Positions 1 to 52,086 of a stretch of 52,086 bases of DNA are shown here, one piece after another. The translations under genes and the position numbers were made by a program. The DNA lies in the IMG/VR virus record IMGVR_UViG_3300012281_000001. One strand, given 5' to 3'. Each line of letters starts with the position of its first letter. The stretch's first letter is position 1. The stretch comes from a virus. Lineage: Duplodnaviria > Heunggongvirae > Uroviricota > Caudoviricetes. Below the pieces are notes generated by a model. The model worked only from the letters and a program-made list of their open reading frames with translations, searched no databases and had not been told where the DNA came from.

Positions 1-10910: not shown

Positions 10911-11110
10911 CAATCGTAAAAACCCATACCGGTACCGTGATCACCAAAGATGGCCCGAAGGTAAAAAAACTGCACCAAACAGAGCGGATGTGGGTCGTTG
11001 GCAAAAACGAGTTTTACCACAAAGAAACTGGACGCCGCCATTTTGCAGAAAATACGCGCCGCCGACTGCTGTTAGACACCATTAAGCCTATCGAGGTGAA
11101 GCATGTTTAA
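10907..11110 (+). CDS. hypothetical protein
   Basis: 67-aa ORF, ATGA overlap with the upstream stop. Confidence 0.45.
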   Translation: MTIVKTHTGTVITKDGPKVKKLHQTERMWVVGKNEFYHKETGRRHFAENTRRRLLLDTIKPIEVKHV

Positions 11111-11342
11111 ACAGAACGAAAAAGCTATCGCTCAAATTGCTGATTATATCCCGCGTGCGTGCTGGGGTATGCAGTTGCAGGAAGCCAAAGCGCGCCTGGA
11201 GAAAAAAATTGCGCTCTATATTGATGACGGCTGTGATGCCGCCGTTCTTAACGCGGCGTTCGCACCAGCTCTTAACTGTCACACTCGGGAGTCTTTTTTT
11301 TCGTGCATCGCAGCGCAACTCCGCCAAGGAGGCAACCAGTGA
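11103..11342 (+). CDS. hypothetical protein
   Basis: 79-aa ORF; GAGGTGA SD; C-terminus LRQGGNQ encodes the SD of the next gene. Confidence 0.5.
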   Translation: MFKQNEKAIAQIADYIPRACWGMQLQEAKARLEKKIALYIDDGCDAAVLNAAFAPALNCHTRESFFSCIAAQLRQGGNQ

Positions 11343-11983
11343 GTAACCGTTTTTACATGATGTGCTTGCGTGAAACTGTGGGTAATAACGCCTCATTCCA
11401 TTGCCATAACGGCAATGGTTACAGTTCTGATATCGATCGAGCACATGTTTACACGCAGGAAGAAGCCCAAAAAGCCTGGAATTGTGGTCGAGATATCGAT
11501 CAGCCTGTTTGCGCTGACAGCGTGGATGCAATGGCTGTGTGGCACGTTGATTGCCAGTACATCCCTACAGAAAGCCTGATTGAGTCAGATTGCACTGCGT
11601 ATGTGGCCTACAAAAAAGGTAGCTGGAACGGCAACGATGTTTACTGGCTTCAACACGGTGGATTGCCAACAGATGATTTCAGTAAAGCGACCATCTTTAG
11701 CGTCGCCAACAAAAACGAACCAGGAATAGTTTGGTTGCCATTTCCCATTGCTGATGCAGCAAAGCGCCGGACGTTCAATATCAATAACTTTAACCGCAGA
11801 ACAATGGTTCAGGGCGCAGGTTTGGTCATGCCTGACTGGTTGAAAGAGCAGAACAGAAGAAAGAAGTCGCGAAGCGGGAAGGTGCGTTGGAATTGTCCGC
11901 ATTGCGGAAAAATAACCTGGCAGTACAGCCCATATGATTTTGAAGGCTGTAGTGATTACAACTGTGAAGGATGGCGAGAATGA
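11339..11983 (+). CDS. hypothetical Cys-rich protein
   Basis: GTG start overlapping upstream stop (GTGA) 7 nt after AAGGAGG; C-terminal CPHCG...CSDYNCEGW motif. Confidence 0.5.
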   Translation: MSNRFYMMCLRETVGNNASFHCHNGNGYSSDIDRAHVYTQEEAQKAWNCGRDIDQPVCADSVDAMAVWHVDCQYIPTESLIESDCTAYVAYKKGSWNGNDVYWLQHGGLPTDDFSKATIFSVANKNEPGIVWLPFPIADAAKRRTFNINNFNRRTMVQGAGLVMPDWLKEQNRRKKSRSGKVRWNCPHCGKITWQYSPYDFEGCSDYNCEGWRE

Positions 11984-12702
11984 CAATTGACTATCAGGTA
12001 CTGCGTGAGGCGGCAGAAAAGGCAACACCAGACGAATGGGTCGCATTTATTTCGACGGATACTGGTACTTATGCGGTGCACACGCCCGGTGATGAACGAT
12101 GTGAAGACGTTATCAAATGGACCGGCTTTGATGGACAGAAAAATGCAGAGAACAACGCTCGTCATGTTGCCGCGTTCAACCCAAAGGCTGCACTGGAGCT
12201 GCTTGGTGAAATTAAGTGCCTGGAGGACACAAATATTGATGCTATGTGTCGAATTGCAGAGCTTGAGACTAATCTCGCGGCGCTGGTGGCGGAGAATGCG
12301 GGGCTTAAGGCCTTCAAAACCGCCGTTTATCAGCAGATGGGCGTCGGATGTGATGCTCCTGAATTCTCCATTACGACAGGTTTGAGTAACTTACGTCGTT
12401 TTGCTGACACACTCCACGCCATTGAACGTGAGTTCTTTACCAAAGAGCTACCTGATGAAGAGCACGAAGGCGAAACATTCAATGAATGTCCACTTAGCTG
12501 GGGAATGAGCGTCGAACAGTACGTTTCCGAGTTTCGCAAATGCCTGGCTGAAGTGCGGGCGCAGGGATTGGAGATGTTTGCACAGAAATGTAACTCAAAA
12601 TCCGAACAGTCGCTTGCATCTGATATACGCGATAACTGGAAACTACTCGGTGAGCATGCGACTGACTTTGCCGCAGAGCTTCGCAAAGGAGGCAACCAGT
12701 GA
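11980..12702 (+). CDS. modular hypothetical protein (Ea22-like architecture)
   Basis: ATGA-coupled start; N-terminus QVLREAAEKATPDEW is paralogous to the N-terminus of 12699..13379; C-terminus LRKGGNQ repeats the junction cassette. Confidence 0.5.
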   Translation: MTIDYQVLREAAEKATPDEWVAFISTDTGTYAVHTPGDERCEDVIKWTGFDGQKNAENNARHVAAFNPKAALELLGEIKCLEDTNIDAMCRIAELETNLAALVAENAGLKAFKTAVYQQMGVGCDAPEFSITTGLSNLRRFADTLHAIEREFFTKELPDEEHEGETFNECPLSWGMSVEQYVSEFRKCLAEVRAQGLEMFAQKCNSKSEQSLASDIRDNWKLLGEHATDFAAELRKGGNQ

Positions 12703-13379
12703 GCGAAATTAACTCTCAGGCACTGCGTGAGGCGGCAGAGCAGGCAATGCATGACGACTGGGGATTTGATGCGGACCTTTTCCATGAGCTGGTAACACCA
12801 TCGATTGTGCTGGCACTACTGGATGAACGGGAAAGAAACCAGCAATACATCAAACGCCGCGACCAGGAGAACGAGGATATTGCGCTAACGGTAGGGAAGC
12901 TGCGTGTTGAGCTTGAGGAAGCAAAACAACACGCTGAAGAATTATCCGAAACCAAGGCTGTTCGTAACCAATGGCGGCCAGATATTTGCCCAATAACCGG
13001 ACGTGCATTTTTCATGTGGATTGAGCATCCAACATTGGGAAATGTGCCGACATATGGTGGCCCATTAGATAGTTACACCATTCCAACAAAGGACGGTGAC
13101 GGTGAGTTTTCATGTGAGCGTTACGATCATGATTTTGGCGGTTGGGTAGAAAGCGAATGTCTTGGGTTATATCTGATTGATGATAGAGAACAATGCAGGG
13201 TCTACGAACTGGAGGAACGCGTTAAGGAACTGGATGCTCGGGAAATATCGCTCCCGGAACGTAGCAGCATGCTTCATCGAACAGATTTTCACGATGATTA
13301 CCAAACGGTAATGGCATACAAAGTTTCTGAAGTCATCGATGCAATCCGCGCTACTGGCATTCGCATCAAAGGAGAGTGA
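12699..13379 (+). CDS. modular hypothetical protein (Ea22-like architecture)
   Basis: GTG start in the repeated AAGGAGGCAACCAGTGAG cassette; N-terminus QALREAAEQAMHDDW. Confidence 0.5.
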   Translation: MSEINSQALREAAEQAMHDDWGFDADLFHELVTPSIVLALLDERERNQQYIKRRDQENEDIALTVGKLRVELEEAKQHAEELSETKAVRNQWRPDICPITGRAFFMWIEHPTLGNVPTYGGPLDSYTIPTKDGDGEFSCERYDHDFGGWVESECLGLYLIDDREQCRVYELEERVKELDAREISLPERSSMLHRTDFHDDYQTVMAYKVSEVIDAIRATGIRIKGE

Positions 13380-13380
13380 T

Positions 13381-13896
13381 ATGGCGTTAACACACCGCGA
13401 ACTCTGTCAGATTGCGTACAAGTTCCTTAAGCGCAACGGGTTCAAGGTTTGTTTTCATGACCGCTTTATAGCTGTAACCAGTACCGGAGAACAGCCAGAT
13501 GCTATGGGATTCAGAAATTCAGCATCATGCCTGATAGAGGCGAAGTGTTCTCGTGCTGACTTGTTGGCAGATAGAAAAAAGCGTTTTCGTAAAAATCCGT
13601 CTCTTGGAATGGGCGACTGGCGATTCTTTATTAGTGAGCCGGGAATTATTTCAATTGAGGATTTACCACCCGGCTGGGGATTACTTCACGTTGTTAACGG
13701 AAGAGTACGGAAAGTACATGGGTGGCCCAAGGGTAATTGCTGTTGGGGTAATCCTGACGATAAGCCATTTACTGGAAATAAGCAGGTTGAATGCGATTAC
13801 ATGTTATCTGCATTAAGGCGCATGGAGTTGAGAGGGCACCTTAATGAAATATATGACGGTGTAATTGTTAATAAGAAAGAAGGAAACGCGGCATGA
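13381..13896 (+). CDS. putative PD-(D/E)xK-family nuclease
   Basis: QPDAMGF...CLIEAKCS fits a PD-x(n)-ExK motif; ATG start 8 nt after AGGAG. Confidence 0.45.
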   Translation: MALTHRELCQIAYKFLKRNGFKVCFHDRFIAVTSTGEQPDAMGFRNSASCLIEAKCSRADLLADRKKRFRKNPSLGMGDWRFFISEPGIISIEDLPPGWGLLHVVNGRVRKVHGWPKGNCCWGNPDDKPFTGNKQVECDYMLSALRRMELRGHLNEIYDGVIVNKKEGNAA

Positions 13897-14288
13897 TCAC
13901 TATTACCAAAGAGCGACTACTGACAATCAAGCAGTGGCGCGAAACATACGGACCTGGTAGCAACGTTGTACTGCCAGCAGAAGAAGCGGAAGAACTGGCA
14001 CGAATTGCTCTGGCAGCGCTGGAAGTCGAGCCGATAGGTTTCCGTTGCAGGCGCAATGATAACCTTGGTGATTGGAGTTACGTATATCATCGAGAGCCAG
14101 ATGATTTTGAGCGCAAACATTTAGTGATAGAGGGCATTTACGCCGCCCCTCCAGCGCCAGTAGTACCGGAAGAAAAACCAATGCCTAATCCTCTTAGCAT
14201 GTACGCGGTTGATGCTGTTGCCGCTATTGCAGAGGTGAGAGGCTGGAACGCCTGCCGTGCCGCTATGCTTCAGGGGAAAGGAGAGTGA
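13893..14288 (+). CDS. hypothetical protein
   Basis: 131-aa ORF, ATGA-coupled; N-terminal module (IALAALEVEPIGF, IYAAPPAPVVPEE) paralogous to the N-terminus of 14498..15745. Confidence 0.5.
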   Translation: MITITKERLLTIKQWRETYGPGSNVVLPAEEAEELARIALAALEVEPIGFRCRRNDNLGDWSYVYHREPDDFERKHLVIEGIYAAPPAPVVPEEKPMPNPLSMYAVDAVAAIAEVRGWNACRAAMLQGKGE

Positions 14289-14290
14289 TA

Positions 14291-14487
14291 TGGACAAAAA
14301 CACACCTGCTTACTGGAGTTTATCACTTGATACTGAATGCCCAAAATGCGGTCACAATTTCGATCTGCTTTGTGATGCTGATTTCTGGGAGTTTTCTGGA
14401 GCTAAACAGGCATGTGAAGAAATAAAAGGTTACGAAACATGCTGTCCAGAATGTAACCATGAATTTAAAACAGATTTTGTGTATTGA
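14291..14487 (+). CDS. small zinc-ribbon protein
   Basis: CPKCG...CCPEC two CxxC pairs; ATG start in a second repeated junction cassette AAAGGAGAGTGATATGG. Confidence 0.5.
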
Positions 14488-14497
14488 GGCATAACGA

Positions 14498-15745
14498 ATG
14501 ACCACTTTTACTAAAGAACAATTAATAGAGATGATTAAGCGCAATATAACGGTTATGGATCGTTATCCTGATTTAGTAACTGCACAAATGGATCTGGAAG
14601 TATACAAAATTGCGCTGGCATCGCTGGAAGCAGAGCCAGTTGCTTATATTTTCAAACATCCGGCTGGGAAATTATTCTGGGCTTTAACGGATGAAAGCAA
14701 TAAAGAGCAATCGGACGTTATTCCTGTTTATGCTGCCGCGCCTGCGTCGGTTGTGCCGGATAATGCATCAGAGTCGCTTGCTTATGCTTACAAAGAGCTT
14801 ACGCCTGAGATTATGCGCGGTCATATCGCTGTATTCGAGCGATATGGAATAGCCCCAAACGATAGCATTATCACAATTCAGGCACTGCGAATTGCGCTGG
14901 ATGGCATAGAGCGGAGCGACGCCATGCTTCATGCCGGAAACTTTCGGGAAAACGCGAATTCGTCAACCAATAATTTTCGGGAAATTTCGGAAACGTCAAC
15001 CAACTCTCCGGTAATTCCTGTCGAGGTGTTGTCCGCAATCCTGAAGTTTGCCAGGGTTCGTGCCGATTTCGATGATTTTGACGGTGACAGGCGAGGTATC
15101 GGTGATTGTCTGGATGAGGTTGAGCAAGAGCTTATCGTTACCATTAACAAATATGCCAGTCAGTTGGCAGCAGAACCGATAGCGACTAATGACGTTCGAG
15201 AGAAGACAGTCGTTCCGCCAGTTCCGGTAATACTGGCTGATGTCGCGCAGGCAATTGAAAAACTCAAACGGAAATTAGTGGAATGCAATCGCTATAACTA
15301 CTGCGCAGATGCAGTTAAAGGCGTTGAGGATGTCTGCCGTGCTGTTAGCTATAGCCATGCCGACAATCAACCAGCATCTGGCAACCAGGCTGCCGAATCC
15401 AATCGCGGTAATGAGTGGACCGGCAATCCTGATATTGATAACGCCATCATCATGCTCGGCATAGATACGGCGGAAAGTTACGATGATGACCGTATTGAGG
15501 CTGTTAAGGCTGTTTTGCGTAGACTGGCTGGCAACTCTCCGGTAACTCCGGATGGTTGGATAAGCTGTAGTGATCGAATGCCCGCTCAAGATGATTGGAT
15601 TTTAATTTATTCAAAGCACGGTGAGTATATGGCAGGCCTGGTGCAAGGGGAATACGTGGAGTTGAGCGACGGCACTTTATCGTGGTTAGGGAACGTCTTG
15701 TTCTGGATGCCGCTACCAGAACCGCCACAGGAGATGCGCCAATGA
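14498..15745 (+). CDS. hypothetical protein
   Basis: 415-aa ORF; N-terminal module shared with 13893..14288. Confidence 0.55.
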   Translation: MTTFTKEQLIEMIKRNITVMDRYPDLVTAQMDLEVYKIALASLEAEPVAYIFKHPAGKLFWALTDESNKEQSDVIPVYAAAPASVVPDNASESLAYAYKELTPEIMRGHIAVFERYGIAPNDSIITIQALRIALDGIERSDAMLHAGNFRENANSSTNNFREISETSTNSPVIPVEVLSAILKFARVRADFDDFDGDRRGIGDCLDEVEQELIVTINKYASQLAAEPIATNDVREKTVVPPVPVILADVAQAIEKLKRKLVECNRYNYCADAVKGVEDVCRAVSYSHADNQPASGNQAAESNRGNEWTGNPDIDNAIIMLGIDTAESYDDDRIEAVKAVLRRLAGNSPVTPDGWISCSDRMPAQDDWILIYSKHGEYMAGLVQGEYVELSDGTLSWLGNVLFWMPLPEPPQEMRQ

Positions 15746-15825
15746 ACTGGCCTGAAGCATTCGCAACGGTAGGCGTTGCATTTGCGGTAGCCCTGATTGT
15801 CTATTCATTTTCCCGCTGGGGGTAA
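15742..15825 (+). CDS. candidate 27-aa hydrophobic peptide
   Basis: ATGA-coupled to upstream gene; MNWPEAFATVGVAFAVALIVYSFSRWG is a single predicted transmembrane helix; fills the gap exactly to the next ATG (15828). Confidence 0.3.
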   Translation: MNWPEAFATVGVAFAVALIVYSFSRWG

Positions 15826-15827
15826 CG

Positions 15828-16055
15828 ATGGGAAAAATAACTTTTGTTGTTGAATTCGAGGATGGCAAAGAGCCACCTGTTAGCGCCAATCTTGATGTTG
15901 GCAGGCTTGTTTCGGTTCTATTTGGTGACTACCGAGATGACTTCTTCCAACCAGAAGAAGTTGATGTAGTGCGAGAGGCATTAAACGAGTTAAGTGTTGA
16001 CAACGATGATGCTCATGCGGAAATCATCCAAAAAATGGAACTGCTAACTCACTAA
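15828..16055 (+). CDS. hypothetical acidic protein
   Basis: 75-aa ORF with ATG start. Confidence 0.45.
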   Translation: MGKITFVVEFEDGKEPPVSANLDVGRLVSVLFGDYRDDFFQPEEVDVVREALNELSVDNDDAHAEIIQKMELLTH

Positions 16056-16103
16056 ATTAGCAATTATGGTGCTATCACCTACGGCAACGAGAGAAATTTT
16101 ATA

Positions 16104-16226
16104 ATGTCAAAAGTAAATGTTTTGATTTTTTCAGTAATTGTAGGCTTTGGTTTTTCTGCTGGAGTGCATATTTATATTACGTGGGGAAAAATCATCAACT
16201 ACGTATGGAGTTGTTTTATTAAGTGA
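16104..16226 (+). CDS. candidate 40-aa small membrane protein
   Basis: ATG ORF MSKVNVLIFSVIVGFGFSAGVHIYITWGKIINYVWSCFIK in an AT-rich stretch; one predicted TM helix; ends 8 nt before the next ATG. Confidence 0.3.
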   Translation: MSKVNVLIFSVIVGFGFSAGVHIYITWGKIINYVWSCFIK

Positions 16227-16233
16227 GGTAAGT

Positions 16234-16527
16234 ATGTGGAGAGGTAATAGTCATGGCAAAAGCCAGATGATACTTACCGAATATCAGTTTGACCATAAAA
16301 CCAATAAATCACGTTCAGTATATTTGCTTCGGCACAATAGCCGCGTAAGGAATACCGTGCTGGAGCAAAATCTGACTGTTGAAATGGATAATTACGGGGG
16401 CTTCAAGCCAACAATTTCGCTTGATGATTTTCCTCGTGGTTTAAGCGAAAGAGAAGCAATGCTGAAATTAGCAGAATGGCTACAAAGATTAAGCATTGCT
16501 ATTGAAGATAACTGGTCTGAACCTTAA
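16234..16527 (+). CDS. hypothetical protein
   Basis: ATG 16234 four nt after GAGGT, within ORF 16147..16527. Confidence 0.45.
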   Translation: MWRGNSHGKSQMILTEYQFDHKTNKSRSVYLLRHNSRVRNTVLEQNLTVEMDNYGGFKPTISLDDFPRGLSEREAMLKLAEWLQRLSIAIEDNWSEP

Positions 16528-16533
16528 ATTTAT

Positions 16534-16908
16534 ATGATGACATTAAAACATTTTCTTGACCGCCCATTATGGGCGGCAGCCGCAGGCTATGACTTTAATT
16601 ATATGGATTGCATGTCTTATACTGCCAATGCATACGACCATTCGTTCAGCCTGCTGTTTAATTCTTTAAGAATATTGCCGGAAACAGAAGTTGGAGAGCT
16701 TCATTTATGGCTATTGGGCTTTAGCGCGGCTGTCGTTGGTATTGCTGTATGGCCTTTTATTTTTTGGCTGGTGGCTGTTGTAGTGTGGTTTAAGTGCAAG
16801 ACATACCGGAAAAAGTATTTCTTGGGTGATGGAATGACTGATATTGCCAAAATGAACATTGAAAAATGGACTAAGGAATGTGAAAAGAAATGGCGCAAAA
16901 AGAAATGA
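16534..16908 (+). CDS. hypothetical membrane protein
   Basis: 124-aa ORF with a hydrophobic stretch LWLLGFSAAVVGIAVWPFIFWLVAVVVWF and a lysine-rich C-terminus. Confidence 0.5.
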   Translation: MMTLKHFLDRPLWAAAAGYDFNYMDCMSYTANAYDHSFSLLFNSLRILPETEVGELHLWLLGFSAAVVGIAVWPFIFWLVAVVVWFKCKTYRKKYFLGDGMTDIAKMNIEKWTKECEKKWRKKK

Positions 16909-17570
16909 CTACTCTAACGACAGCATACTTACAGCAATTGGTATTTTTTGCAGGCGAGGCTACTTGTCATCCTGACACAAACTATTTATTGGAATTTGAG
17001 AGGTTAGCGTCACCCGGTATCGTTCTGGAACTGGCCCAACAGGTACTGGCCTTGAGACAAAAAGAGCAACATGAAAGTAATACATGTAGATTGAATTTTG
17101 AGCAGTGGCTGGAACAGCAACGAGGAAAAATCGATGTGGACTGTGGTTGTGTGTCCACTGAAACATTCATGCACTGGCTGCGGGTAGCTTACGAGGCTGG
17201 CAACTATCCGGATATTCCGGATAGTTCGGTGCCAGCGCCAGGAAAGGGCGTCACCGGTGAACGTATCCGCATTAAGCCGCATGTTTATCGCGAACTGATT
17301 AACCGTCTCCACGATACAGCGATCAAGTGTGCTGGCACCCAGCAATTACGAGAAAGAATTAGCCGTGTTTTGGGCGACGTTATTACGCCAGATCATCATA
17401 AACAAGCCGAGAAAAGTGACCTGGAAAGGTGTCACCTTGAGGCGGCATTAAACATTAAGCCGGGGCATACGCTTGGCATTATCGATGCTCTGTTGGTTCA
17501 TAAGATGGCCAGGGCTTTATTGCCGCTGGTGGCTGAAAAACATGAGGCGGACCATGCCAACGAAAGCTGA
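16890..17570 (+). CDS. hypothetical protein
   Basis: 226-aa ORF; start may be ATG 16890 or 16905. Confidence 0.5.
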   Translation: MAQKEMTTLTTAYLQQLVFFAGEATCHPDTNYLLEFERLASPGIVLELAQQVLALRQKEQHESNTCRLNFEQWLEQQRGKIDVDCGCVSTETFMHWLRVAYEAGNYPDIPDSSVPAPGKGVTGERIRIKPHVYRELINRLHDTAIKCAGTQQLRERISRVLGDVITPDHHKQAEKSDLERCHLEAALNIKPGHTLGIIDALLVHKMARALLPLVAEKHEADHANES

Positions 17571-17838
17571 GTTACAGGCGCGCATAGATATTCTTGAAAA
17601 AGAGAATGCGAGTCTAAAAGGAATGCTGGCGCGGGCGGAAAGGGAATTATCAGGCAAATTATTGCCAGAAGAGCTGCCACCAGCAGATATACCTGATCGA
17701 GTGTCCTGGTGGATGAAGTATTTCCGTGCACCGTGGGAGGCGTTTTGGTGCTACGACCATCGCAGATGGTGTGATGAGCTTGATAGCAGTTTCCCCTATT
17801 TTGCGGAAGGGAACTCTTGCCCTGAATGTAGGAGTTAA
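17554..17838 (+). CDS. hypothetical protein with C-terminal CxxC motif
   Basis: ATG 17554 within ORF 17473..17838; C-terminus WEAFWCYDHRRWCDELDSSFPYFAEGNSCPECRS paralogous to the next gene. Confidence 0.45.
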   Translation: MPTKAELQARIDILEKENASLKGMLARAERELSGKLLPEELPPADIPDRVSWWMKYFRAPWEAFWCYDHRRWCDELDSSFPYFAEGNSCPECRS

Positions 17839-17840
17839 TA

Positions 17841-18143
17841 ATGACCGGCGAGCTTTATTTTAAAATGGCACGGGAGCGGCGTGTGCATCTGGATCGGATA
17901 TTTCATCTCCAGAAGAGAGTAGAAGAACTGGAACGTCGTCTGAACTGTTATCCTGTTGATATGGTATCTGCAATACCGCCGATTCCAATAGAAATGCAGA
18001 TCCGCCTATGGATGGAAGAATATGGAATGCCGTGGGAGATATTTTTCTGCTTCGACCATAAACAGTGGGTAGATGAGCTGGATAATAGTTTCCCATATTT
18101 CACAGAGAACACATGCCCAATATGCAGGAAGAACGGAATATGA
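17841..18143 (+). CDS. hypothetical protein with C-terminal CxxC motif, tandem paralog
   Basis: C-terminus WEIFFCFDHKQWVDELDNSFPYFTENTCPICRK. Confidence 0.45.
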   Translation: MTGELYFKMARERRVHLDRIFHLQKRVEELERRLNCYPVDMVSAIPPIPIEMQIRLWMEEYGMPWEIFFCFDHKQWVDELDNSFPYFTENTCPICRKNGI

Positions 18144-18664
18144 CAAAATTTGGAAAGCTGGAAGCTCATTTGCTAACTCGTAACTACCGCCATGATATAC
18201 ACCCATATAGACAGTGGATCGATGAAAGCGAAGGAGTAGTTACATTCCCTCTATACAGGTTTGATGGGATGTTGGCTGGGTATCAGACATATAGACCAGG
18301 TGCTCCTAAGCAGCATAGCAATCCGAAGATGGCCCGGTATTTCACGCGATCACATGGCAGACAGTTACTTTGGGGAACCTATCTTCCTTTAAAAGATGGC
18401 CCAATATGGATAACTGAGTCTATTTTTAAGAGCGCAGCTGTACACAACGCGGGCGGCAATTCGTGGGCGCTGTTAGGTTCGACTTTCTCCGCTGGATTAC
18501 GCCGTCAACTTGCGATGCTGCCGTATGACTTTCGTGTAATAGGTGACAATGATGTGGCTGGTGAATCACTTGTGAAGTCTTTCGGAAAAGGTTTTGTGGC
18601 CCCGGATCTTGACGAGCTACAACCACATGAAGTGTCTCATTTGATTTTTAGCCATAGCCAATAA
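18140..18664 (+). CDS. small Toprim-like domain protein
   Basis: IWITESIFKSAAVHNAGG...FRVIGDNDVAGES resembles the Toprim conserved Glu and DxD; ATGA-coupled start at 18140 within ORF 18113..18664. Confidence 0.45.
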   Translation: MTKFGKLEAHLLTRNYRHDIHPYRQWIDESEGVVTFPLYRFDGMLAGYQTYRPGAPKQHSNPKMARYFTRSHGRQLLWGTYLPLKDGPIWITESIFKSAAVHNAGGNSWALLGSTFSAGLRRQLAMLPYDFRVIGDNDVAGESLVKSFGKGFVAPDLDELQPHEVSHLIFSHSQ

Positions 18665-18680
18665 GCATCTCTCCCCTTTG

Positions 18681-18699
18681 AGGCCACAATTAGTGGCCT
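18681..18699. terminator. hairpin between convergent Toprim-like gene and hot
   Basis: AGGCCAC-AATTA-GTGGCCT, 7-bp stem; no strong U-tract. Confidence 0.4.
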
Positions 18700-18724
18700 T
18701 AAACAATGTGTTTTCTACCTCGAT

Positions 18725-18946
18725 TTAGCCTCTATTATCGTTTTGCATTTCTCTAATCCGGTTCAGAACTACTTCATGCTGGGCTTGGATAGCGGCTTTT
18801 TCGTTTTCAAGTCGGGCAATAGACATCTCTAATTCTTTGCTGTACCAGGCGAGTTGGGCCAGGTTCATCCGGTTGTGGTCGAGAGTTGGAGACACTTCGA
18901 CGCGCTCCCTTTCTTCCTGCTTTAATGAGAAGAGGGGTAGCCGCAA
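18725..18946 (-). CDS. hot: DNA polymerase III theta-subunit homolog
   Basis: N-terminal SLKQEERERVEVS resembles HolE LDQTEMDKVNVD as remembered; position before lxr-humD matches P1 order; start codon uncertain (TTG at 18946). Confidence 0.45.
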   Translation of the reverse strand: MRLPLFSLKQEERERVEVSPTLDHNRMNLAQLAWYSKELEMSIARLENEKAAIQAQHEVVLNRIREMQNDNRG

Positions 18947-19003
18947 AGGCCGCCATAAGAGTGTCGATGAGGTGGGTAATAGCGCTTCCGGGATCTTTTG
19001 CCT

Positions 19004-19339
19004 TTACTTTTGATGATCCGGTCGCTGCGGCATCCTCGCCAGTATAAATGGCGGTTCTTTTGAAAACATGAATGTCGGCTGTGACCGTGTTTTCACCCAT
19101 CTAGCCTGCTGCCCTTCGGCAAGTTCACAGGCTTCATCATAGTTATTTGCCAAACCAAGCACGGATGGACGGTCCCACGCGCCACCATTCAGACAATAAA
19201 CAACAATTTTCCCGTCAGGTTGTGTAACCCCATAGGGATGGTCCCACCAGGCGTCCAGCTGAGCTTTAGAGCGTTTCTCGTTAGGAGTGCAGTCAAAATT
19301 TTTGGGCAATACAGGATCGAGAGGAATGCGGGCAGGCAT
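19004..19339 (-). CDS. lxr: LexA-regulated function protein
   Basis: 111-aa ORF divergent from humD with a LexA box between them; ATG with AAGGA SD; symbol by position in P1 order. Confidence 0.45.
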   Translation of the reverse strand: MPARIPLDPVLPKNFDCTPNEKRSKAQLDAWWDHPYGVTQPDGKIVVYCLNGGAWDRPSVLGLANNYDEACELAEGQQARWVKTRSQPTFMFSKEPPFILARMPQRPDHQK

Positions 19340-19474
19340 AGCTAATTCCTTATTAACTGATTGGCAACGAGGTTACGCTGATCCGTTGGTGATGAATAGT
19401 AGCAAAGCGCACAAAATCATCAGCGGTGGTCGATGTACATAACGTGTTTGCACCAAAGGTGCTTCTTTAATGTA

Positions 19475-19494
19475 TACTGTATAAATGAACAGTA
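19475..19494. promoter_or_regulatory. LexA (SOS) box between lxr and humD
   Basis: TACTGTATAAATGAACAGTA, a CTG-N10-CAG palindrome, 20 nt upstream of humD. Confidence 0.8.
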
Positions 19495-19513
19495 TTATTG
19501 AGGTGAAAACGCT

Positions 19514-19903
19514 ATGGGCTTCCCTTCTCCTGCGGCGGATTATGTTGAAAGCCGAATTTCTCTTGATCAGCAACTAATCAGGCATCCATCAGCAACCTAC
19601 TTCATGCGGGCCGCTGATAGCCATCACCGTGAGGGAATATTGCAGGGTGCTTTGCTGGTGGTTGATTCCTCGCTTACTCCGGTTGATGGTTCTCTGCTTG
19701 TGTGCGCTATGGAGGGTGAATATCGCATAAAGAGATACAGGAAGTATCCGCGCCAGCACCTGGAGGATTTAAGCACCGGGAAGAAAGAGGCGTTACCAGT
19801 GGATGACGATGGATACACGGGCAGTAATGCTGTTTTTGGTGTGATCACTCATGTCATCAATGATGCCCGAAGTGGGGAATTTGATGATTGTCCGGTGATT
19901 TAA
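19514..19903 (+). CDS. humD: UmuD'-like S24 peptidase
   Basis: 129-aa protein recognised as P1 HumD; LexA box 20 nt upstream; GAGGTGA SD. Confidence 0.9.
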   Translation: MGFPSPAADYVESRISLDQQLIRHPSATYFMRAADSHHREGILQGALLVVDSSLTPVDGSLLVCAMEGEYRIKRYRKYPRQHLEDLSTGKKEALPVDDDGYTGSNAVFGVITHVINDARSGEFDDCPVI

Positions 19904-19975
19904 GCTGCAAAGTGCTGGTGCTTTATGCCTGTGAAGTTTATGATTGTGTACACATAACGAGTACACGAGGTGTTT

Positions 19976-20197
19976 ATGCAATCCATTAACTTCCGTACCG
20001 CGCGCGGCAACCTTTCTGAAGTGCTCAACAATGTTGAAGCTGGGGAAGAGGTTGAAATCACCCGCAGAGGCCGTGAGCCAGCAGTAATTGTCAGCAAGGC
20101 TACTTTTGAAGCCTACAAAAAAGCGGCGCTGGATGCTGAATTTGCATCCCTGTTTGACACCCTGGACTCCACCAACAAGGAACTGGTTAACCGATAA
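19976..20197 (+). CDS. phd: antitoxin Phd (prevents host death)
   Basis: 73-aa protein [42 protein letters not shown] recognised as P1 Phd; stop overlaps doc start. Confidence 0.95.
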
Positions 20198-20577
20198 TGA
20201 GGCATATATCACCGGAAGAACTTATTGCGCTTCATGATGCGAATATAAACCGCTACGGCGGCCTGCCGGGAATGTCAGATCCGGGTAAGGCAGAGGCCGT
20301 TATCGGGAGAGTTCAGGCCAGAGTTGCCTACGAAGAGATCACCGACCTTTTCGAAGTCTCCGCCACCTACCTGGTGGCTACAGCGAGAGGGCATATATTC
20401 AATGATGCCAATAAGCGTACTGCGCTAAACAGTGCGCTGCTATTTCTACGCCGTAACGGGGTGCAGGTATTTGATTCACCTGAACTGGCAGACCTTACTG
20501 TAGGCGCTGCGACTGGCGAGATATCTGTATCTTCTGTCGCCGACACGTTACGTAGATTGTATGGTTCTGCGGAGTAG
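20197..20577 (+). CDS. doc: toxin Doc (death on curing), Fic-fold kinase
   Basis: 126-aa protein with [11 protein letters not shown] Fic-type motif; recognised as P1 Doc. Confidence 0.95.
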
Positions 20578-20581
20578 ATTA

Positions 20582-20761
20582 ATGGCACGCAAATACAACA
20601 AATTGTCCCGTGAAGCGTTAAAGATGCTTCTTGATGGCGTGAGTCGCCGCGAGGTAAAGCAATACCTGGTTGGTAAGCAAATTGGTGCCAGGACCGCTAT
20701 TGCTGTGTTATGCCGTCAGGAAATGGTTGTACTTAAACAGAGAATGCCGGGCAGCAGATAA
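20582..20761 (+). CDS. pdcA: post-doc protein A
   Basis: 59-aa ORF immediately downstream of doc; symbol by position in P1 order. Confidence 0.4.
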   Translation: MARKYNKLSREALKMLLDGVSRREVKQYLVGKQIGARTAIAVLCRQEMVVLKQRMPGSR

Positions 20762-20788
20762 AGCCCAATCAGTGATGAAAGGTGTGAT

Positions 20789-21832
20789 GTGAAAGCCGTA
20801 ATTACTCCCTTTGTACAAAAAGAGCTTGGCGTCGCCACATTCAAAGTGGATCAGGAAGTCAGAAAGCTGGTGGAGGCTGGCCGTAAATTTATTATGGAGC
20901 CGGTGCCGCGTGAGTTAATCGAGCACATGGACGACGGCCTCGTTGTTTCCGAGCAAACTATGGCAACAAATGAGGCGTTGCAGCCGTTTTTTAACAGCGA
21001 TGAACTGTTTCGCCGTATTGGTGGAATTGACGCGCTGGTGGCGTGGTTGCGCAGGAAAGAGGGGCAATGCCAGGCCGCAGATCGTAGCTGGTGTGACAAC
21101 CATATTGTCCACGCAGAACGAGACAATAGCGCGGTGTTGTTGTGCTGGCATCACGATAACCATTACAGGATGCGTGGTTTTAATGAGCTGAAAGAAACGC
21201 TGCATAATAATCGCGTTAACTGGATACTGGATGTCGCCCGTCAGGAAATGGGGCTTTCAGATGGCCATGATTTAAGTATTCAGGAACTGTGCTGGTGGGC
21301 TTTCATGCGCGACATGATGCACCTTATGCCGGAAGAAGTCTGCCGTATATCAATAAATAAGATTAAGGCAGCAACGCAGGATAGCGGGCCTCTGAAAGAG
21401 GCGGATATTCGCCCGTATGACGATCGCGCTACAGCATATGTTCAGATGATGGAAGAACGCGCCGCGCCGATGCGAGCAAAAGTATGCCCTGTGGATGTTG
21501 ACTCCGACCCTGGCATGGCGCATTTCAAAATACCAAAACTGCAATCGCTAAAATTACCTGAGTACATGGACTTTGTTGCTTCCCGTCCATGCTGTGGGTG
21601 TGGAGCTGCGGGAGCTGGCGCTCACATTACGCCTTATATCGTTCGTCATAGTCGATTATGCGCGCATGACATTTATGCGATTCCTCTGTGCCAGTCATGC
21701 CAGCGTGATATTGAGCGTGACCGCGATAATTGGGAGAAAACACACGGCAGGCTGGCGATGCATCAACGATTGTTCTTTGATTACGCGCTTGGAGTCGGCG
21801 CTATCACAAGTCATTCGTCGAGCGTTAGATAA
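20789..21832 (+). CDS. pdcB: post-doc protein B
   Basis: 347-aa ORF, GTG start 8 nt after AAAGG; Cys-rich C-terminus (CCGCG...CQSCQ); symbol by position. Confidence 0.5.
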
Positions 21833-21833
21833 A

Positions 21834-21850
21834 ATTGCTCTAATGTGTTG
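21834..21850 (+). promoter_or_regulatory. C1-operator-like site upstream of lpa
   Basis: ATTGCTCTAATGTGTTG, first 11 positions match; consistent with C1 control of lpa. Confidence 0.55.
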
Positions 21851-21920
21851 CTATTTCTTTAATCGAGGGTATTATATTCCACGTTGATTAGTTGACATGG
21901 GCTAATCAGTAGGTGACAGG

Positions 21921-22373
21921 ATGTTACTTAACTGGCAGGGACGCCACTTCATGGAAATAAATCACTCACGAATAACATCGTATGAGATTGCGGATTACAT
22001 GATCCGCACTAAATCTCTTCTATCAGCGAAAGAACTCGCAGCAATCCTTGAAAAGGAATACCCGCATCTGGATGTCGATAAGCGCGACGTTTATCTGCGC
22101 TTAAAGGCTATCGCTGTGTCTAAGTATTCGTCTGTTTTGATTGATGACAGTACACGCCCACGTAGATTTCAGATCCACTCTCTGAATCCTGAATTCTTTC
22201 GCCGCAGCCGCGCGCCGCGCCGGTTTGATGAAAAACTCCAGAACGAACTCTATATGACGCAGGACGAAAAGGAACGCCGGGAGCACCAGCCTTGGGTAAT
22301 GGCGCGTCAACTTTTCAATAAGGTGGCCCGTCAGCACCGTCATTACGGTAATGCCACATCCGCACCTATCTGA
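21921..22373 (+). CDS. lpa: late promoter activator
   Basis: 150-aa ORF directly upstream of pacA, preceded by a C1-operator-like site; matches P1 Lpa size and position. Confidence 0.75.
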   Translation: MLLNWQGRHFMEINHSRITSYEIADYMIRTKSLLSAKELAAILEKEYPHLDVDKRDVYLRLKAIAVSKYSSVLIDDSTRPRRFQIHSLNPEFFRRSRAPRRFDEKLQNELYMTQDEKERREHQPWVMARQLFNKVARQHRHYGNATSAPI

Positions 22374-22395
22374 TTGATTGCCCGTTCCGGGCCTT

Positions 22396-22418
22396 TTGAC
22401 ATGTGACTTTCGTTACCC
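22396..22418 (+). promoter_or_regulatory. late-promoter-like element upstream of pacA
   Basis: TTGACATGTGACTTTCGTTACCCT, 59 nt before the pacA start. Confidence 0.45.
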
Positions 22419-22454
22419 TCGCGTCAAAAAGAGTTTTTACGAAAGGAAGCATAA

Positions 22455-23648
22455 GTGACCTGGGACGATCACAAGAAGAATTTTGCTCGCCTGGCGCGAG
22501 ATGGTGGTTACACCATCGCACAGTATGCCGCCGAGTTTAATCTTAACCCTAATACCGCACGTCGTTATCTCCGTGCCTTCAAAGAAGACACCAGGACAGC
22601 GGACAGCCGCAAGCCAAATAAGCCAGTCAGGAAGCCACTAAAAAGCATGATCATTGATCACTCTAATGATCAACATGCGGGTGATCACATTGCGGCTGAA
22701 ATGGTGGAAAAACAAAGAGTTAATGCCGTTGTCAGTGCCGCAGTCGAGAATGCGAAGCGCCAAAATAAGCGCATAAATGATCGTTCAGATGATCATGACG
22801 TGATCACCCGTGCCCACCGGACCTTACGTGATCGCCTGGAACGCGACACCTTGGATGATGATGGTGAACGCTTTGAATTCGAAGCTGGCGATTACCTGAT
22901 AGATAACGTTGAAGCGCGGAAGGCCGCGCGCGCTATGTTGCGTCGGTCCGGGGCCGATGTTCTGGAAACCACTCTTCTTGAAAAGTCTCTTTCTCATCTC
23001 CTTATGCTGGAGAACGCCCGGGATACGTGTATTCGCCTGGTGCAGGAAATGCGCGATCAGCAAAAAGACGATGATGAAGGTACTCCGCCTGAATACCGTA
23101 TCGCGAGCATGCTAAACAGCTGTTCCGCGCAGATAAGCAGCCTGATCAACACCATTTACAGCATCCGGAATAACTATCGAAAAGAAAGCCGGGAGGCGGA
23201 AAAGCACGCTTTATCTATGGGGCAAGCTGGCATTGTTAAGCTGGCATACGAACGAAAGCGTGAAAATAACTGGTCAGTGCTGGAAGCGGCTGAATTCATC
23301 GAGGCGCATGGAGGGAAAGTGACGCCCCTGATGCTGGAACAAATCAAAGCCGATCTGCGTGCTCCTAAGACCAATACCGATGATGAGGAAAACCAAACAG
23401 CATCTGGCGCTCCATCACTTGAAGATCTGGATAAAATCGCGCGAGAACGGGCCGCCAGCCGCCGCGCTGATGCCGCATTGTGGATTGAGCATCGTAGAGA
23501 AGAAATTGCCGATATCGTCGATACAGGTGGTTATGGTGATGTCGATGCGGAAGGCATATCAAACGAAGCATGGCTTGAACAGGATCTGGACGAAGACGAG
23601 GAGGAAGACGAAGAAGTTACCCGCAAACTGTACGGGGATGATGATTAA
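22455..23648 (+). CDS. pacA: terminase small (pac-recognition) subunit
   Basis: 397-aa protein; contains the 4+3 TGATCA/G hexamer pac site; acidic C-terminus; GTG start after AAAGGA. Confidence 0.9.
22648..22806 (+). other. pac packaging site within pacA
   Basis: Four TGATCA hexamers at 22648-22687 and three TGATCA/G at 22778-22806, each containing GATC, matching the described P1 pac layout; an eighth TGATCG at about 22829. Confidence 0.8.
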
Positions 23649-25132
23649 TGGCCAGAAGTTGCGTAACGGACCCACGTTGGCGCGAGCTGGTGGCGCTATA
23701 TCGTTATGACTGGATTGCGGCCGCTGATGTGTTGTTTGGGAAGACACCAACCTGGCAGCAGGATGAGATCATTGAGTCCACGCAGCAGGACGGCAGTTGG
23801 ACAAGTGTTACCTCCGGCCATGGTACTGGTAAGTCGGATATGACGAGTATCATTGCAATACTCTTCATCATGTTTTTCCCCGGCGCTCGCGTCATTCTGG
23901 TCGCTAACAAAAGACAGCAAGTCCTTGATGGTATTTTCAAATACATAAAGAGCAATTGGGCTACTGCTGTTAGCAGATTCCCGTGGTTGTCGAAGTATTT
24001 CATTCTTACAGAAACGTCTTTTTTTGAGGTGACTGGCAAGGGTGTTTGGACAATATTGATAAAGTCCTGTCGCCCCGGAAATGAGGAGGCGTTGGCTGGT
24101 GAACACGCCGATCATCTCTTGTATATCATCGACGAAGCGTCGGGTGTGAGTGATAAAGCATTCAGTGTGATAACAGGTGCGCTGACCGGTAAGGATAACC
24201 GTATTCTGCTTCTTTCCCAGCCTACGCGACCTTCAGGCTATTTCTACGATTCACACCACAGACTAGCTATTCGCCCGGGAAATCCTGATGGATTGTTTAC
24301 TGCGATAATACTGAATAGTGAAGAATCTCCGCTTGTAGATGCAAAATTTATACGAGCAAAACTTGCGGAGTATGGCGGTCGTGATAACCCCATGTACATG
24401 ATCAAAGTACGTGGTGAATTTCCCAAATCTCAAGATGGCTTTCTTCTTGGTCGTGATGAGGTTGAGCGGGCGACGCGGCGAAAGGTCAAGATTGCCAAAG
24501 GATGGGGCTGGGTTGCATGTGTTGACGTTGCTGGTGGCACAGGACGAGATAAGTCCGTTATTAATATCATGATGGTGTCCGGCCAGCGAAATAAACGCCG
24601 TGTAATCAACTATCGTATGCTGGAATACACAGACGTTACAGAAACGCAGTTAGCCGCCAAGATTTTCGCAGAATGTAACCCAGAACGGTTCCCGAACATA
24701 ACCATAGCTATTGATGGCGATGGCTTGGGGAAATCGACGGCTGATCTGATGTACGAACGCTATGGTATTACCGTCCAGCGTATCCGCTGGGGTAAAAAGA
24801 TGCACAGCCGTGAAGATAAAAGCCTTTATTTCGATATGCGCGCTTTCGCGAATATTCAGGCGGCAGAAGCTGTAAAATCAGGGCGTATGCGGCTTGATAA
24901 GGGGGCTGCGACTATAGAGGAAGCATCAAAGATACGGGTAGGGATAAATTCCGCAGGTCAATGGAAAGTGATGTCAAAGGAAGATATGAAGAAAAAACTC
25001 AACCTGCACTCACCGGACCATTGGGATACATATTGTTTCGCTATGTTGGCGAACTATGTTCCCCAAGATGAAGTGCTTAGCGTCGAAGACGAAGCGCAGG
25101 TTGATGAAGCTCTGGCATGGCTTAATGAATAA
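23648..25132 (+). CDS. pacB: terminase large subunit
   Basis: 494-aa protein; ATG overlaps pacA stop; ATPase-like N-terminus and [11 protein letters not shown] segment. Confidence 0.9.
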
Positions 25133-25157
25133 CAATTTGACCATGCCGGATGGAAAA

Positions 25158-26009
25158 CTATTGCGCGCTTTCGGGGTTGCTGTTTACTGGCTGCCCCTTC
25201 TTAGTTTTACGGCTGCGCGTAACTGATGCGGCTGATTTGACCTTTTTCTCTTCGCGAGTGATGGCAATTTGTTTTTTTACATTTTCAATATCTGCCAGGC
25301 GATATATTTTTGCCTGCGGCCAGCGGTCGCAGATGATCGGTTCTATAGAGTCATAAAGGCTAAATTTTGCTTTCTCGAATTCACCGTTGATGATGATTCC
25401 ATCACGGAGAGTTTCATCGCAGATAAACACACCACATAGCGGCACATGGTAACTAACTGATTTACCATCATTGTAGTTAGGGCTACTGGAAATGTAATGG
25501 ACGCGCAGCATTGTTTCGCTAAAGCCGTGTACGCGCATACGGAATTTTTCATCCTCCGGGTACTGCTTCATTAGCTCTTTTGTTGCTTCCAGGTTCTCTA
25601 TGTATTTCGCACTGTGCTCATTGATCCCCGCGCTTTTTTGGATGCGAATGTCCTTATCAATCAGATGAATAATGCGGCCAGCGGTCATATTGACGCTGTT
25701 CACAGCTTCTGTCTGATAAGTCGTAACCTTACGCACACCGCGAAGGATGTTAGGCACAGGATATAAAATAGTCTTTGGGATATTGAGATCTGGGTACTGT
25801 TCCAGTTCCCGCGCCATTAAAGTCCATTTATCAATTTCAGCCTGAATGCTGTCCGTTTCTTTGAACGGCAGAACGACAACCGGGCGTACAGGACGACCGT
25901 CGCTGGCGGCATCAACGTGTTGGGCGCGTGCAACAGCTTTTTTTAGAAAGAGATCCCTGAAGCTGACGAACTCCTGGTACAGTTGTTCGCCGTAGACATA
26001 ATTTATCAT
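25158..26009 (-). CDS. c1: C1 repressor of lysis
   Basis: 283-aa protein beginning MINYVYGEQLYQEFVSFRDLFLKK recognised as P1 C1; convergent with pacB. Confidence 0.95.
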   Translation of the reverse strand: MINYVYGEQLYQEFVSFRDLFLKKAVARAQHVDAASDGRPVRPVVVLPFKETDSIQAEIDKWTLMARELEQYPDLNIPKTILYPVPNILRGVRKVTTYQTEAVNSVNMTAGRIIHLIDKDIRIQKSAGINEHSAKYIENLEATKELMKQYPEDEKFRMRVHGFSETMLRVHYISSSPNYNDGKSVSYHVPLCGVFICDETLRDGIIINGEFEKAKFSLYDSIEPIICDRWPQAKIYRLADIENVKKQIAITREEKKVKSAASVTRSRKTKKGQPVNSNPESAQ

Positions 26010-26103
26010 TGATCCTCCTCCAGAATTGACATGGCCAACAACTCACAGCGGATTACACTGGGAGTTGTTGGCCACCATTATAGAAGGATCCAACGAAAAT
26101 AAT

Positions 26104-26120
26104 AGATTTATTAGTGCATT
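26104..26120 (-). promoter_or_regulatory. C1-operator-like site between coi and c1
   Basis: Reverse complement AATGCACTAATAAATCT, about 14/17. Confidence 0.4.
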
Positions 26121-26329
26121 TATTGTGAGTCTGGCTGGTTAGTGGCCATGAGATATTCGATTGTGTCAGTGAGATCATCCAGGTCGTCTTGGGTGATGCG
26201 GTACTCCTGATTGGATATCTTTGAGTAGTGTTCAGCAATGGCGCGGGCAGCGTCGGTTTCGGCGGGGTCTACAGATAAAGCGTTAGAGCAATGTCTAACG
26301 TCGTCGATGGTTGGTGGAATGAAAGCCAT
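26120..26329 (-). CDS. coi: C1 inactivator
   Basis: 69-aa acidic protein immediately upstream of c1; size and position match P1 Coi. Confidence 0.85.
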   Translation of the reverse strand: MAFIPPTIDDVRHCSNALSVDPAETDAARAIAEHYSKISNQEYRITQDDLDDLTDTIEYLMATNQPDSQ

Positions 26330-26567
26330 AATTATGCCTCACTGTATTGACAACACAGAGCCTGAAGCTCTGACCTACTGTTTCACCCATGATCCATGCT
26401 GGGGTAATCTAACAACATTGCGCTGTGTGTAAGATGAGCAATGCATAGCTGTAATGCCGTTGTATAAGGTTTCCCTGTTTGCTCATTTCCTTCTGAGCCG
26501 CTCTACAACGCTGAAGACACATTAAATAGTGAATCCAAAGTCGTATTACGAAACGGCGGCAAAACTA
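26330..26567 (-). other. immC leader region upstream of coi, likely holding small imcA/imcB-like ORFs
   Basis: Below ORF-track size cutoff; one 25-codon ORF with GAAGGA SD read by eye around 26409-26486 (coordinates approximate); bounded by a perfect C1 operator. Confidence 0.25.
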
Positions 26568-26584
26568 TAATTTATTAGAGCAAT
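26568..26584 (-). promoter_or_regulatory. C1 operator upstream of the coi-c1 leader
   Basis: Reverse complement ATTGCTCTAATAAATTA, 16/17 to consensus; coordinates read by eye, plus or minus 1. Confidence 0.65.
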
Positions 26585-26650
26585 TGTCAAACAACTATGA
26601 AAAACAATCCAGTTTTTGGCTGGTGGAGTGGGATTTTTCTCTCAAAATTT

Positions 26651-26667
26651 ATTGCTCTAATAATTCT
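26651..26667 (+). promoter_or_regulatory. C1-operator-like site adjacent to loxP
   Basis: ATTGCTCTAATAATTCT. Confidence 0.55.
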
Positions 26668-26690
26668 TGATTTTTATGCGCAGCTGGACG

Positions 26691-26724
26691 TAANNNNNNN
26701 NNNGCATACATTATACGAAGTTAT
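26691..26724. other. loxP site (left arm masked by N-run)
   Basis: Spacer GCATACAT followed by TATACGAAGTTAT at 26704-26724; the other arm coincides with N-run 26694-26703; cre lies about 420 bp downstream. Confidence 0.85.
26694..26703. other. N-run overlapping the loxP left arm
   Basis: 10 N immediately 5' of the loxP spacer. Confidence 0.9.
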
Positions 26725-26796
26725 ATTAAGGGTTATTGAACATGATCAATTTACCTGTAAATCCATACAGTTCAATACCTTATCAGGTCAAATAGT

Positions 26797-26816
26797 GATC
26801 ACTTGATCATTTGATC
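26797..26816. promoter_or_regulatory. cluster of three GATC sites at 8-bp spacing in the cre upstream region
   Basis: GTGATCACTTGATCATTTGATCAAGG; matches the known Dam-methylation-sensitive regulation of cre transcription. Confidence 0.5.
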
Positions 26817-26913
26817 AAGGTTGTGCTACGTAAAATCTGCGAAATGTTGGCAGTGTTAGTGCTCCAGATTTCGCGTAGCGCACTTAGCACCACCAATCAA
26901 TCAGAGGTGAAAA

Positions 26914-27135
26914 ATGGGATATTCAGCTGCTAAAGTGTCCACTCATATTGAGCTTGAGAAAAACCGTGGTTACTGGCGGGCAAAAGGGTTTGATCGTGAT
27001 AGTTGTCAACTGTCATTATCGCGCGGTGAAGAGAAAATAGAACGCACGCGCGGTCGCTGGCGTTTCTATGACGAGAACCATAAACAGGTAAAGGCAGAGC
27101 CGATCCTGTACACTTTACTTAAAACCATTATCTGA
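26914..27135 (+). CDS. candidate small protein in the cre leader
   Basis: 73-aa ATG ORF 5 nt after AGAGGTGA, ending 8 nt before cre; lies in the region expected to hold cre promoters. Confidence 0.25.
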   Translation: MGYSAAKVSTHIELEKNRGYWRAKGFDRDSCQLSLSRGEEKIERTRGRWRFYDENHKQVKAEPILYTLLKTII

Positions 27136-27142
27136 GTGTTAA

Positions 27143-28174
27143 ATGTCCAATTTACTGACCGTACACCAAAATTTGCCTGCATTACCGGTCGATGCAACGA
27201 GTGATGAGGTTCGCAAGAACCTGATGGACATGTTCAGGGATCGCCAGGCGTTTTCTGAGCATACCTGGAAAATGCTTCTGTCCGTTTGCCGGTCGTGGGC
27301 GGCATGGTGCAAGTTGAATAACCGGAAATGGTTTCCCGCAGAACCTGAAGATGTTCGCGATTATCTTCTATATCTTCAGGCGCGCGGTCTGGCAGTAAAA
27401 ACTATCCAGCAACATTTGGGCCAGCTAAACATGCTTCATCGTCGGTCCGGGCTGCCACGACCAAGTGACAGCAACGCTGTTTCACTAGTCATGCGGCGGA
27501 TCCGAAAAGAAAACGTTGATGCCGGTGAACGTGCAAAACAGGCACTAGCGTTCGAACGCACTGATTTCGACCAGGTTCGTTCACTCATGGAAAATAGCGA
27601 TCGCTGCCAGGATATACGTAATCTAGCATTTCTGGGGATTGCTTATAACACCCTGTTACGTATAGCCGAAATTGCCAGGATCAGGGTTAAAGATATCTCA
27701 CGTACTGACGGTGGGAGAATGTTAATCCATATTGGCAGAACGAAAACGCTGGTTAGCACCGCAGGTGTAGAGAAGGCACTTAGCCTGGGGGTAACTAAAC
27801 TGGTCGAGCGATGGATTTCTGTCTCTGGTGTGGCTGATGATCCGAATAACTACTTGTTTTGCCGGGTCAGAAAAAATGGTGTTGCCTCGCCATCATCCAC
27901 CAGCCAGCTATCAACTCGCGCCCTGGAAGGGATTTTTGAAGCAACTCACCGATTGATTTACGGGGCTAAGGATGACTCTGGTCAGAGGTACCTGGCCTGG
28001 TCTGGACACAGTGCCCGTGTCGGAGCCGCGCGAGATATGGCCCGCGCCGGAGTTTCAATACCGGAGATCATGCAAGCTGGTGGCTGGACCAACGTAAATA
28101 TTGTCATGAACTATATCCGTAATCTGGATAGTGAAACGGGGGCGATGGTGCGCCTGCTGGAAGATGGTGATTAG
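27143..28174 (+). CDS. cre: Cre tyrosine recombinase
   Basis: 343-aa protein MSNLLTVHQNLPALPVDATSDEVRKNLMDMFRDRQAFSEHTWK... recognised as P1 Cre; loxP about 420 bp upstream. Confidence 0.98.
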   Translation: MSNLLTVHQNLPALPVDATSDEVRKNLMDMFRDRQAFSEHTWKMLLSVCRSWAAWCKLNNRKWFPAEPEDVRDYLLYLQARGLAVKTIQQHLGQLNMLHRRSGLPRPSDSNAVSLVMRRIRKENVDAGERAKQALAFERTDFDQVRSLMENSDRCQDIRNLAFLGIAYNTLLRIAEIARIRVKDISRTDGGRMLIHIGRTKTLVSTAGVEKALSLGVTKLVERWISVSGVADDPNNYLFCRVRKNGVASPSSTSQLSTRALEGIFEATHRLIYGAKDDSGQRYLAWSGHSARVGAARDMARAGVSIPEIMQAGGWTNVNIVMNYIRNLDSETGAMVRLLEDGD

Positions 28175-28191
28175 CCGTCAATGTACAATAA

Positions 28192-28208
28192 ATTGCTCTA
28201 ATTATTTG
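28192..28208 (+). promoter_or_regulatory. C1-operator-like site upstream of cra
   Basis: ATTGCTCTAATTATTTG, 33 nt before the cra ATG. Confidence 0.55.
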
Positions 28209-28224
28209 ATATTTATGGTGGCAT

Positions 28225-28536
28225 ATGAGAAAGGATTTCAACATCGACGGAAAATATGTAGTGCTGTCTGTAAGCACTAATATTCAGTCGCCAGCCGTCA
28301 TTGTCACTGTAAAGCTGAGCGATAGAATGCCTGATATTGACTCAATATCCGTTGCGTTTCCTGTCAAAAGTATGCGTAGTGCTGAACATTTCGTAATGAA
28401 TGCCACCGAGGAAGAAGCACGGCGCGGTCTTGGTAAAGTGATGTCTGAGTTTGGCGAATTTCTGGGGCACGTTAACAAAGCCCTCACAATCAGTTCAGCA
28501 AGGTCCAAAGCGTTAACAGCTTCCATGATGAAATAA
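28225..28536 (+). CDS. cra: cre-associated protein
   Basis: 103-aa ORF between cre and ref with an operator upstream; symbol by position. Confidence 0.5.
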   Translation: MRKDFNIDGKYVVLSVSTNIQSPAVIVTVKLSDRMPDIDSISVAFPVKSMRSAEHFVMNATEEEARRGLGKVMSEFGEFLGHVNKALTISSARSKALTASMMK

Positions 28537-28540
28537 AAAA

Positions 28541-28561
28541 AGCCTGGCAAGGAGCCAGGCT
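28541..28561. terminator. hairpin immediately after cra
   Basis: AGCCTGGC-AAGGA-GCCAGGCT preceded by an A-run; U-tract only on the minus-strand reading. Confidence 0.45.
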
Positions 28562-28667
28562 GCACAAAAGAGCGGGTTTGTATTCCGCATCCAATCAATC
28601 AAGAAGGAGTATAGCACACAGGTACTGAAGTGAAAAAATGTGATTCGCGATAAACAAAATATCTACC

Positions 28668-28697
28668 ATTGCTCTAATTGATTGCTATAATTGAGCC
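28668..28697 (+). promoter_or_regulatory. tandem overlapping C1-operator-like sites with embedded -10 (ref promoter region)
   Basis: ATTGCTCTAATTGATTG followed by ATTGCTATAATTGAGCC; TATAAT at 28686-28691; consistent with C1 control of ref. Confidence 0.6.
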
Positions 28698-28751
28698 GCA
28701 GTTTTTGTCAACTACGAAGACGTTGCCATTACTTCACTCCTTGACATCATT

Positions 28752-28777
28752 GGCGGCCATTAGGCCGCCTTTTTTTT
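28752..28777 (+). terminator. strong rho-independent terminator 7 nt upstream of the ref start codon
   Basis: GGCGGCC-ATTA-GGCCGCC followed by TTTTTTTT. Confidence 0.75.
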
Positions 28778-28783
28778 GACCAT

Positions 28784-29344
28784 ATGAAAACAATCGAACA
28801 AAAAATTGAACAGTGCCGCAAGTGGCAGAAGGCAGCCAGAGAACGAGCGATCGCTCGGCAACGGGAGAAGTTGGCTGATCCGGTCTGGCGAGAATCTCAA
28901 TATCAGAAAATGCGGGATACTATCGACCGCCGTATCGCTAAACAGAAAGAACGCCCACCAGCCAGCAAAACGCGGAAAAGCGCGGTAAAAATAAAATCTC
29001 GTGGCTTGAAGGGGAGAACACCAACGGCGGAGGAACGGCGCATCGCCAATGCTCTTGGCGCTCTCCCCTGCATTGCCTGCTATATGCATGGAGTAATATC
29101 TAATGAGGTGTCTCTGCACCATATCGCCGGTCGTACCGCGCCGGGTTGTCATAAAAAGCAATTGCCACTTTGTAGATGGCACCACCAGCATGCAGCACCG
29201 GCTGAAGTAAGAGCAAAATACCCCTGGCTGGTCCCTGTTCATGCCGATGGTGTGGTTGGAGGCAAGAAAGAATTCACCCTGCTGAACAAGTCAGAGATGG
29301 AGTTACTGGCTGACGCCTATGAGATGGCAAACATCATGCACTAA
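28784..29344 (+). CDS. ref: Ref recombination enhancement function, HNH-type endonuclease
   Basis: 186-aa protein with basic N-terminus and C-terminal Cys/His cluster (CIACYMHG...HH...CRWHH); matches P1 Ref. Confidence 0.85.
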   Translation: MKTIEQKIEQCRKWQKAARERAIARQREKLADPVWRESQYQKMRDTIDRRIAKQKERPPASKTRKSAVKIKSRGLKGRTPTAEERRIANALGALPCIACYMHGVISNEVSLHHIAGRTAPGCHKKQLPLCRWHHQHAAPAEVRAKYPWLVPVHADGVVGGKKEFTLLNKSEMELLADAYEMANIMH

Positions 29345-29380
29345 TAAATATATTATTTTTAATGATAAATGATTGACAAC

Positions 29381-29404
29381 TGACAAGTGACTTCAGTCAG
29401 AATC
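29381..29404 (+). promoter_or_regulatory. late-promoter-like element in the ref-mat intergenic region
   Basis: TGACAAGTGACTTCAGTCAGAAT; TGACT..AGTCA inverted repeat plus -10-like CAGAAT. Confidence 0.45.
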
Positions 29405-29494
29405 ATCACACGCCCGGTACGGATGGATCCCTTTTCAAATATTCCATGGACGGCACAGTCTGAGTACCGGGCGCTACCTTCAGTTGTATTGCTA

Positions 29495-29521
29495 AGCCGC
29501 CGCTGGTGGCTTTTCTTTTTT
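29495..29521 (+). terminator. rho-independent terminator 13 nt upstream of the mat start codon
   Basis: AGCCGCC-GCT-GGTGGCT (one G-U pair) followed by TTTTCTTTTTT. Confidence 0.6.
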
Positions 29522-29533
29522 GTAGGGGGCGCT

Positions 29534-30175
29534 ATGGATAAGAAAATATGCGTTGTTTCGATGAGCGTCGGCAAACCGGCGTCAATGACTGCTGCATGGA
29601 TCAATAACGAGCTGATAATGGCTGAGCGGACCAGCTACCCTGAACGCCGCCGCGACATGGAACTCCAGCTGCTGCGCGAATTGCGAGAAAAAGAGGAAAA
29701 GGGTTTTATCGTGCTGGTGGAAGAGGAAAACAGCTTTATTACTGGTCGAGTTGGCCAGCGTGTAAGGTTGCGCGATCCCTTCATGAACGGCAGGCCGGTA
29801 CTAATTGAGGCAATGCAGATTTATAAGGAGCTAGAACGCCAGAAAGCAATCAAGTTACCGCGCAAGGAATCCGGCAAATACATCCTCCACCAAAGCATCT
29901 TCGATTCCGAACACGATAAAAAAGGCGATGAATTTTTCAACATCAACTGGAGCGAAATAACGACAGAGCATGTTCTGACGTTACTATGTTGCTTTGCGAC
30001 GGAATACAACAACGTTGCCAGCGCCGACTACATCAGGGCAATGGTTGGAGAAATTGATGCCCGCCAAGAACCGTCGTTACTAAGCTCCCTTGTGAATATA
30101 ATTCAAGCTACTCATGAAATGACCGCACGGAAAGTGCCTCAAGGTTCATTAACCGGCAGAGATAATTATCTTTAA
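29534..30175 (+). CDS. mat: maturation-control protein
   Basis: ATG 29534 within ORF 29387..30175, 4 nt after AGGGGG; symbol by position after ref. Confidence 0.45.
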   Translation: MDKKICVVSMSVGKPASMTAAWINNELIMAERTSYPERRRDMELQLLRELREKEEKGFIVLVEEENSFITGRVGQRVRLRDPFMNGRPVLIEAMQIYKELERQKAIKLPRKESGKYILHQSIFDSEHDKKGDEFFNINWSEITTEHVLTLLCCFATEYNNVASADYIRAMVGEIDARQEPSLLSSLVNIIQATHEMTARKVPQGSLTGRDNYL

Positions 30176-30182
30176 ACTTCTT

Positions 30183-30201
30183 GGGCGCTAACTATGCGCC
30201 C
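30183..30201. terminator. hairpin between convergent mat and the PIN-like gene
   Basis: GGGCGC-TAACTAT-GCGCCC in the 42-nt gap; weak flanking U/A tracts. Confidence 0.4.
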
Positions 30202-30217
30202 ACGCCCATTACATTAA

Positions 30218-31168
30218 TTAATCAATAAATACACGGAATGGCTCAAGCATCCCTTCAGGATCTTTATCCTCGTCACCAAGTGATATTAGTCTTCTGGCGA
30301 GTAGTTTTACGTCATCATCATCTTTAATGAAGCCAACCTGATCATTATTAAAATAGATATCGATTATTTTTAGGATTTGCTCTTGTGTAAAATGATTGAA
30401 TTTTAATAACTTTGCTACAACTCGATGTGTTGTGGCAAAACTGCCTGAGCGGCGTAATTCATCTATAGTGAAATTAACTTCCATTTCCGCTAAGTTACTG
30501 GCTTGAGGAAAGTGCTCACCTATAAACTCTGATAAGCGGGCATAGATATGTGGTTCTGAATCTTTCTTCTTTTTCCACTCGTACTTCAAATACTCATTCA
30601 TATCATCCTTTATAAAGGCACTTTTATAATCACCATCTTCAGTTATAATGTATATATCCTCTCCGTTTGGTATCGCCTTTAGCAAACACTCCCAATTGAC
30701 TGCATCACCATATGATTTATTTTTACCCGGAGGGTTGCCAAGATCGAATCGGCGTTTCCCTTTTTCTATTGTTTCATCATCAGCCTCTATCTTAGACGCT
30801 GCATCAAAAATCCTTTTAATTACAACATCGGCAGCTAAAGACTCTTCTTTAAATAAGTTCTGTATATCGGTAATAATTTCATTCTTTAGCCGACTAGCTT
30901 CTATAACCTTATCATTAAATAGTGAATGTTTTTCATGCTGCCTGAAAATCTGTGGTAGCGCGGGCTTGTAGTCTTTTGCAATTTCCTTTATGGTTTCAGA
31001 GAGAACTTTAGAACGATTTCTCCAGAACTCATTCACTAAAAGTTCTGGCAACCAAAGTTTTAAACGACCATATTGATGTAAGGCAAATACTTTATCTAGC
31101 TCATCTAGTTTATCCTTACCCATTCGATAAAATTCCAAATATAGATTTGTATCAATAAAAACATTCAT
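30218..31168 (-). CDS. PIN-like putative nuclease with C-terminal helical extension
   Basis: 316-aa ORF, ATG after AGGATG; N-terminal VFIDTN strand with D6, later GDAVNWE (D155) and ITEDGD (E177/D178/D180) acidic motifs; visibly AT-rich versus flanks; sits where P1 has res-mod. Confidence 0.7.
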   Translation of the reverse strand: MNVFIDTNLYLEFYRMGKDKLDELDKVFALHQYGRLKLWLPELLVNEFWRNRSKVLSETIKEIAKDYKPALPQIFRQHEKHSLFNDKVIEASRLKNEIITDIQNLFKEESLAADVVIKRIFDAASKIEADDETIEKGKRRFDLGNPPGKNKSYGDAVNWECLLKAIPNGEDIYIITEDGDYKSAFIKDDMNEYLKYEWKKKKDSEPHIYARLSEFIGEHFPQASNLAEMEVNFTIDELRRSGSFATTHRVVAKLLKFNHFTQEQILKIIDIYFNNDQVGFIKDDDDVKLLARRLISLGDEDKDPEGMLEPFRVFID

Positions 31169-31193
31169 ATCACATCCTAATTATAAGTAATTT

Positions 31194-31220
31194 AGGCCAC
31201 TCTAAAAAATAAAGTGGCCT
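31194..31220. terminator. hairpin between lxc and the PIN-like gene
   Basis: AGGCCACT-CTAAAAAATAA-AGTGGCCT, 8-bp stem and 11-nt A-rich loop; same stem sequence as the hairpin at 18681-18699. Confidence 0.4.
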
Positions 31221-31229
31221 AATAAGAAA

Positions 31230-31478
31230 TCAATCAGCATTCAGAAGCAATGCGTTATCTATGATGATCTGCTCCCATTCTTCGAATGCCCGATCGCGGA
31301 CACCTTGGGGAACACTGTTAGTTTTGAAATCGACGACCGTCCGCCATTTCCCGTCCGGGCGGTACATGCGCAGAGCTTTACTTCCCCCTTCCCTGCGCAC
31401 CTCAACGTTATGCTTGTCAGCAAACTCTTGTAATGCTCGTAGCGTCCCATGCTTTACTGTGTAGTATCGCTTTTTCAA
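31230..31478 (-). CDS. lxc: C1 corepressor-like protein
   Basis: 82-aa ORF downstream of ulx; size and position match P1 Lxc as remembered; TTG start overlapping ulx stop. Confidence 0.45.
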   Translation of the reverse strand: MKKRYYTVKHGTLRALQEFADKHNVEVRREGGSKALRMYRPDGKWRTVVDFKTNSVPQGVRDRAFEEWEQIIIDNALLLNAD

Positions 31479-31915
31479 GTTTTCTCTCCAGCCTGTGCCA
31501 AGGCTTCAACTTCCAAATCGTAAGACTCAAACTCATAGTCCTGGTCGTCAACTTCTTCAGGCACTGGCAGTAAATGCCAGGCTGAGTATATCTGACCATT
31601 ATCAAAACGCTCCTGGCTGTAGAGCGTCGCGGCTATGAGTGTCAGCGCCGGGCGGTCATAACGGTAAATTTTGCGAACGTCACGGTCAACGAGACGACCG
31701 AAATTACCATAACCGCGCTCCAGTAATAATTTTTTAATTTCCGGCCAGTATGGGCCATAGCTGCGGTACAGGCGGGGATTTTTCAGTAATCGCCCGCGTA
31801 GCCCTGACAGGAAGAAATCAACGTATTCGTCTTCTGTCTTTCCTAACAATGCCGTACGCAGTACCGCCTCAAGATATGTTTTATTCGGTTTTATTGTATC
31901 AGATAGTGTGGCCAT
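31475..31915 (-). CDS. ulx: Ulx, darB-operon protein
   Basis: 146-aa ORF immediately downstream of darB on the same strand; symbol by position. Confidence 0.5.
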   Translation of the reverse strand: MATLSDTIKPNKTYLEAVLRTALLGKTEDEYVDFFLSGLRGRLLKNPRLYRSYGPYWPEIKKLLLERGYGNFGRLVDRDVRKIYRYDRPALTLIAATLYSQERFDNGQIYSAWHLLPVPEEVDDQDYEFESYDLEVEALAQAGEKT

Positions 31916-31948
31916 ATTATGCGACGCCCGGCGAACCGGGCGCTCCTG

Positions 31949-34900
31949 TTATGCGTATTGTTGGATGACGGCCAGAACGTCCGCCACGTTGTGTTTTGTC
32001 TCGATAATCCACCAGTTACCCGGGAAATCGCTGTTCTTCGCCTTCGCTGGCAACCAGCGAGCGCCGAATTTCGCCTTGATTGCGTCTTTCGCACGGAAAA
32101 GAACCCCTTTCATGCCGGAGGCTTCCTGAAGCCCAAATACCTCGCCAGCGGCGAATTTTGGTGCGTACATCATCTTCAGGTCGGCGGTGGATACGCGATA
32201 ATTCAGACCAAGAGACTGAGCTATGCTGGTGGCATCACCCTGTATTGATGATAACTCTTCTTGTTTCTCGTTTCTGGCGGCAATTTCTTCCTCCGTAATG
32301 TTGCCAAGGGCCAGGTTTATCCGATCAGCGTCTGCCTGTTTCTCTTCATCGGTGCGCCCGGCAAGAACCGTGTTAATTCTCTGCAATATCTCCACATGAT
32401 TCTTGCGCATGCTGAGCAATTCCGGCGTAACCTCGTTAAGATCCACCAGCCTAAGGATGGCAAGGTCGGAAAACATTGATACCAGGTTGTACGTCATGCG
32501 ATAGCTGAGCTGACTATAGGCATTAGGTAGTTGCACCGCCTTCATTTTATAGGCATCCATAAATTTAGAGCCGTCGTTAACAACCTCCGCAATTGCAGGT
32601 GTGATTTTCCCTGTGGTGACGGCCTCCCTGATTGCTGTTACCCACGATTGAGTCAGCGCGGCGACTGCATGATTCAGATTGGCTTCCCGTTCTGCTGCGA
32701 TGCGCGCGCTTGCTGCGTCCATTGCCTGCTTGATCTCGTCTTTATTGCTGTAAATGCCAATGGTGCCAAACTGTGCTGTGGTGATCTCATAATCTGACGC
32801 CCGGAACTCATTGGTACCGAAAATGGCATTGGTGACTTCAAGTTCAGAATCCCCGTTACGAGTAGCCCCCTGGCTTGTTTTTTCCGGCATTCTGGCGATC
32901 GCATCCGCTATTTTCTCCTGAATTGCTTCAGGGGATAGCGTATCTCCGTATGACGCGATTACATCGCCATAATTGGAGCCAAACAGTTCAACCAGGAATG
33001 TTTCTGCCGAACGGATCTGGCGGTTATTCCCTTCCGACATCATACCAAGCACCCATTTTGCAATTGACGACTTCAGAGCGCCGTCACGGCGATCCGGGTA
33101 AACCGCATGCTTCAGTGGGTCCGTATAGGTACCAACAAAATCAATGCTATAGCCTGACTCTGTAGTCTGAACGCCGTATGAGTCAGTGATTTTGATCATG
33201 CCGCGCTGCTGGAAACGGTAGAAATCGTCACAGGAAATGATGTCGTTAATCCCGGCGATGGAGACGCCACCACTGATTTTCTGCATAACAGCATCTTCAT
33301 CGGGAGTTACATCAACCTGTTTATCCAGCGTCTTCACATCCCAGTTACCCGATTTGGTACCTTTGAAGGTAAAGATAATCTCCACGTCTGCGCGCTGGCT
33401 GTCGAAGTCCAGCGACTTAATGCGAACGATATCACCGGCACAATCGTAGTATTGGCCTACACGCCATGAGCGATCGCCGATAACAAGGAACTCACTCGCA
33501 TGGTTAACCAGGTCAGGATCAACATCCAGAATGCCTTTATTTATTGCATCCTCCACCAGCGGGCGCAGGCGTTTGATATCCGTCGCGGCCTTCTGGGTAC
33601 GGTTCAATAATTTCTCATAGCGGGAGATGGCTTGAGAGATATTAGCCTTCTGTTGAATAGCATTTTTTAACGAAGCGCGATATCGAGCTAACAACATACG
33701 GTCAGCGTTATGGACACTCCCCCAACGTGCCTTCCAGTCTGCGTTATCAGCTGCTTTGGCCATTGCTGCTTGTTTGAATTTGTCGACGTCGGCGGTGGTC
33801 TTTTCAAGTTCCGCTTTGCTTCGCTCCAATTCAGCGGTAAGAGCTTCTACATCTTCACCAGATGCGTGCTGCGCCTTGATGTAGTTCTGAAGGTCGATAG
33901 TAGCCTGTTCTTTCTGGCGAGCGCGTTTCGCTGCTTTCGCCTTATCCATTTGAACCTGCATCATTGCCAGACGTTCGCCATCATCCTTAGCGGTATACAT
34001 CTGCATTTCGATCATATCGTTGGCGTCGGCGTTCTCCATTTCTGACTTATCTGAACGGAGGATATCGGAGATCCAGCCTGCTTTACGCTTCAGCGTCTTC
34101 AGTCGGTATTCATCGAAAGAACCCTTGCCGCAGTAGTAGTGAACGCGAACGCTTGCACGGTTGGAGCCAACTCGGGCACCGCGACCGTTACGTTGTGCGA
34201 TACTGGCTGGAGTCCACGGCAACGTCAGGGGGTGGATATCCGTCGTTCCTCGATGCAGGTTGATACCCACCTCTGCCTTTTTGTTGCAGATGATGATCGG
34301 AGTCCGGCCCTCCTGGAAGTCGGCTGCAATCTTTTCCAGACCGCCCAACGACATTTCATTTTGCTGCGCGATATAGGCGTCATACAGAGCCATTTGCTCG
34401 TTGTATTTCGCTATCTGTGCATCTGTTGGTTCATCCGGTAACTCTTTCGGCGGTTTAACCGCTTTCAGTTTCTTACCGGTTTTACCTGCCTCGGCAACCG
34501 TCTGAGCATTCAGGATCCCCACCTTTGAAGGTTCAAGGTTAAGAGCATTGCAGATAATGCGCTTGAGCTTCTGGTGCTGCGTTTTTTCGTCCGTGAAGAT
34601 GATTTGCTTACCTTCCGGGAAAAACTCCTTCAGCGTGGCGATCAGCTTCGCGTATTTGGGCGTAACGGGATGAGTTACGGTCTGTTCGTCAATGCCAAAC
34701 CTGGCCAGGCGCTTATTCACTTCCTGCTCGAACGCTTCCGGAACCTGCAACTGAATAAACTCGCCCTTATCTATCAGGGAGTATTGCGATTGCTGCGTGA
34801 TTGAATCATCACTGTCGTCGTCTTCGCTGGTGGCTTGTTTAGGCAAACTGTCCGCCAGCTGCTGCACCGCATCGGCGTACTCCGGCAGGAAACGATAGGT

Positions 34901-37900
34901 GATCCGGCGATAGTACAGGTCCATGTCAGTACATACGCGGTCCATATCCCTGATTATTGAGAAGATCGGACGGGCTTTCTCGTGCTCAATCACGCCATCT
35001 TCATTGACCGAGGTCGTTACGCCATTGGTGGCTTTGGCCGCCGCTTCCGCCTGTTGACGCAATTCTTCATACGCCGCCAGTTGTTCTTCAGTAAGTGGTG
35101 CATCCTGCTGGTGTTCGTCCAGCTCCGGGATCTCCACGGTATCCTTAACGTCTTCCGCCGTTTTAAGCGTTACCCAGCGATGGAATATACCGCGCAGCGC
35201 ATCAAGGTTTTCAAAGCCCACCAGCGCCATTTTCTCTTCAACTTCACCGCTGATTTTCTGTACCGTTTCCAGCCTGGTCTTGCCGAAGAATTTAACGAAG
35301 TCATCAGGACCGTAGATCCCCATCTTCTGCCAGTATTCCTTCGGCAGAACATGAGAAAGCATGTTGTATGCATCGATCGGGGTGTTAACGACTGGCGTTG
35401 CAGTCAGGAGAACCGGTCCGCGCCCGCCATTCTTTTTCATCAGGTACGCGTTTTTAATTGCCATATCCCGCGCCGATTGCGCCACCGCGCTGGTGGGCAG
35501 ATAGGCCAGTTGTGACGCTTCGCGACCATTTTTATAGCTATTGCGGTAGTTGTGACCTTCGTCGGCGATCACACTATCGAAGCCCATATCCTCAAAGTAC
35601 GGATACTTCTCTGCTTTTTCGGTGCCGGTATCTGAATACTCCGACAATACCCGGCGACGCGCGGCCTCTTTGCGGTGGGAGTCGGAGTCCATTGCGCTGG
35701 CTACGCGCCCGGCGGCAACGAAGTCATAAAGCATATCCTGTGCATGCTCATCTACGGTGTCATCACGTAGCGGAATGCGGGCGTATTGTTCTTTGGTAAA
35801 CACGACTGCACGGTAATTTGAGTGCGGGATCGCGTTCATCCGCGCCGTGATAGTGGCTTCATCTGCCAGCTTAAGAGCATCGCGCATAACTGGAGTGCCA
35901 TCAGTACCAAGAACTGGTTTACCGTTCTCATCGAGCACCGGCACCTGGCGAATCTGATCGCCATCCATCAGCACATCAAGACCGACGAACAGGTAGTTAC
36001 TGAATGCCTCTTCACTCAGGAATTCTTTTGCTTCGTAATACCAGTTTTCCAGCACTGATTTAGGCACTACATACGCAGTACGGGTGGAGCGACCGTTCTC
36101 ATAGTTGAACGCCTCAAGCGCCAGCGCGGTCGTGGTTTTACCCAGCCCGGTGCCGAAGCCCAGGATGCCGCGCCCATCTTCGGACAGTCGGCGCACCTCG
36201 CTATTCTGGTAATCAAATGGCTGACGCTTACCGCTTAATCCCTTCAACCCAAGCGGATCACCAGAGTGTTCATACGGAATATTGCTATTGAAAACATCGT
36301 TGTATTTGGCAACCAGCTCATCGTAGCGATCGTGCGTCTTGATCCACTTATTGAACTGGTCCTCAAGCAGTGCCATCTGCTCGCGGTAGCCGTTCGCCGT
36401 CGCGCTATCTTTGCCACCGATACGCGCACCATTGAGATACTTTTCCAGCTGTGCCGGGAACCCGGTCGCGTTTTCTCCTGATTTACGGTCCCACTCGTAG
36501 CGGATCTCGCCTGTTTCTTTATCCTTGCGCTGGACGACACCGTATCGGTGCCCGACGAACAGGCCATCACCACCGTGATATGTGTCAGAAACCATTTCGT
36601 CGCCTTCCAGCTGCACTGACTGCACATAGCGCAGATCCGGATAGCCGTTTTCCTGTAAAAATTCCAGAATGACGGAACGGTCGAACCAACGGCTATTGAG
36701 CTTAAACCGGATATTTTCTGCTGGTGTCTTGATGCGCTTCTCTTCGATCGCTGCCAGCTGATTAAGGACGTTGTTCTTTACTGGACCGTCGGGGAGCGTG
36801 GCGAGGAATTCCTGTTTTGGAGCCACTATCTCGTTAATGTCGCCGCTGGTGGCGCGGGCAAACGGAACAATCCCGCCATACGGTGAAACCGCAATGCCAG
36901 GGGTGCTGGCCAATAAATTAAGCAACTCGTCATCACTGGCTGGCAGTTCGCCGGTAAACGCAAGGCGGAAATCATCGAGCTGGATTGGATCGCGAGTGAG
37001 ATCACTGTAGAGATAACGCAGGGTGTCCTGATAGCTGGTGGAGTCATAACTGGCGCTGGAATCATGCGTAACCAGTTTTCCTGTCAGCTCGTCAGAAATA
37101 GTGCCATCCAGCTTAATCGCACCACGGAAAGCAAACCAGGCGCGCGCACCGCTCCCCGACAATTTCGCTATAGGACCGCGACCAGGATTACCAAAGCGGT
37201 CAATCTCTGCCTGCAAACGGGATACCAGAGAAAGGCGCTGCTGTTCGATTTGTTCAGCACTATGCCCGGCGGCCTTCATATCCTGATATTCAATTAACAT
37301 CCGGCCAATCATCGCCCCGCGATACAAGCGTTCACGGTATTTTTCAGGCTGGCTGTTAATCCAGTCCACCAGTTGCACCATATCGTCGCTGATTGATGTG
37401 GTGTACTTATCGCGGACATTTGCCATCTGGGTAAATGTCATGCCGAGACGGCCTTCTGTTGTAGTCAGGTTGCGCTGAAGAGCCTCCCAGCTATCCGCGC
37501 CATAACTGGCAGCATCGATCTTAAGTTCCTTCCCGGCATCAGCTTCAATCCAGCGACCACCAGCATATTTTTGCCATACACCATTAATCAGGCGCATTTC
37601 CCCTTCACCAACAACGTCTGCTGTCGGTGACGGTTCAGCCATATCGAGCAAAGACCAGTCGATACGACTTTCGAAACGATGAATCAGCTTCGCTTTAAGA
37701 GCCTGGTTATCAATCTGCCCGTCGGCACGAACCTCAATACGCCCCTGGAATCCCTTCTCCTGGGTGCCATGAACAAACCGGCGGCCGTCCTTTTCAAACC
37801 ACTTGCCAGAAATAAACGTTGGCCAAAGCACATTTGCCGATTCAAGAGTGCCTTCATCCACCAGGGGGATTTTCTCAGCCATCTCCGCCGGATGTTTGCG

Positions 37901-38716
37901 CATCAGCACCACGTCAACGACCGTACTGGTCCCGTTTGCGTCAAAAGTACCGGTAGGCAAGCGGTGGGCACCAAGAAATTCAGCTTTCCGTGATAGGCGC
38001 AGGCGTAACCGCTTCATGTTTGAACCTGAAACAATGGACGGCGGCACAATCACGCACATGAATCCGCCTGGCTTTATCTTGTCCAGCATGCGGAGCATGA
38101 AGTAAGACCCCATATCCGTTTCTTCTGCGTAAGGCTTATCGATGTTGCGTGTGTTATCACGACCGCCGAACGGAACGTTACCCACAACATGGTCGAATGA
38201 ATCGTTAGGCGTGCTTATAGCCAGCTGTTCGAACGGGGAAATCTGTACGCTGTCTTCCGGATGTAACAGCTGGTTTATACGACCGGAAACACTGCTGATC
38301 TCAGTCGCGGTCATCACCGTACCAACCGGTTTTGTCTCATTAAAAACGCCGGTGCCCGCCGATGGTTCCAGAGTGTTACCTACGTCCGCGCCATAGAGCT
38401 TCATGATCTCCCAGACGCCTTCAGCGATAGGCTTTGGTGTGTAATATTCGGAGACGGACCCGCCAATGCCGCCTTCACCAGTGTACCCGGCCAGGATCTG
38501 GCGCTGTTCATCTGTCAGTGTCGCGCCGTCCACCAGCGAATTAAGCAAATCTATCGCCTTCTGATTCGCCTCCCGGCGCAGCCGGTCATAGCTTTTGCCT
38601 TCCACCTTTTCCACGCCGTATCTAATCGGCGCTCGGTGAGATGTTATTGCCCTAATGTATTTCAATATTTCGCTGACACTTGAACAGCGAAACACCCCCA
38701 TAGATAGCTTGTTCAT
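31949..38716 (-). CDS. darB: DarB antirestriction protein (methyltransferase plus SF2 helicase)
   Basis: 2255-aa ORF; N-terminal GNVPFGG MTase-like motif; GFGTGLGKTT Walker A and IADEGHNYRN DExH box; size and position match P1 DarB. Confidence 0.9.
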   Translation of the reverse strand: MNKLSMGVFRCSSVSEILKYIRAITSHRAPIRYGVEKVEGKSYDRLRREANQKAIDLLNSLVDGATLTDEQRQILAGYTGEGGIGGSVSEYYTPKPIAEGVWEIMKLYGADVGNTLEPSAGTGVFNETKPVGTVMTATEISSVSGRINQLLHPEDSVQISPFEQLAISTPNDSFDHVVGNVPFGGRDNTRNIDKPYAEETDMGSYFMLRMLDKIKPGGFMCVIVPPSIVSGSNMKRLRLRLSRKAEFLGAHRLPTGTFDANGTSTVVDVVLMRKHPAEMAEKIPLVDEGTLESANVLWPTFISGKWFEKDGRRFVHGTQEKGFQGRIEVRADGQIDNQALKAKLIHRFESRIDWSLLDMAEPSPTADVVGEGEMRLINGVWQKYAGGRWIEADAGKELKIDAASYGADSWEALQRNLTTTEGRLGMTFTQMANVRDKYTTSISDDMVQLVDWINSQPEKYRERLYRGAMIGRMLIEYQDMKAAGHSAEQIEQQRLSLVSRLQAEIDRFGNPGRGPIAKLSGSGARAWFAFRGAIKLDGTISDELTGKLVTHDSSASYDSTSYQDTLRYLYSDLTRDPIQLDDFRLAFTGELPASDDELLNLLASTPGIAVSPYGGIVPFARATSGDINEIVAPKQEFLATLPDGPVKNNVLNQLAAIEEKRIKTPAENIRFKLNSRWFDRSVILEFLQENGYPDLRYVQSVQLEGDEMVSDTYHGGDGLFVGHRYGVVQRKDKETGEIRYEWDRKSGENATGFPAQLEKYLNGARIGGKDSATANGYREQMALLEDQFNKWIKTHDRYDELVAKYNDVFNSNIPYEHSGDPLGLKGLSGKRQPFDYQNSEVRRLSEDGRGILGFGTGLGKTTTALALEAFNYENGRSTRTAYVVPKSVLENWYYEAKEFLSEEAFSNYLFVGLDVLMDGDQIRQVPVLDENGKPVLGTDGTPVMRDALKLADEATITARMNAIPHSNYRAVVFTKEQYARIPLRDDTVDEHAQDMLYDFVAAGRVASAMDSDSHRKEAARRRVLSEYSDTGTEKAEKYPYFEDMGFDSVIADEGHNYRNSYKNGREASQLAYLPTSAVAQSARDMAIKNAYLMKKNGGRGPVLLTATPVVNTPIDAYNMLSHVLPKEYWQKMGIYGPDDFVKFFGKTRLETVQKISGEVEEKMALVGFENLDALRGIFHRWVTLKTAEDVKDTVEIPELDEHQQDAPLTEEQLAAYEELRQQAEAAAKATNGVTTSVNEDGVIEHEKARPIFSIIRDMDRVCTDMDLYYRRITYRFLPEYADAVQQLADSLPKQATSEDDDSDDSITQQSQYSLIDKGEFIQLQVPEAFEQEVNKRLARFGIDEQTVTHPVTPKYAKLIATLKEFFPEGKQIIFTDEKTQHQKLKRIICNALNLEPSKVGILNAQTVAEAGKTGKKLKAVKPPKELPDEPTDAQIAKYNEQMALYDAYIAQQNEMSLGGLEKIAADFQEGRTPIIICNKKAEVGINLHRGTTDIHPLTLPWTPASIAQRNGRGARVGSNRASVRVHYYCGKGSFDEYRLKTLKRKAGWISDILRSDKSEMENADANDMIEMQMYTAKDDGERLAMMQVQMDKAKAAKRARQKEQATIDLQNYIKAQHASGEDVEALTAELERSKAELEKTTADVDKFKQAAMAKAADNADWKARWGSVHNADRMLLARYRASLKNAIQQKANISQAISRYEKLLNRTQKAATDIKRLRPLVEDAINKGILDVDPDLVNHASEFLVIGDRSWRVGQYYDCAGDIVRIKSLDFDSQRADVEIIFTFKGTKSGNWDVKTLDKQVDVTPDEDAVMQKISGGVSIAGINDIISCDDFYRFQQRGMIKITDSYGVQTTESGYSIDFVGTYTDPLKHAVYPDRRDGALKSSIAKWVLGMMSEGNNRQIRSAETFLVELFGSNYGDVIASYGDTLSPEAIQEKIADAIARMPEKTSQGATRNGDSELEVTNAIFGTNEFRASDYEITTAQFGTIGIYSNKDEIKQAMDAASARIAAEREANLNHAVAALTQSWVTAIREAVTTGKITPAIAEVVNDGSKFMDAYKMKAVQLPNAYSQLSYRMTYNLVSMFSDLAILRLVDLNEVTPELLSMRKNHVEILQRINTVLAGRTDEEKQADADRINLALGNITEEEIAARNEKQEELSSIQGDATSIAQSLGLNYRVSTADLKMMYAPKFAAGEVFGLQEASGMKGVLFRAKDAIKAKFGARWLPAKAKNSDFPGNWWIIETKHNVADVLAVIQQYA

Positions 38717-38725
38717 TGGTAATCC

Positions 38726-38749
38726 TTAACAAGTGACTAGTGTTAAATT
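38726..38749 (+). promoter_or_regulatory. late-promoter-like element upstream of prt
   Basis: TTAACAAGTGACTAGTGTTAAATT in the darB/prt divergent region, 66 nt before the prt start. Confidence 0.45.
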
Positions 38750-38782
38750 CCGTTCAAACACGATGCGAATTATTCTAATTAA

Positions 38783-41513
<2,731 letters not shown>

Positions 41514-41524
41514 CCACCAAAAAT

Positions 41525-41546
41525 AACCCCGGCGGATGCCGGGGTT
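41525..41546. terminator. bidirectional terminator between convergent pro and the lyz unit
   Basis: AACCCCGGC-GGAT-GCCGGGGTT; a T-run follows on the minus-strand reading. Confidence 0.65.
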
Positions 41547-41557
41547 CTCGTTAACTA

Positions 41558-41812
41558 TTATCGCCTTCGCCTGCGTGCCATATATTTGCGCACCGCGCGG
41601 CGTGGACAATCTGAAGCGGTTTCTTTCTGCTGCATCAATCTTGCAGCCATGCTCAAAAATGTCAGGCACAGCCGAAGCCCAGCATACAATAGCGGTTCCA
41701 GTGGCCACGTCTCATTGAGCACATATACCGCCATGAAAATCGAGTCGAAAACTATCGCCGCCAGCGATAACTTCATTGTCGAAAGTCGGCGGAGCTGCCG
41801 GAGTTTATTCAT
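41558..41812 (-). CDS. candidate small membrane protein downstream of lyz
   Basis: 84-aa ATG ORF overlapping lyz 3' end by 8 nt; hydrophobic core, Arg-rich C-terminus; lies between lyz and the terminator hairpin. Confidence 0.35.
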   Translation of the reverse strand: MNKLRQLRRLSTMKLSLAAIVFDSIFMAVYVLNETWPLEPLLYAGLRLCLTFLSMAARLMQQKETASDCPRRAVRKYMARRRRR

Positions 41813-42362
41813 TGACCAGTCCCGTCAGGCAAAGCTGGCGTTCTTTTTCACGGCGAATCTTTAAACCTCGCAGGGGCACGCCGTTACTGTTCACGAAATC
41901 AGGGAGATGGTTACACATATTCACCCATTCCCCTTTCTGCGCCCACTTGTGGATGGACGTTTCTACTCGCATGCCTCGCGCTTTGCTGTAGTAGGTTCGT
42001 AAGCTATTGCATCCCATATTGAATGCCGCGCTTGTCATTGCACTGAAGGCATTATCGGGCATGTCTTTGCCCCGGAAGTGCTGATTAATACAGCGTTCAG
42101 CGATCAGGATATTCTTTTCCCAATCAGCGGCGATTTGCTGGTCTGTTTTTCGCACACCCGGCGTTACCCCGTGTGTATTACCGATCCCGTCAGTCCATAC
42201 CCCTGCCGGGCACATGTATGGATCACGTCGGCAACCTTCAGCGTTACCAATCAGCTCAAGCCCTGCCTGGTTGGTTCGCACATTGCCATTACCCATCACG
42301 ATGGTAATCATCACCGCGATAGCGCAAATTGCACCGCCTCCTGCGGCTGTTTTTCCCTTCAT
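41805..42362 (-). CDS. lyz: SAR endolysin (lysozyme)
   Basis: 185-aa protein MKGKTAAGGGAICAIAVMITIVMGNGN... recognised as P1 Lyz with N-terminal signal-anchor-release domain; GAGGT SD; ORF track extends to 42404. Confidence 0.93.
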   Translation of the reverse strand: MKGKTAAGGGAICAIAVMITIVMGNGNVRTNQAGLELIGNAEGCRRDPYMCPAGVWTDGIGNTHGVTPGVRKTDQQIAADWEKNILIAERCINQHFRGKDMPDNAFSAMTSAAFNMGCNSLRTYYSKARGMRVETSIHKWAQKGEWVNMCNHLPDFVNSNGVPLRGLKIRREKERQLCLTGLVNE

Positions 42363-42495
42363 AAAGACCTCATAAGCGAATTTTTTACGCTCCAGGACAA
42401 ACACTCATTCACAGCCAATACCGACTGACTCGATCCCTTTAGAAGGCACAGGATAATGCAAATCACTTGTTAGCTACGTTTCAAAGATATACATT

Positions 42496-42512
42496 ATTGC
42501 TCTAATTAATTT
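42496..42512 (+). promoter_or_regulatory. C1-operator-like site upstream of ssb
   Basis: ATTGCTCTAATTAATTT, 36 nt before the ssb GTG. Confidence 0.6.
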
Positions 42513-42531
42513 ATTTTATTAGGTAAGATAA

Positions 42532-43020
42532 GTGGCACAACGCGGTGTAAACAAAGTCATCCTGATTGGTACCCTGGGGCAAGACCCGGAGATCAGGTAT
42601 ATACCAAATGGCGGCGCGGTCGGAAGACTCAGCATCGCAACGAATGAATCATGGCGCGACAAGCAAACGGGCCAACAGAAAGAGCAAACAGAATGGCATA
42701 AAGTCGTTTTGTTCGGAAAACTTGCTGAAATTGCGAGTGAATATTTACGAAAAGGTTCTCAGGTCTACATCGAAGGGAAACTTAAAACCCGTAAGTGGAC
42801 AGATGACGCCGGTGTAGAACGTTACACGACGGAAATTATCGTCAGCCAGGGCGGCACCATGCAAATGATCGGCGCTCGCCGTGACGATTCACAGTCCTCA
42901 AATGGCTGGGGGCAATCAAACCAACCTCAAAACCACCAGCAATACAGTGGTGGCGGTAAACCTCAGAGCAACGCCAATAACGAACCTCCAATGGACTTTG
43001 ACGACGATATTCCGTTTTGA
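42532..43020 (+). CDS. ssb: single-stranded DNA-binding protein
   Basis: OB-fold N-terminus, Gly/Gln-rich linker and DDDIPF tail; GTG start; C1 operator 36 nt upstream. Confidence 0.93.
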
Positions 43021-43217
43021 ATGTGTAAAAAACGACTGAAAGAAAAGCGGTGGTCCAGACGCCGACAAAAGCACGAACTCGCTCAAAAACGCCAAAGTTG
43101 GCAATGGCACGCGCTTTTAACGAATAGAACACCCCGAGATATTGCTTTCGCTGGTGGGAAAACATTCCTAACCAACCTGAAGGCGCAATACATCAGTTTT
43201 TAAGCAGAGAAAAGACT

Positions 43218-44012
43218 ATGACAGCACAAAATACTAAAACCATTCAATACCGCCTACGTAATGGCCAGAGTGTCGAAGTGACCATCAATAATGATGGAGT
43301 GCCAGGCGAAAAGGTTTCTATCTCTGATCTGGCTATCGAAAAAACCATCATGTGCCACCTTGGCTTTACTGAAGAAGTGAGCAAAAAGCATGGTGTAGCT
43401 ATCTGGCGAACAATGGATACTGGCATGCGCAGATTCATTACCGCTCGTACCCCAGGTATGACCATGATGGACCTCATGCAGATTGCACCGCTGTTTGAGT
43501 GTGAACCTTTGGATGTATTCAGCAATCCAGCTATCTGCCAGCAGTTATATGGTGAGATGAAACTCGCTGTTACCCCCATTGTGCTGCATGAAGGATCGCT
43601 TGCTGGCGTATGGAAAGTAGAGCGAATTTCAAGCTACATGCCCTTCCACATCCATGTCAACGGCGTAATCGCAGGTGAAAATCAACCTGTTTCAGTTACA
43701 AAGTCAGACCTCAAGCGCGCAATTCTTGAAGCAAGTTGTCGAGTTATCGGCCTTGGCAAACAGTCTTATGTTTCCTTCCCGGCTGGCCCTGAAGGCCCGG
43801 CAGAAATTCTGATTATGGATGCCGATCTGCTCTGGCAAATACAGTTTCTGATTGGCAAAAGCATCATCCGCGCTGAAGAACTCGATCAGTACATTACCTG
43901 CACGATGACAGATGAAGTCAAAAGTGTGGCTATAGCCAAGGCCCGGAACCTGTGTCGTGCTGCATTAACAGAACTGCAAGAAAACACCACGGAAGAGGTG
44001 GAAAGTGACTAA
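43218..44012 (+). CDS. isaA: IsaA-like protein
   Basis: 264-aa ORF following ssb; symbol by position in P1 order. Confidence 0.5.
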   Translation: MTAQNTKTIQYRLRNGQSVEVTINNDGVPGEKVSISDLAIEKTIMCHLGFTEEVSKKHGVAIWRTMDTGMRRFITARTPGMTMMDLMQIAPLFECEPLDVFSNPAICQQLYGEMKLAVTPIVLHEGSLAGVWKVERISSYMPFHIHVNGVIAGENQPVSVTKSDLKRAILEASCRVIGLGKQSYVSFPAGPEGPAEILIMDADLLWQIQFLIGKSIIRAEELDQYITCTMTDEVKSVAIAKARNLCRAALTELQENTTEEVESD

Positions 44013-45072
44013 TCGTATACAGAATGAACCTGCCTGGTTAGCACTGATAGAACAGTATAAAGACAATTGGGAACTGGCAGCGAAAGAGTTGCTTGATATT
44101 GAGTTAACACCTCATCAAGCAAAAATTATTAACGCGATAAAGAACACCGGAGCCAAAGTCACTGCCACCACACCACATGGTATTGGGGAAACCTCTATTG
44201 TGGCAGTGATTAGCATCCTGCAAACAATACTGTATTCGTGTTCCCGTACAGTGGTTGTTTCTCCTGCTATTAACGATAGTCGAAAAACAATAATTGACTA
44301 TATGTTCCGTTATTGGGAGCAAGTTACCCAAAAACACCCTTTTCTTGGCAATCATTTCAGAATGCACCCTGACAAAGGGTTGGTGCATATCAGTGAAATA
44401 TGGGGATGCGTCTATATAACCTATTGTCTGAATAACGAAGTGTCTCTGGCTGGTTTTACTGGACCGCACGATCTTTTCATCGTTATTAACTCGGCGGAAA
44501 TCAGCGATCGCGCTCATGCAGTGATAACTGGCAATTTAACCAATTATGACTCGCGCCTGCTGTTGCTGTCGAAACCATCGGAACGCGAGAAAGGGTACTT
44601 TTATGATTCGCATCACCGGTTGGCCCATAGTAAAAACAATCCTGCTGGTTTTTTCACGGCGATAACTCTAAACACAGAGGATTCACCTCTCGTTTCTGAA
44701 GCATATCTTGAATTCAAAGCCAAAGAGTTTGGTGGGCGCAATAGCGATGAATATCGCCGATTGATCTTGGGGAAATTTCCCGGGATTCGGGAGTTGATGG
44801 AAAAGTCATCTGTTCCCCGTAATATATGGGTAGTGCCTACGATCGTGATCGCCAAACACCATGCGAAACATCACGCTCAAAAACACAACTCCAGCACATT
44901 AGACTGGCTGAAGGCCTATACAATACCGTTATTCTCGGCAAACCATAACGCTATAGCTGAATGGGCTAAACAAATCCCCTGGCAGGATGTGGCTGAAGAG
45001 GCATTTGTCGAAAAACCACCAAGAGATTTGCACGAGCACTGTTGGCTGACATCAGAAAAGAGCTTCTCGTGA
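44005..45072 (+). CDS. hxr: Hxr, terminase-ATPase-like paralog of PacB
   Basis: 355-aa ORF, GTG start after GAGGTGG; [11 protein letters not shown]...FTAITLNTEDSPLV...FGGR...GKFPG closely parallels PacB residues around 195-250. Confidence 0.6.
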   Translation: MTNRIQNEPAWLALIEQYKDNWELAAKELLDIELTPHQAKIINAIKNTGAKVTATTPHGIGETSIVAVISILQTILYSCSRTVVVSPAINDSRKTIIDYMFRYWEQVTQKHPFLGNHFRMHPDKGLVHISEIWGCVYITYCLNNEVSLAGFTGPHDLFIVINSAEISDRAHAVITGNLTNYDSRLLLLSKPSEREKGYFYDSHHRLAHSKNNPAGFFTAITLNTEDSPLVSEAYLEFKAKEFGGRNSDEYRRLILGKFPGIRELMEKSSVPRNIWVVPTIVIAKHHAKHHAQKHNSSTLDWLKAYTIPLFSANHNAIAEWAKQIPWQDVAEEAFVEKPPRDLHEHCWLTSEKSFS

Positions 45073-45077
45073 GGTAA

Positions 45078-45101
45078 AAATCCCGCCGATTGGCGGGATT
45101 T
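45078..45101. terminator. bidirectional terminator between convergent hxr and the ddr operon
   Basis: AAATCCCGCC-GATT-GGCGGGATTT, 10-bp stem. Confidence 0.65.
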
Positions 45102-45103
45102 CT

Positions 45104-45412
45104 TTAATATATGATCTGGTCTATATGATCACCAAAATCATCGTCGTCGTCCTCATCGCCACCATCTACAACAGGCCAATCAACAAACCAGCCAGCATAA
45201 AGATGCAGCGTTCGGAGAACATCACTTGCGGGAGCATCAAGGGTGTTAACGAATCCCATATAGCTATTGGGATTTGCTCCAGCTATGGCTTCAGCGATCA
45301 TGTCCTCGGTAATGTCACCGGAGATAATGCTTAAACGCCCGGAAACTTCTTCATTATCATCAAATTCGATAATGGCATCTCCGCCTAATGGCGCTGCGAT
45401 TTTAATCTGCAT
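45104..45412 (-). CDS. hypothetical acidic protein
   Basis: 102-aa ATG ORF overlapping ddrB 3' end; poly-Asp tract (DGGDEDDDDDFGD). Confidence 0.45.
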   Translation of the reverse strand: MQIKIAAPLGGDAIIEFDDNEEVSGRLSIISGDITEDMIAEAIAGANPNSYMGFVNTLDAPASDVLRTLHLYAGWFVDWPVVDGGDEDDDDDFGDHIDQIIY

Positions 45413-48339
45413 TATTTAGCTCCTTTGCCACACCTAATAACAGTTCCAGCAATCCGTCACCATTCATCAGTGATGCGGCAGCGGCCTCTTTGTCATGATA
45501 CAACTGAAGAGCCATAGAGAATACTTCCGTTGCTGACGTTTTGGAAATGGTCGGTGATTTCTGCCGAATTTTCCCGGAGTTACTCACTGAGACTGGCGGG
45601 TATACCTTCGCCATATAAATATTACTCAATCGAGATCTGAAGCACCATTCAGGCTTGCCACGCCCACCGATATTAACGAAAGATGGCTTATCTCCTTCAA
45701 CATTGGCCTTCAGGAATGACCGGGCTTTCTCTAACAAACCAGGGTTACTGTACTCAAGATGATGACCCAGCTCGTGCCACAGTGCACTTGCATTTTCATC
45801 GTTCAAATTGACAGCAACAACACCATTTAGATTTGCATATGCCCTTCCCTGGTGGTGAACCACTTTTGATAAGGTCGATATTTTCCCGCCGGTCAGGCGA
45901 TAAATATCAGCAAGTTCCTTGCGCAGGTCTATCCCACCATTCTGTCCAGCGCGGGCTTCTTCCACTTCTTCCGTGATAAAAGAGTCGGCCCACTCAAGAG
46001 CTTTTTCTTCAGATACGGATGAGTTTGCGATCGCACTGTTCATGGCAGATAACACTTTCTCGTGGACCGAACCCATACTTCGCTGATTCATTTGCCAGCG
46101 TGTCTGCGGGTTATATGAGAATCGCTTAAGTAGTTGGTCAAGCTGCTCAAGTTCTTCTTCACTGACATACTTTTTAGCCTCACCAATACTGCCAGGGAGA
46201 ATATTGCCGTTAGGATTAAACGCTCGCGAAAGGAAGAGTTTCAGCGCCCCCATGCCCTCCGATGCTTCAATATCACCAATAACCCGGTTAACAATGGCCG
46301 CACTCTTCGGATTAGCATCCGCCAACGCTCTGGCTACAATTTGCAGGGACGATACGACCTCACGCTGCATATCCGTCCTGATCTCATCAATAAACTCTGG
46401 CGTTATGCCGTGCTCTTTAAGGATATCCCTGCCTTCCGCCGTTACCCCATCAATATCACCGACATGTTTATTAACCCGACTTTGCAATGCCTTAAATGCC
46501 TTCAGAATTCCACGGGCATCATCCGCTTTACTAACGGCCTTCCTGAATGCTGGCAAGAAGTCTGAGTTAACCTCATTTTGTTGATCGGCCCACTGAATGG
46601 AGGCTTCTTTCATCTCGTCCAGAGTCAGATCACCCAACGCGGTATGGTCTGTGAATATGAGCGACAACCTCTGAACCATTTCTGCCAATGGTGATGCCGA
46701 ATGCGCCGCGCTAAGGAATGCTTTCACCCTGGTTGGGCGAATGGAAAACCAGTCAATAGCTGGTGGCATATCTCCGTTTTTTATCGCCTGCGCTATCTCG
46801 TCAAAGCCATCGCGCCCAAGGGAGGATGCGTGATTTAACAAGCCGCGAAGTAACGAATTGCTGATACCGAATAATCGGCACCATTTTTTCACGTCGGCAA
46901 CAGGCATTCGAACAAAATGCGCAAGCACTTGTACAAGCTGTTCATCCTGGGGATCTGTACGGGAAAGCAGCCTGATCAGATGAATAATGTCTTTGATGCC
47001 GGATGCCCGATGTAATAGCAAACTGGTATATGGAGCAACACCGTTGTAACTACCGCCGGAAACGGACTCGAAAAGACCGCCGGATATCCCTTGCATGCCT
47101 TCGTTTTCCAGTTCCTGAGACACCTGGCGAAGGATATCCTGTAACGACACATCACCACCGCCAAACATATCCCCCAGCGCCTGGCCCTGGTGCTGTAACT
47201 CATCATTGATACGTTGAGCCATCAATTTAAAGGCGGTGGCCATACGCTTCGCGCTACGGTTATTCGCGACGATGAACAACGCGAGAGCTTTCACTTCCGG
47301 GGCTGTTTCGCTGAACATATCCCCCTGAGCAATAACATCGGTAATATGTTGGCCTGACTCCTTCGATTGCCTTACCAGGTCTACCGCATCTTTCAATGCC
47401 GCCAGCGCCTTTTTATCGAGACTATCCGCTGTCTCAATACCATCAACAATAGTTGTCACAGCCTGCTTGTGCGCTTCACCTGATAAAGCCTGCATCTGGA
47501 CAAAATCATTGGCTGCCGCATTAAGCGCCGTCAGAACATTACGCATATCTGGATCAGGTTCTTCTGCAACCATCCTTACTAGGCGCGCATCCTTATATGC
47601 CTTGGCAAAGATCGCGTTTTGTATACGGTCTACAAGTTGCCGTGTTGGTCGCCCATCTTCCGTTACAAGGCCAGCAGCCTGTGTGGCACCAACTTGCGTC
47701 ATGAATCCGCGGATAAACGCGTCATTACTGCGGCTAAGCAGATCTCCGCTTTCTGACGGGTTAAACAGCGCCATCATCGCCGAAGTTATGTTGTCGGCAT
47801 CAACAAAAGCCTTTTCACTGGCTGCCATTTCCTGAAGATCAGAAATATTTGAGTCCTTGGCAAACTGAACGCGGTCAACCTTAGTTAACCGGCGGCGCAC
47901 CAGTACCGGGGCCGTCATTGATTCAACCTTTTCAGGTCGTATTCCGAATTCGGTCGCATGTTCAATCAGATACTCCCGATACCGATCCGCATTGCCGTCC
48001 TGATAGGCTTTAATGATCCCCATGGTCCGTCCATTACCCGACTCAACGGCATTGTCCTCACCAATTATCGGCGCGCCATGGCTGGATAAACCGGAATCGG
48101 TAAGCTGAGCAGGTCGCAANNNNNNNNNNNNNNNNNNNNNNNNNNNNNNNNNNNNNNNNNNNNNNNNNNNNNNNNNNNNNNNNNNNNNNNNNNNNNNNNN
48201 NNNNNNNNNNNNNNNNNNNNNNNNNNNNNNNNNNNNNNNNNNNNNNNNNNNNNNNNNNNNNNNNNNNNNNNNNNNNNNNNNNNNNNNNNNNNNNCGTTTC
48301 TATGCTGGTGGCCATAACCACCTGATCGCTTAAGCTCAT
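45402..48339 (-). CDS. ddrB: DdrB-like protein, interrupted by N-run 48120-48294
   Basis: ORF 45402..48119 (905 aa) continues into ORF 48058..48339 across a 175-N run; position downstream of ddrA/darA; symbol by position. Confidence 0.5.
48120..48294. other. N-run (assembly gap) inside ddrB
   Basis: 175 N. Confidence 0.9.
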
Positions 48340-48351
48340 CCCTGTTACGCC

Positions 48352-48717
48352 TTATGCTGCCTCTTTAATGTTGGCGGCTATCCATGCCGCCGTGTGCTGT
48401 TTAACCTGGTCCAGGTCGATGTATGTGCCAACATATTGACTCAAGTCCTGCAAGGTACCGATAAATGCATCTGTGCTCTGATCGACGAATTTATCAGCCA
48501 GGAAATCAGCAACCAGTTTTGGCACACCATCATGTACCGAAGGTTGTTTTTCCTCGCCACTACTGCCGCCGGACGCGCCGTACCCCATCTGTTGCATGAT
48601 CTGGTCAATTTCATCGCTGATATCCAGCAACTCCATGCCACTCGCGGTAGCCGCTTTGGACATCAGAGCATCCAACTTATCGCTGAGATCCATTAACTCA
48701 ATAGCTGATAGTGTCAT
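48352..48717 (-). CDS. ddrA: DdrA-like protein
   Basis: 121-aa ORF overlapping darA stop; symbol by position. Confidence 0.5.
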   Translation of the reverse strand: MTLSAIELMDLSDKLDALMSKAATASGMELLDISDEIDQIMQQMGYGASGGSSGEEKQPSVHDGVPKLVADFLADKFVDQSTDAFIGTLQDLSQYVGTYIDLDQVKQHTAAWIAANIKEAA

Positions 48718-50638
48718 GCCGCTACCCCCGCTTTCTGGATTGCTACCAGCAGATCAGCCAGGTGGCGAGCAGCGCCATTAACCAGCTCTTCGTTTTCCTC
48801 AAAACGCCCGGCAGCCTGAAGGGCTGCAATCGCTTCCCGGACATTACCCCGGGCATTACGGATCTCCGCCATGTCAGTGCTTTTCATATCCATCACGTTA
48901 TTGAGATATTCAATGGCTTTATTAGCCTCTGCATCTGCTTCGCTAACCGTTTCATCAGGCTGTGCCGGGGCCGGTTCTGGCTGAGTAATCTCACCGACTT
49001 CGGCCTGCAATGCATTGATCATGCTCTGCACCATTTTCTCGGTGCCAGCTCCCCCAGGAAACGCAATATTGGGGAAAGTTTTTTGAAACTGAGTTTTCAG
49101 CATTACGCGGAACTCGTCTGGTGAGCTGGTGGCCAGCTCCAGAGCTTTTTGTGCATATTTGCCAAACGGACCATTAGTAAGTGTCTTCGCCAGGAAGTCG
49201 AAAGAATCCTCGCGAGGCAATAACTTCAGGTCGTACTCACTCATTTGCTGATCAGAAAGCGGGGTATCGTAAGTAGCAATGCCGTAGCGTGCATATTCAT
49301 AATACGGGTCACCTTCATCAGGGCGCGGCAGAATCGCTTTGTTACCTTCAGGTATTGCGCCAGGGGCCGCCGGACGCATTTGCAGGGCATATCGATATGC
49401 ACCTACAGAGACTTCTGGTTCAGGCGAAGAGCTACCGGTATCCTCCGCTGGTTCAGGTTCGACGTTTTCCGGTTTATGTTCTTCTGGTTGGACCAGATAT
49501 TCCGATACATTACCCGCTTTATAGGCTTTAAACAGCTTGCCGATCGCATCTGCCATGTCCACACCCTGTATGGATTTAGCCTTGATCATGTATACGCTGC
49601 CATCCGGATCGGTTAACTGGATATACCCTTCGCCATCCCCAATGAATTGCTTCATTGATGCACCATTACTGAGCGTCGCTTCCCCGTCCATATGCATACG
49701 ATTTTTGATACTGGCAAGGCGATCCGTCAGCGCGCGAGAGTGCCCACGAGTNNNNNNNNNNCCGCTGGAGCAATGGTATAGCGCCCACCAGTGCGATTGA
49801 GCTGATCAATCTCCGTCTGCAAACGCTCATTCTCTTCATAAAGAGAATCCGCTTCCGATGCAACAGCGTTAATTTTCTGCTCCAGATCTGCCTTCTGCCC
49901 TTCTACCGCTGCCACCTGATCCGCGAGGTCGCTCATGGCATCCTCTTTCTGGTCACTGTCAGCCTGTAGTTGGGTTATTTCATCAACAAGGGCTTTTTTC
50001 TTCTTCTGCGCACGCTGGAATTTTGCCGAGTTTTTCTCTGCAAGGTTGGCAAGTTTCATGGTGACCTGCGCCAGCGTCATATCACGTCCACTCATCGGAG
50101 CAACGGTGTGAGTAACGTCTTTTTTATTCAGTAAGAACTGGAAAGCAACCAGCGTATCGCTATTGGTGATCCGGTTTTCCGCTGTCGGGCTATGAAACAG
50201 AATGCTGATAGTCTGACCATCACTGAGCGGAATAATGGCTGGCAGGACCGGCAGCCCGTTAACGTTACGTGCCCGGCCAATTTCAGCGCCGCCGATCGCG
50301 CGCGCGCCGCTCTGGGCCACATCCCCCGTTTTATCACTCCCCGCAGAGATTCCGGTACCATTCAGCTTCTGGTTCAATGCCCGGACAAATGCCTGCATGG
50401 TCCGGTGTAACTGCAAACGAGTAGAACTAATCGCCTCCAGTAAATCCGTAGCACACCAGTGGATCGGCGTGTCATAGAAGAACGTAGCCTCGATTTCCTC
50501 CAGGGTGTTGGATTCCGTCATCAGATAGCGGTCCTCACCGGCCATTAATGCGCGATATTCATCATCAGTCACTGGCGGGGGAAGCACGTCAAGCCCAGGC
50601 TTGATCGTCACCCCTTTATTGATATTGAACTGTTCCAT
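48714..50638 (-). CDS. darA: DarA antirestriction/head protein, interrupted by N-run 49752-49761
   Basis: ORFs 49727..50638 and 48714..49697 abut the N-run; combined length about 640 aa matches P1 DarA. Confidence 0.7.
49752..49761. other. N-run (assembly join) inside darA
   Basis: 10 N; the flanking darA ORFs are in different frames, so the join is not length-preserving. Confidence 0.85.
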
Positions 50639-50639
50639 G

Positions 50640-51251
50640 TTAATTTCCTGCTTTCAGTTGCTTAAGACGACGTTTGAGTTCGCCATTCCGTGCCTTTTCG
50701 TTATTGAGTCGGCCCGTCTCCTTATCCAGCTTCGCCCGCAAATCAGTGATCTGCTGTTGATTGAAAGACACCGAATTCTGCGCGGACTTATAAGCGGCAA
50801 CCACCTGAGCATTCCGCTGTTTTGCTTCTTGCAGGCGCTGAAAGTTGGATTTAACTGCCGGTTTCTTGTCTACCGGATTGGCAACACGCTTCGCTTTGGC
50901 GATCAGTGATTTCTGGAATTTTGCGGAGTTTTTGCGGGCCGCCTGTCCCATGACGGTACCAAGCGTCTTGATATCCGGCGACTGAGCGTTAGGAATAGCT
51001 TTTCCATTCAGCTTCACAGACGATATATCGCCAGTATCGTTTACCTGTATGGCAAGAATTTGTCCGTCGTTAAGAACCAGCTTTGCGGTTTTAACTTTAA
51101 CGCCATCTTTCGTTGTTGCGCGGTTGCTGGAGTCAACCTCAATTACCGTAACACCGGTTTTATTGATCGCCGCGATAAGGGATTTCAGCCCCTTTTCATT
51201 AACCTGGTCAAAATCGACCGTTGCATACTTATTTTTCGTCATCTGACACAT
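50640..51251 (-). CDS. hdf: Hdf-like protein
   Basis: 203-aa basic, coiled-coil protein immediately upstream of darA; symbol by position. Confidence 0.5.
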   Translation of the reverse strand: MCQMTKNKYATVDFDQVNEKGLKSLIAAINKTGVTVIEVDSSNRATTKDGVKVKTAKLVLNDGQILAIQVNDTGDISSVKLNGKAIPNAQSPDIKTLGTVMGQAARKNSAKFQKSLIAKAKRVANPVDKKPAVKSNFQRLQEAKQRNAQVVAAYKSAQNSVSFNQQQITDLRAKLDKETGRLNNEKARNGELKRRLKQLKAGN

Positions 51252-51672
51252 CCTGTGCGAGATTTATTACGTAACTTCTGCGGATTTGCTGAGTAACAGG
51301 GAAAATCCGATACAACGGGTTAATGAACGAGTCGCCATGCGTAACCATGACGTTGAAATGCCACAGTCGCTCTCCTTTACCCATATATTCAGTGGGTATG
51401 TACAACCATTCACTGTTTTCGCCCTGTTCAGCCGACGTCAGACAACGTTGTTCGCCTTCAATCACTGTCGTCGGCTTCTGAACATCGCGGATCCAATATC
51501 TGACCGTTGCGCCGCGCAAAAACGGGAATTTAGACCGGTATTTGAACGGCACCCGGATGAAACCCGGTTTAATTTCCACATCACCAAGTTCTAAATGCGT
51601 GATGTCCTTGCGTTTTAGCAAATAGCGATCGGCTAAGGCTAACGCAAGAACGCATACACCCCAGCCAATCAT
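51229..51672 (-). CDS. lydB: LydB-like lysis regulator
   Basis: 147-aa ORF with N-terminal hydrophobic segment, between the holin-like gene and hdf; symbol by position. Confidence 0.4.
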   Translation of the reverse strand: MIGWGVCVLALALADRYLLKRKDITHLELGDVEIKPGFIRVPFKYRSKFPFLRGATVRYWIRDVQKPTTVIEGEQRCLTSAEQGENSEWLYIPTEYMGKGERLWHFNVMVTHGDSFINPLYRIFPVTQQIRRSYVINLAQDVSDDEK

Positions 51673-51998
51673 TTTCCGCCTCCCTTTTTCACCAAACTTG
51701 TAAGAACATTCAGAATGCTATCGATATTCACTCGTTTCATCCCTGAAATCACCTCATGACCGTTATTGCTGGCTATCGTTACCATTAAGTACGTAATTGA
51801 TAACTCCCAGCCCTCGTGTTGCCCCAATAGGTACGCCACCGCGCCAGCTGTCACTGCAACAAAGATCTCCGTAACCAATCCCAACAAATTGCCAGACTGG
51901 CGACCGTCTCGGACATCCATCAGGAACGTGCCTATCCCACCAATTACTGAAAGCAGGAGCGCAATAGCAACTGGAGCTAATTCCTGTGTGTCAAGCAC
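51669..51998 (-). CDS. lydA: holin-like membrane protein
   Basis: 109-aa protein with predicted TM helices; GTG start 6 nt after AGGAGGG; first gene of the lyd-dar operon. Confidence 0.5.
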   Translation of the reverse strand: MLDTQELAPVAIALLLSVIGGIGTFLMDVRDGRQSGNLLGLVTEIFVAVTAGAVAYLLGQHEGWELSITYLMVTIASNNGHEVISGMKRVNIDSILNVLTSLVKKGGGK

Positions 51999-52041
51999 AA
52001 GTTCCCTCCTACGTTGTCAGGAGGTAATGGTATGCAAAGTA

Positions 52042-52066
52042 ACTTCTCAACCGGTCATTTGTTGCT
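52042..52066 (-). promoter_or_regulatory. late-promoter-like element upstream of lydA
   Basis: Minus-strand GCAACAAATGACCGG followed by AGAAGT; coordinates approximate. Confidence 0.35.
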
Positions 52067-52086
52067 TAAGAGGCATTTCTATTGAG

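Follow-up and report, generated by a model that had tools for sequence, protein, structure and literature searches.

Comparative sequence analysis of a conserved intrinsic terminator between the C1-controlled promoter and the nuclease gene ref in P1-type phages

Transcription attenuation is well described for the trp, pyrBI and his operons of E. coli, whose structural genes are preceded by a promoter, a short leader and an intrinsic terminator. In the phage systems lambda N/nut, lambda Q/qut and HK022 put, an early or lytic promoter is likewise followed by a terminator which has to be passed. A terminated leader transcript could also act in trans, in the manner of attenuator-derived small RNAs such as rnTrpL of Sinorhizobium (PMC6614838), and within the P1 family the c4 RNA of immI (Rfam RF01695) restrains a harmful lytic function at the RNA level by pairing with its target mRNA. 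The closest system is the ref region of phage P1 itself. The title of Windle, Laufer and Hays (1988, J Bacteriol 170:4881) names attenuator control of P1 ref and, going by this title, proposes an antiterminator. More recent work reports that thermal inactivation of the C1 repressor raises ref RNA 73-fold, a rise determined by RT-qPCR to which amplification of the phage DNA could contribute, that a C1 site occludes "one of the ref promoters" and that H-NS binds ref's 5' regulatory region at CGATAAA, as found by EMSA and ChIP (PMC4713147). A literature search on P1 transcript mapping returned neither transcription start sites nor 3' ends for ref.

Here, the corresponding locus was analyzed in a window of 52,086 nt (IMG/VR record IMGVR_UViG_3300012281_000001; the window denotes this whole stretch), which belongs to a P1-type phage. 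Between 28200 and 29400 it shares 98.1% identity with phage P1 and 93-96% with P7, RCS47, SJ46 and other P1-like phages; the window represents a relative of P1 and not P1 itself. Its Ref protein is 98-100% identical to Ref proteins retrieved in a protein search and matches Pfam PF16786 (E = 3e-51) and PHROG 2321. GenBank entry M23246 of the 1988 authors corresponds to about 28514-28769 of the window, its final base being that of the hairpin described below, and the P1 record AF234172 (Lobocka et al. 2004), which takes Oref and P2ref from this entry, carries the operator, the promoters and ref at the corresponding bases, but not the terminator, and differs from the window by an extra A of the latter at 28779. 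The operator-promoter-terminator arrangement before ref is therefore a confirmed known feature, already reported for P1 in 1988, and not a discovery. The view of the initial annotation that neither a terminated RNA nor read-through or antitermination had been described for ref was mistaken in light of the 1988 title and of the annotation of Oref and P2ref in AF234172. As far as we have checked, the 1988 attenuator proposal has had no mechanistic follow-up since, and the comparative data from three Ref lineages and from genomes lacking ref provide new support for it.

Table 1 Features of the ref control region and its neighbours in the window.
Feature	Position	Strand	Basis
Cre	27143-28174		ORF list of the window
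C8	28225-28536		ORF list of the window
CGATAAA, reported H-NS high-affinity site of the ref 5' regulatory region	28648-28654	.	sequence; PMC4713147
C1 repressor operator Oref, ATTGCTCTAATTGATTG	28668-28684	+	14/17 consensus matches; AF234172 (former Op1/Op2a)
Second operator-like copy with promoter -10, ATTGCTATAATTGAGCC	28681-28697	+	13-bp tandem repeat
Extended -10 of P2ref, TGCTATAAT	28683-28691	+	sequence; AF234172 P2ref -10 at corresponding bases
Untranslated leader, 54 nt, no conserved ORF	28698-28751	+	moderate conservation of body only
Candidate antiterminator strand GUUGCCA, pairs with UGGCGGC 28751-28757	28722-28728	+	nascent-RNA fold; weak, not conserved
Predicted P1ref, TTGCCA - 16 nt - CATCAT, with TG	28723-28750	+	promoter scan; AF234172 annotation
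CTCCTTGAC motif (CUCCUUGAC) just 5' of hairpin	28737-28745	+	kept across the three Ref lineages
Terminator hairpin GGCGGCC-ATTA-GGCCGCC, -15.0 kcal/mol	28752-28769	+	scan, simulations, conservation
T8 tract of terminator	28770-28777	+	sequence; length varies in relatives
ref, 186 aa, RecA-dependent HNH nuclease, no Shine-Dalgarno sequence	28784-29344	+	ORF; Pfam; PHROG

As outlined in Table 1, the control region contains Oref, whose sequence agrees in 14 of 17 positions with the asymmetric 17-bp C1 operator consensus ATTGCTCTAATAAATTT (PMC8546580). Sites of this quality occur 12 times in the window with 0.23 expected. A second copy, ATTGCTATAATTG from 28681, is a 13-bp tandem duplicate of the first site, and the core ATTGCTNTAAT is found 10 times in the window (0.22 expected). 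Through a single C-to-A difference in the second copy the operator core becomes the perfect extended -10 TGCTATAAT: TATAAT occupies 28686-28691 and, since TG stands directly before it at 28683-84, the element is of the extended type. The 3' end of the operator coincides with this TG, so that operator and promoter overlap. The tandem C1-operator-like sites with an internal TATAAT, which the initial annotation had placed at 28668-28697, are thus present. In AF234172 the first site alone is annotated as operator (Oref, which "controls transcription of ref"), and the second copy is there the -10 of P2ref, for which the record points to "promoter 2 for ref" in GenBank M23246. A transcription start of P2ref near 28698 would be a reasonable inference from these elements. 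Among the relatives, TATAAT (CATAAT in loci L090 and L098) is kept in every locus with the 13-bp duplicate and is lost in L002, where the duplicate has collapsed to a single copy.

The terminator, which had been predicted about 55 nt after this start and ending at 28777, was found behind the 54-nt leader as GGCGGCC-ATTA-GGCCGCC followed by T8. Its stem comprises seven base pairs, all of them G/C, closed by a 4-nt loop, and the opposite strand carries no T-run. Perfect stems of at least 7 bp with a T-rich tail occur at four loci of the 52-kb window and in none of 100 Markov simulations. The 83-nt RNA folds with -23.4 kcal/mol (z = -3.45), and the terminator pairs form with a probability of 0.99 from every 5' end tested. 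In an RNA starting at about 28757 the terminator is unable to form. Only the six bases GACCAT separate T8 from the ATG of ref at 28784, and they hold no Shine-Dalgarno sequence, as had been noted. Evidently, the elements at these coordinates lie far beyond chance.

In order to follow these elements in related phages, viral contigs were filtered with a 15-mer anchor and BLAST, yielding 72 P1-like loci with 28 distinct leader transcripts; the same anchor scan of genome contigs gave chance matches only. Across 23 P1-type variants the stem is 99.4% paired, and the loop drifts freely (ATTA, ATCA, GAAA, TAAA, GCAA). The few stem changes are C-to-T transitions which leave G.U wobbles in the plus-strand RNA, with the sole exception of L002, a locus without ref that has one stem mismatch. 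CATCAT(T/A)GG together with the 5' arm of the hairpin shows 93-100% identity (86% in L002) and the 3' arm with T6 92-100%; the identity of the loop falls to 25% in the majority of the divergent loci and the loop is unchanged in L002, L003, L046 and L108. For comparison, the third codon positions of c8, which serve as a rough neutral yardstick, are 64-97% identical, and 64-69% in the most divergent loci. The T-tract measures 7-9 nt in the relatives with ref and is T6 followed by AA in those without it.

Two further, more distant Ref lineages, here called S and Pa, were found by protein search and contig look-ups, with Ref proteins of 62-68% identity. The S lineage (64-68%) comprises L327, L328, L335-L338 and L415, from Salmonella and Klebsiella where the source is named. 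Except for L327, its members share one layout: ATTGCTCTAAT at about -112, TATAAT at about -94, a leader of 41-45 nt, CTCCYTGAC and the hairpin GACGGTC-TTCG-GACCGTC, followed by T5-8 and, 11-20 nt on, by the start codon. The start codons of the S lineage mostly lack a Shine-Dalgarno sequence. In L327 the motif, the hairpin (with the loop TACG) and T7 are retained, the operator is degenerate (TTGTTCTAAT), TATAAT is missing and the leader measures 38 nt. An operator is also present in the Pa lineage (L417, and L329 from Pantoea alvi), together with the hairpin GCCGCC-TCCG-GGCGGC and T7 about 95 nt before the start. In an alignment of the hairpins of all three lineages 97.5% of the cells are paired, compared with 18-69% in slid-alignment controls, and in three of the seven stem pairs both partners have changed (one from G-C to A-U, one from C-G to U-A with U.G as intermediate in L338 and one from G-C to C-G). 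None of 500 shuffles (0.201 +/- 0.026) reached the covariation score of 0.357, the underlying stem-pair changes amounting effectively to two or three independent lineage events, all in the same direction. Because the genes upstream in S and Pa are unrelated to C8, the operator-leader-terminator unit travels with ref. In L331, L332 and L334, whose Ref homologues lie within operons, a Shine-Dalgarno sequence is present and the terminator is missing, and it is also absent before the remaining, more distant homologues L330, L333, L414, L416 and L418.

From sequence comparison, the hairpin with its T-run can be regarded as a real, conserved intrinsic terminator behind a repressor-controlled promoter, and by comparative criteria this feature of the control region is functional. 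A mere chance juxtaposition of these elements without function could draw on the general frequency of weak terminator-like matches, of which a loose scan gave 5 with 2.7 expected. It is effectively refuted by the quality of the hairpin, unmatched in the simulations, by a stem that is kept while the loop drifts and by the pairs that covary across the lineages.

A further promoter, P1ref, is predicted within the leader and is annotated in AF234172. Its boxes TTGCCA (28723-28) and CATCAT (28745-50) would place the start at about 28755-28759, inside the 5' arm of the hairpin, and P1ref transcripts would consequently be unable to form the terminator. The spacer between the boxes is 16 nt in all 47 ref-containing variants and 15 nt in seven of the nine without ref. 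The P1ref-like CATCAT is absent from the S and Pa lineages, which leaves read-through as their only evident route to ref. The alternatives put forward by the initial annotation, namely an approximately 80-nt terminated RNA or expression of ref by read-through or antitermination, are sound and fit all findings; they missed P1ref, which, as judged from its boxes, would be a third route to ref.

The terminator is not confined to genomes with ref. About a fifth of the matching plasmid records (138 of 700) show a match that reaches no further than the end of the terminator, and at least 12 ref-less loci among the viral contigs retain the promoter, the leader and the hairpin with T6 with no ORF downstream on that strand. 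In these loci T6 runs straight into the 3' end of the convergent c4-icd-ant module, and the T-run is the precise point after which homology between genomes with and without ref ceases. Most of these loci show 100% conservation of the hairpin and of the CATCAT(T/A)GG before it, the exceptions being L002, L003 and L120 with 86-93%. A terminator-terminator recombination via P1's own ant as the origin of the ref-less junction was ruled out, as homology begins only at the ant stop codon. The ant of P1 has no such terminal hairpin, so that the ref-less genomes have a different arrangement, with the hairpin as a module boundary. A model in which the terminator is purely a damper of ref does not account for the persistence of promoter and leader in plasmids that lack ref.

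Such a boundary could also be the main purpose of the hairpin, which would then chiefly terminate and insulate cre-c8 and delimit mosaic modules, ref being expressed essentially from P1ref and the output of P2ref being a by-product. The c8 hairpin (28541-28561) has its T-run on the minus strand only, and c8 transcripts should therefore continue to 28777. The break of homology after the T-run, the position of the hairpin between c8 and the convergent c4-icd-ant in ref-less genomes and the P1ref start within the stem agree with this reading as well. Yet the S and Pa lineages, with unrelated upstream genes and no P1ref-like -10, have the operator-promoter and the terminator before ref all the same, and ref is controlled by C1 (PMC4713147) although the operator does not overlap P1ref. 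Taken as the principal role of the hairpin, this explanation appears quite improbable to us.

The leader itself is less constrained than the hairpin. Its body (28698-28744) is 70-89% identical in divergent P1-type loci and 91-100% in the closest ones. A 33-codon TTG ORF crosses the leader of the window and begins upstream of the inferred transcript start. An ATG is found neither in the leader of the window nor in most variants (GACATGG occurs in L003, L064 and L120), and one-nucleotide indels and changes in T-run length generate at least six frame and spacing classes among the P1-type variants. For example, the spacer between T-run and ATG in ref-containing relatives reads G or GA, then CCAT; P1 lacks the A at 28779 and its upstream frame runs in-frame into ref, and the frame of the window, which stops at TGA 28777-79, is out of register with ref due to this extra A. 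The 33-codon ORF is not a leader peptide because its frame is not conserved, and trp-type, ribosome-mediated attenuation was ruled out on this ground and for want of a conserved start. In this respect the ref leader differs from trp, pyrBI and his, which have a conserved leader peptide and start codon. Likewise rejected was a conserved 5' leader hairpin (28698-28726), which is 86-90% paired, shows no covariation and is no better than shuffles.

The only element shared by the leaders of the P1-type, S and Pa lineages is the motif just 5' of the hairpin, (C)UCC(Y)UGA(C/U), which resembles the 3' end of 16S rRNA. Searching the leader RNA with Rfam covariance models gave no match, with sub-threshold hits to small RNAs driven by the terminator (best 23.3 bits against a gathering score of 41), and no sites complementary to the conserved leader elements were found within the 52-kb window. 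These results bear on the possibility that the roughly 80-nt terminated leader is a functional, C1-repressed small RNA acting in trans, which would be compatible with attenuation of ref. Promoter and U-tailed terminator belong to the leader itself and do not depend on an ORF downstream, this unit persists in the at least 12 ref-less loci with hairpin and CATCAT(T/A)GG fully conserved in most of them, and the single-stranded CUCCYUGAC is conserved across lineages. Nevertheless, the leader body diverges at a near-neutral rate and is almost wholly different between lineages, neither a complementary site in the window nor an Rfam match above noise speaks for a target or a family, the TATAAT copy is lost in L002, and an insulator role explains the retention in ref-less genomes just as well. 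In comparison with rnTrpL, the ref leader unit persists without a downstream gene, and neither a strongly conserved seed nor, within the window, a target was found; c4 pairs with its target mRNA, whereas no such partner was found for the ref leader, which is not a match to RF01695 even though the c4-icd-ant module adjoins this very hairpin in ref-less relatives. A trans-acting leader RNA is improbable in our estimation. We give equally little weight to a free-standing, C1-repressed small-RNA gene, retained by P1-like plasmids after the loss of ref, whose product would be abundant on induction and whose CUCCYUGAC would act in trans or recruit a read-through factor, or, in a weaker form, to an attenuator switched by an antiterminator of P1 or the host and conserved across the three lineages.

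Regulated antitermination, in which the terminator is efficient by default and is disabled in lytic growth by a phage or host factor or by an alternative leader fold, is named in the title of Windle et al. 1988, and this work, as far as its title tells, may point to regulated rather than constitutive read-through. In the nascent folds of the window and of the S lineage an upstream strand does lie on the 5' arm of the terminator. In the window this is GUUGCCA with UGGCGGC (ddG -7.7 kcal/mol, equalled by 5.5% of shuffles), and in the S lineage ACUGUCA plus GAAG pair with UGACGGU-CUUC, so that in both cases the upstream strand complements its own, differing, stem. In four cases, the window, L335, L337 and L338, 94.5-99.5% of the shuffles fall short of this complementarity (gain -7 to -8 kcal/mol). 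The conserved CUCCYUGAC beside the hairpin could furthermore be the binding site of a factor. On the other hand, the complementarity is no better than shuffles in six of eleven leaders (L064, L108, L003, L021, L327, L415), the GUUGCCA-type strand is absent from L064, L108, L003 and L021, and the alternative pairing shows no covariation within the P1 class. With -2 to -8 kcal/mol it is 4-13 kcal/mol weaker than the terminator at -10.6 to -15.8 kcal/mol, which sets ref apart from trp, pyrBI and his with their alternative helices of comparable stability. A second pairing, I1 (28695-28711 with 28741-28757), was rejected as antiterminator: some of its bases lie upstream of the likely P2ref start, so that it would be reserved to read-through transcripts, and its energy is not competitive either.

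Ribosome-mediated control lacks a conserved leader ORF, and antitermination, if it exists, probably needs a factor. In contrast to lambda and HK022, the ref leader yielded neither nut or put nor any other cis-element of Rfam, and the control covers a single small gene instead of a long operon. No candidate factor was found: C8 was ruled out as antiterminator, having no informative domain and not being the gene next upstream in either S or Pa. P1 is not known to have an antiterminator protein. Altogether, we regard regulated antitermination as rather unlikely.

In the explanation that we favour, and hold to be somewhat probable, the terminator acts as a fixed damper and as an insulator of a harmful nuclease gene, and ref is expressed by read-through and, in the P1 lineage, additionally from P1ref. 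The hairpin arms and the T-run, 92-100% conserved in loci whose c8 third positions have fallen to 64-69%, argue for this. P2ref, a strong extended -10 promoter, would be off in the lysogen because Oref overlaps it, and H-NS would help to keep it off. Once C1 is inactivated, RNA polymerase would start near 28698 and transcribe the 54-nt non-coding leader; most polymerases would halt at the terminator (28752-28777) and release the leader RNA of about 80 nt, and the fraction reading through would yield the ref mRNA. The start sites and the efficiency of termination are here deduced from the sequence elements, and it is the leakiness of the terminator that we infer. We propose that the ref mRNA is also poorly translated for want of a Shine-Dalgarno sequence. 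The weak P1ref, confined to the P1 lineage, would start inside the hairpin and bypass the terminator, the share of ref attributed to it or to read-through being likewise a matter of deduction. The same hairpin would also end cre and c8 transcripts, a role that we propose since a T-run on this strand is missing from the c8 hairpin. As a net result, the host-damaging nuclease would be kept low and strictly tied to lytic induction.

What we observe directly, that is the sequence elements, their conservation and the covariation of the hairpin, reveals a terminator that has persisted in three Ref lineages, where the changes in its stem compensate each other, and in genomes without ref, and this comparative support leaves the existing picture unchanged. 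The most economical account, and the most likely one, consists of a C1-gated strong promoter, an efficient but leaky terminator, translation without a Shine-Dalgarno sequence and a bypass promoter in the P1 lineage; regulated antitermination and a trans-acting leader RNA are less probable, neither being strongly supported. Four layers of control, namely the C1 operator, H-NS, the leader terminator and the missing Shine-Dalgarno sequence, would together explain how a strong promoter gives rise to very little nuclease. Since the RecA-dependent nuclease Ref damages the host and reduces lysogenisation 40-fold (PMC4713147), the tightness of its restraint matters for P1 biology and for phage-antibiotic synergy.

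A small RNA so far unannotated, approximately 70 nt long, is a candidate for the minus strand between c8 and ref; its features are collected in the table below together with those of the ref leader. Its core shows nearly no variation among 48 distinct sequences, with an identity of 98% versus 67-69% at the third codon positions of c8, and it is bounded exactly by a minus-strand terminator at one end and by an extended -10 at the other. Sequence changes lie in the -35 region and in the loops of both hairpins. Furthermore, a folding energy of -23.2 kcal/mol (z = -3.06) was obtained for the RNA. The candidate matches no Rfam family, is not annotated in the P1 reference record AF234172 and is missing from the S and Pa lineages of Ref.

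Features between cre and ref (window positions)
Feature	Position	Strand	Remark
Candidate small RNA, whole region	28531-28636	minus	
Candidate small RNA, core	28536-28618	minus	
Candidate small RNA, folded RNA	28602 to 28531	minus	
Terminator of candidate small RNA	stem 28541-48 with 28554-61	minus	T7 on minus strand only
Extended -10 of candidate small RNA	28617 to 28609	minus	TGCTATACT
c8 operator-like site	28192-28208		ATTGCTCTAATTATTTG; P1 record 1485-1501
c8-end hairpin	28541-28561	plus	
'Tandem operators' at ref	28668-28693		ATTGCTCTAATTG / ATTGCTATAATTG
Motif 5' of ref-leader terminator hairpin	28737-28745		(C)UCC(Y)UGA(C/U)
T-run of ref-leader terminator	28770-28777	plus	
TGA ending the frame upstream of ref	28777-79		
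Extra A relative to P1	28779		TTTTTTTTGACCATATG (window) vs TTTTTTTTGCCATATG (P1)

The 'tandem operators' at ref represent a 13-bp direct duplication, which in plasmid pB1W1-p1 (L002:~1560) is reduced to one copy, whereby the TATAAT is lost. An operator-like sequence was also found 17 nt 5' of the c8 start. At this site reference P1 has ATTGCTATAATTATTTG, identical to the element at ref that combines the operator core with an extended -10. No operator is annotated at these bases in the P1 record, whose predicted Pc8 lies further upstream, inside cre.

Directly 5' of the terminator hairpin, the motif listed in the table is common to all three Ref lineages (window, L327-L329, L335-L338, L415 and L417), whose leaders are otherwise unrelated; it resembles the 3' end of 16S rRNA (CACCUCCUUA). 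In P1 the reading frame upstream of ref is open and in frame with the ref ATG; in the window this frame is closed by a TGA. Close relatives differ in the length of the T-run (7-9) and in the presence of the additional A.

At this locus, ref is missing in a subgroup of P1-like plasmids (L002, L003, L021 and about nine other loci). There, a complete c4 RNA-icd-ant module of the immI type converges on the ref-leader terminator (e.g. L002:1501-3109), the ant stop codon lying 2-3 nt past the T-run, and L021 contains two C4 RNA copies and one isrK match. In a P1-like plasmid of Escherichia albertii, an inserted IS200C transposase gene (L005:874-1332) separates c8 from the ref promoter region; ref, its leader and the terminator are intact.

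Read on the c8 strand, the c8-end hairpin follows an A-run and lacks a 3' T-run; consequently, the cre and c8 transcripts probably run on to the ref-leader terminator at 28777.

Follow-up and report, generated by a model that had tools for sequence, protein, structure and literature searches.

A conserved, folded leader RNA ending in a terminator precedes mat in P1-like phage-plasmids and may act as an antitermination gate

Between the late promoter LPmat and the codon at which mat truly begins, P1-like phages encode a leader RNA of about 112 nt that is conserved and folded and ends in a terminator. It is described here in a window of 52,086 nucleotides, the whole stretch of viral DNA that was analysed. 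This leader could function in cis as an antitermination gate, mediated by a factor or by the polymerase itself, with the RNA of about 112 nt as a by-product, a tentative reading whose probability falls a little short of even. P1 is a classic model phage and a founder of the large phage-plasmid family; antitermination in P1 has been suspected, without direct evidence (PMC10695390). This suspicion becomes testable with one promoter, one 65-nt RNA domain, and one terminator, and, if the reading is true, P1 would have in this self-contained element its first defined antitermination device. A literature search, which did not reach the P1 genome paper (PMC523184) or Walker & Walker 1983, found no paper describing the mat leader.

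The window is 99.2% identical to phage P1 over positions 28600-29600, and the P1-like region contains cre (27143-28174), c8 (28225-28536), and ref (28784-29344), the gene upstream of mat. Beyond ref, a window coordinate equals the P1 record coordinate plus 26707, and the reading frame is open at 29387-30175. The annotated C1 repressor operator Omat maps to 29335-29352 (P1 record 2628-2645; from annotation only, no strand given). It is followed on the + strand by three elements of the P1 annotation, namely the −35 sequence TTGACA of the predicted sigma70 promoter Pmat (29373-29378), the −22 box AAGTGACTT of LPmat (29385-29393), which fits the (A)ACAAGTGACT pattern of other late promoters, and the −10 hexamer CAGAAT common to LPmat and Pmat (29398-29403). 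A first-pass annotation, made from the letters alone, had noticed a late-promoter-like motif at 29381-29404. This motif is real and is a known feature, since LPmat, which overlaps the predicted Pmat and is already annotated in AF234172/NC_005856, lines up in the −22/−10 pattern with ten other P1 late promoters. As in Lpa-dependent late promoters of P1, a 9-bp −22 box (consensus near AACAAGTGACT) lies 4-5 bp before the −10. P1/JK004 and the D6/Klebsiella-type lineages share TTGAC at a distance of 19-26 nt before the −10, and the same comparison did not show it in promoters of the Xenorhabdus type or of L237. From the usual spacing of about 7 nt, the mat transcript would start near 29410. The leader of LPmat is 130 nt long, versus 22-88 nt for the ten other late promoters, and LPmat is the only one of the eleven with a leader-terminator layout.

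The leader RNA (+ strand throughout) begins with a long-range stem, whose 5' arm CGCCCGGUAC (DNA CGCCCGGTAC, 29411-29420) was recovered by repeat search, folding, and covariation and whose 3' arm GUACCGGGCG (DNA GTACCGGGCG, 29464-29473) was recovered by repeat search and covariation; its 5' end lies within 1-2 nt of the probable transcript start. The first-pass annotation had placed the second arm at 29462-29471, two positions too early, and was otherwise right about the inverted repeat, which is exact (10 nt, 100% complementary, arms 43 nt apart). Among 5000 dinucleotide shuffles of the leader, only 0.24% contained a perfect repeat of 10 bp or longer. The stem encloses two hairpins. The first, Ha (29423-29447), appears in both the MFE and the centroid folds as an AUGGA/UCCAU stem closing a 15-nt loop, UCCCUUUUCAAAUAU, with a conserved U-rich motif. 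This loop motif is kept in P1-type relatives, the Ha stem itself being weakly informative, and an equivalent hairpin is predicted in the D6, Klebsiella, and Xenorhabdus types. The second, Hb (29448-29461), is a tentatively predicted small hairpin of the form GGAC...GUCU (GGC/GCC in relatives), whose pairing register is not kept in the JK004 type.

An unstructured linker (29474-29493), with a length ranging from 5 to 28 nt among lineages and a sequence not kept between them, joins this junction domain to a predicted intrinsic terminator (29494-29521) found by a terminator scan. The latter consists of a hairpin at 29494-29512, AAGCCGCC-GCU-GGUGGCUU as RNA, with an 8-bp stem and a dG of −11 kcal/mol, and of the U-tract UUCUUUUUU, which extends to 29521. 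In the DNA it reads AAGCCGCC-GCT-GGTGGCTT followed by TTCTTTTTT, with a T-tail score of 3.9, and the G+C-rich hairpin is joined directly to the U-tract, as expected of an intrinsic terminator. Its end lies 12 nt, and not 13 nt as had been counted before, upstream of the ATG at 29534. The RNA 29409-29521 folds with −39.4 kcal/mol (z = −2.7) into the long stem enclosing two hairpins, followed by the terminator; for the longer stretch 29400-29540, z is only −1.2.

The GenBank record of P1 starts mat at a different ATG (record 2716, window 29423-29425), giving a product of 250 aa; this codon falls inside the leader and sits within the Ha stem. If this start were correct, the interval would encode the N-terminal 37 residues of Mat, and both the stem and the "terminator" would be incidental. 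The frame is open from 29423 in the window and in P1, and 62 of 141 P1-type loci keep it open, but 78 of the 141 are frameshifted and one carries a stop, 1- and 2-nt indels occurring between the two candidate ATGs in relatives. Moreover, RefSeq/PGAP annotation of identical, near-identical, and related plasmids begins mat at the equivalent of 29534, yielding a protein of 213 aa (29534-30175, + strand). The alignments of distant homologues, from Cronobacter phage JK004 (71% identity), Klebsiella plasmids (36%), phage D6 (33%), and a Vibrio plasmid (27%), all start at residue 1-3 of this 213-aa form. A Shine-Dalgarno sequence, AGGGGG (29524-29529, + strand, read from the sequence), precedes 29534 and has a counterpart at the equivalent place in every relative compared. 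Inspection of the sequence found nothing resembling one before the ATG at 29423, which is only about 13 nt from the likely transcript start and is lacking in the D6 and Klebsiella types. Covariation in the interval also tracks base pairing and not codons, and a coding role of the interval is hardly credible. Thus, judged from the PGAP start, the frequent frameshifts, the homologue N-termini, and a Shine-Dalgarno sequence only before 29534, positions 29405-29533 are a non-coding 5' leader that GenBank P1 records wrongly treat as coding. The ATG at 29534, from which the first-pass annotation had measured, is therefore better supported than that of GenBank. The reference annotation hides the element in a mis-started mat, and the correction to 213 aa alters the gene model on which transcriptomic and CRISPRi studies rely.

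Relatives of the locus were drawn from phage, plasmid, genome, viral-contig, and metagenome collections. In the P1-type group, in which Mat is 57-100% identical and which takes in JK004, L178-L181, and L237, the interior of the junction hardly changes and the long stem varies by compensation. Thus, 5' arm CGCCCGGUAC and 3' arm GUACCGGGCG of P1 correspond to AGCCCGGUGC and GCGCCGGGCU in JK004, UACCCGGCGC and GCGCCGGGUA in L179, UGCCCGGUGC and GCACCGGGCA in L181, and GCCCGGUGCC and GGUGCCGGGC in L237. In the P1-type alignment of 14 sequences, 98.6% of the cells in the 10-bp long stem are paired, and four of the ten pairs show two-sided compensatory changes. All the one-sided changes give G.U or U.G, and, since they do so on the + strand, they point to an RNA of mat polarity. 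When the 3' partner was slid by 1-3 columns as a control, pairing dropped to 35-50%. The first-pass annotation had made its reading depend on covariation or conservation of the stems among P1-like phages, and, as the stems do covary, the reading stands on this count.

Nucleotide diversity among 69 distinct P1-like haplotypes is 0.010 over the whole leader, 0.008 in the junction, and 0.007 in the terminator, with values of 0.068 in the promoter region, 0.030 at second codon positions of mat, and 0.145 at third codon positions. The leader interval is a real RNA element, non-coding and under selective constraint.

The same layout is found before mat in at least six further lineages (D6-like, Klebsiella-type, L129-type, L134, L148, Xenorhabdus-type, and L238) and recurs where Mat is only 33-57% identical. 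The recurring order is a −10, 7-17 nt, a long-range stem of 7-10 bp with an interior of 42-52 nt, a linker of 5-28 nt, the terminator, a Shine-Dalgarno sequence, and the start codon. The interior of these leaders carries the U-rich motif CUUUUGACAA and variants of it in a predicted hairpin loop, and the terminator is a GGCCGC...GCGGCC hairpin with a U-tract. The stems are wholly different between lineages (GGCUCCC/GGGAGUC, UGUUCCC/GGGAACA, GCGAACC/GGUUCGU, GUUCUGG/CCAGAUA, and GCUGUUCA/UGAACAAGC). In a stem-anchored alignment of 12 sequences of the D6/Klebsiella/Xenorhabdus type, two-sided changes occur in all seven pairs and 92% of the cells are paired, versus 30-56% with a slid partner. The long-stem alignments were anchored on the stem by hand, with N as gap symbol, and so are biased towards structure; the slid-partner controls (30-56% versus 92-99% paired) argue that the covariation is real despite this anchoring. 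Plain MAFFT with RNAalifold on D6-type leaders recovered the terminator and not the long stem. The terminator occupies the same place in all lineages examined, its U-tract being weak in the L129 group, and neither a long stem nor a U-tract is clear in the Vibrio relative. Twelve D6-type elements, with the terminator left off, were used to build a covariance model (R1), which gave no match to the P1-type leader of the window with filters off and E up to 10. Thus, synteny and architecture are the sole grounds for homology between the D6-type and P1-type elements, and a common descent of both may be supposed from them.

The predicted terminator appears to act on transcripts of the mat promoter itself, because the gene upstream of mat is divergent in D6 and plasmid CP086663 and, in JK004-type loci, the mat promoter is itself preceded by a separate terminator. 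The distance from terminator to start codon is 12-40 nt across lineages, which leaves mat no other promoter, and a terminator between LPmat and the mat start implies that mat would be expressed only by read-through. In the Klebsiella and Vibrio types, mat overlaps the genes that follow it, which are homologues of the baseplate/tail genes 26 and 25, and there the terminator would gate a structural late operon.

Expression of P1vir is available as a per-gene RNA-seq table of log2 values versus the uninfected control (PMC8201110 supplement). In this table, ref behaves as an early gene (8.3 and 10.0 at 10 and 30 min, respectively), and the annotated mat region rises late (5.1 and 11.6 at the same times), as prt, lyz, and pacB do (PMC8201110). 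At 10 min, the mat region is about 9-fold below ref (PMC8201110), so that little early ref transcription seems to continue into mat; the leader terminator is the sole terminator-like site between both genes on the + strand. These values, which per gene include leader reads, fit a tight termination of early transcripts together with a substantial late read-through, and are fitted equally well by a very strong LPmat with a constitutively leaky terminator.

The latter combination would suit a passive role, in which the terminator merely lowers the output of a strong promoter, for instance limiting a potentially toxic, nuclease-like Mat, and the junction stabilises the 5' end or insulates the terminator, with no regulation. 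A terminator is predicted in every lineage with nothing competing against it, a structure model of Mat (pLDDT 70) resembles large-terminase nuclease domains, and plating fell no further than to 0.28 when mat was knocked down by CRISPRi, which suggests that little Mat is needed. Nevertheless, a passive stem would leave the conservation of the loop sequence and the very low junction diversity unexplained, and in the Klebsiella/D6 types the terminator precedes baseplate and tail genes that need substantial expression, so that a purely passive role, while possible, is doubtful. The same structure model makes an autoregulatory role of Mat as an RNA-binding protein unlikely, since it points to a terminase-nuclease-like fold.

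A structured leader with a terminator directly before the Shine-Dalgarno sequence is also the usual layout of classical attenuation (riboswitch, RAT/BglG-type, or leader-peptide), where an antiterminator helix and the terminator are in competition. Constrained folding was applied to four P1-type and nine other leaders. With the terminator forbidden, P1-type leaders keep the junction intact and leave the 5' arm of the terminator unpaired, at a cost of 10-15 kcal/mol, and no alternative antiterminator fold was found among them. Some 5' GCGG segments of D6-type leaders could pair with the terminator arm GGCCGC, but these candidate pairings comprise 4-7 bp and are not conserved. The absence of an antiterminator from the terminator-free folds and a linker varying between 5 and 28 nt both speak against an alternative-hairpin switch. 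Regarding a leader peptide, no conserved short reading frame with its own Shine-Dalgarno sequence was found; indels interrupt the frame both inside and between lineages, with frequent frameshifts and, within the junction, a 1-nt indel that separates P1 from JK004. Rfam 15 gave no relevant match, to a riboswitch or leader family or otherwise, in the window region, and none at E<=1 in seven relatives. The loop CUUUUGACAAUUUAAC resembled the rrn boxA region, as read from a confirmed rrn leader sequence, an idea that was dropped, the best ungapped matches of the leaders to boxA, GCUCUUUAACAA, being 7-9 of 12 positions, at chance level against shuffled leaders (shuffle P mostly 0.2-1.0). With no antiterminator fold, leader peptide, or boxA match, the classical alternative-hairpin switch is rejected as very unlikely. 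The first-pass annotation had offered an attenuation switch or a separate RNA of approximately 110 nt and had proposed prediction of alternative terminator and antiterminator folds; such folds are absent from the P1 type and the switch finds no support, while the default outcome is expected to be an RNA of about 110-112 nt.

As no hairpin competes with the terminator, the junction is proposed to be a cis-acting antitermination signal. Transcription from Pmat/LPmat would start near 29410 and first yield a three-way-junction RNA of about 65 nt, in which the long stem encloses Ha, with its conserved U-rich loop, and Hb. After a 20-nt spacer, the polymerase would reach the terminator, 12 nt before the ribosome-binding region of mat, and by default would stop there, releasing an RNA of about 112 nt with both ends base-paired. 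Thus, mat would be made solely from read-through transcripts, and in relatives of the D6, Klebsiella, and Vibrio types this would extend to all of the mat-26-25 baseplate/tail operon. The binding partner of the junction domain could be a factor of phage or host origin or the very polymerase transcribing it, and this polymerase would thereby become terminator-resistant late in infection. A more specific version, which is no better than a long shot, holds that the junction is a self-contained antitermination element of P1/D6 phage-plasmids, either put-like or read by the Lpa/SspA-modified polymerase, that only late-promoter transcripts pass the terminator, and that the RNA of about 112 nt may have a second role in trans.

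Known systems resemble this proposed gate in part. The lambdoid PR'-6S-tR' unit comprises a late promoter, a short RNA (about 60-200 nt), and an intrinsic terminator just before the late genes, which are reached by read-through alone, with antitermination by Q. The mat leader shares with this Q-dependent unit the promoter, the short terminated RNA, and a terminator directly upstream of late genes. However, the P1 late promoter is activated by Lpa whereas PR' is constitutive, no Q homologue is annotated in P1, and the P1 leader RNA is structurally selected, which is not a feature of 6S RNA. The put RNAs of phage HK022, which act in cis and with no protein factor to render the polymerase resistant to terminators, consist of two tandem stem-loops. 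By analogy with them, the compact, promoter-proximal, covarying RNA of about 65 nt before the terminator, which has no competing antiterminator helix, could act on its own polymerase. Nevertheless, the P1 leader is built as a long closing stem around two hairpins, has no sequence similarity to put, and belongs to a phage-plasmid lineage and not to a lambdoid phage. A single-stranded U-rich motif beside hairpins in a promoter-proximal transcript is also reminiscent of lambda nut and rrn boxA, but the P1 motif matches GCUCUUUAACAA no better than shuffles do, and no N-like protein has been identified.

The RNA of about 112 nt could itself be the functional product, that is, a stable, late, trans-acting small RNA whose loop binds an mRNA or a protein, mat being expressed by incidental read-through. 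Small RNAs derived from 5' UTRs through premature termination are an established class. Like 5'-UTR-derived and Hfq-type small RNAs, the element has its own promoter, a canonical Rho-independent terminator with a U-tail, an apparently protected 5' end, with a stem that begins 1-2 nt from the probable start, and a conserved exposed loop, together with covarying stems and an A/U-rich stretch adjoining, with the U-tail, the terminator hairpin. In contrast to them, it is permanently fused to the mat start region and no target was found in the P1 genome, where perfect complementarity of the leader to the rest of the genome does not exceed 12-13 nt, which is chance level, and none of it involves the conserved Ha loop. 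The terminator always lies 12-40 nt from the mat start, whatever the neighbours, a linkage that a free-standing small RNA would not need, and the U-tract is weak in the L129 group. A role solely in trans is less probable than the gate. Pairing in cis between the Ha loop and the start region of mat was also considered and discarded on inspection, a 12-bp match occurring in the Klebsiella type only. The c4 RNA of P1 and the CI RNA of P4 are likewise small structured RNAs that control downstream genes from within a leader; unlike the mat leader, they are cut out of longer transcripts and pair as antisense RNAs with defined target sites (P1 annotation). The mat leader has no such repeated target sites, and Rfam gives no C4 match at the locus. 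The mat leader, which is absent from Rfam, is a candidate new RNA family.

The first-pass annotation had also argued that the same arrangement before the two adjacent genes ref and mat was unlikely to be chance. The elements noticed before ref do exist, a promoter being followed by a hairpin with T8 (28752-28777) and the ATG at 28784. The hairpin was not seen before the ref homologues of three other lineages, so the argument from a shared arrangement finds no support and the ref leader is rejected as a parallel case, whereas the mat leader is conserved.

In the GenBank records of P1 (AF234172 and NC_005856), the start of mat is placed 111 nt too far upstream, yielding a product of 250 aa; the region concerned is window 29423-29536 (2716-2829 of the P1 record). 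Comparative sequence data support the ATG at 29534 as the favoured start, which would give a Mat protein of 213 aa. In studies relying on the NC_005856 gene model, reads derived from the structured leader are scored as mat. The start is also displaced in L009, a mat locus on the Klebsiella plasmid CP052282, where PGAP begins the gene 138 nt 3' of the position at which its homologues start.

The U-tract of the leader terminator, UUUUCUU (29511-29517), is complementary to AAGAAAA in mat codons 3-5 (29540-29546). In read-through mRNA, this pairing could bracket the Shine-Dalgarno sequence and the start codon, or the complementarity may be no more than a consequence of conservation of the Lys-Lys/Gln-Lys-Ile N-terminus. 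In L009 (about 893-1020), UUUUGAC/CAAUUU in the leader loop could pair with AAAUU-GA-GUCAAAA around the start of mat, a match of 12 bp with a 2-nt bulge that covers the UUG start and is not conserved in other lineages.

No Pfam family was found for Mat (29534-30175), and its AlphaFold model has a pLDDT of 70 and a pTM of 0.65. The best Foldseek matches of this model are the nuclease domains of large terminases, including those of G20c, P74-26, D6E, E217, SPP1, and T4 gp17, with E values from 1e-4 to 3e-2 and a TM score of about 0.45. The matched terminase nuclease fold is RNase H-like, which would fit a role of Mat in DNA maturation. Gene content immediately downstream of mat varies, and this slot is probably used for defence genes; on the minus strand, the window carries there a 316-aa ORF with a PIN_12 domain (30218-31168), where P1 has res/mod and other P1-like plasmids have RelA/SpoT, SIR2, YaaC, or DUF4145 genes.

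Upstream of the mat -10 there is a TTGAC motif (29373-29377), with equivalents in the mat loci L007, L008, L009, and L121-L149. It is found in the D6/Klebsiella-type lineages and in P1/JK004, and is not seen in the Xenorhabdus type or in L237. Its distance to the mat -10 is 19-26 nt, beyond normal -35 spacing in most of these lineages. A leftward sigma70-like promoter, TTGTCA-16-AATAAT, is predicted on the minus strand at 29352-29379 (score 10/12), and the annotated C1 operator Omat (29335-29352) adjoins or overlaps the -10 and start region of this promoter, a placement more typical for repressing this predicted promoter, antisense to ref, than for Pmat.

Before ref, the hairpin GGCGGCC-ATTA-GGCCGCC followed by T8 (28752-28783 region) starts directly 3' of the annotated P1ref -10 and ends 6 nt upstream of the ref ATG, and no Shine-Dalgarno sequence is visible for ref. 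In lineages L121, L122, and L129, the ref homologues have no such hairpin in front of them. Between c8 and ref, a strong terminator-like site with an 8-bp stem and T7 is predicted on the minus strand (28541-28561), where leftward transcription from the ref side would be stopped.

Follow-up and report, generated by a model that had tools for sequence, protein, structure and literature searches.

CapRel-SJ46 of Salmonella phage SJ46 is a single polypeptide in which an N-terminal toxic enzyme is followed by a C-terminal regulatory domain that serves as both antitoxin and sensor (PMC9712102). HEC-03 is one defence system in which PIN effectors have been validated (bioRxiv 10.1101/2024.01.29.577857), and P1-like elements have been reported with RM III, CapRel, dGTPase and PrrC (bioRxiv 10.1101/2025.09.12.675607). 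The PIN family studied here, whose DUF4935 genes have been described as monocistronic (PMC5499597), the variable region of P1-like elements and the defence cargo of these elements are all already published. We analysed a stretch of 52,086 nucleotides (the window; IMG/VR record IMGVR_UViG_3300012281_000001) from a P1-like phage-plasmid, in which one gene for a PIN protein lies between mat and lxc. We put at roughly one in two the probability that this gene, carried as exchangeable cargo of the phage-plasmid, encodes a single-protein anti-phage or abortive-infection nuclease.

The locus is organized as follows:
26914-27135, cra
27143-28174, cre
28225-28536, c8
28784-29344, ref
29423..30175, plus strand, mat (maturation control), on the left of the slot
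30105..31231, stretch in which blastn (against P1 and the other slot variants) aligned nothing to reference P1
30218..31168, minus strand, open reading frame of 316 codons plus stop with an ATG start (ORF list), encoding the protein with PIN_12 and a C-terminal helical domain
31230..31478, minus strand, lxc (which modulates the C1 repressor), on the right of the slot
31475-31915, ulx
31949-38716, darB

The order cra, cre, c8, ref, mat, ORF, lxc, ulx, darB is that of P1. The original prediction had read the flanks as P1-like, which holds for the backbone; its "cre-cra" was slightly off, as cre follows cra and is separated from ref by c8. The ORF list also contained the predicted minus-strand frame of 316 codons. 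In the blastn comparison, homology to P1 stopped at window position 30104, inside mat, and restarted at 31232, at the lxc stop codon, so that window 30105-31231 replaces P1 3398-9751 (the end of mat, res, mod and IS5). The alignment with P1 therefore bears out the claim that a PIN gene stands in place of the P1 res-mod pair, and sets the boundaries of the replacement at 30105-31231. Residues 1-199 of Mat are identical to P1 Mat and the last 51 diverge; the 3' end of mat is a mosaic between P1-like elements, and no shared repeats were found at the segment borders. The cargo appears to be exchanged when homologous flanks recombine, and several breakpoints lie inside the 3' end of mat.

A survey of the slot in 79 P1-like loci yielded 14 clusters. 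Type III R-M was present in 8 of these loci and CapRel in 11, and SIR2-like, PDC-S31-like and JukA genes were present in 13, 10 and 4, respectively; the experimentally validated CapRel-SJ46 is located exactly between mat and lxc. The slot is thus a mobile-element hotspot in which validated defence systems alternate. Empty slots occurred among the loci as well, and non-defence cargo comprised YaaC with a deoxyribosyltransferase-like gene, AraC with EAL, GNAT and lipoprotein genes. A DUF2971 protein was also seen among the slot cargo. Since the slot also holds cargo without a link to defence, position alone is no proof of a defence role. The AraC and EAL, GNAT and lipoprotein genes in particular favour a reading in which the PIN protein has no part in conflicts between genetic elements and its gene is a passenger in a general-purpose "moron" slot, the nuclease serving, for instance, to process RNA or to regulate; we consider this rather unlikely on the evidence of the wider family given below.

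The PIN gene also adjoins the Dar anti-restriction genes ulx and darB, as would suit an offence or counter-defence nuclease of the phage-plasmid that disables a host defence, or that breaks down RNA of the host or of a competitor while P1 grows lytically or establishes itself. The alternatives in the slot (R-M, CapRel, SIR2), however, are defence rather than anti-defence genes. In complete E. coli genomes, P1-type elements were found in 699 of 5426 (~13%), and only 30 of the 699 backbones (~4%) carried the PIN gene, which implies that P1 can complete its life cycle without it and argues against the offence reading.

The signals around the PIN gene are the following:
30183..30201, hairpin (fold) within the 42 nt that separate mat from the PIN gene, the two genes being convergent
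31173..31178, minus strand, Shine-Dalgarno-like AGGATG, 6 nt upstream of the ATG (from the sequence)
31180..31185, minus strand, TATAAT hexamer, 11 nt upstream of the ATG (from the sequence)
31192..31222, minus strand, strong hairpin directly after the lxc stop codon (terminator scan; inverted repeat I1)

The AGGATG was taken in the original prediction as the ribosome-binding site of the gene, and it is conserved as GAGGATG in a second allele. The TATAAT fared less well: it is present at nearly the predicted distance (~12 nt), but it has no good -35, the second allele reads CTTAAT in its place, so that the hexamer is not conserved, and its role as a promoter element of the PIN gene is doubtful. 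It lies so near the start codon that a transcript beginning from it would have no ribosome-binding site. The promoter scan reported no promoter upstream of the PIN gene and did not report the TATAAT; a promoter of its own was rejected on the empty scan and the non-conserved hexamer.

Windowed GC content was 0.33-0.38 across 30150-31350 and 0.45-0.55 in the flanks, with 0.354 for the ORF itself against 0.482 and 0.517 on its two sides. The predicted AT-richness relative to the backbone (0.35 versus 0.48-0.52) is therefore real, and the gene is foreign cargo, but its composition is less distinctive than had been stated, since low GC is common to all cargo of the mat-lxc slot. Between the window gene and a 91% allele, the two alleles found in P1-like plasmids, dN/dS was 0.072 at a dS of 0.43. 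The PIN gene is a real gene with both of its domains under purifying selection.

Both of the hairpins that had been placed at the sides of the gene exist and fold. The one at 31192-31222 has 13 pairs (dG -19.7 kcal/mol, z -6.6) and belongs to the exchanged segment; every slot variant, the empty slot included, has its own version at the lxc-side position, and we read it from these sequences as a position-conserved lxc terminator. The one at 30183-30201 (dG -14.2, z -4.1 on the plus strand; dG -15.0, z -2.3 on the minus strand) could serve as terminator for both mat and the PIN gene. Both hairpins are best read as ordinary terminators and do not mark a cassette. A role as cassette borders or recombination sites was rejected on the presence of a version of the lxc-side hairpin in every slot variant and the lack of shared border repeats.

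The protein itself divides into two parts:
30518..31168, minus strand, PIN nuclease domain, residues 1-217, with a helical insert of ~60 residues at 61-124
30221..30517, minus strand, C-terminal domain, residues 218-316, an alpha-solenoid-like module of six helices

Pfam PIN_12 (PF16289) matched residues 3-181 over model positions 1-172 of 172 with 65.9 bits (7.6e-18; gathering cut-off 32 bits), and PIN_8 (PF18476) matched with 55.1 bits (1.4e-14; cut-off 26.1). Searches of NCBIfam and, by sequence, of the solved structures gave no match, and RefSeq labels family members as "PIN domain-containing" or "DUF4935 domain-containing protein". The structure model (pLDDT 91.2) has the three-layer alpha/beta/alpha fold with a parallel sheet in the PIN domain, and its closest structural relatives are VapC ribonucleases. 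In an alignment of 39 homologs with 34-95% identity, the acidic residues D6, E47, D114, D155, D178 and D180 were invariant, and their positions relative to the strands of the model fit the canonical PIN sites. The basic residues R50, R52, R140 and K149 were also invariant in the 39 homologs, as were N8, N51, P146-K149, S152, G154, W159, S183, E197 and W198. Alignment and model together identify residues 1-217 as a PIN domain of the VapC type whose acidic metal-binding residues are all present and invariant, and the protein is a predicted nuclease. The PIN-like fold proposed in the original prediction is borne out by the Pfam matches, the model and the invariant residues. Of its acidic motifs, D6, D155, D178 and D180 are indeed conserved; E177 is not, and E47 and D114 had been missed.

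A nuclease of this kind might instead directly cut the DNA of an entering phage or plasmid, for instance where it is modified or structured, and leave the cell alive, with the C-terminal domain recognizing the target. This restriction-like reading is improbable: the nearest structural relatives are ribonucleases of the VapC type, no methyltransferase or other self-protection partner accompanies the gene, and no DNA-binding fold was recognized in the C-terminal domain. That domain is conserved and has the fold of a generic helical repeat, which is not diagnostic. Its residues 226-297 matched positions 298-369 of 384 of the PADLOC model PDC-S34 (PDLC05001); the match covers 72 residues, and the first ~300 model positions are without a match. 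All 39 aligned family members match PDLC05001, the matched region being reported for the window protein alone.

An exhaustive profile search with the C-terminal domain gave 1320 matches. The possibility that this domain is a sensor shuffled onto other effectors was rejected, as the best 150 of the 1320 matches were almost all PIN-plus-domain proteins or fragments. Short proteins that consist of the C-terminal domain alone, encoded downstream of a PIN gene, were likewise considered as antitoxins separate from their toxin and rejected: both examined gene pairs are 1-nt deletions in a run of A7/A8, and fused homologs mapped on the DNA show a seamless frame switch in that run, which identifies the split pairs as frameshifted fused genes. 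The frame-switch point is the start of only ~6 of the 44 short C-terminal matches. With both examined pairs frameshifted, no unfused two-gene relatives of the PIN protein were found.

A PIN domain of the VapC toxin type would also fit a plasmid-addiction or toxin-antitoxin-type toxin that kills cells losing the phage-plasmid, and R-M, the cargo of P1 in the mat-lxc slot, can act as an addiction module (PMC10879196). Addiction had been among the roles originally proposed, but it is very unlikely: the gaps of 42 nt to mat and 61 nt to lxc contain no antitoxin gene and are too short for one. Neither tandem repeats nor an Rfam match (at E up to 1) were found near the PIN gene, and an RNA antitoxin or structured RNA beside it was rejected on that ground. 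The backbone, moreover, already carries phd-doc, a single stable polypeptide offers no obvious route to killing after plasmid loss, and the homologs are mostly chromosomal single genes. The anti-phage part of the original proposal is backed by the cargo of the slot and by the contexts of distant homologs.

We found 157 full-length homologs, in Enterobacterales, Vibrio and Bacteroidota. The sampled contexts had different neighbours every time and no conserved partner gene; the PIN gene is a solo gene without a conserved partner. One homolog lies in an island with Type I R-M, Mrr and McrA, one overlaps the end of an MmeI-like enzyme gene, and others adjoin Hachiman, a MutH and methylase pair on an integrative element, or AbiGi and a zeta toxin; a Qat system is a further neighbour, and ApeA and TIR genes were also found nearby. 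Relatives also occur inside prophages, and one is set antisense within the tail-gene region of Ralstonia phage RSA1. In all, ~8 of the 12 sampled neighbourhoods contained defence genes or were mobile elements, in a small sample that has no null expectation, and true embedding in BREX, DISARM or Type I R-M was not seen in the sampled contexts.

These contexts bear on two of the readings above. The relatives within phage genomes (RSA1 and a Pantoea prophage) favour an offence nuclease, but most homologs are chromosomal, in islands beside defence systems rather than in phages, and we regard that role as unlikely. For accessory cargo speak the two homologs, among 10 sampled full-length neighbourhoods, that lie plainly among housekeeping or metabolic genes, and the listing of the PIN_12/DUF4935 family as "function unknown" since 2017 (PMC5499597); against it stand the patchy, horizontally transferred distribution over distant phyla, the repeated adjacency to defence systems and mobile elements, and strong purifying selection on a gene that is dispensable. 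The original prediction had matched the protein to no named defence family, and none fits: no PADLOC HEC model matched it, and the sole link is the partial match to the candidate PDC-S34. A literature search found no functional studies of PDC-S34, DUF4935, PF16289 or PIN single-gene defence, and PDC-S34 does not appear by name in the supplements of the PADLOC candidate paper.

If the PIN protein is an anti-phage or abortive-infection nuclease, as we favour, it would be made at a low level from the prophage-plasmid and be harmless in uninfected cells. Infection by another phage would switch it on to cut nucleic acid, of which RNA (tRNA, rRNA or mRNA) is the likeliest target by analogy with other VapC-group PIN enzymes. 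Cutting would halt the infection, probably by sacrificing the cell in which it takes place, and the population of P1 lysogens, together with the plasmid, would thereby be protected from competing phages. By analogy with CapRel-SJ46, regulation or recognition of the trigger would most likely take place in the C-terminal helical domain. A more specific form of this proposal is tentative and less probable: a VapC-type PIN RNase might be held inactive by its own alpha-solenoid C-terminal domain and freed on binding a phage-made protein or nucleic acid, and would then represent a new family of single-polypeptide immune nucleases, a nuclease counterpart of CapRel. Cassette exchange would have spread it through phage-plasmids, prophages and defence islands of hosts ranging from Enterobacterales to Bacteroidota.

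Should the gene prove protective, a compact single-gene nuclease system of ~950 bp would join the bacterial immune repertoire, the widespread PIN_12/DUF4935 family would receive its first function, and the mat-lxc slot could be used as a site for defence-gene discovery like the P2 and P4 hotspots. The slot also offers uncharacterized cargo, namely the DUF2971 protein, the pair of YaaC and a deoxyribosyltransferase-like gene, and GNAT. Because antibiotic-resistance genes travel on P1-like elements and clinical lineages are among their hosts, the defence cargo of these elements also matters for phage therapy and for how mobile elements compete.

Compared with known systems, the window protein shares with VapC of VapBC a PIN domain of the VapC group. 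It is more than twice as long as VapC, is only 10-17% identical to VapC structures, and adds an insert of 60 helical residues after strand 2, the C-terminal helical domain and the family-specific invariant motifs EFxRNR and GNPPGKxxSxGDAxxWE; VapBC has a gene for the VapB antitoxin, whereas the window PIN gene has no adjacent co-transcribed antitoxin gene. The protein is a member of PIN_12 (PF16289, formerly DUF4935) and PIN_8, scoring above the gathering cut-off across the whole PIN_12 model, but these Pfam families carry no function and the PIN_12 model spans the nuclease half alone. PDC-S34, one of 145 candidates picked for embedding in BREX, DISARM or Type I R-M systems, has the C-terminal helical domain in common with it, and each is a single-gene candidate; the window protein, however, does not match along most of that model (298-369 of 384).

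The EcoP1I type III R-M system of P1 (res, mod) stands at the same locus and presumably benefits the lysogen in the same way, but it is an unrelated two-gene system of ~5 kb that discriminates self from non-self by methylation. CapRel-SJ46 likewise lies exactly between mat and lxc in a P1-like element, as an AT-rich cargo close in size to the window PIN gene, and the layout of the window protein is alike, with the roles of its two parts predicted by analogy. CapRel is a toxSAS pyrophosphokinase without kinship in sequence or fold to the PIN nuclease; its toxicity, rescue in trans and capsid trigger have been demonstrated; and it has unfused two-gene relatives, whereas the split PIN forms are frameshifts. 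HEC-03 comprises two genes, one for a VapC-like PIN protein and one for a separate ABC ATPase, whereas the window PIN gene is solo; HEC-03 establishes that a VapC-like PIN effector can defend against phages without VapB (bioRxiv 10.1101/2024.01.29.577857).

Alignment of the window to reference P1 confirmed that the type III restriction-modification genes res-mod have been replaced. P1 genes flank the slot in the order found in P1, as originally predicted: cra, cre, c8, ref and mat to its left, and lxc, ulx and darB to its right. The standard P1 backbone is also present elsewhere in the window, with genes such as phd-doc, pacAB, c1, lyz and ssb. P1 nucleotide homology ends at window 30104, 71 nt short of the mat end, and starts again at 31232, the lxc stop codon. 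Window 30105–31231 (1127 nt) therefore occupies the place of P1 3398–9751 (res, mod and IS5). The ORF list contains the predicted minus-strand gene, and the region is organized as follows:

29423–30175: mat, one intact 250-codon frame
30183–30201: hairpin beside mat, ΔG −14 to −15 kcal/mol, between two convergent genes
30218–31168, minus strand: PIN ORF, 316 codons, ATG start
31192–31222: hairpin beside lxc, 13 pairs, ΔG −19.7 kcal/mol; 0 of 200 shuffles fold as well

The window encodes a full Mat of 250 aa, with residues 1–199 identical to P1 Mat and 22 substitutions in the last 51. Among the slot variants (L001–L085), homology breaks inside the mat 3' end (window 29976–30175), at about 72, 129, 141 or 200 nt into the last 200 nt; the last ~50 Mat residues therefore co-vary with the cargo, with protein length kept. 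These scattered breakpoints point to slot exchange by homologous recombination in the flanks. In E. coli pCREC446-2 (L097:19316–19958), whose PIN ORF is 100% identical to that of the window, mat carries a frameshift annotation, and phage JL22 (L001:2224–2975) has it as two separate CDS. The darB annotation of pF1273-3 (L095) likewise records a frameshift, whereas the window keeps all 2255 codons of darB in one ORF.

Both hairpins predicted to bound the gene are present, but neither marks a mobile cassette. Every slot variant, the empty slot included, has its own GC-rich hairpin directly after the lxc stop codon, each different and several of the form GCCCGG-N7-CCGGGC. The 31192–31222 hairpin is thus this variant's own lxc terminator; the terminator keeps its position but is swapped along with the cargo. 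The other hairpin sits in a convergent-gene gap, and no shared border repeats were found at the slot.

The predicted AGGATG ribosome-binding site and TATAAT lie 6 and 11 nt before the ATG of the PIN ORF, respectively. The ribosome-binding site is kept in both alleles of the gene. A promoter scan and allele comparison showed that the TATAAT lacks a good −35 and is CTTAAT in the other allele; a transcript from it would start inside the ribosome-binding site or downstream of it. The gene could be expressed by read-through past the lxc terminator or from a weak promoter. Windowed GC bore out the AT-richness of the gene (0.33–0.38 versus 0.45–0.55 around it; 0.354 for the ORF versus 0.482 and 0.517 for the flanks). 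An antisense ORF of 107 codons inside the gene (30648–30971, plus strand) is unsupported, and low GC most likely left this frame open by chance. The ORF ends also carry a 13-nt direct repeat (12/13 identical; 30221–30233 and 31151–31163), because the peptide VFID occurs at both the N-terminus (MNVFID) and the extreme C-terminus (RVFID-stop). Similar F-x-x-(F/L)-I-(D/N/E) tails end related enterobacterial and Vibrio homologs, and the VFID repeat may be chance.

Pfam assigned residues 3–181 to PIN_12 (PF16289, former DUF4935) at 65.9 bits against a cut-off of 32, and PIN_8 matched too. In PHROGs one family matched, annotated as unknown function; NCBIfam and solved-structure sequence searches with the protein gave no match. 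A search of 5.8 billion proteins returned 157 relatives, with Enterobacterales, Vibrio and many Bacteroidota among the matches listed; almost all of the best 120 have 312–345 aa and the same Pfam domains. In an alignment of 39 relatives (34–95% identity), the invariant residues included D6, N8, E47, R50, N51, R52, D114, R140, P146–K149, S152, G154, D155, W159, D178, D180, S183, E197 and W198. Four of the acidic residues named in the original prediction (D6, D155, D178 and D180) were thus conserved, but E177 is variable, and E47 and D114 had been overlooked. The predicted PIN active-site signature is complete in the protein. A published classification of PIN-like domains places DUF4935 in the VapC group, as usually monocistronic and of unknown function (PMC5499597).

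We then surveyed the slot, taken as the DNA from a conserved point in mat to the lxc stop codon, in 80 lxc-containing viral contigs and annotated phages. The 79 slot loci formed 14 clusters, grouped as 11 kinds of content:

SIR2-like proteins, two forms (338 and 435 aa): 13 of 79 loci
CapRel-type RelA/SpoT proteins, two forms: 11
346-aa DUF2971 protein matching PADLOC PDC-S31: 10
PIN gene, as in the window: 8
type III res-mod: 8
empty slot (~40 nt): 8
GNAT acetyltransferase: 7
AraC regulator and EAL protein: 5
antirepressor, HTH and JukA trio: 4
YaaC(-like) and deoxyribosyltransferase-like pair: 4
small lipoprotein: 1

Loci L084, L046, L029, L045, L074, L038, L024 and L028 represent the other cargo (loci L002–L085). 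All slot cargo has a GC of 0.33–0.43, so AT-richness is not special to the PIN gene. Salmonella phage SJ46 carries its RelA/SpoT gene precisely in the mat–lxc interval; the product, CapRel-SJ46, has been demonstrated experimentally to defend against phage as a fused toxin-antitoxin, with a C-terminal domain that serves as antitoxin and also senses the capsid (PMC9712102). The AraC/EAL, GNAT and lipoprotein genes that also occupy the slot speak for a less likely alternative, that the PIN gene is cargo unrelated to conflict. The paper describing JL22 (PMC9603915) already counts the res-mod region among eight variable, low-GC regions of P1-like phage-plasmids; JL22 carries the PIN gene, annotated as 'hypothetical protein gp7'. 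A clinical-isolate survey reported type III R-M, CapRel, dGTPase and PrrC in P1-like elements, with the PIN gene unmentioned (bioRxiv 10.1101/2025.09.12.675607).

The lxc-ulx backbone was present in 699 of 5426 complete E. coli genomes, and 30 of the 699 (~4%) carried the PIN gene, always on plasmids of ~90–108 kb; it is therefore minority, dispensable cargo. PLSDB held 23 plasmid records with the gene, including one Salmonella plasmid 100% identical over the query. Another of these records is pCRKP-59-KPC (L098, NZ_KX928752.1 97390–110443), a 217-kb conjugative IncF/IncY plasmid of KPC-type K. pneumoniae, which has the gene in a P1 segment c1-cre-ref-mat-PIN-lxc-ulx-darB; here an F-type plasmid and a P1-like element have apparently formed a cointegrate. 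P1-like plasmids have two PIN alleles, at nucleotide identities of at least 98.5% and of ~91%. Between them, dS was 0.43 and dN 0.031 (dN/dS 0.072; 0.055 in the PIN half and 0.118 in the C-terminal domain), and both halves are under purifying selection. The allele divergence far exceeds that of the flanking backbone (~96–98% identical), which fits old cassette lineages moving between backbones.

The C-terminal domain is conserved and helical. PADLOC matched residues 226–297 to the tail of the PDC-S34 model (positions 298–369 of 384) at 1.4e-11, and all 39 aligned relatives matched this model. PDC systems are a set of 145 candidates, selected for their location inside loci of BREX, DISARM or Type I R-M (bioRxiv 10.1101/2024.01.29.577857). 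An exhaustive profile search found the domain in 1320 proteins; in the best 150 it lay almost always at ~220–320 of a 316–350 aa PIN_12 protein, or in fragments, and it is therefore tied to the PIN_12 nuclease rather than a freely shuffled module. ORF18 of the Ralstonia P2-like phage RSA1 (313 aa; L096:3468–4409, NC_009382.1 12212–13153) shares this type of PIN domain (28% identity over residues 3–201) but differs in its C-terminal region, and its position is moron-like, antisense among tail genes between the baseplate spike and virion morphogenesis genes.

Two independent relatives, one in Flavobacterium genome CP109995.1 and one on a metagenome contig, consist of two overlapping ORFs, a PIN ORF of ~210 aa and a C-terminal-domain ORF of ~120 aa (L104:4402–5357, L105:4402–5363). 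We rejected these pairs as ancestral two-gene toxin-antitoxin systems, since each results from a 1-nt deletion in an A7/A8 run of the fused gene coding the conserved 'KK' lysine linker (fused residue ~203–205); this check of the fused toxin-antitoxin idea thus came out negative. Possible causes of the split are pseudogene formation, phase variation, transcriptional slippage and a homopolymer sequencing error. At this position the gene in the window has an A5 tract only, and an interrupted one.

The sampled homologs lie in the following contexts:

63%-identical enterobacterial homolog: AlpA-type island with Type I R-M, HNH protein, Mrr, ScoMcrA-like protein, CbtA/CbeA and SymE
Vibrio: adjoins a 1915-aa DUF4011 helicase-nuclease
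Pantoea: within a prophage
Salegentibacter: adjoins EndoU and DUF3800 genes
metagenomic P0041: 4-nt overlap with the end of an MmeI-like R-M enzyme gene
Serratia: directly adjoins Hachiman
homolog on a serine-recombinase element: beside an AAA/DUF6414 pair and a MutH/methylase pair
Flavobacterium (MAG contig DASVUR010000004.1, L101:1–14981): array with AbiGi, zeta toxin, DUF3800 and chloramphenicol acetyltransferase
two further homologs: ordinary metabolic surroundings
two frameshifted copies: adjoining a Qat system, and near ApeA and TIR genes

The Flavobacterium locus, a long run of same-strand small ORFs with gaps mostly of ~150–280 nt, looks like a cassette array. No neighbor recurs across the contexts sampled, and the PIN gene therefore acts alone. 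Plasmid addiction, also raised in the original prediction, is unlikely, as there is no antitoxin and phd-doc is already on the backbone. The defence-rich neighborhoods are suggestive support for a defence role, from a small sample without statistical control.

The PIN gene thus has spread horizontally, has no partner gene and sits in a hotspot that different validated defence genes occupy in turn. We give about an even chance (~0.5) that its product is a defence nuclease. Such a protein would be inactive in uninfected lysogens and activated by infection, and would most likely cut RNA, as VapC-group enzymes do, leading to abortive infection; alternatively, it could cut DNA in a restriction-like manner. 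As in CapRel, which uses the same slot, the C-terminal domain may serve for regulation or sensing, though a specifically CapRel-like mechanism is doubtful. Given the adjoining Dar genes, the nuclease might instead serve P1 itself, for offence or counter-defence.

No experimental work on the PIN_12 family was found in the literature searched. The protein family (Pfam, RefSeq annotation), the variable region and defence cargo in P1-like elements are already known. What is new is the recognition of a PIN_12 protein as a recurrent alternative in the slot of EcoP1I and CapRel-SJ46, the link of its C-terminal domain to PDC-S34, and the catalogue of the slot's other uncharacterised cargo. As a single-gene nuclease in a prophage hotspot, the PIN gene belongs to a familiar type of defence candidate; it is a reasonable one and open to testing, rather than a categorically new system.
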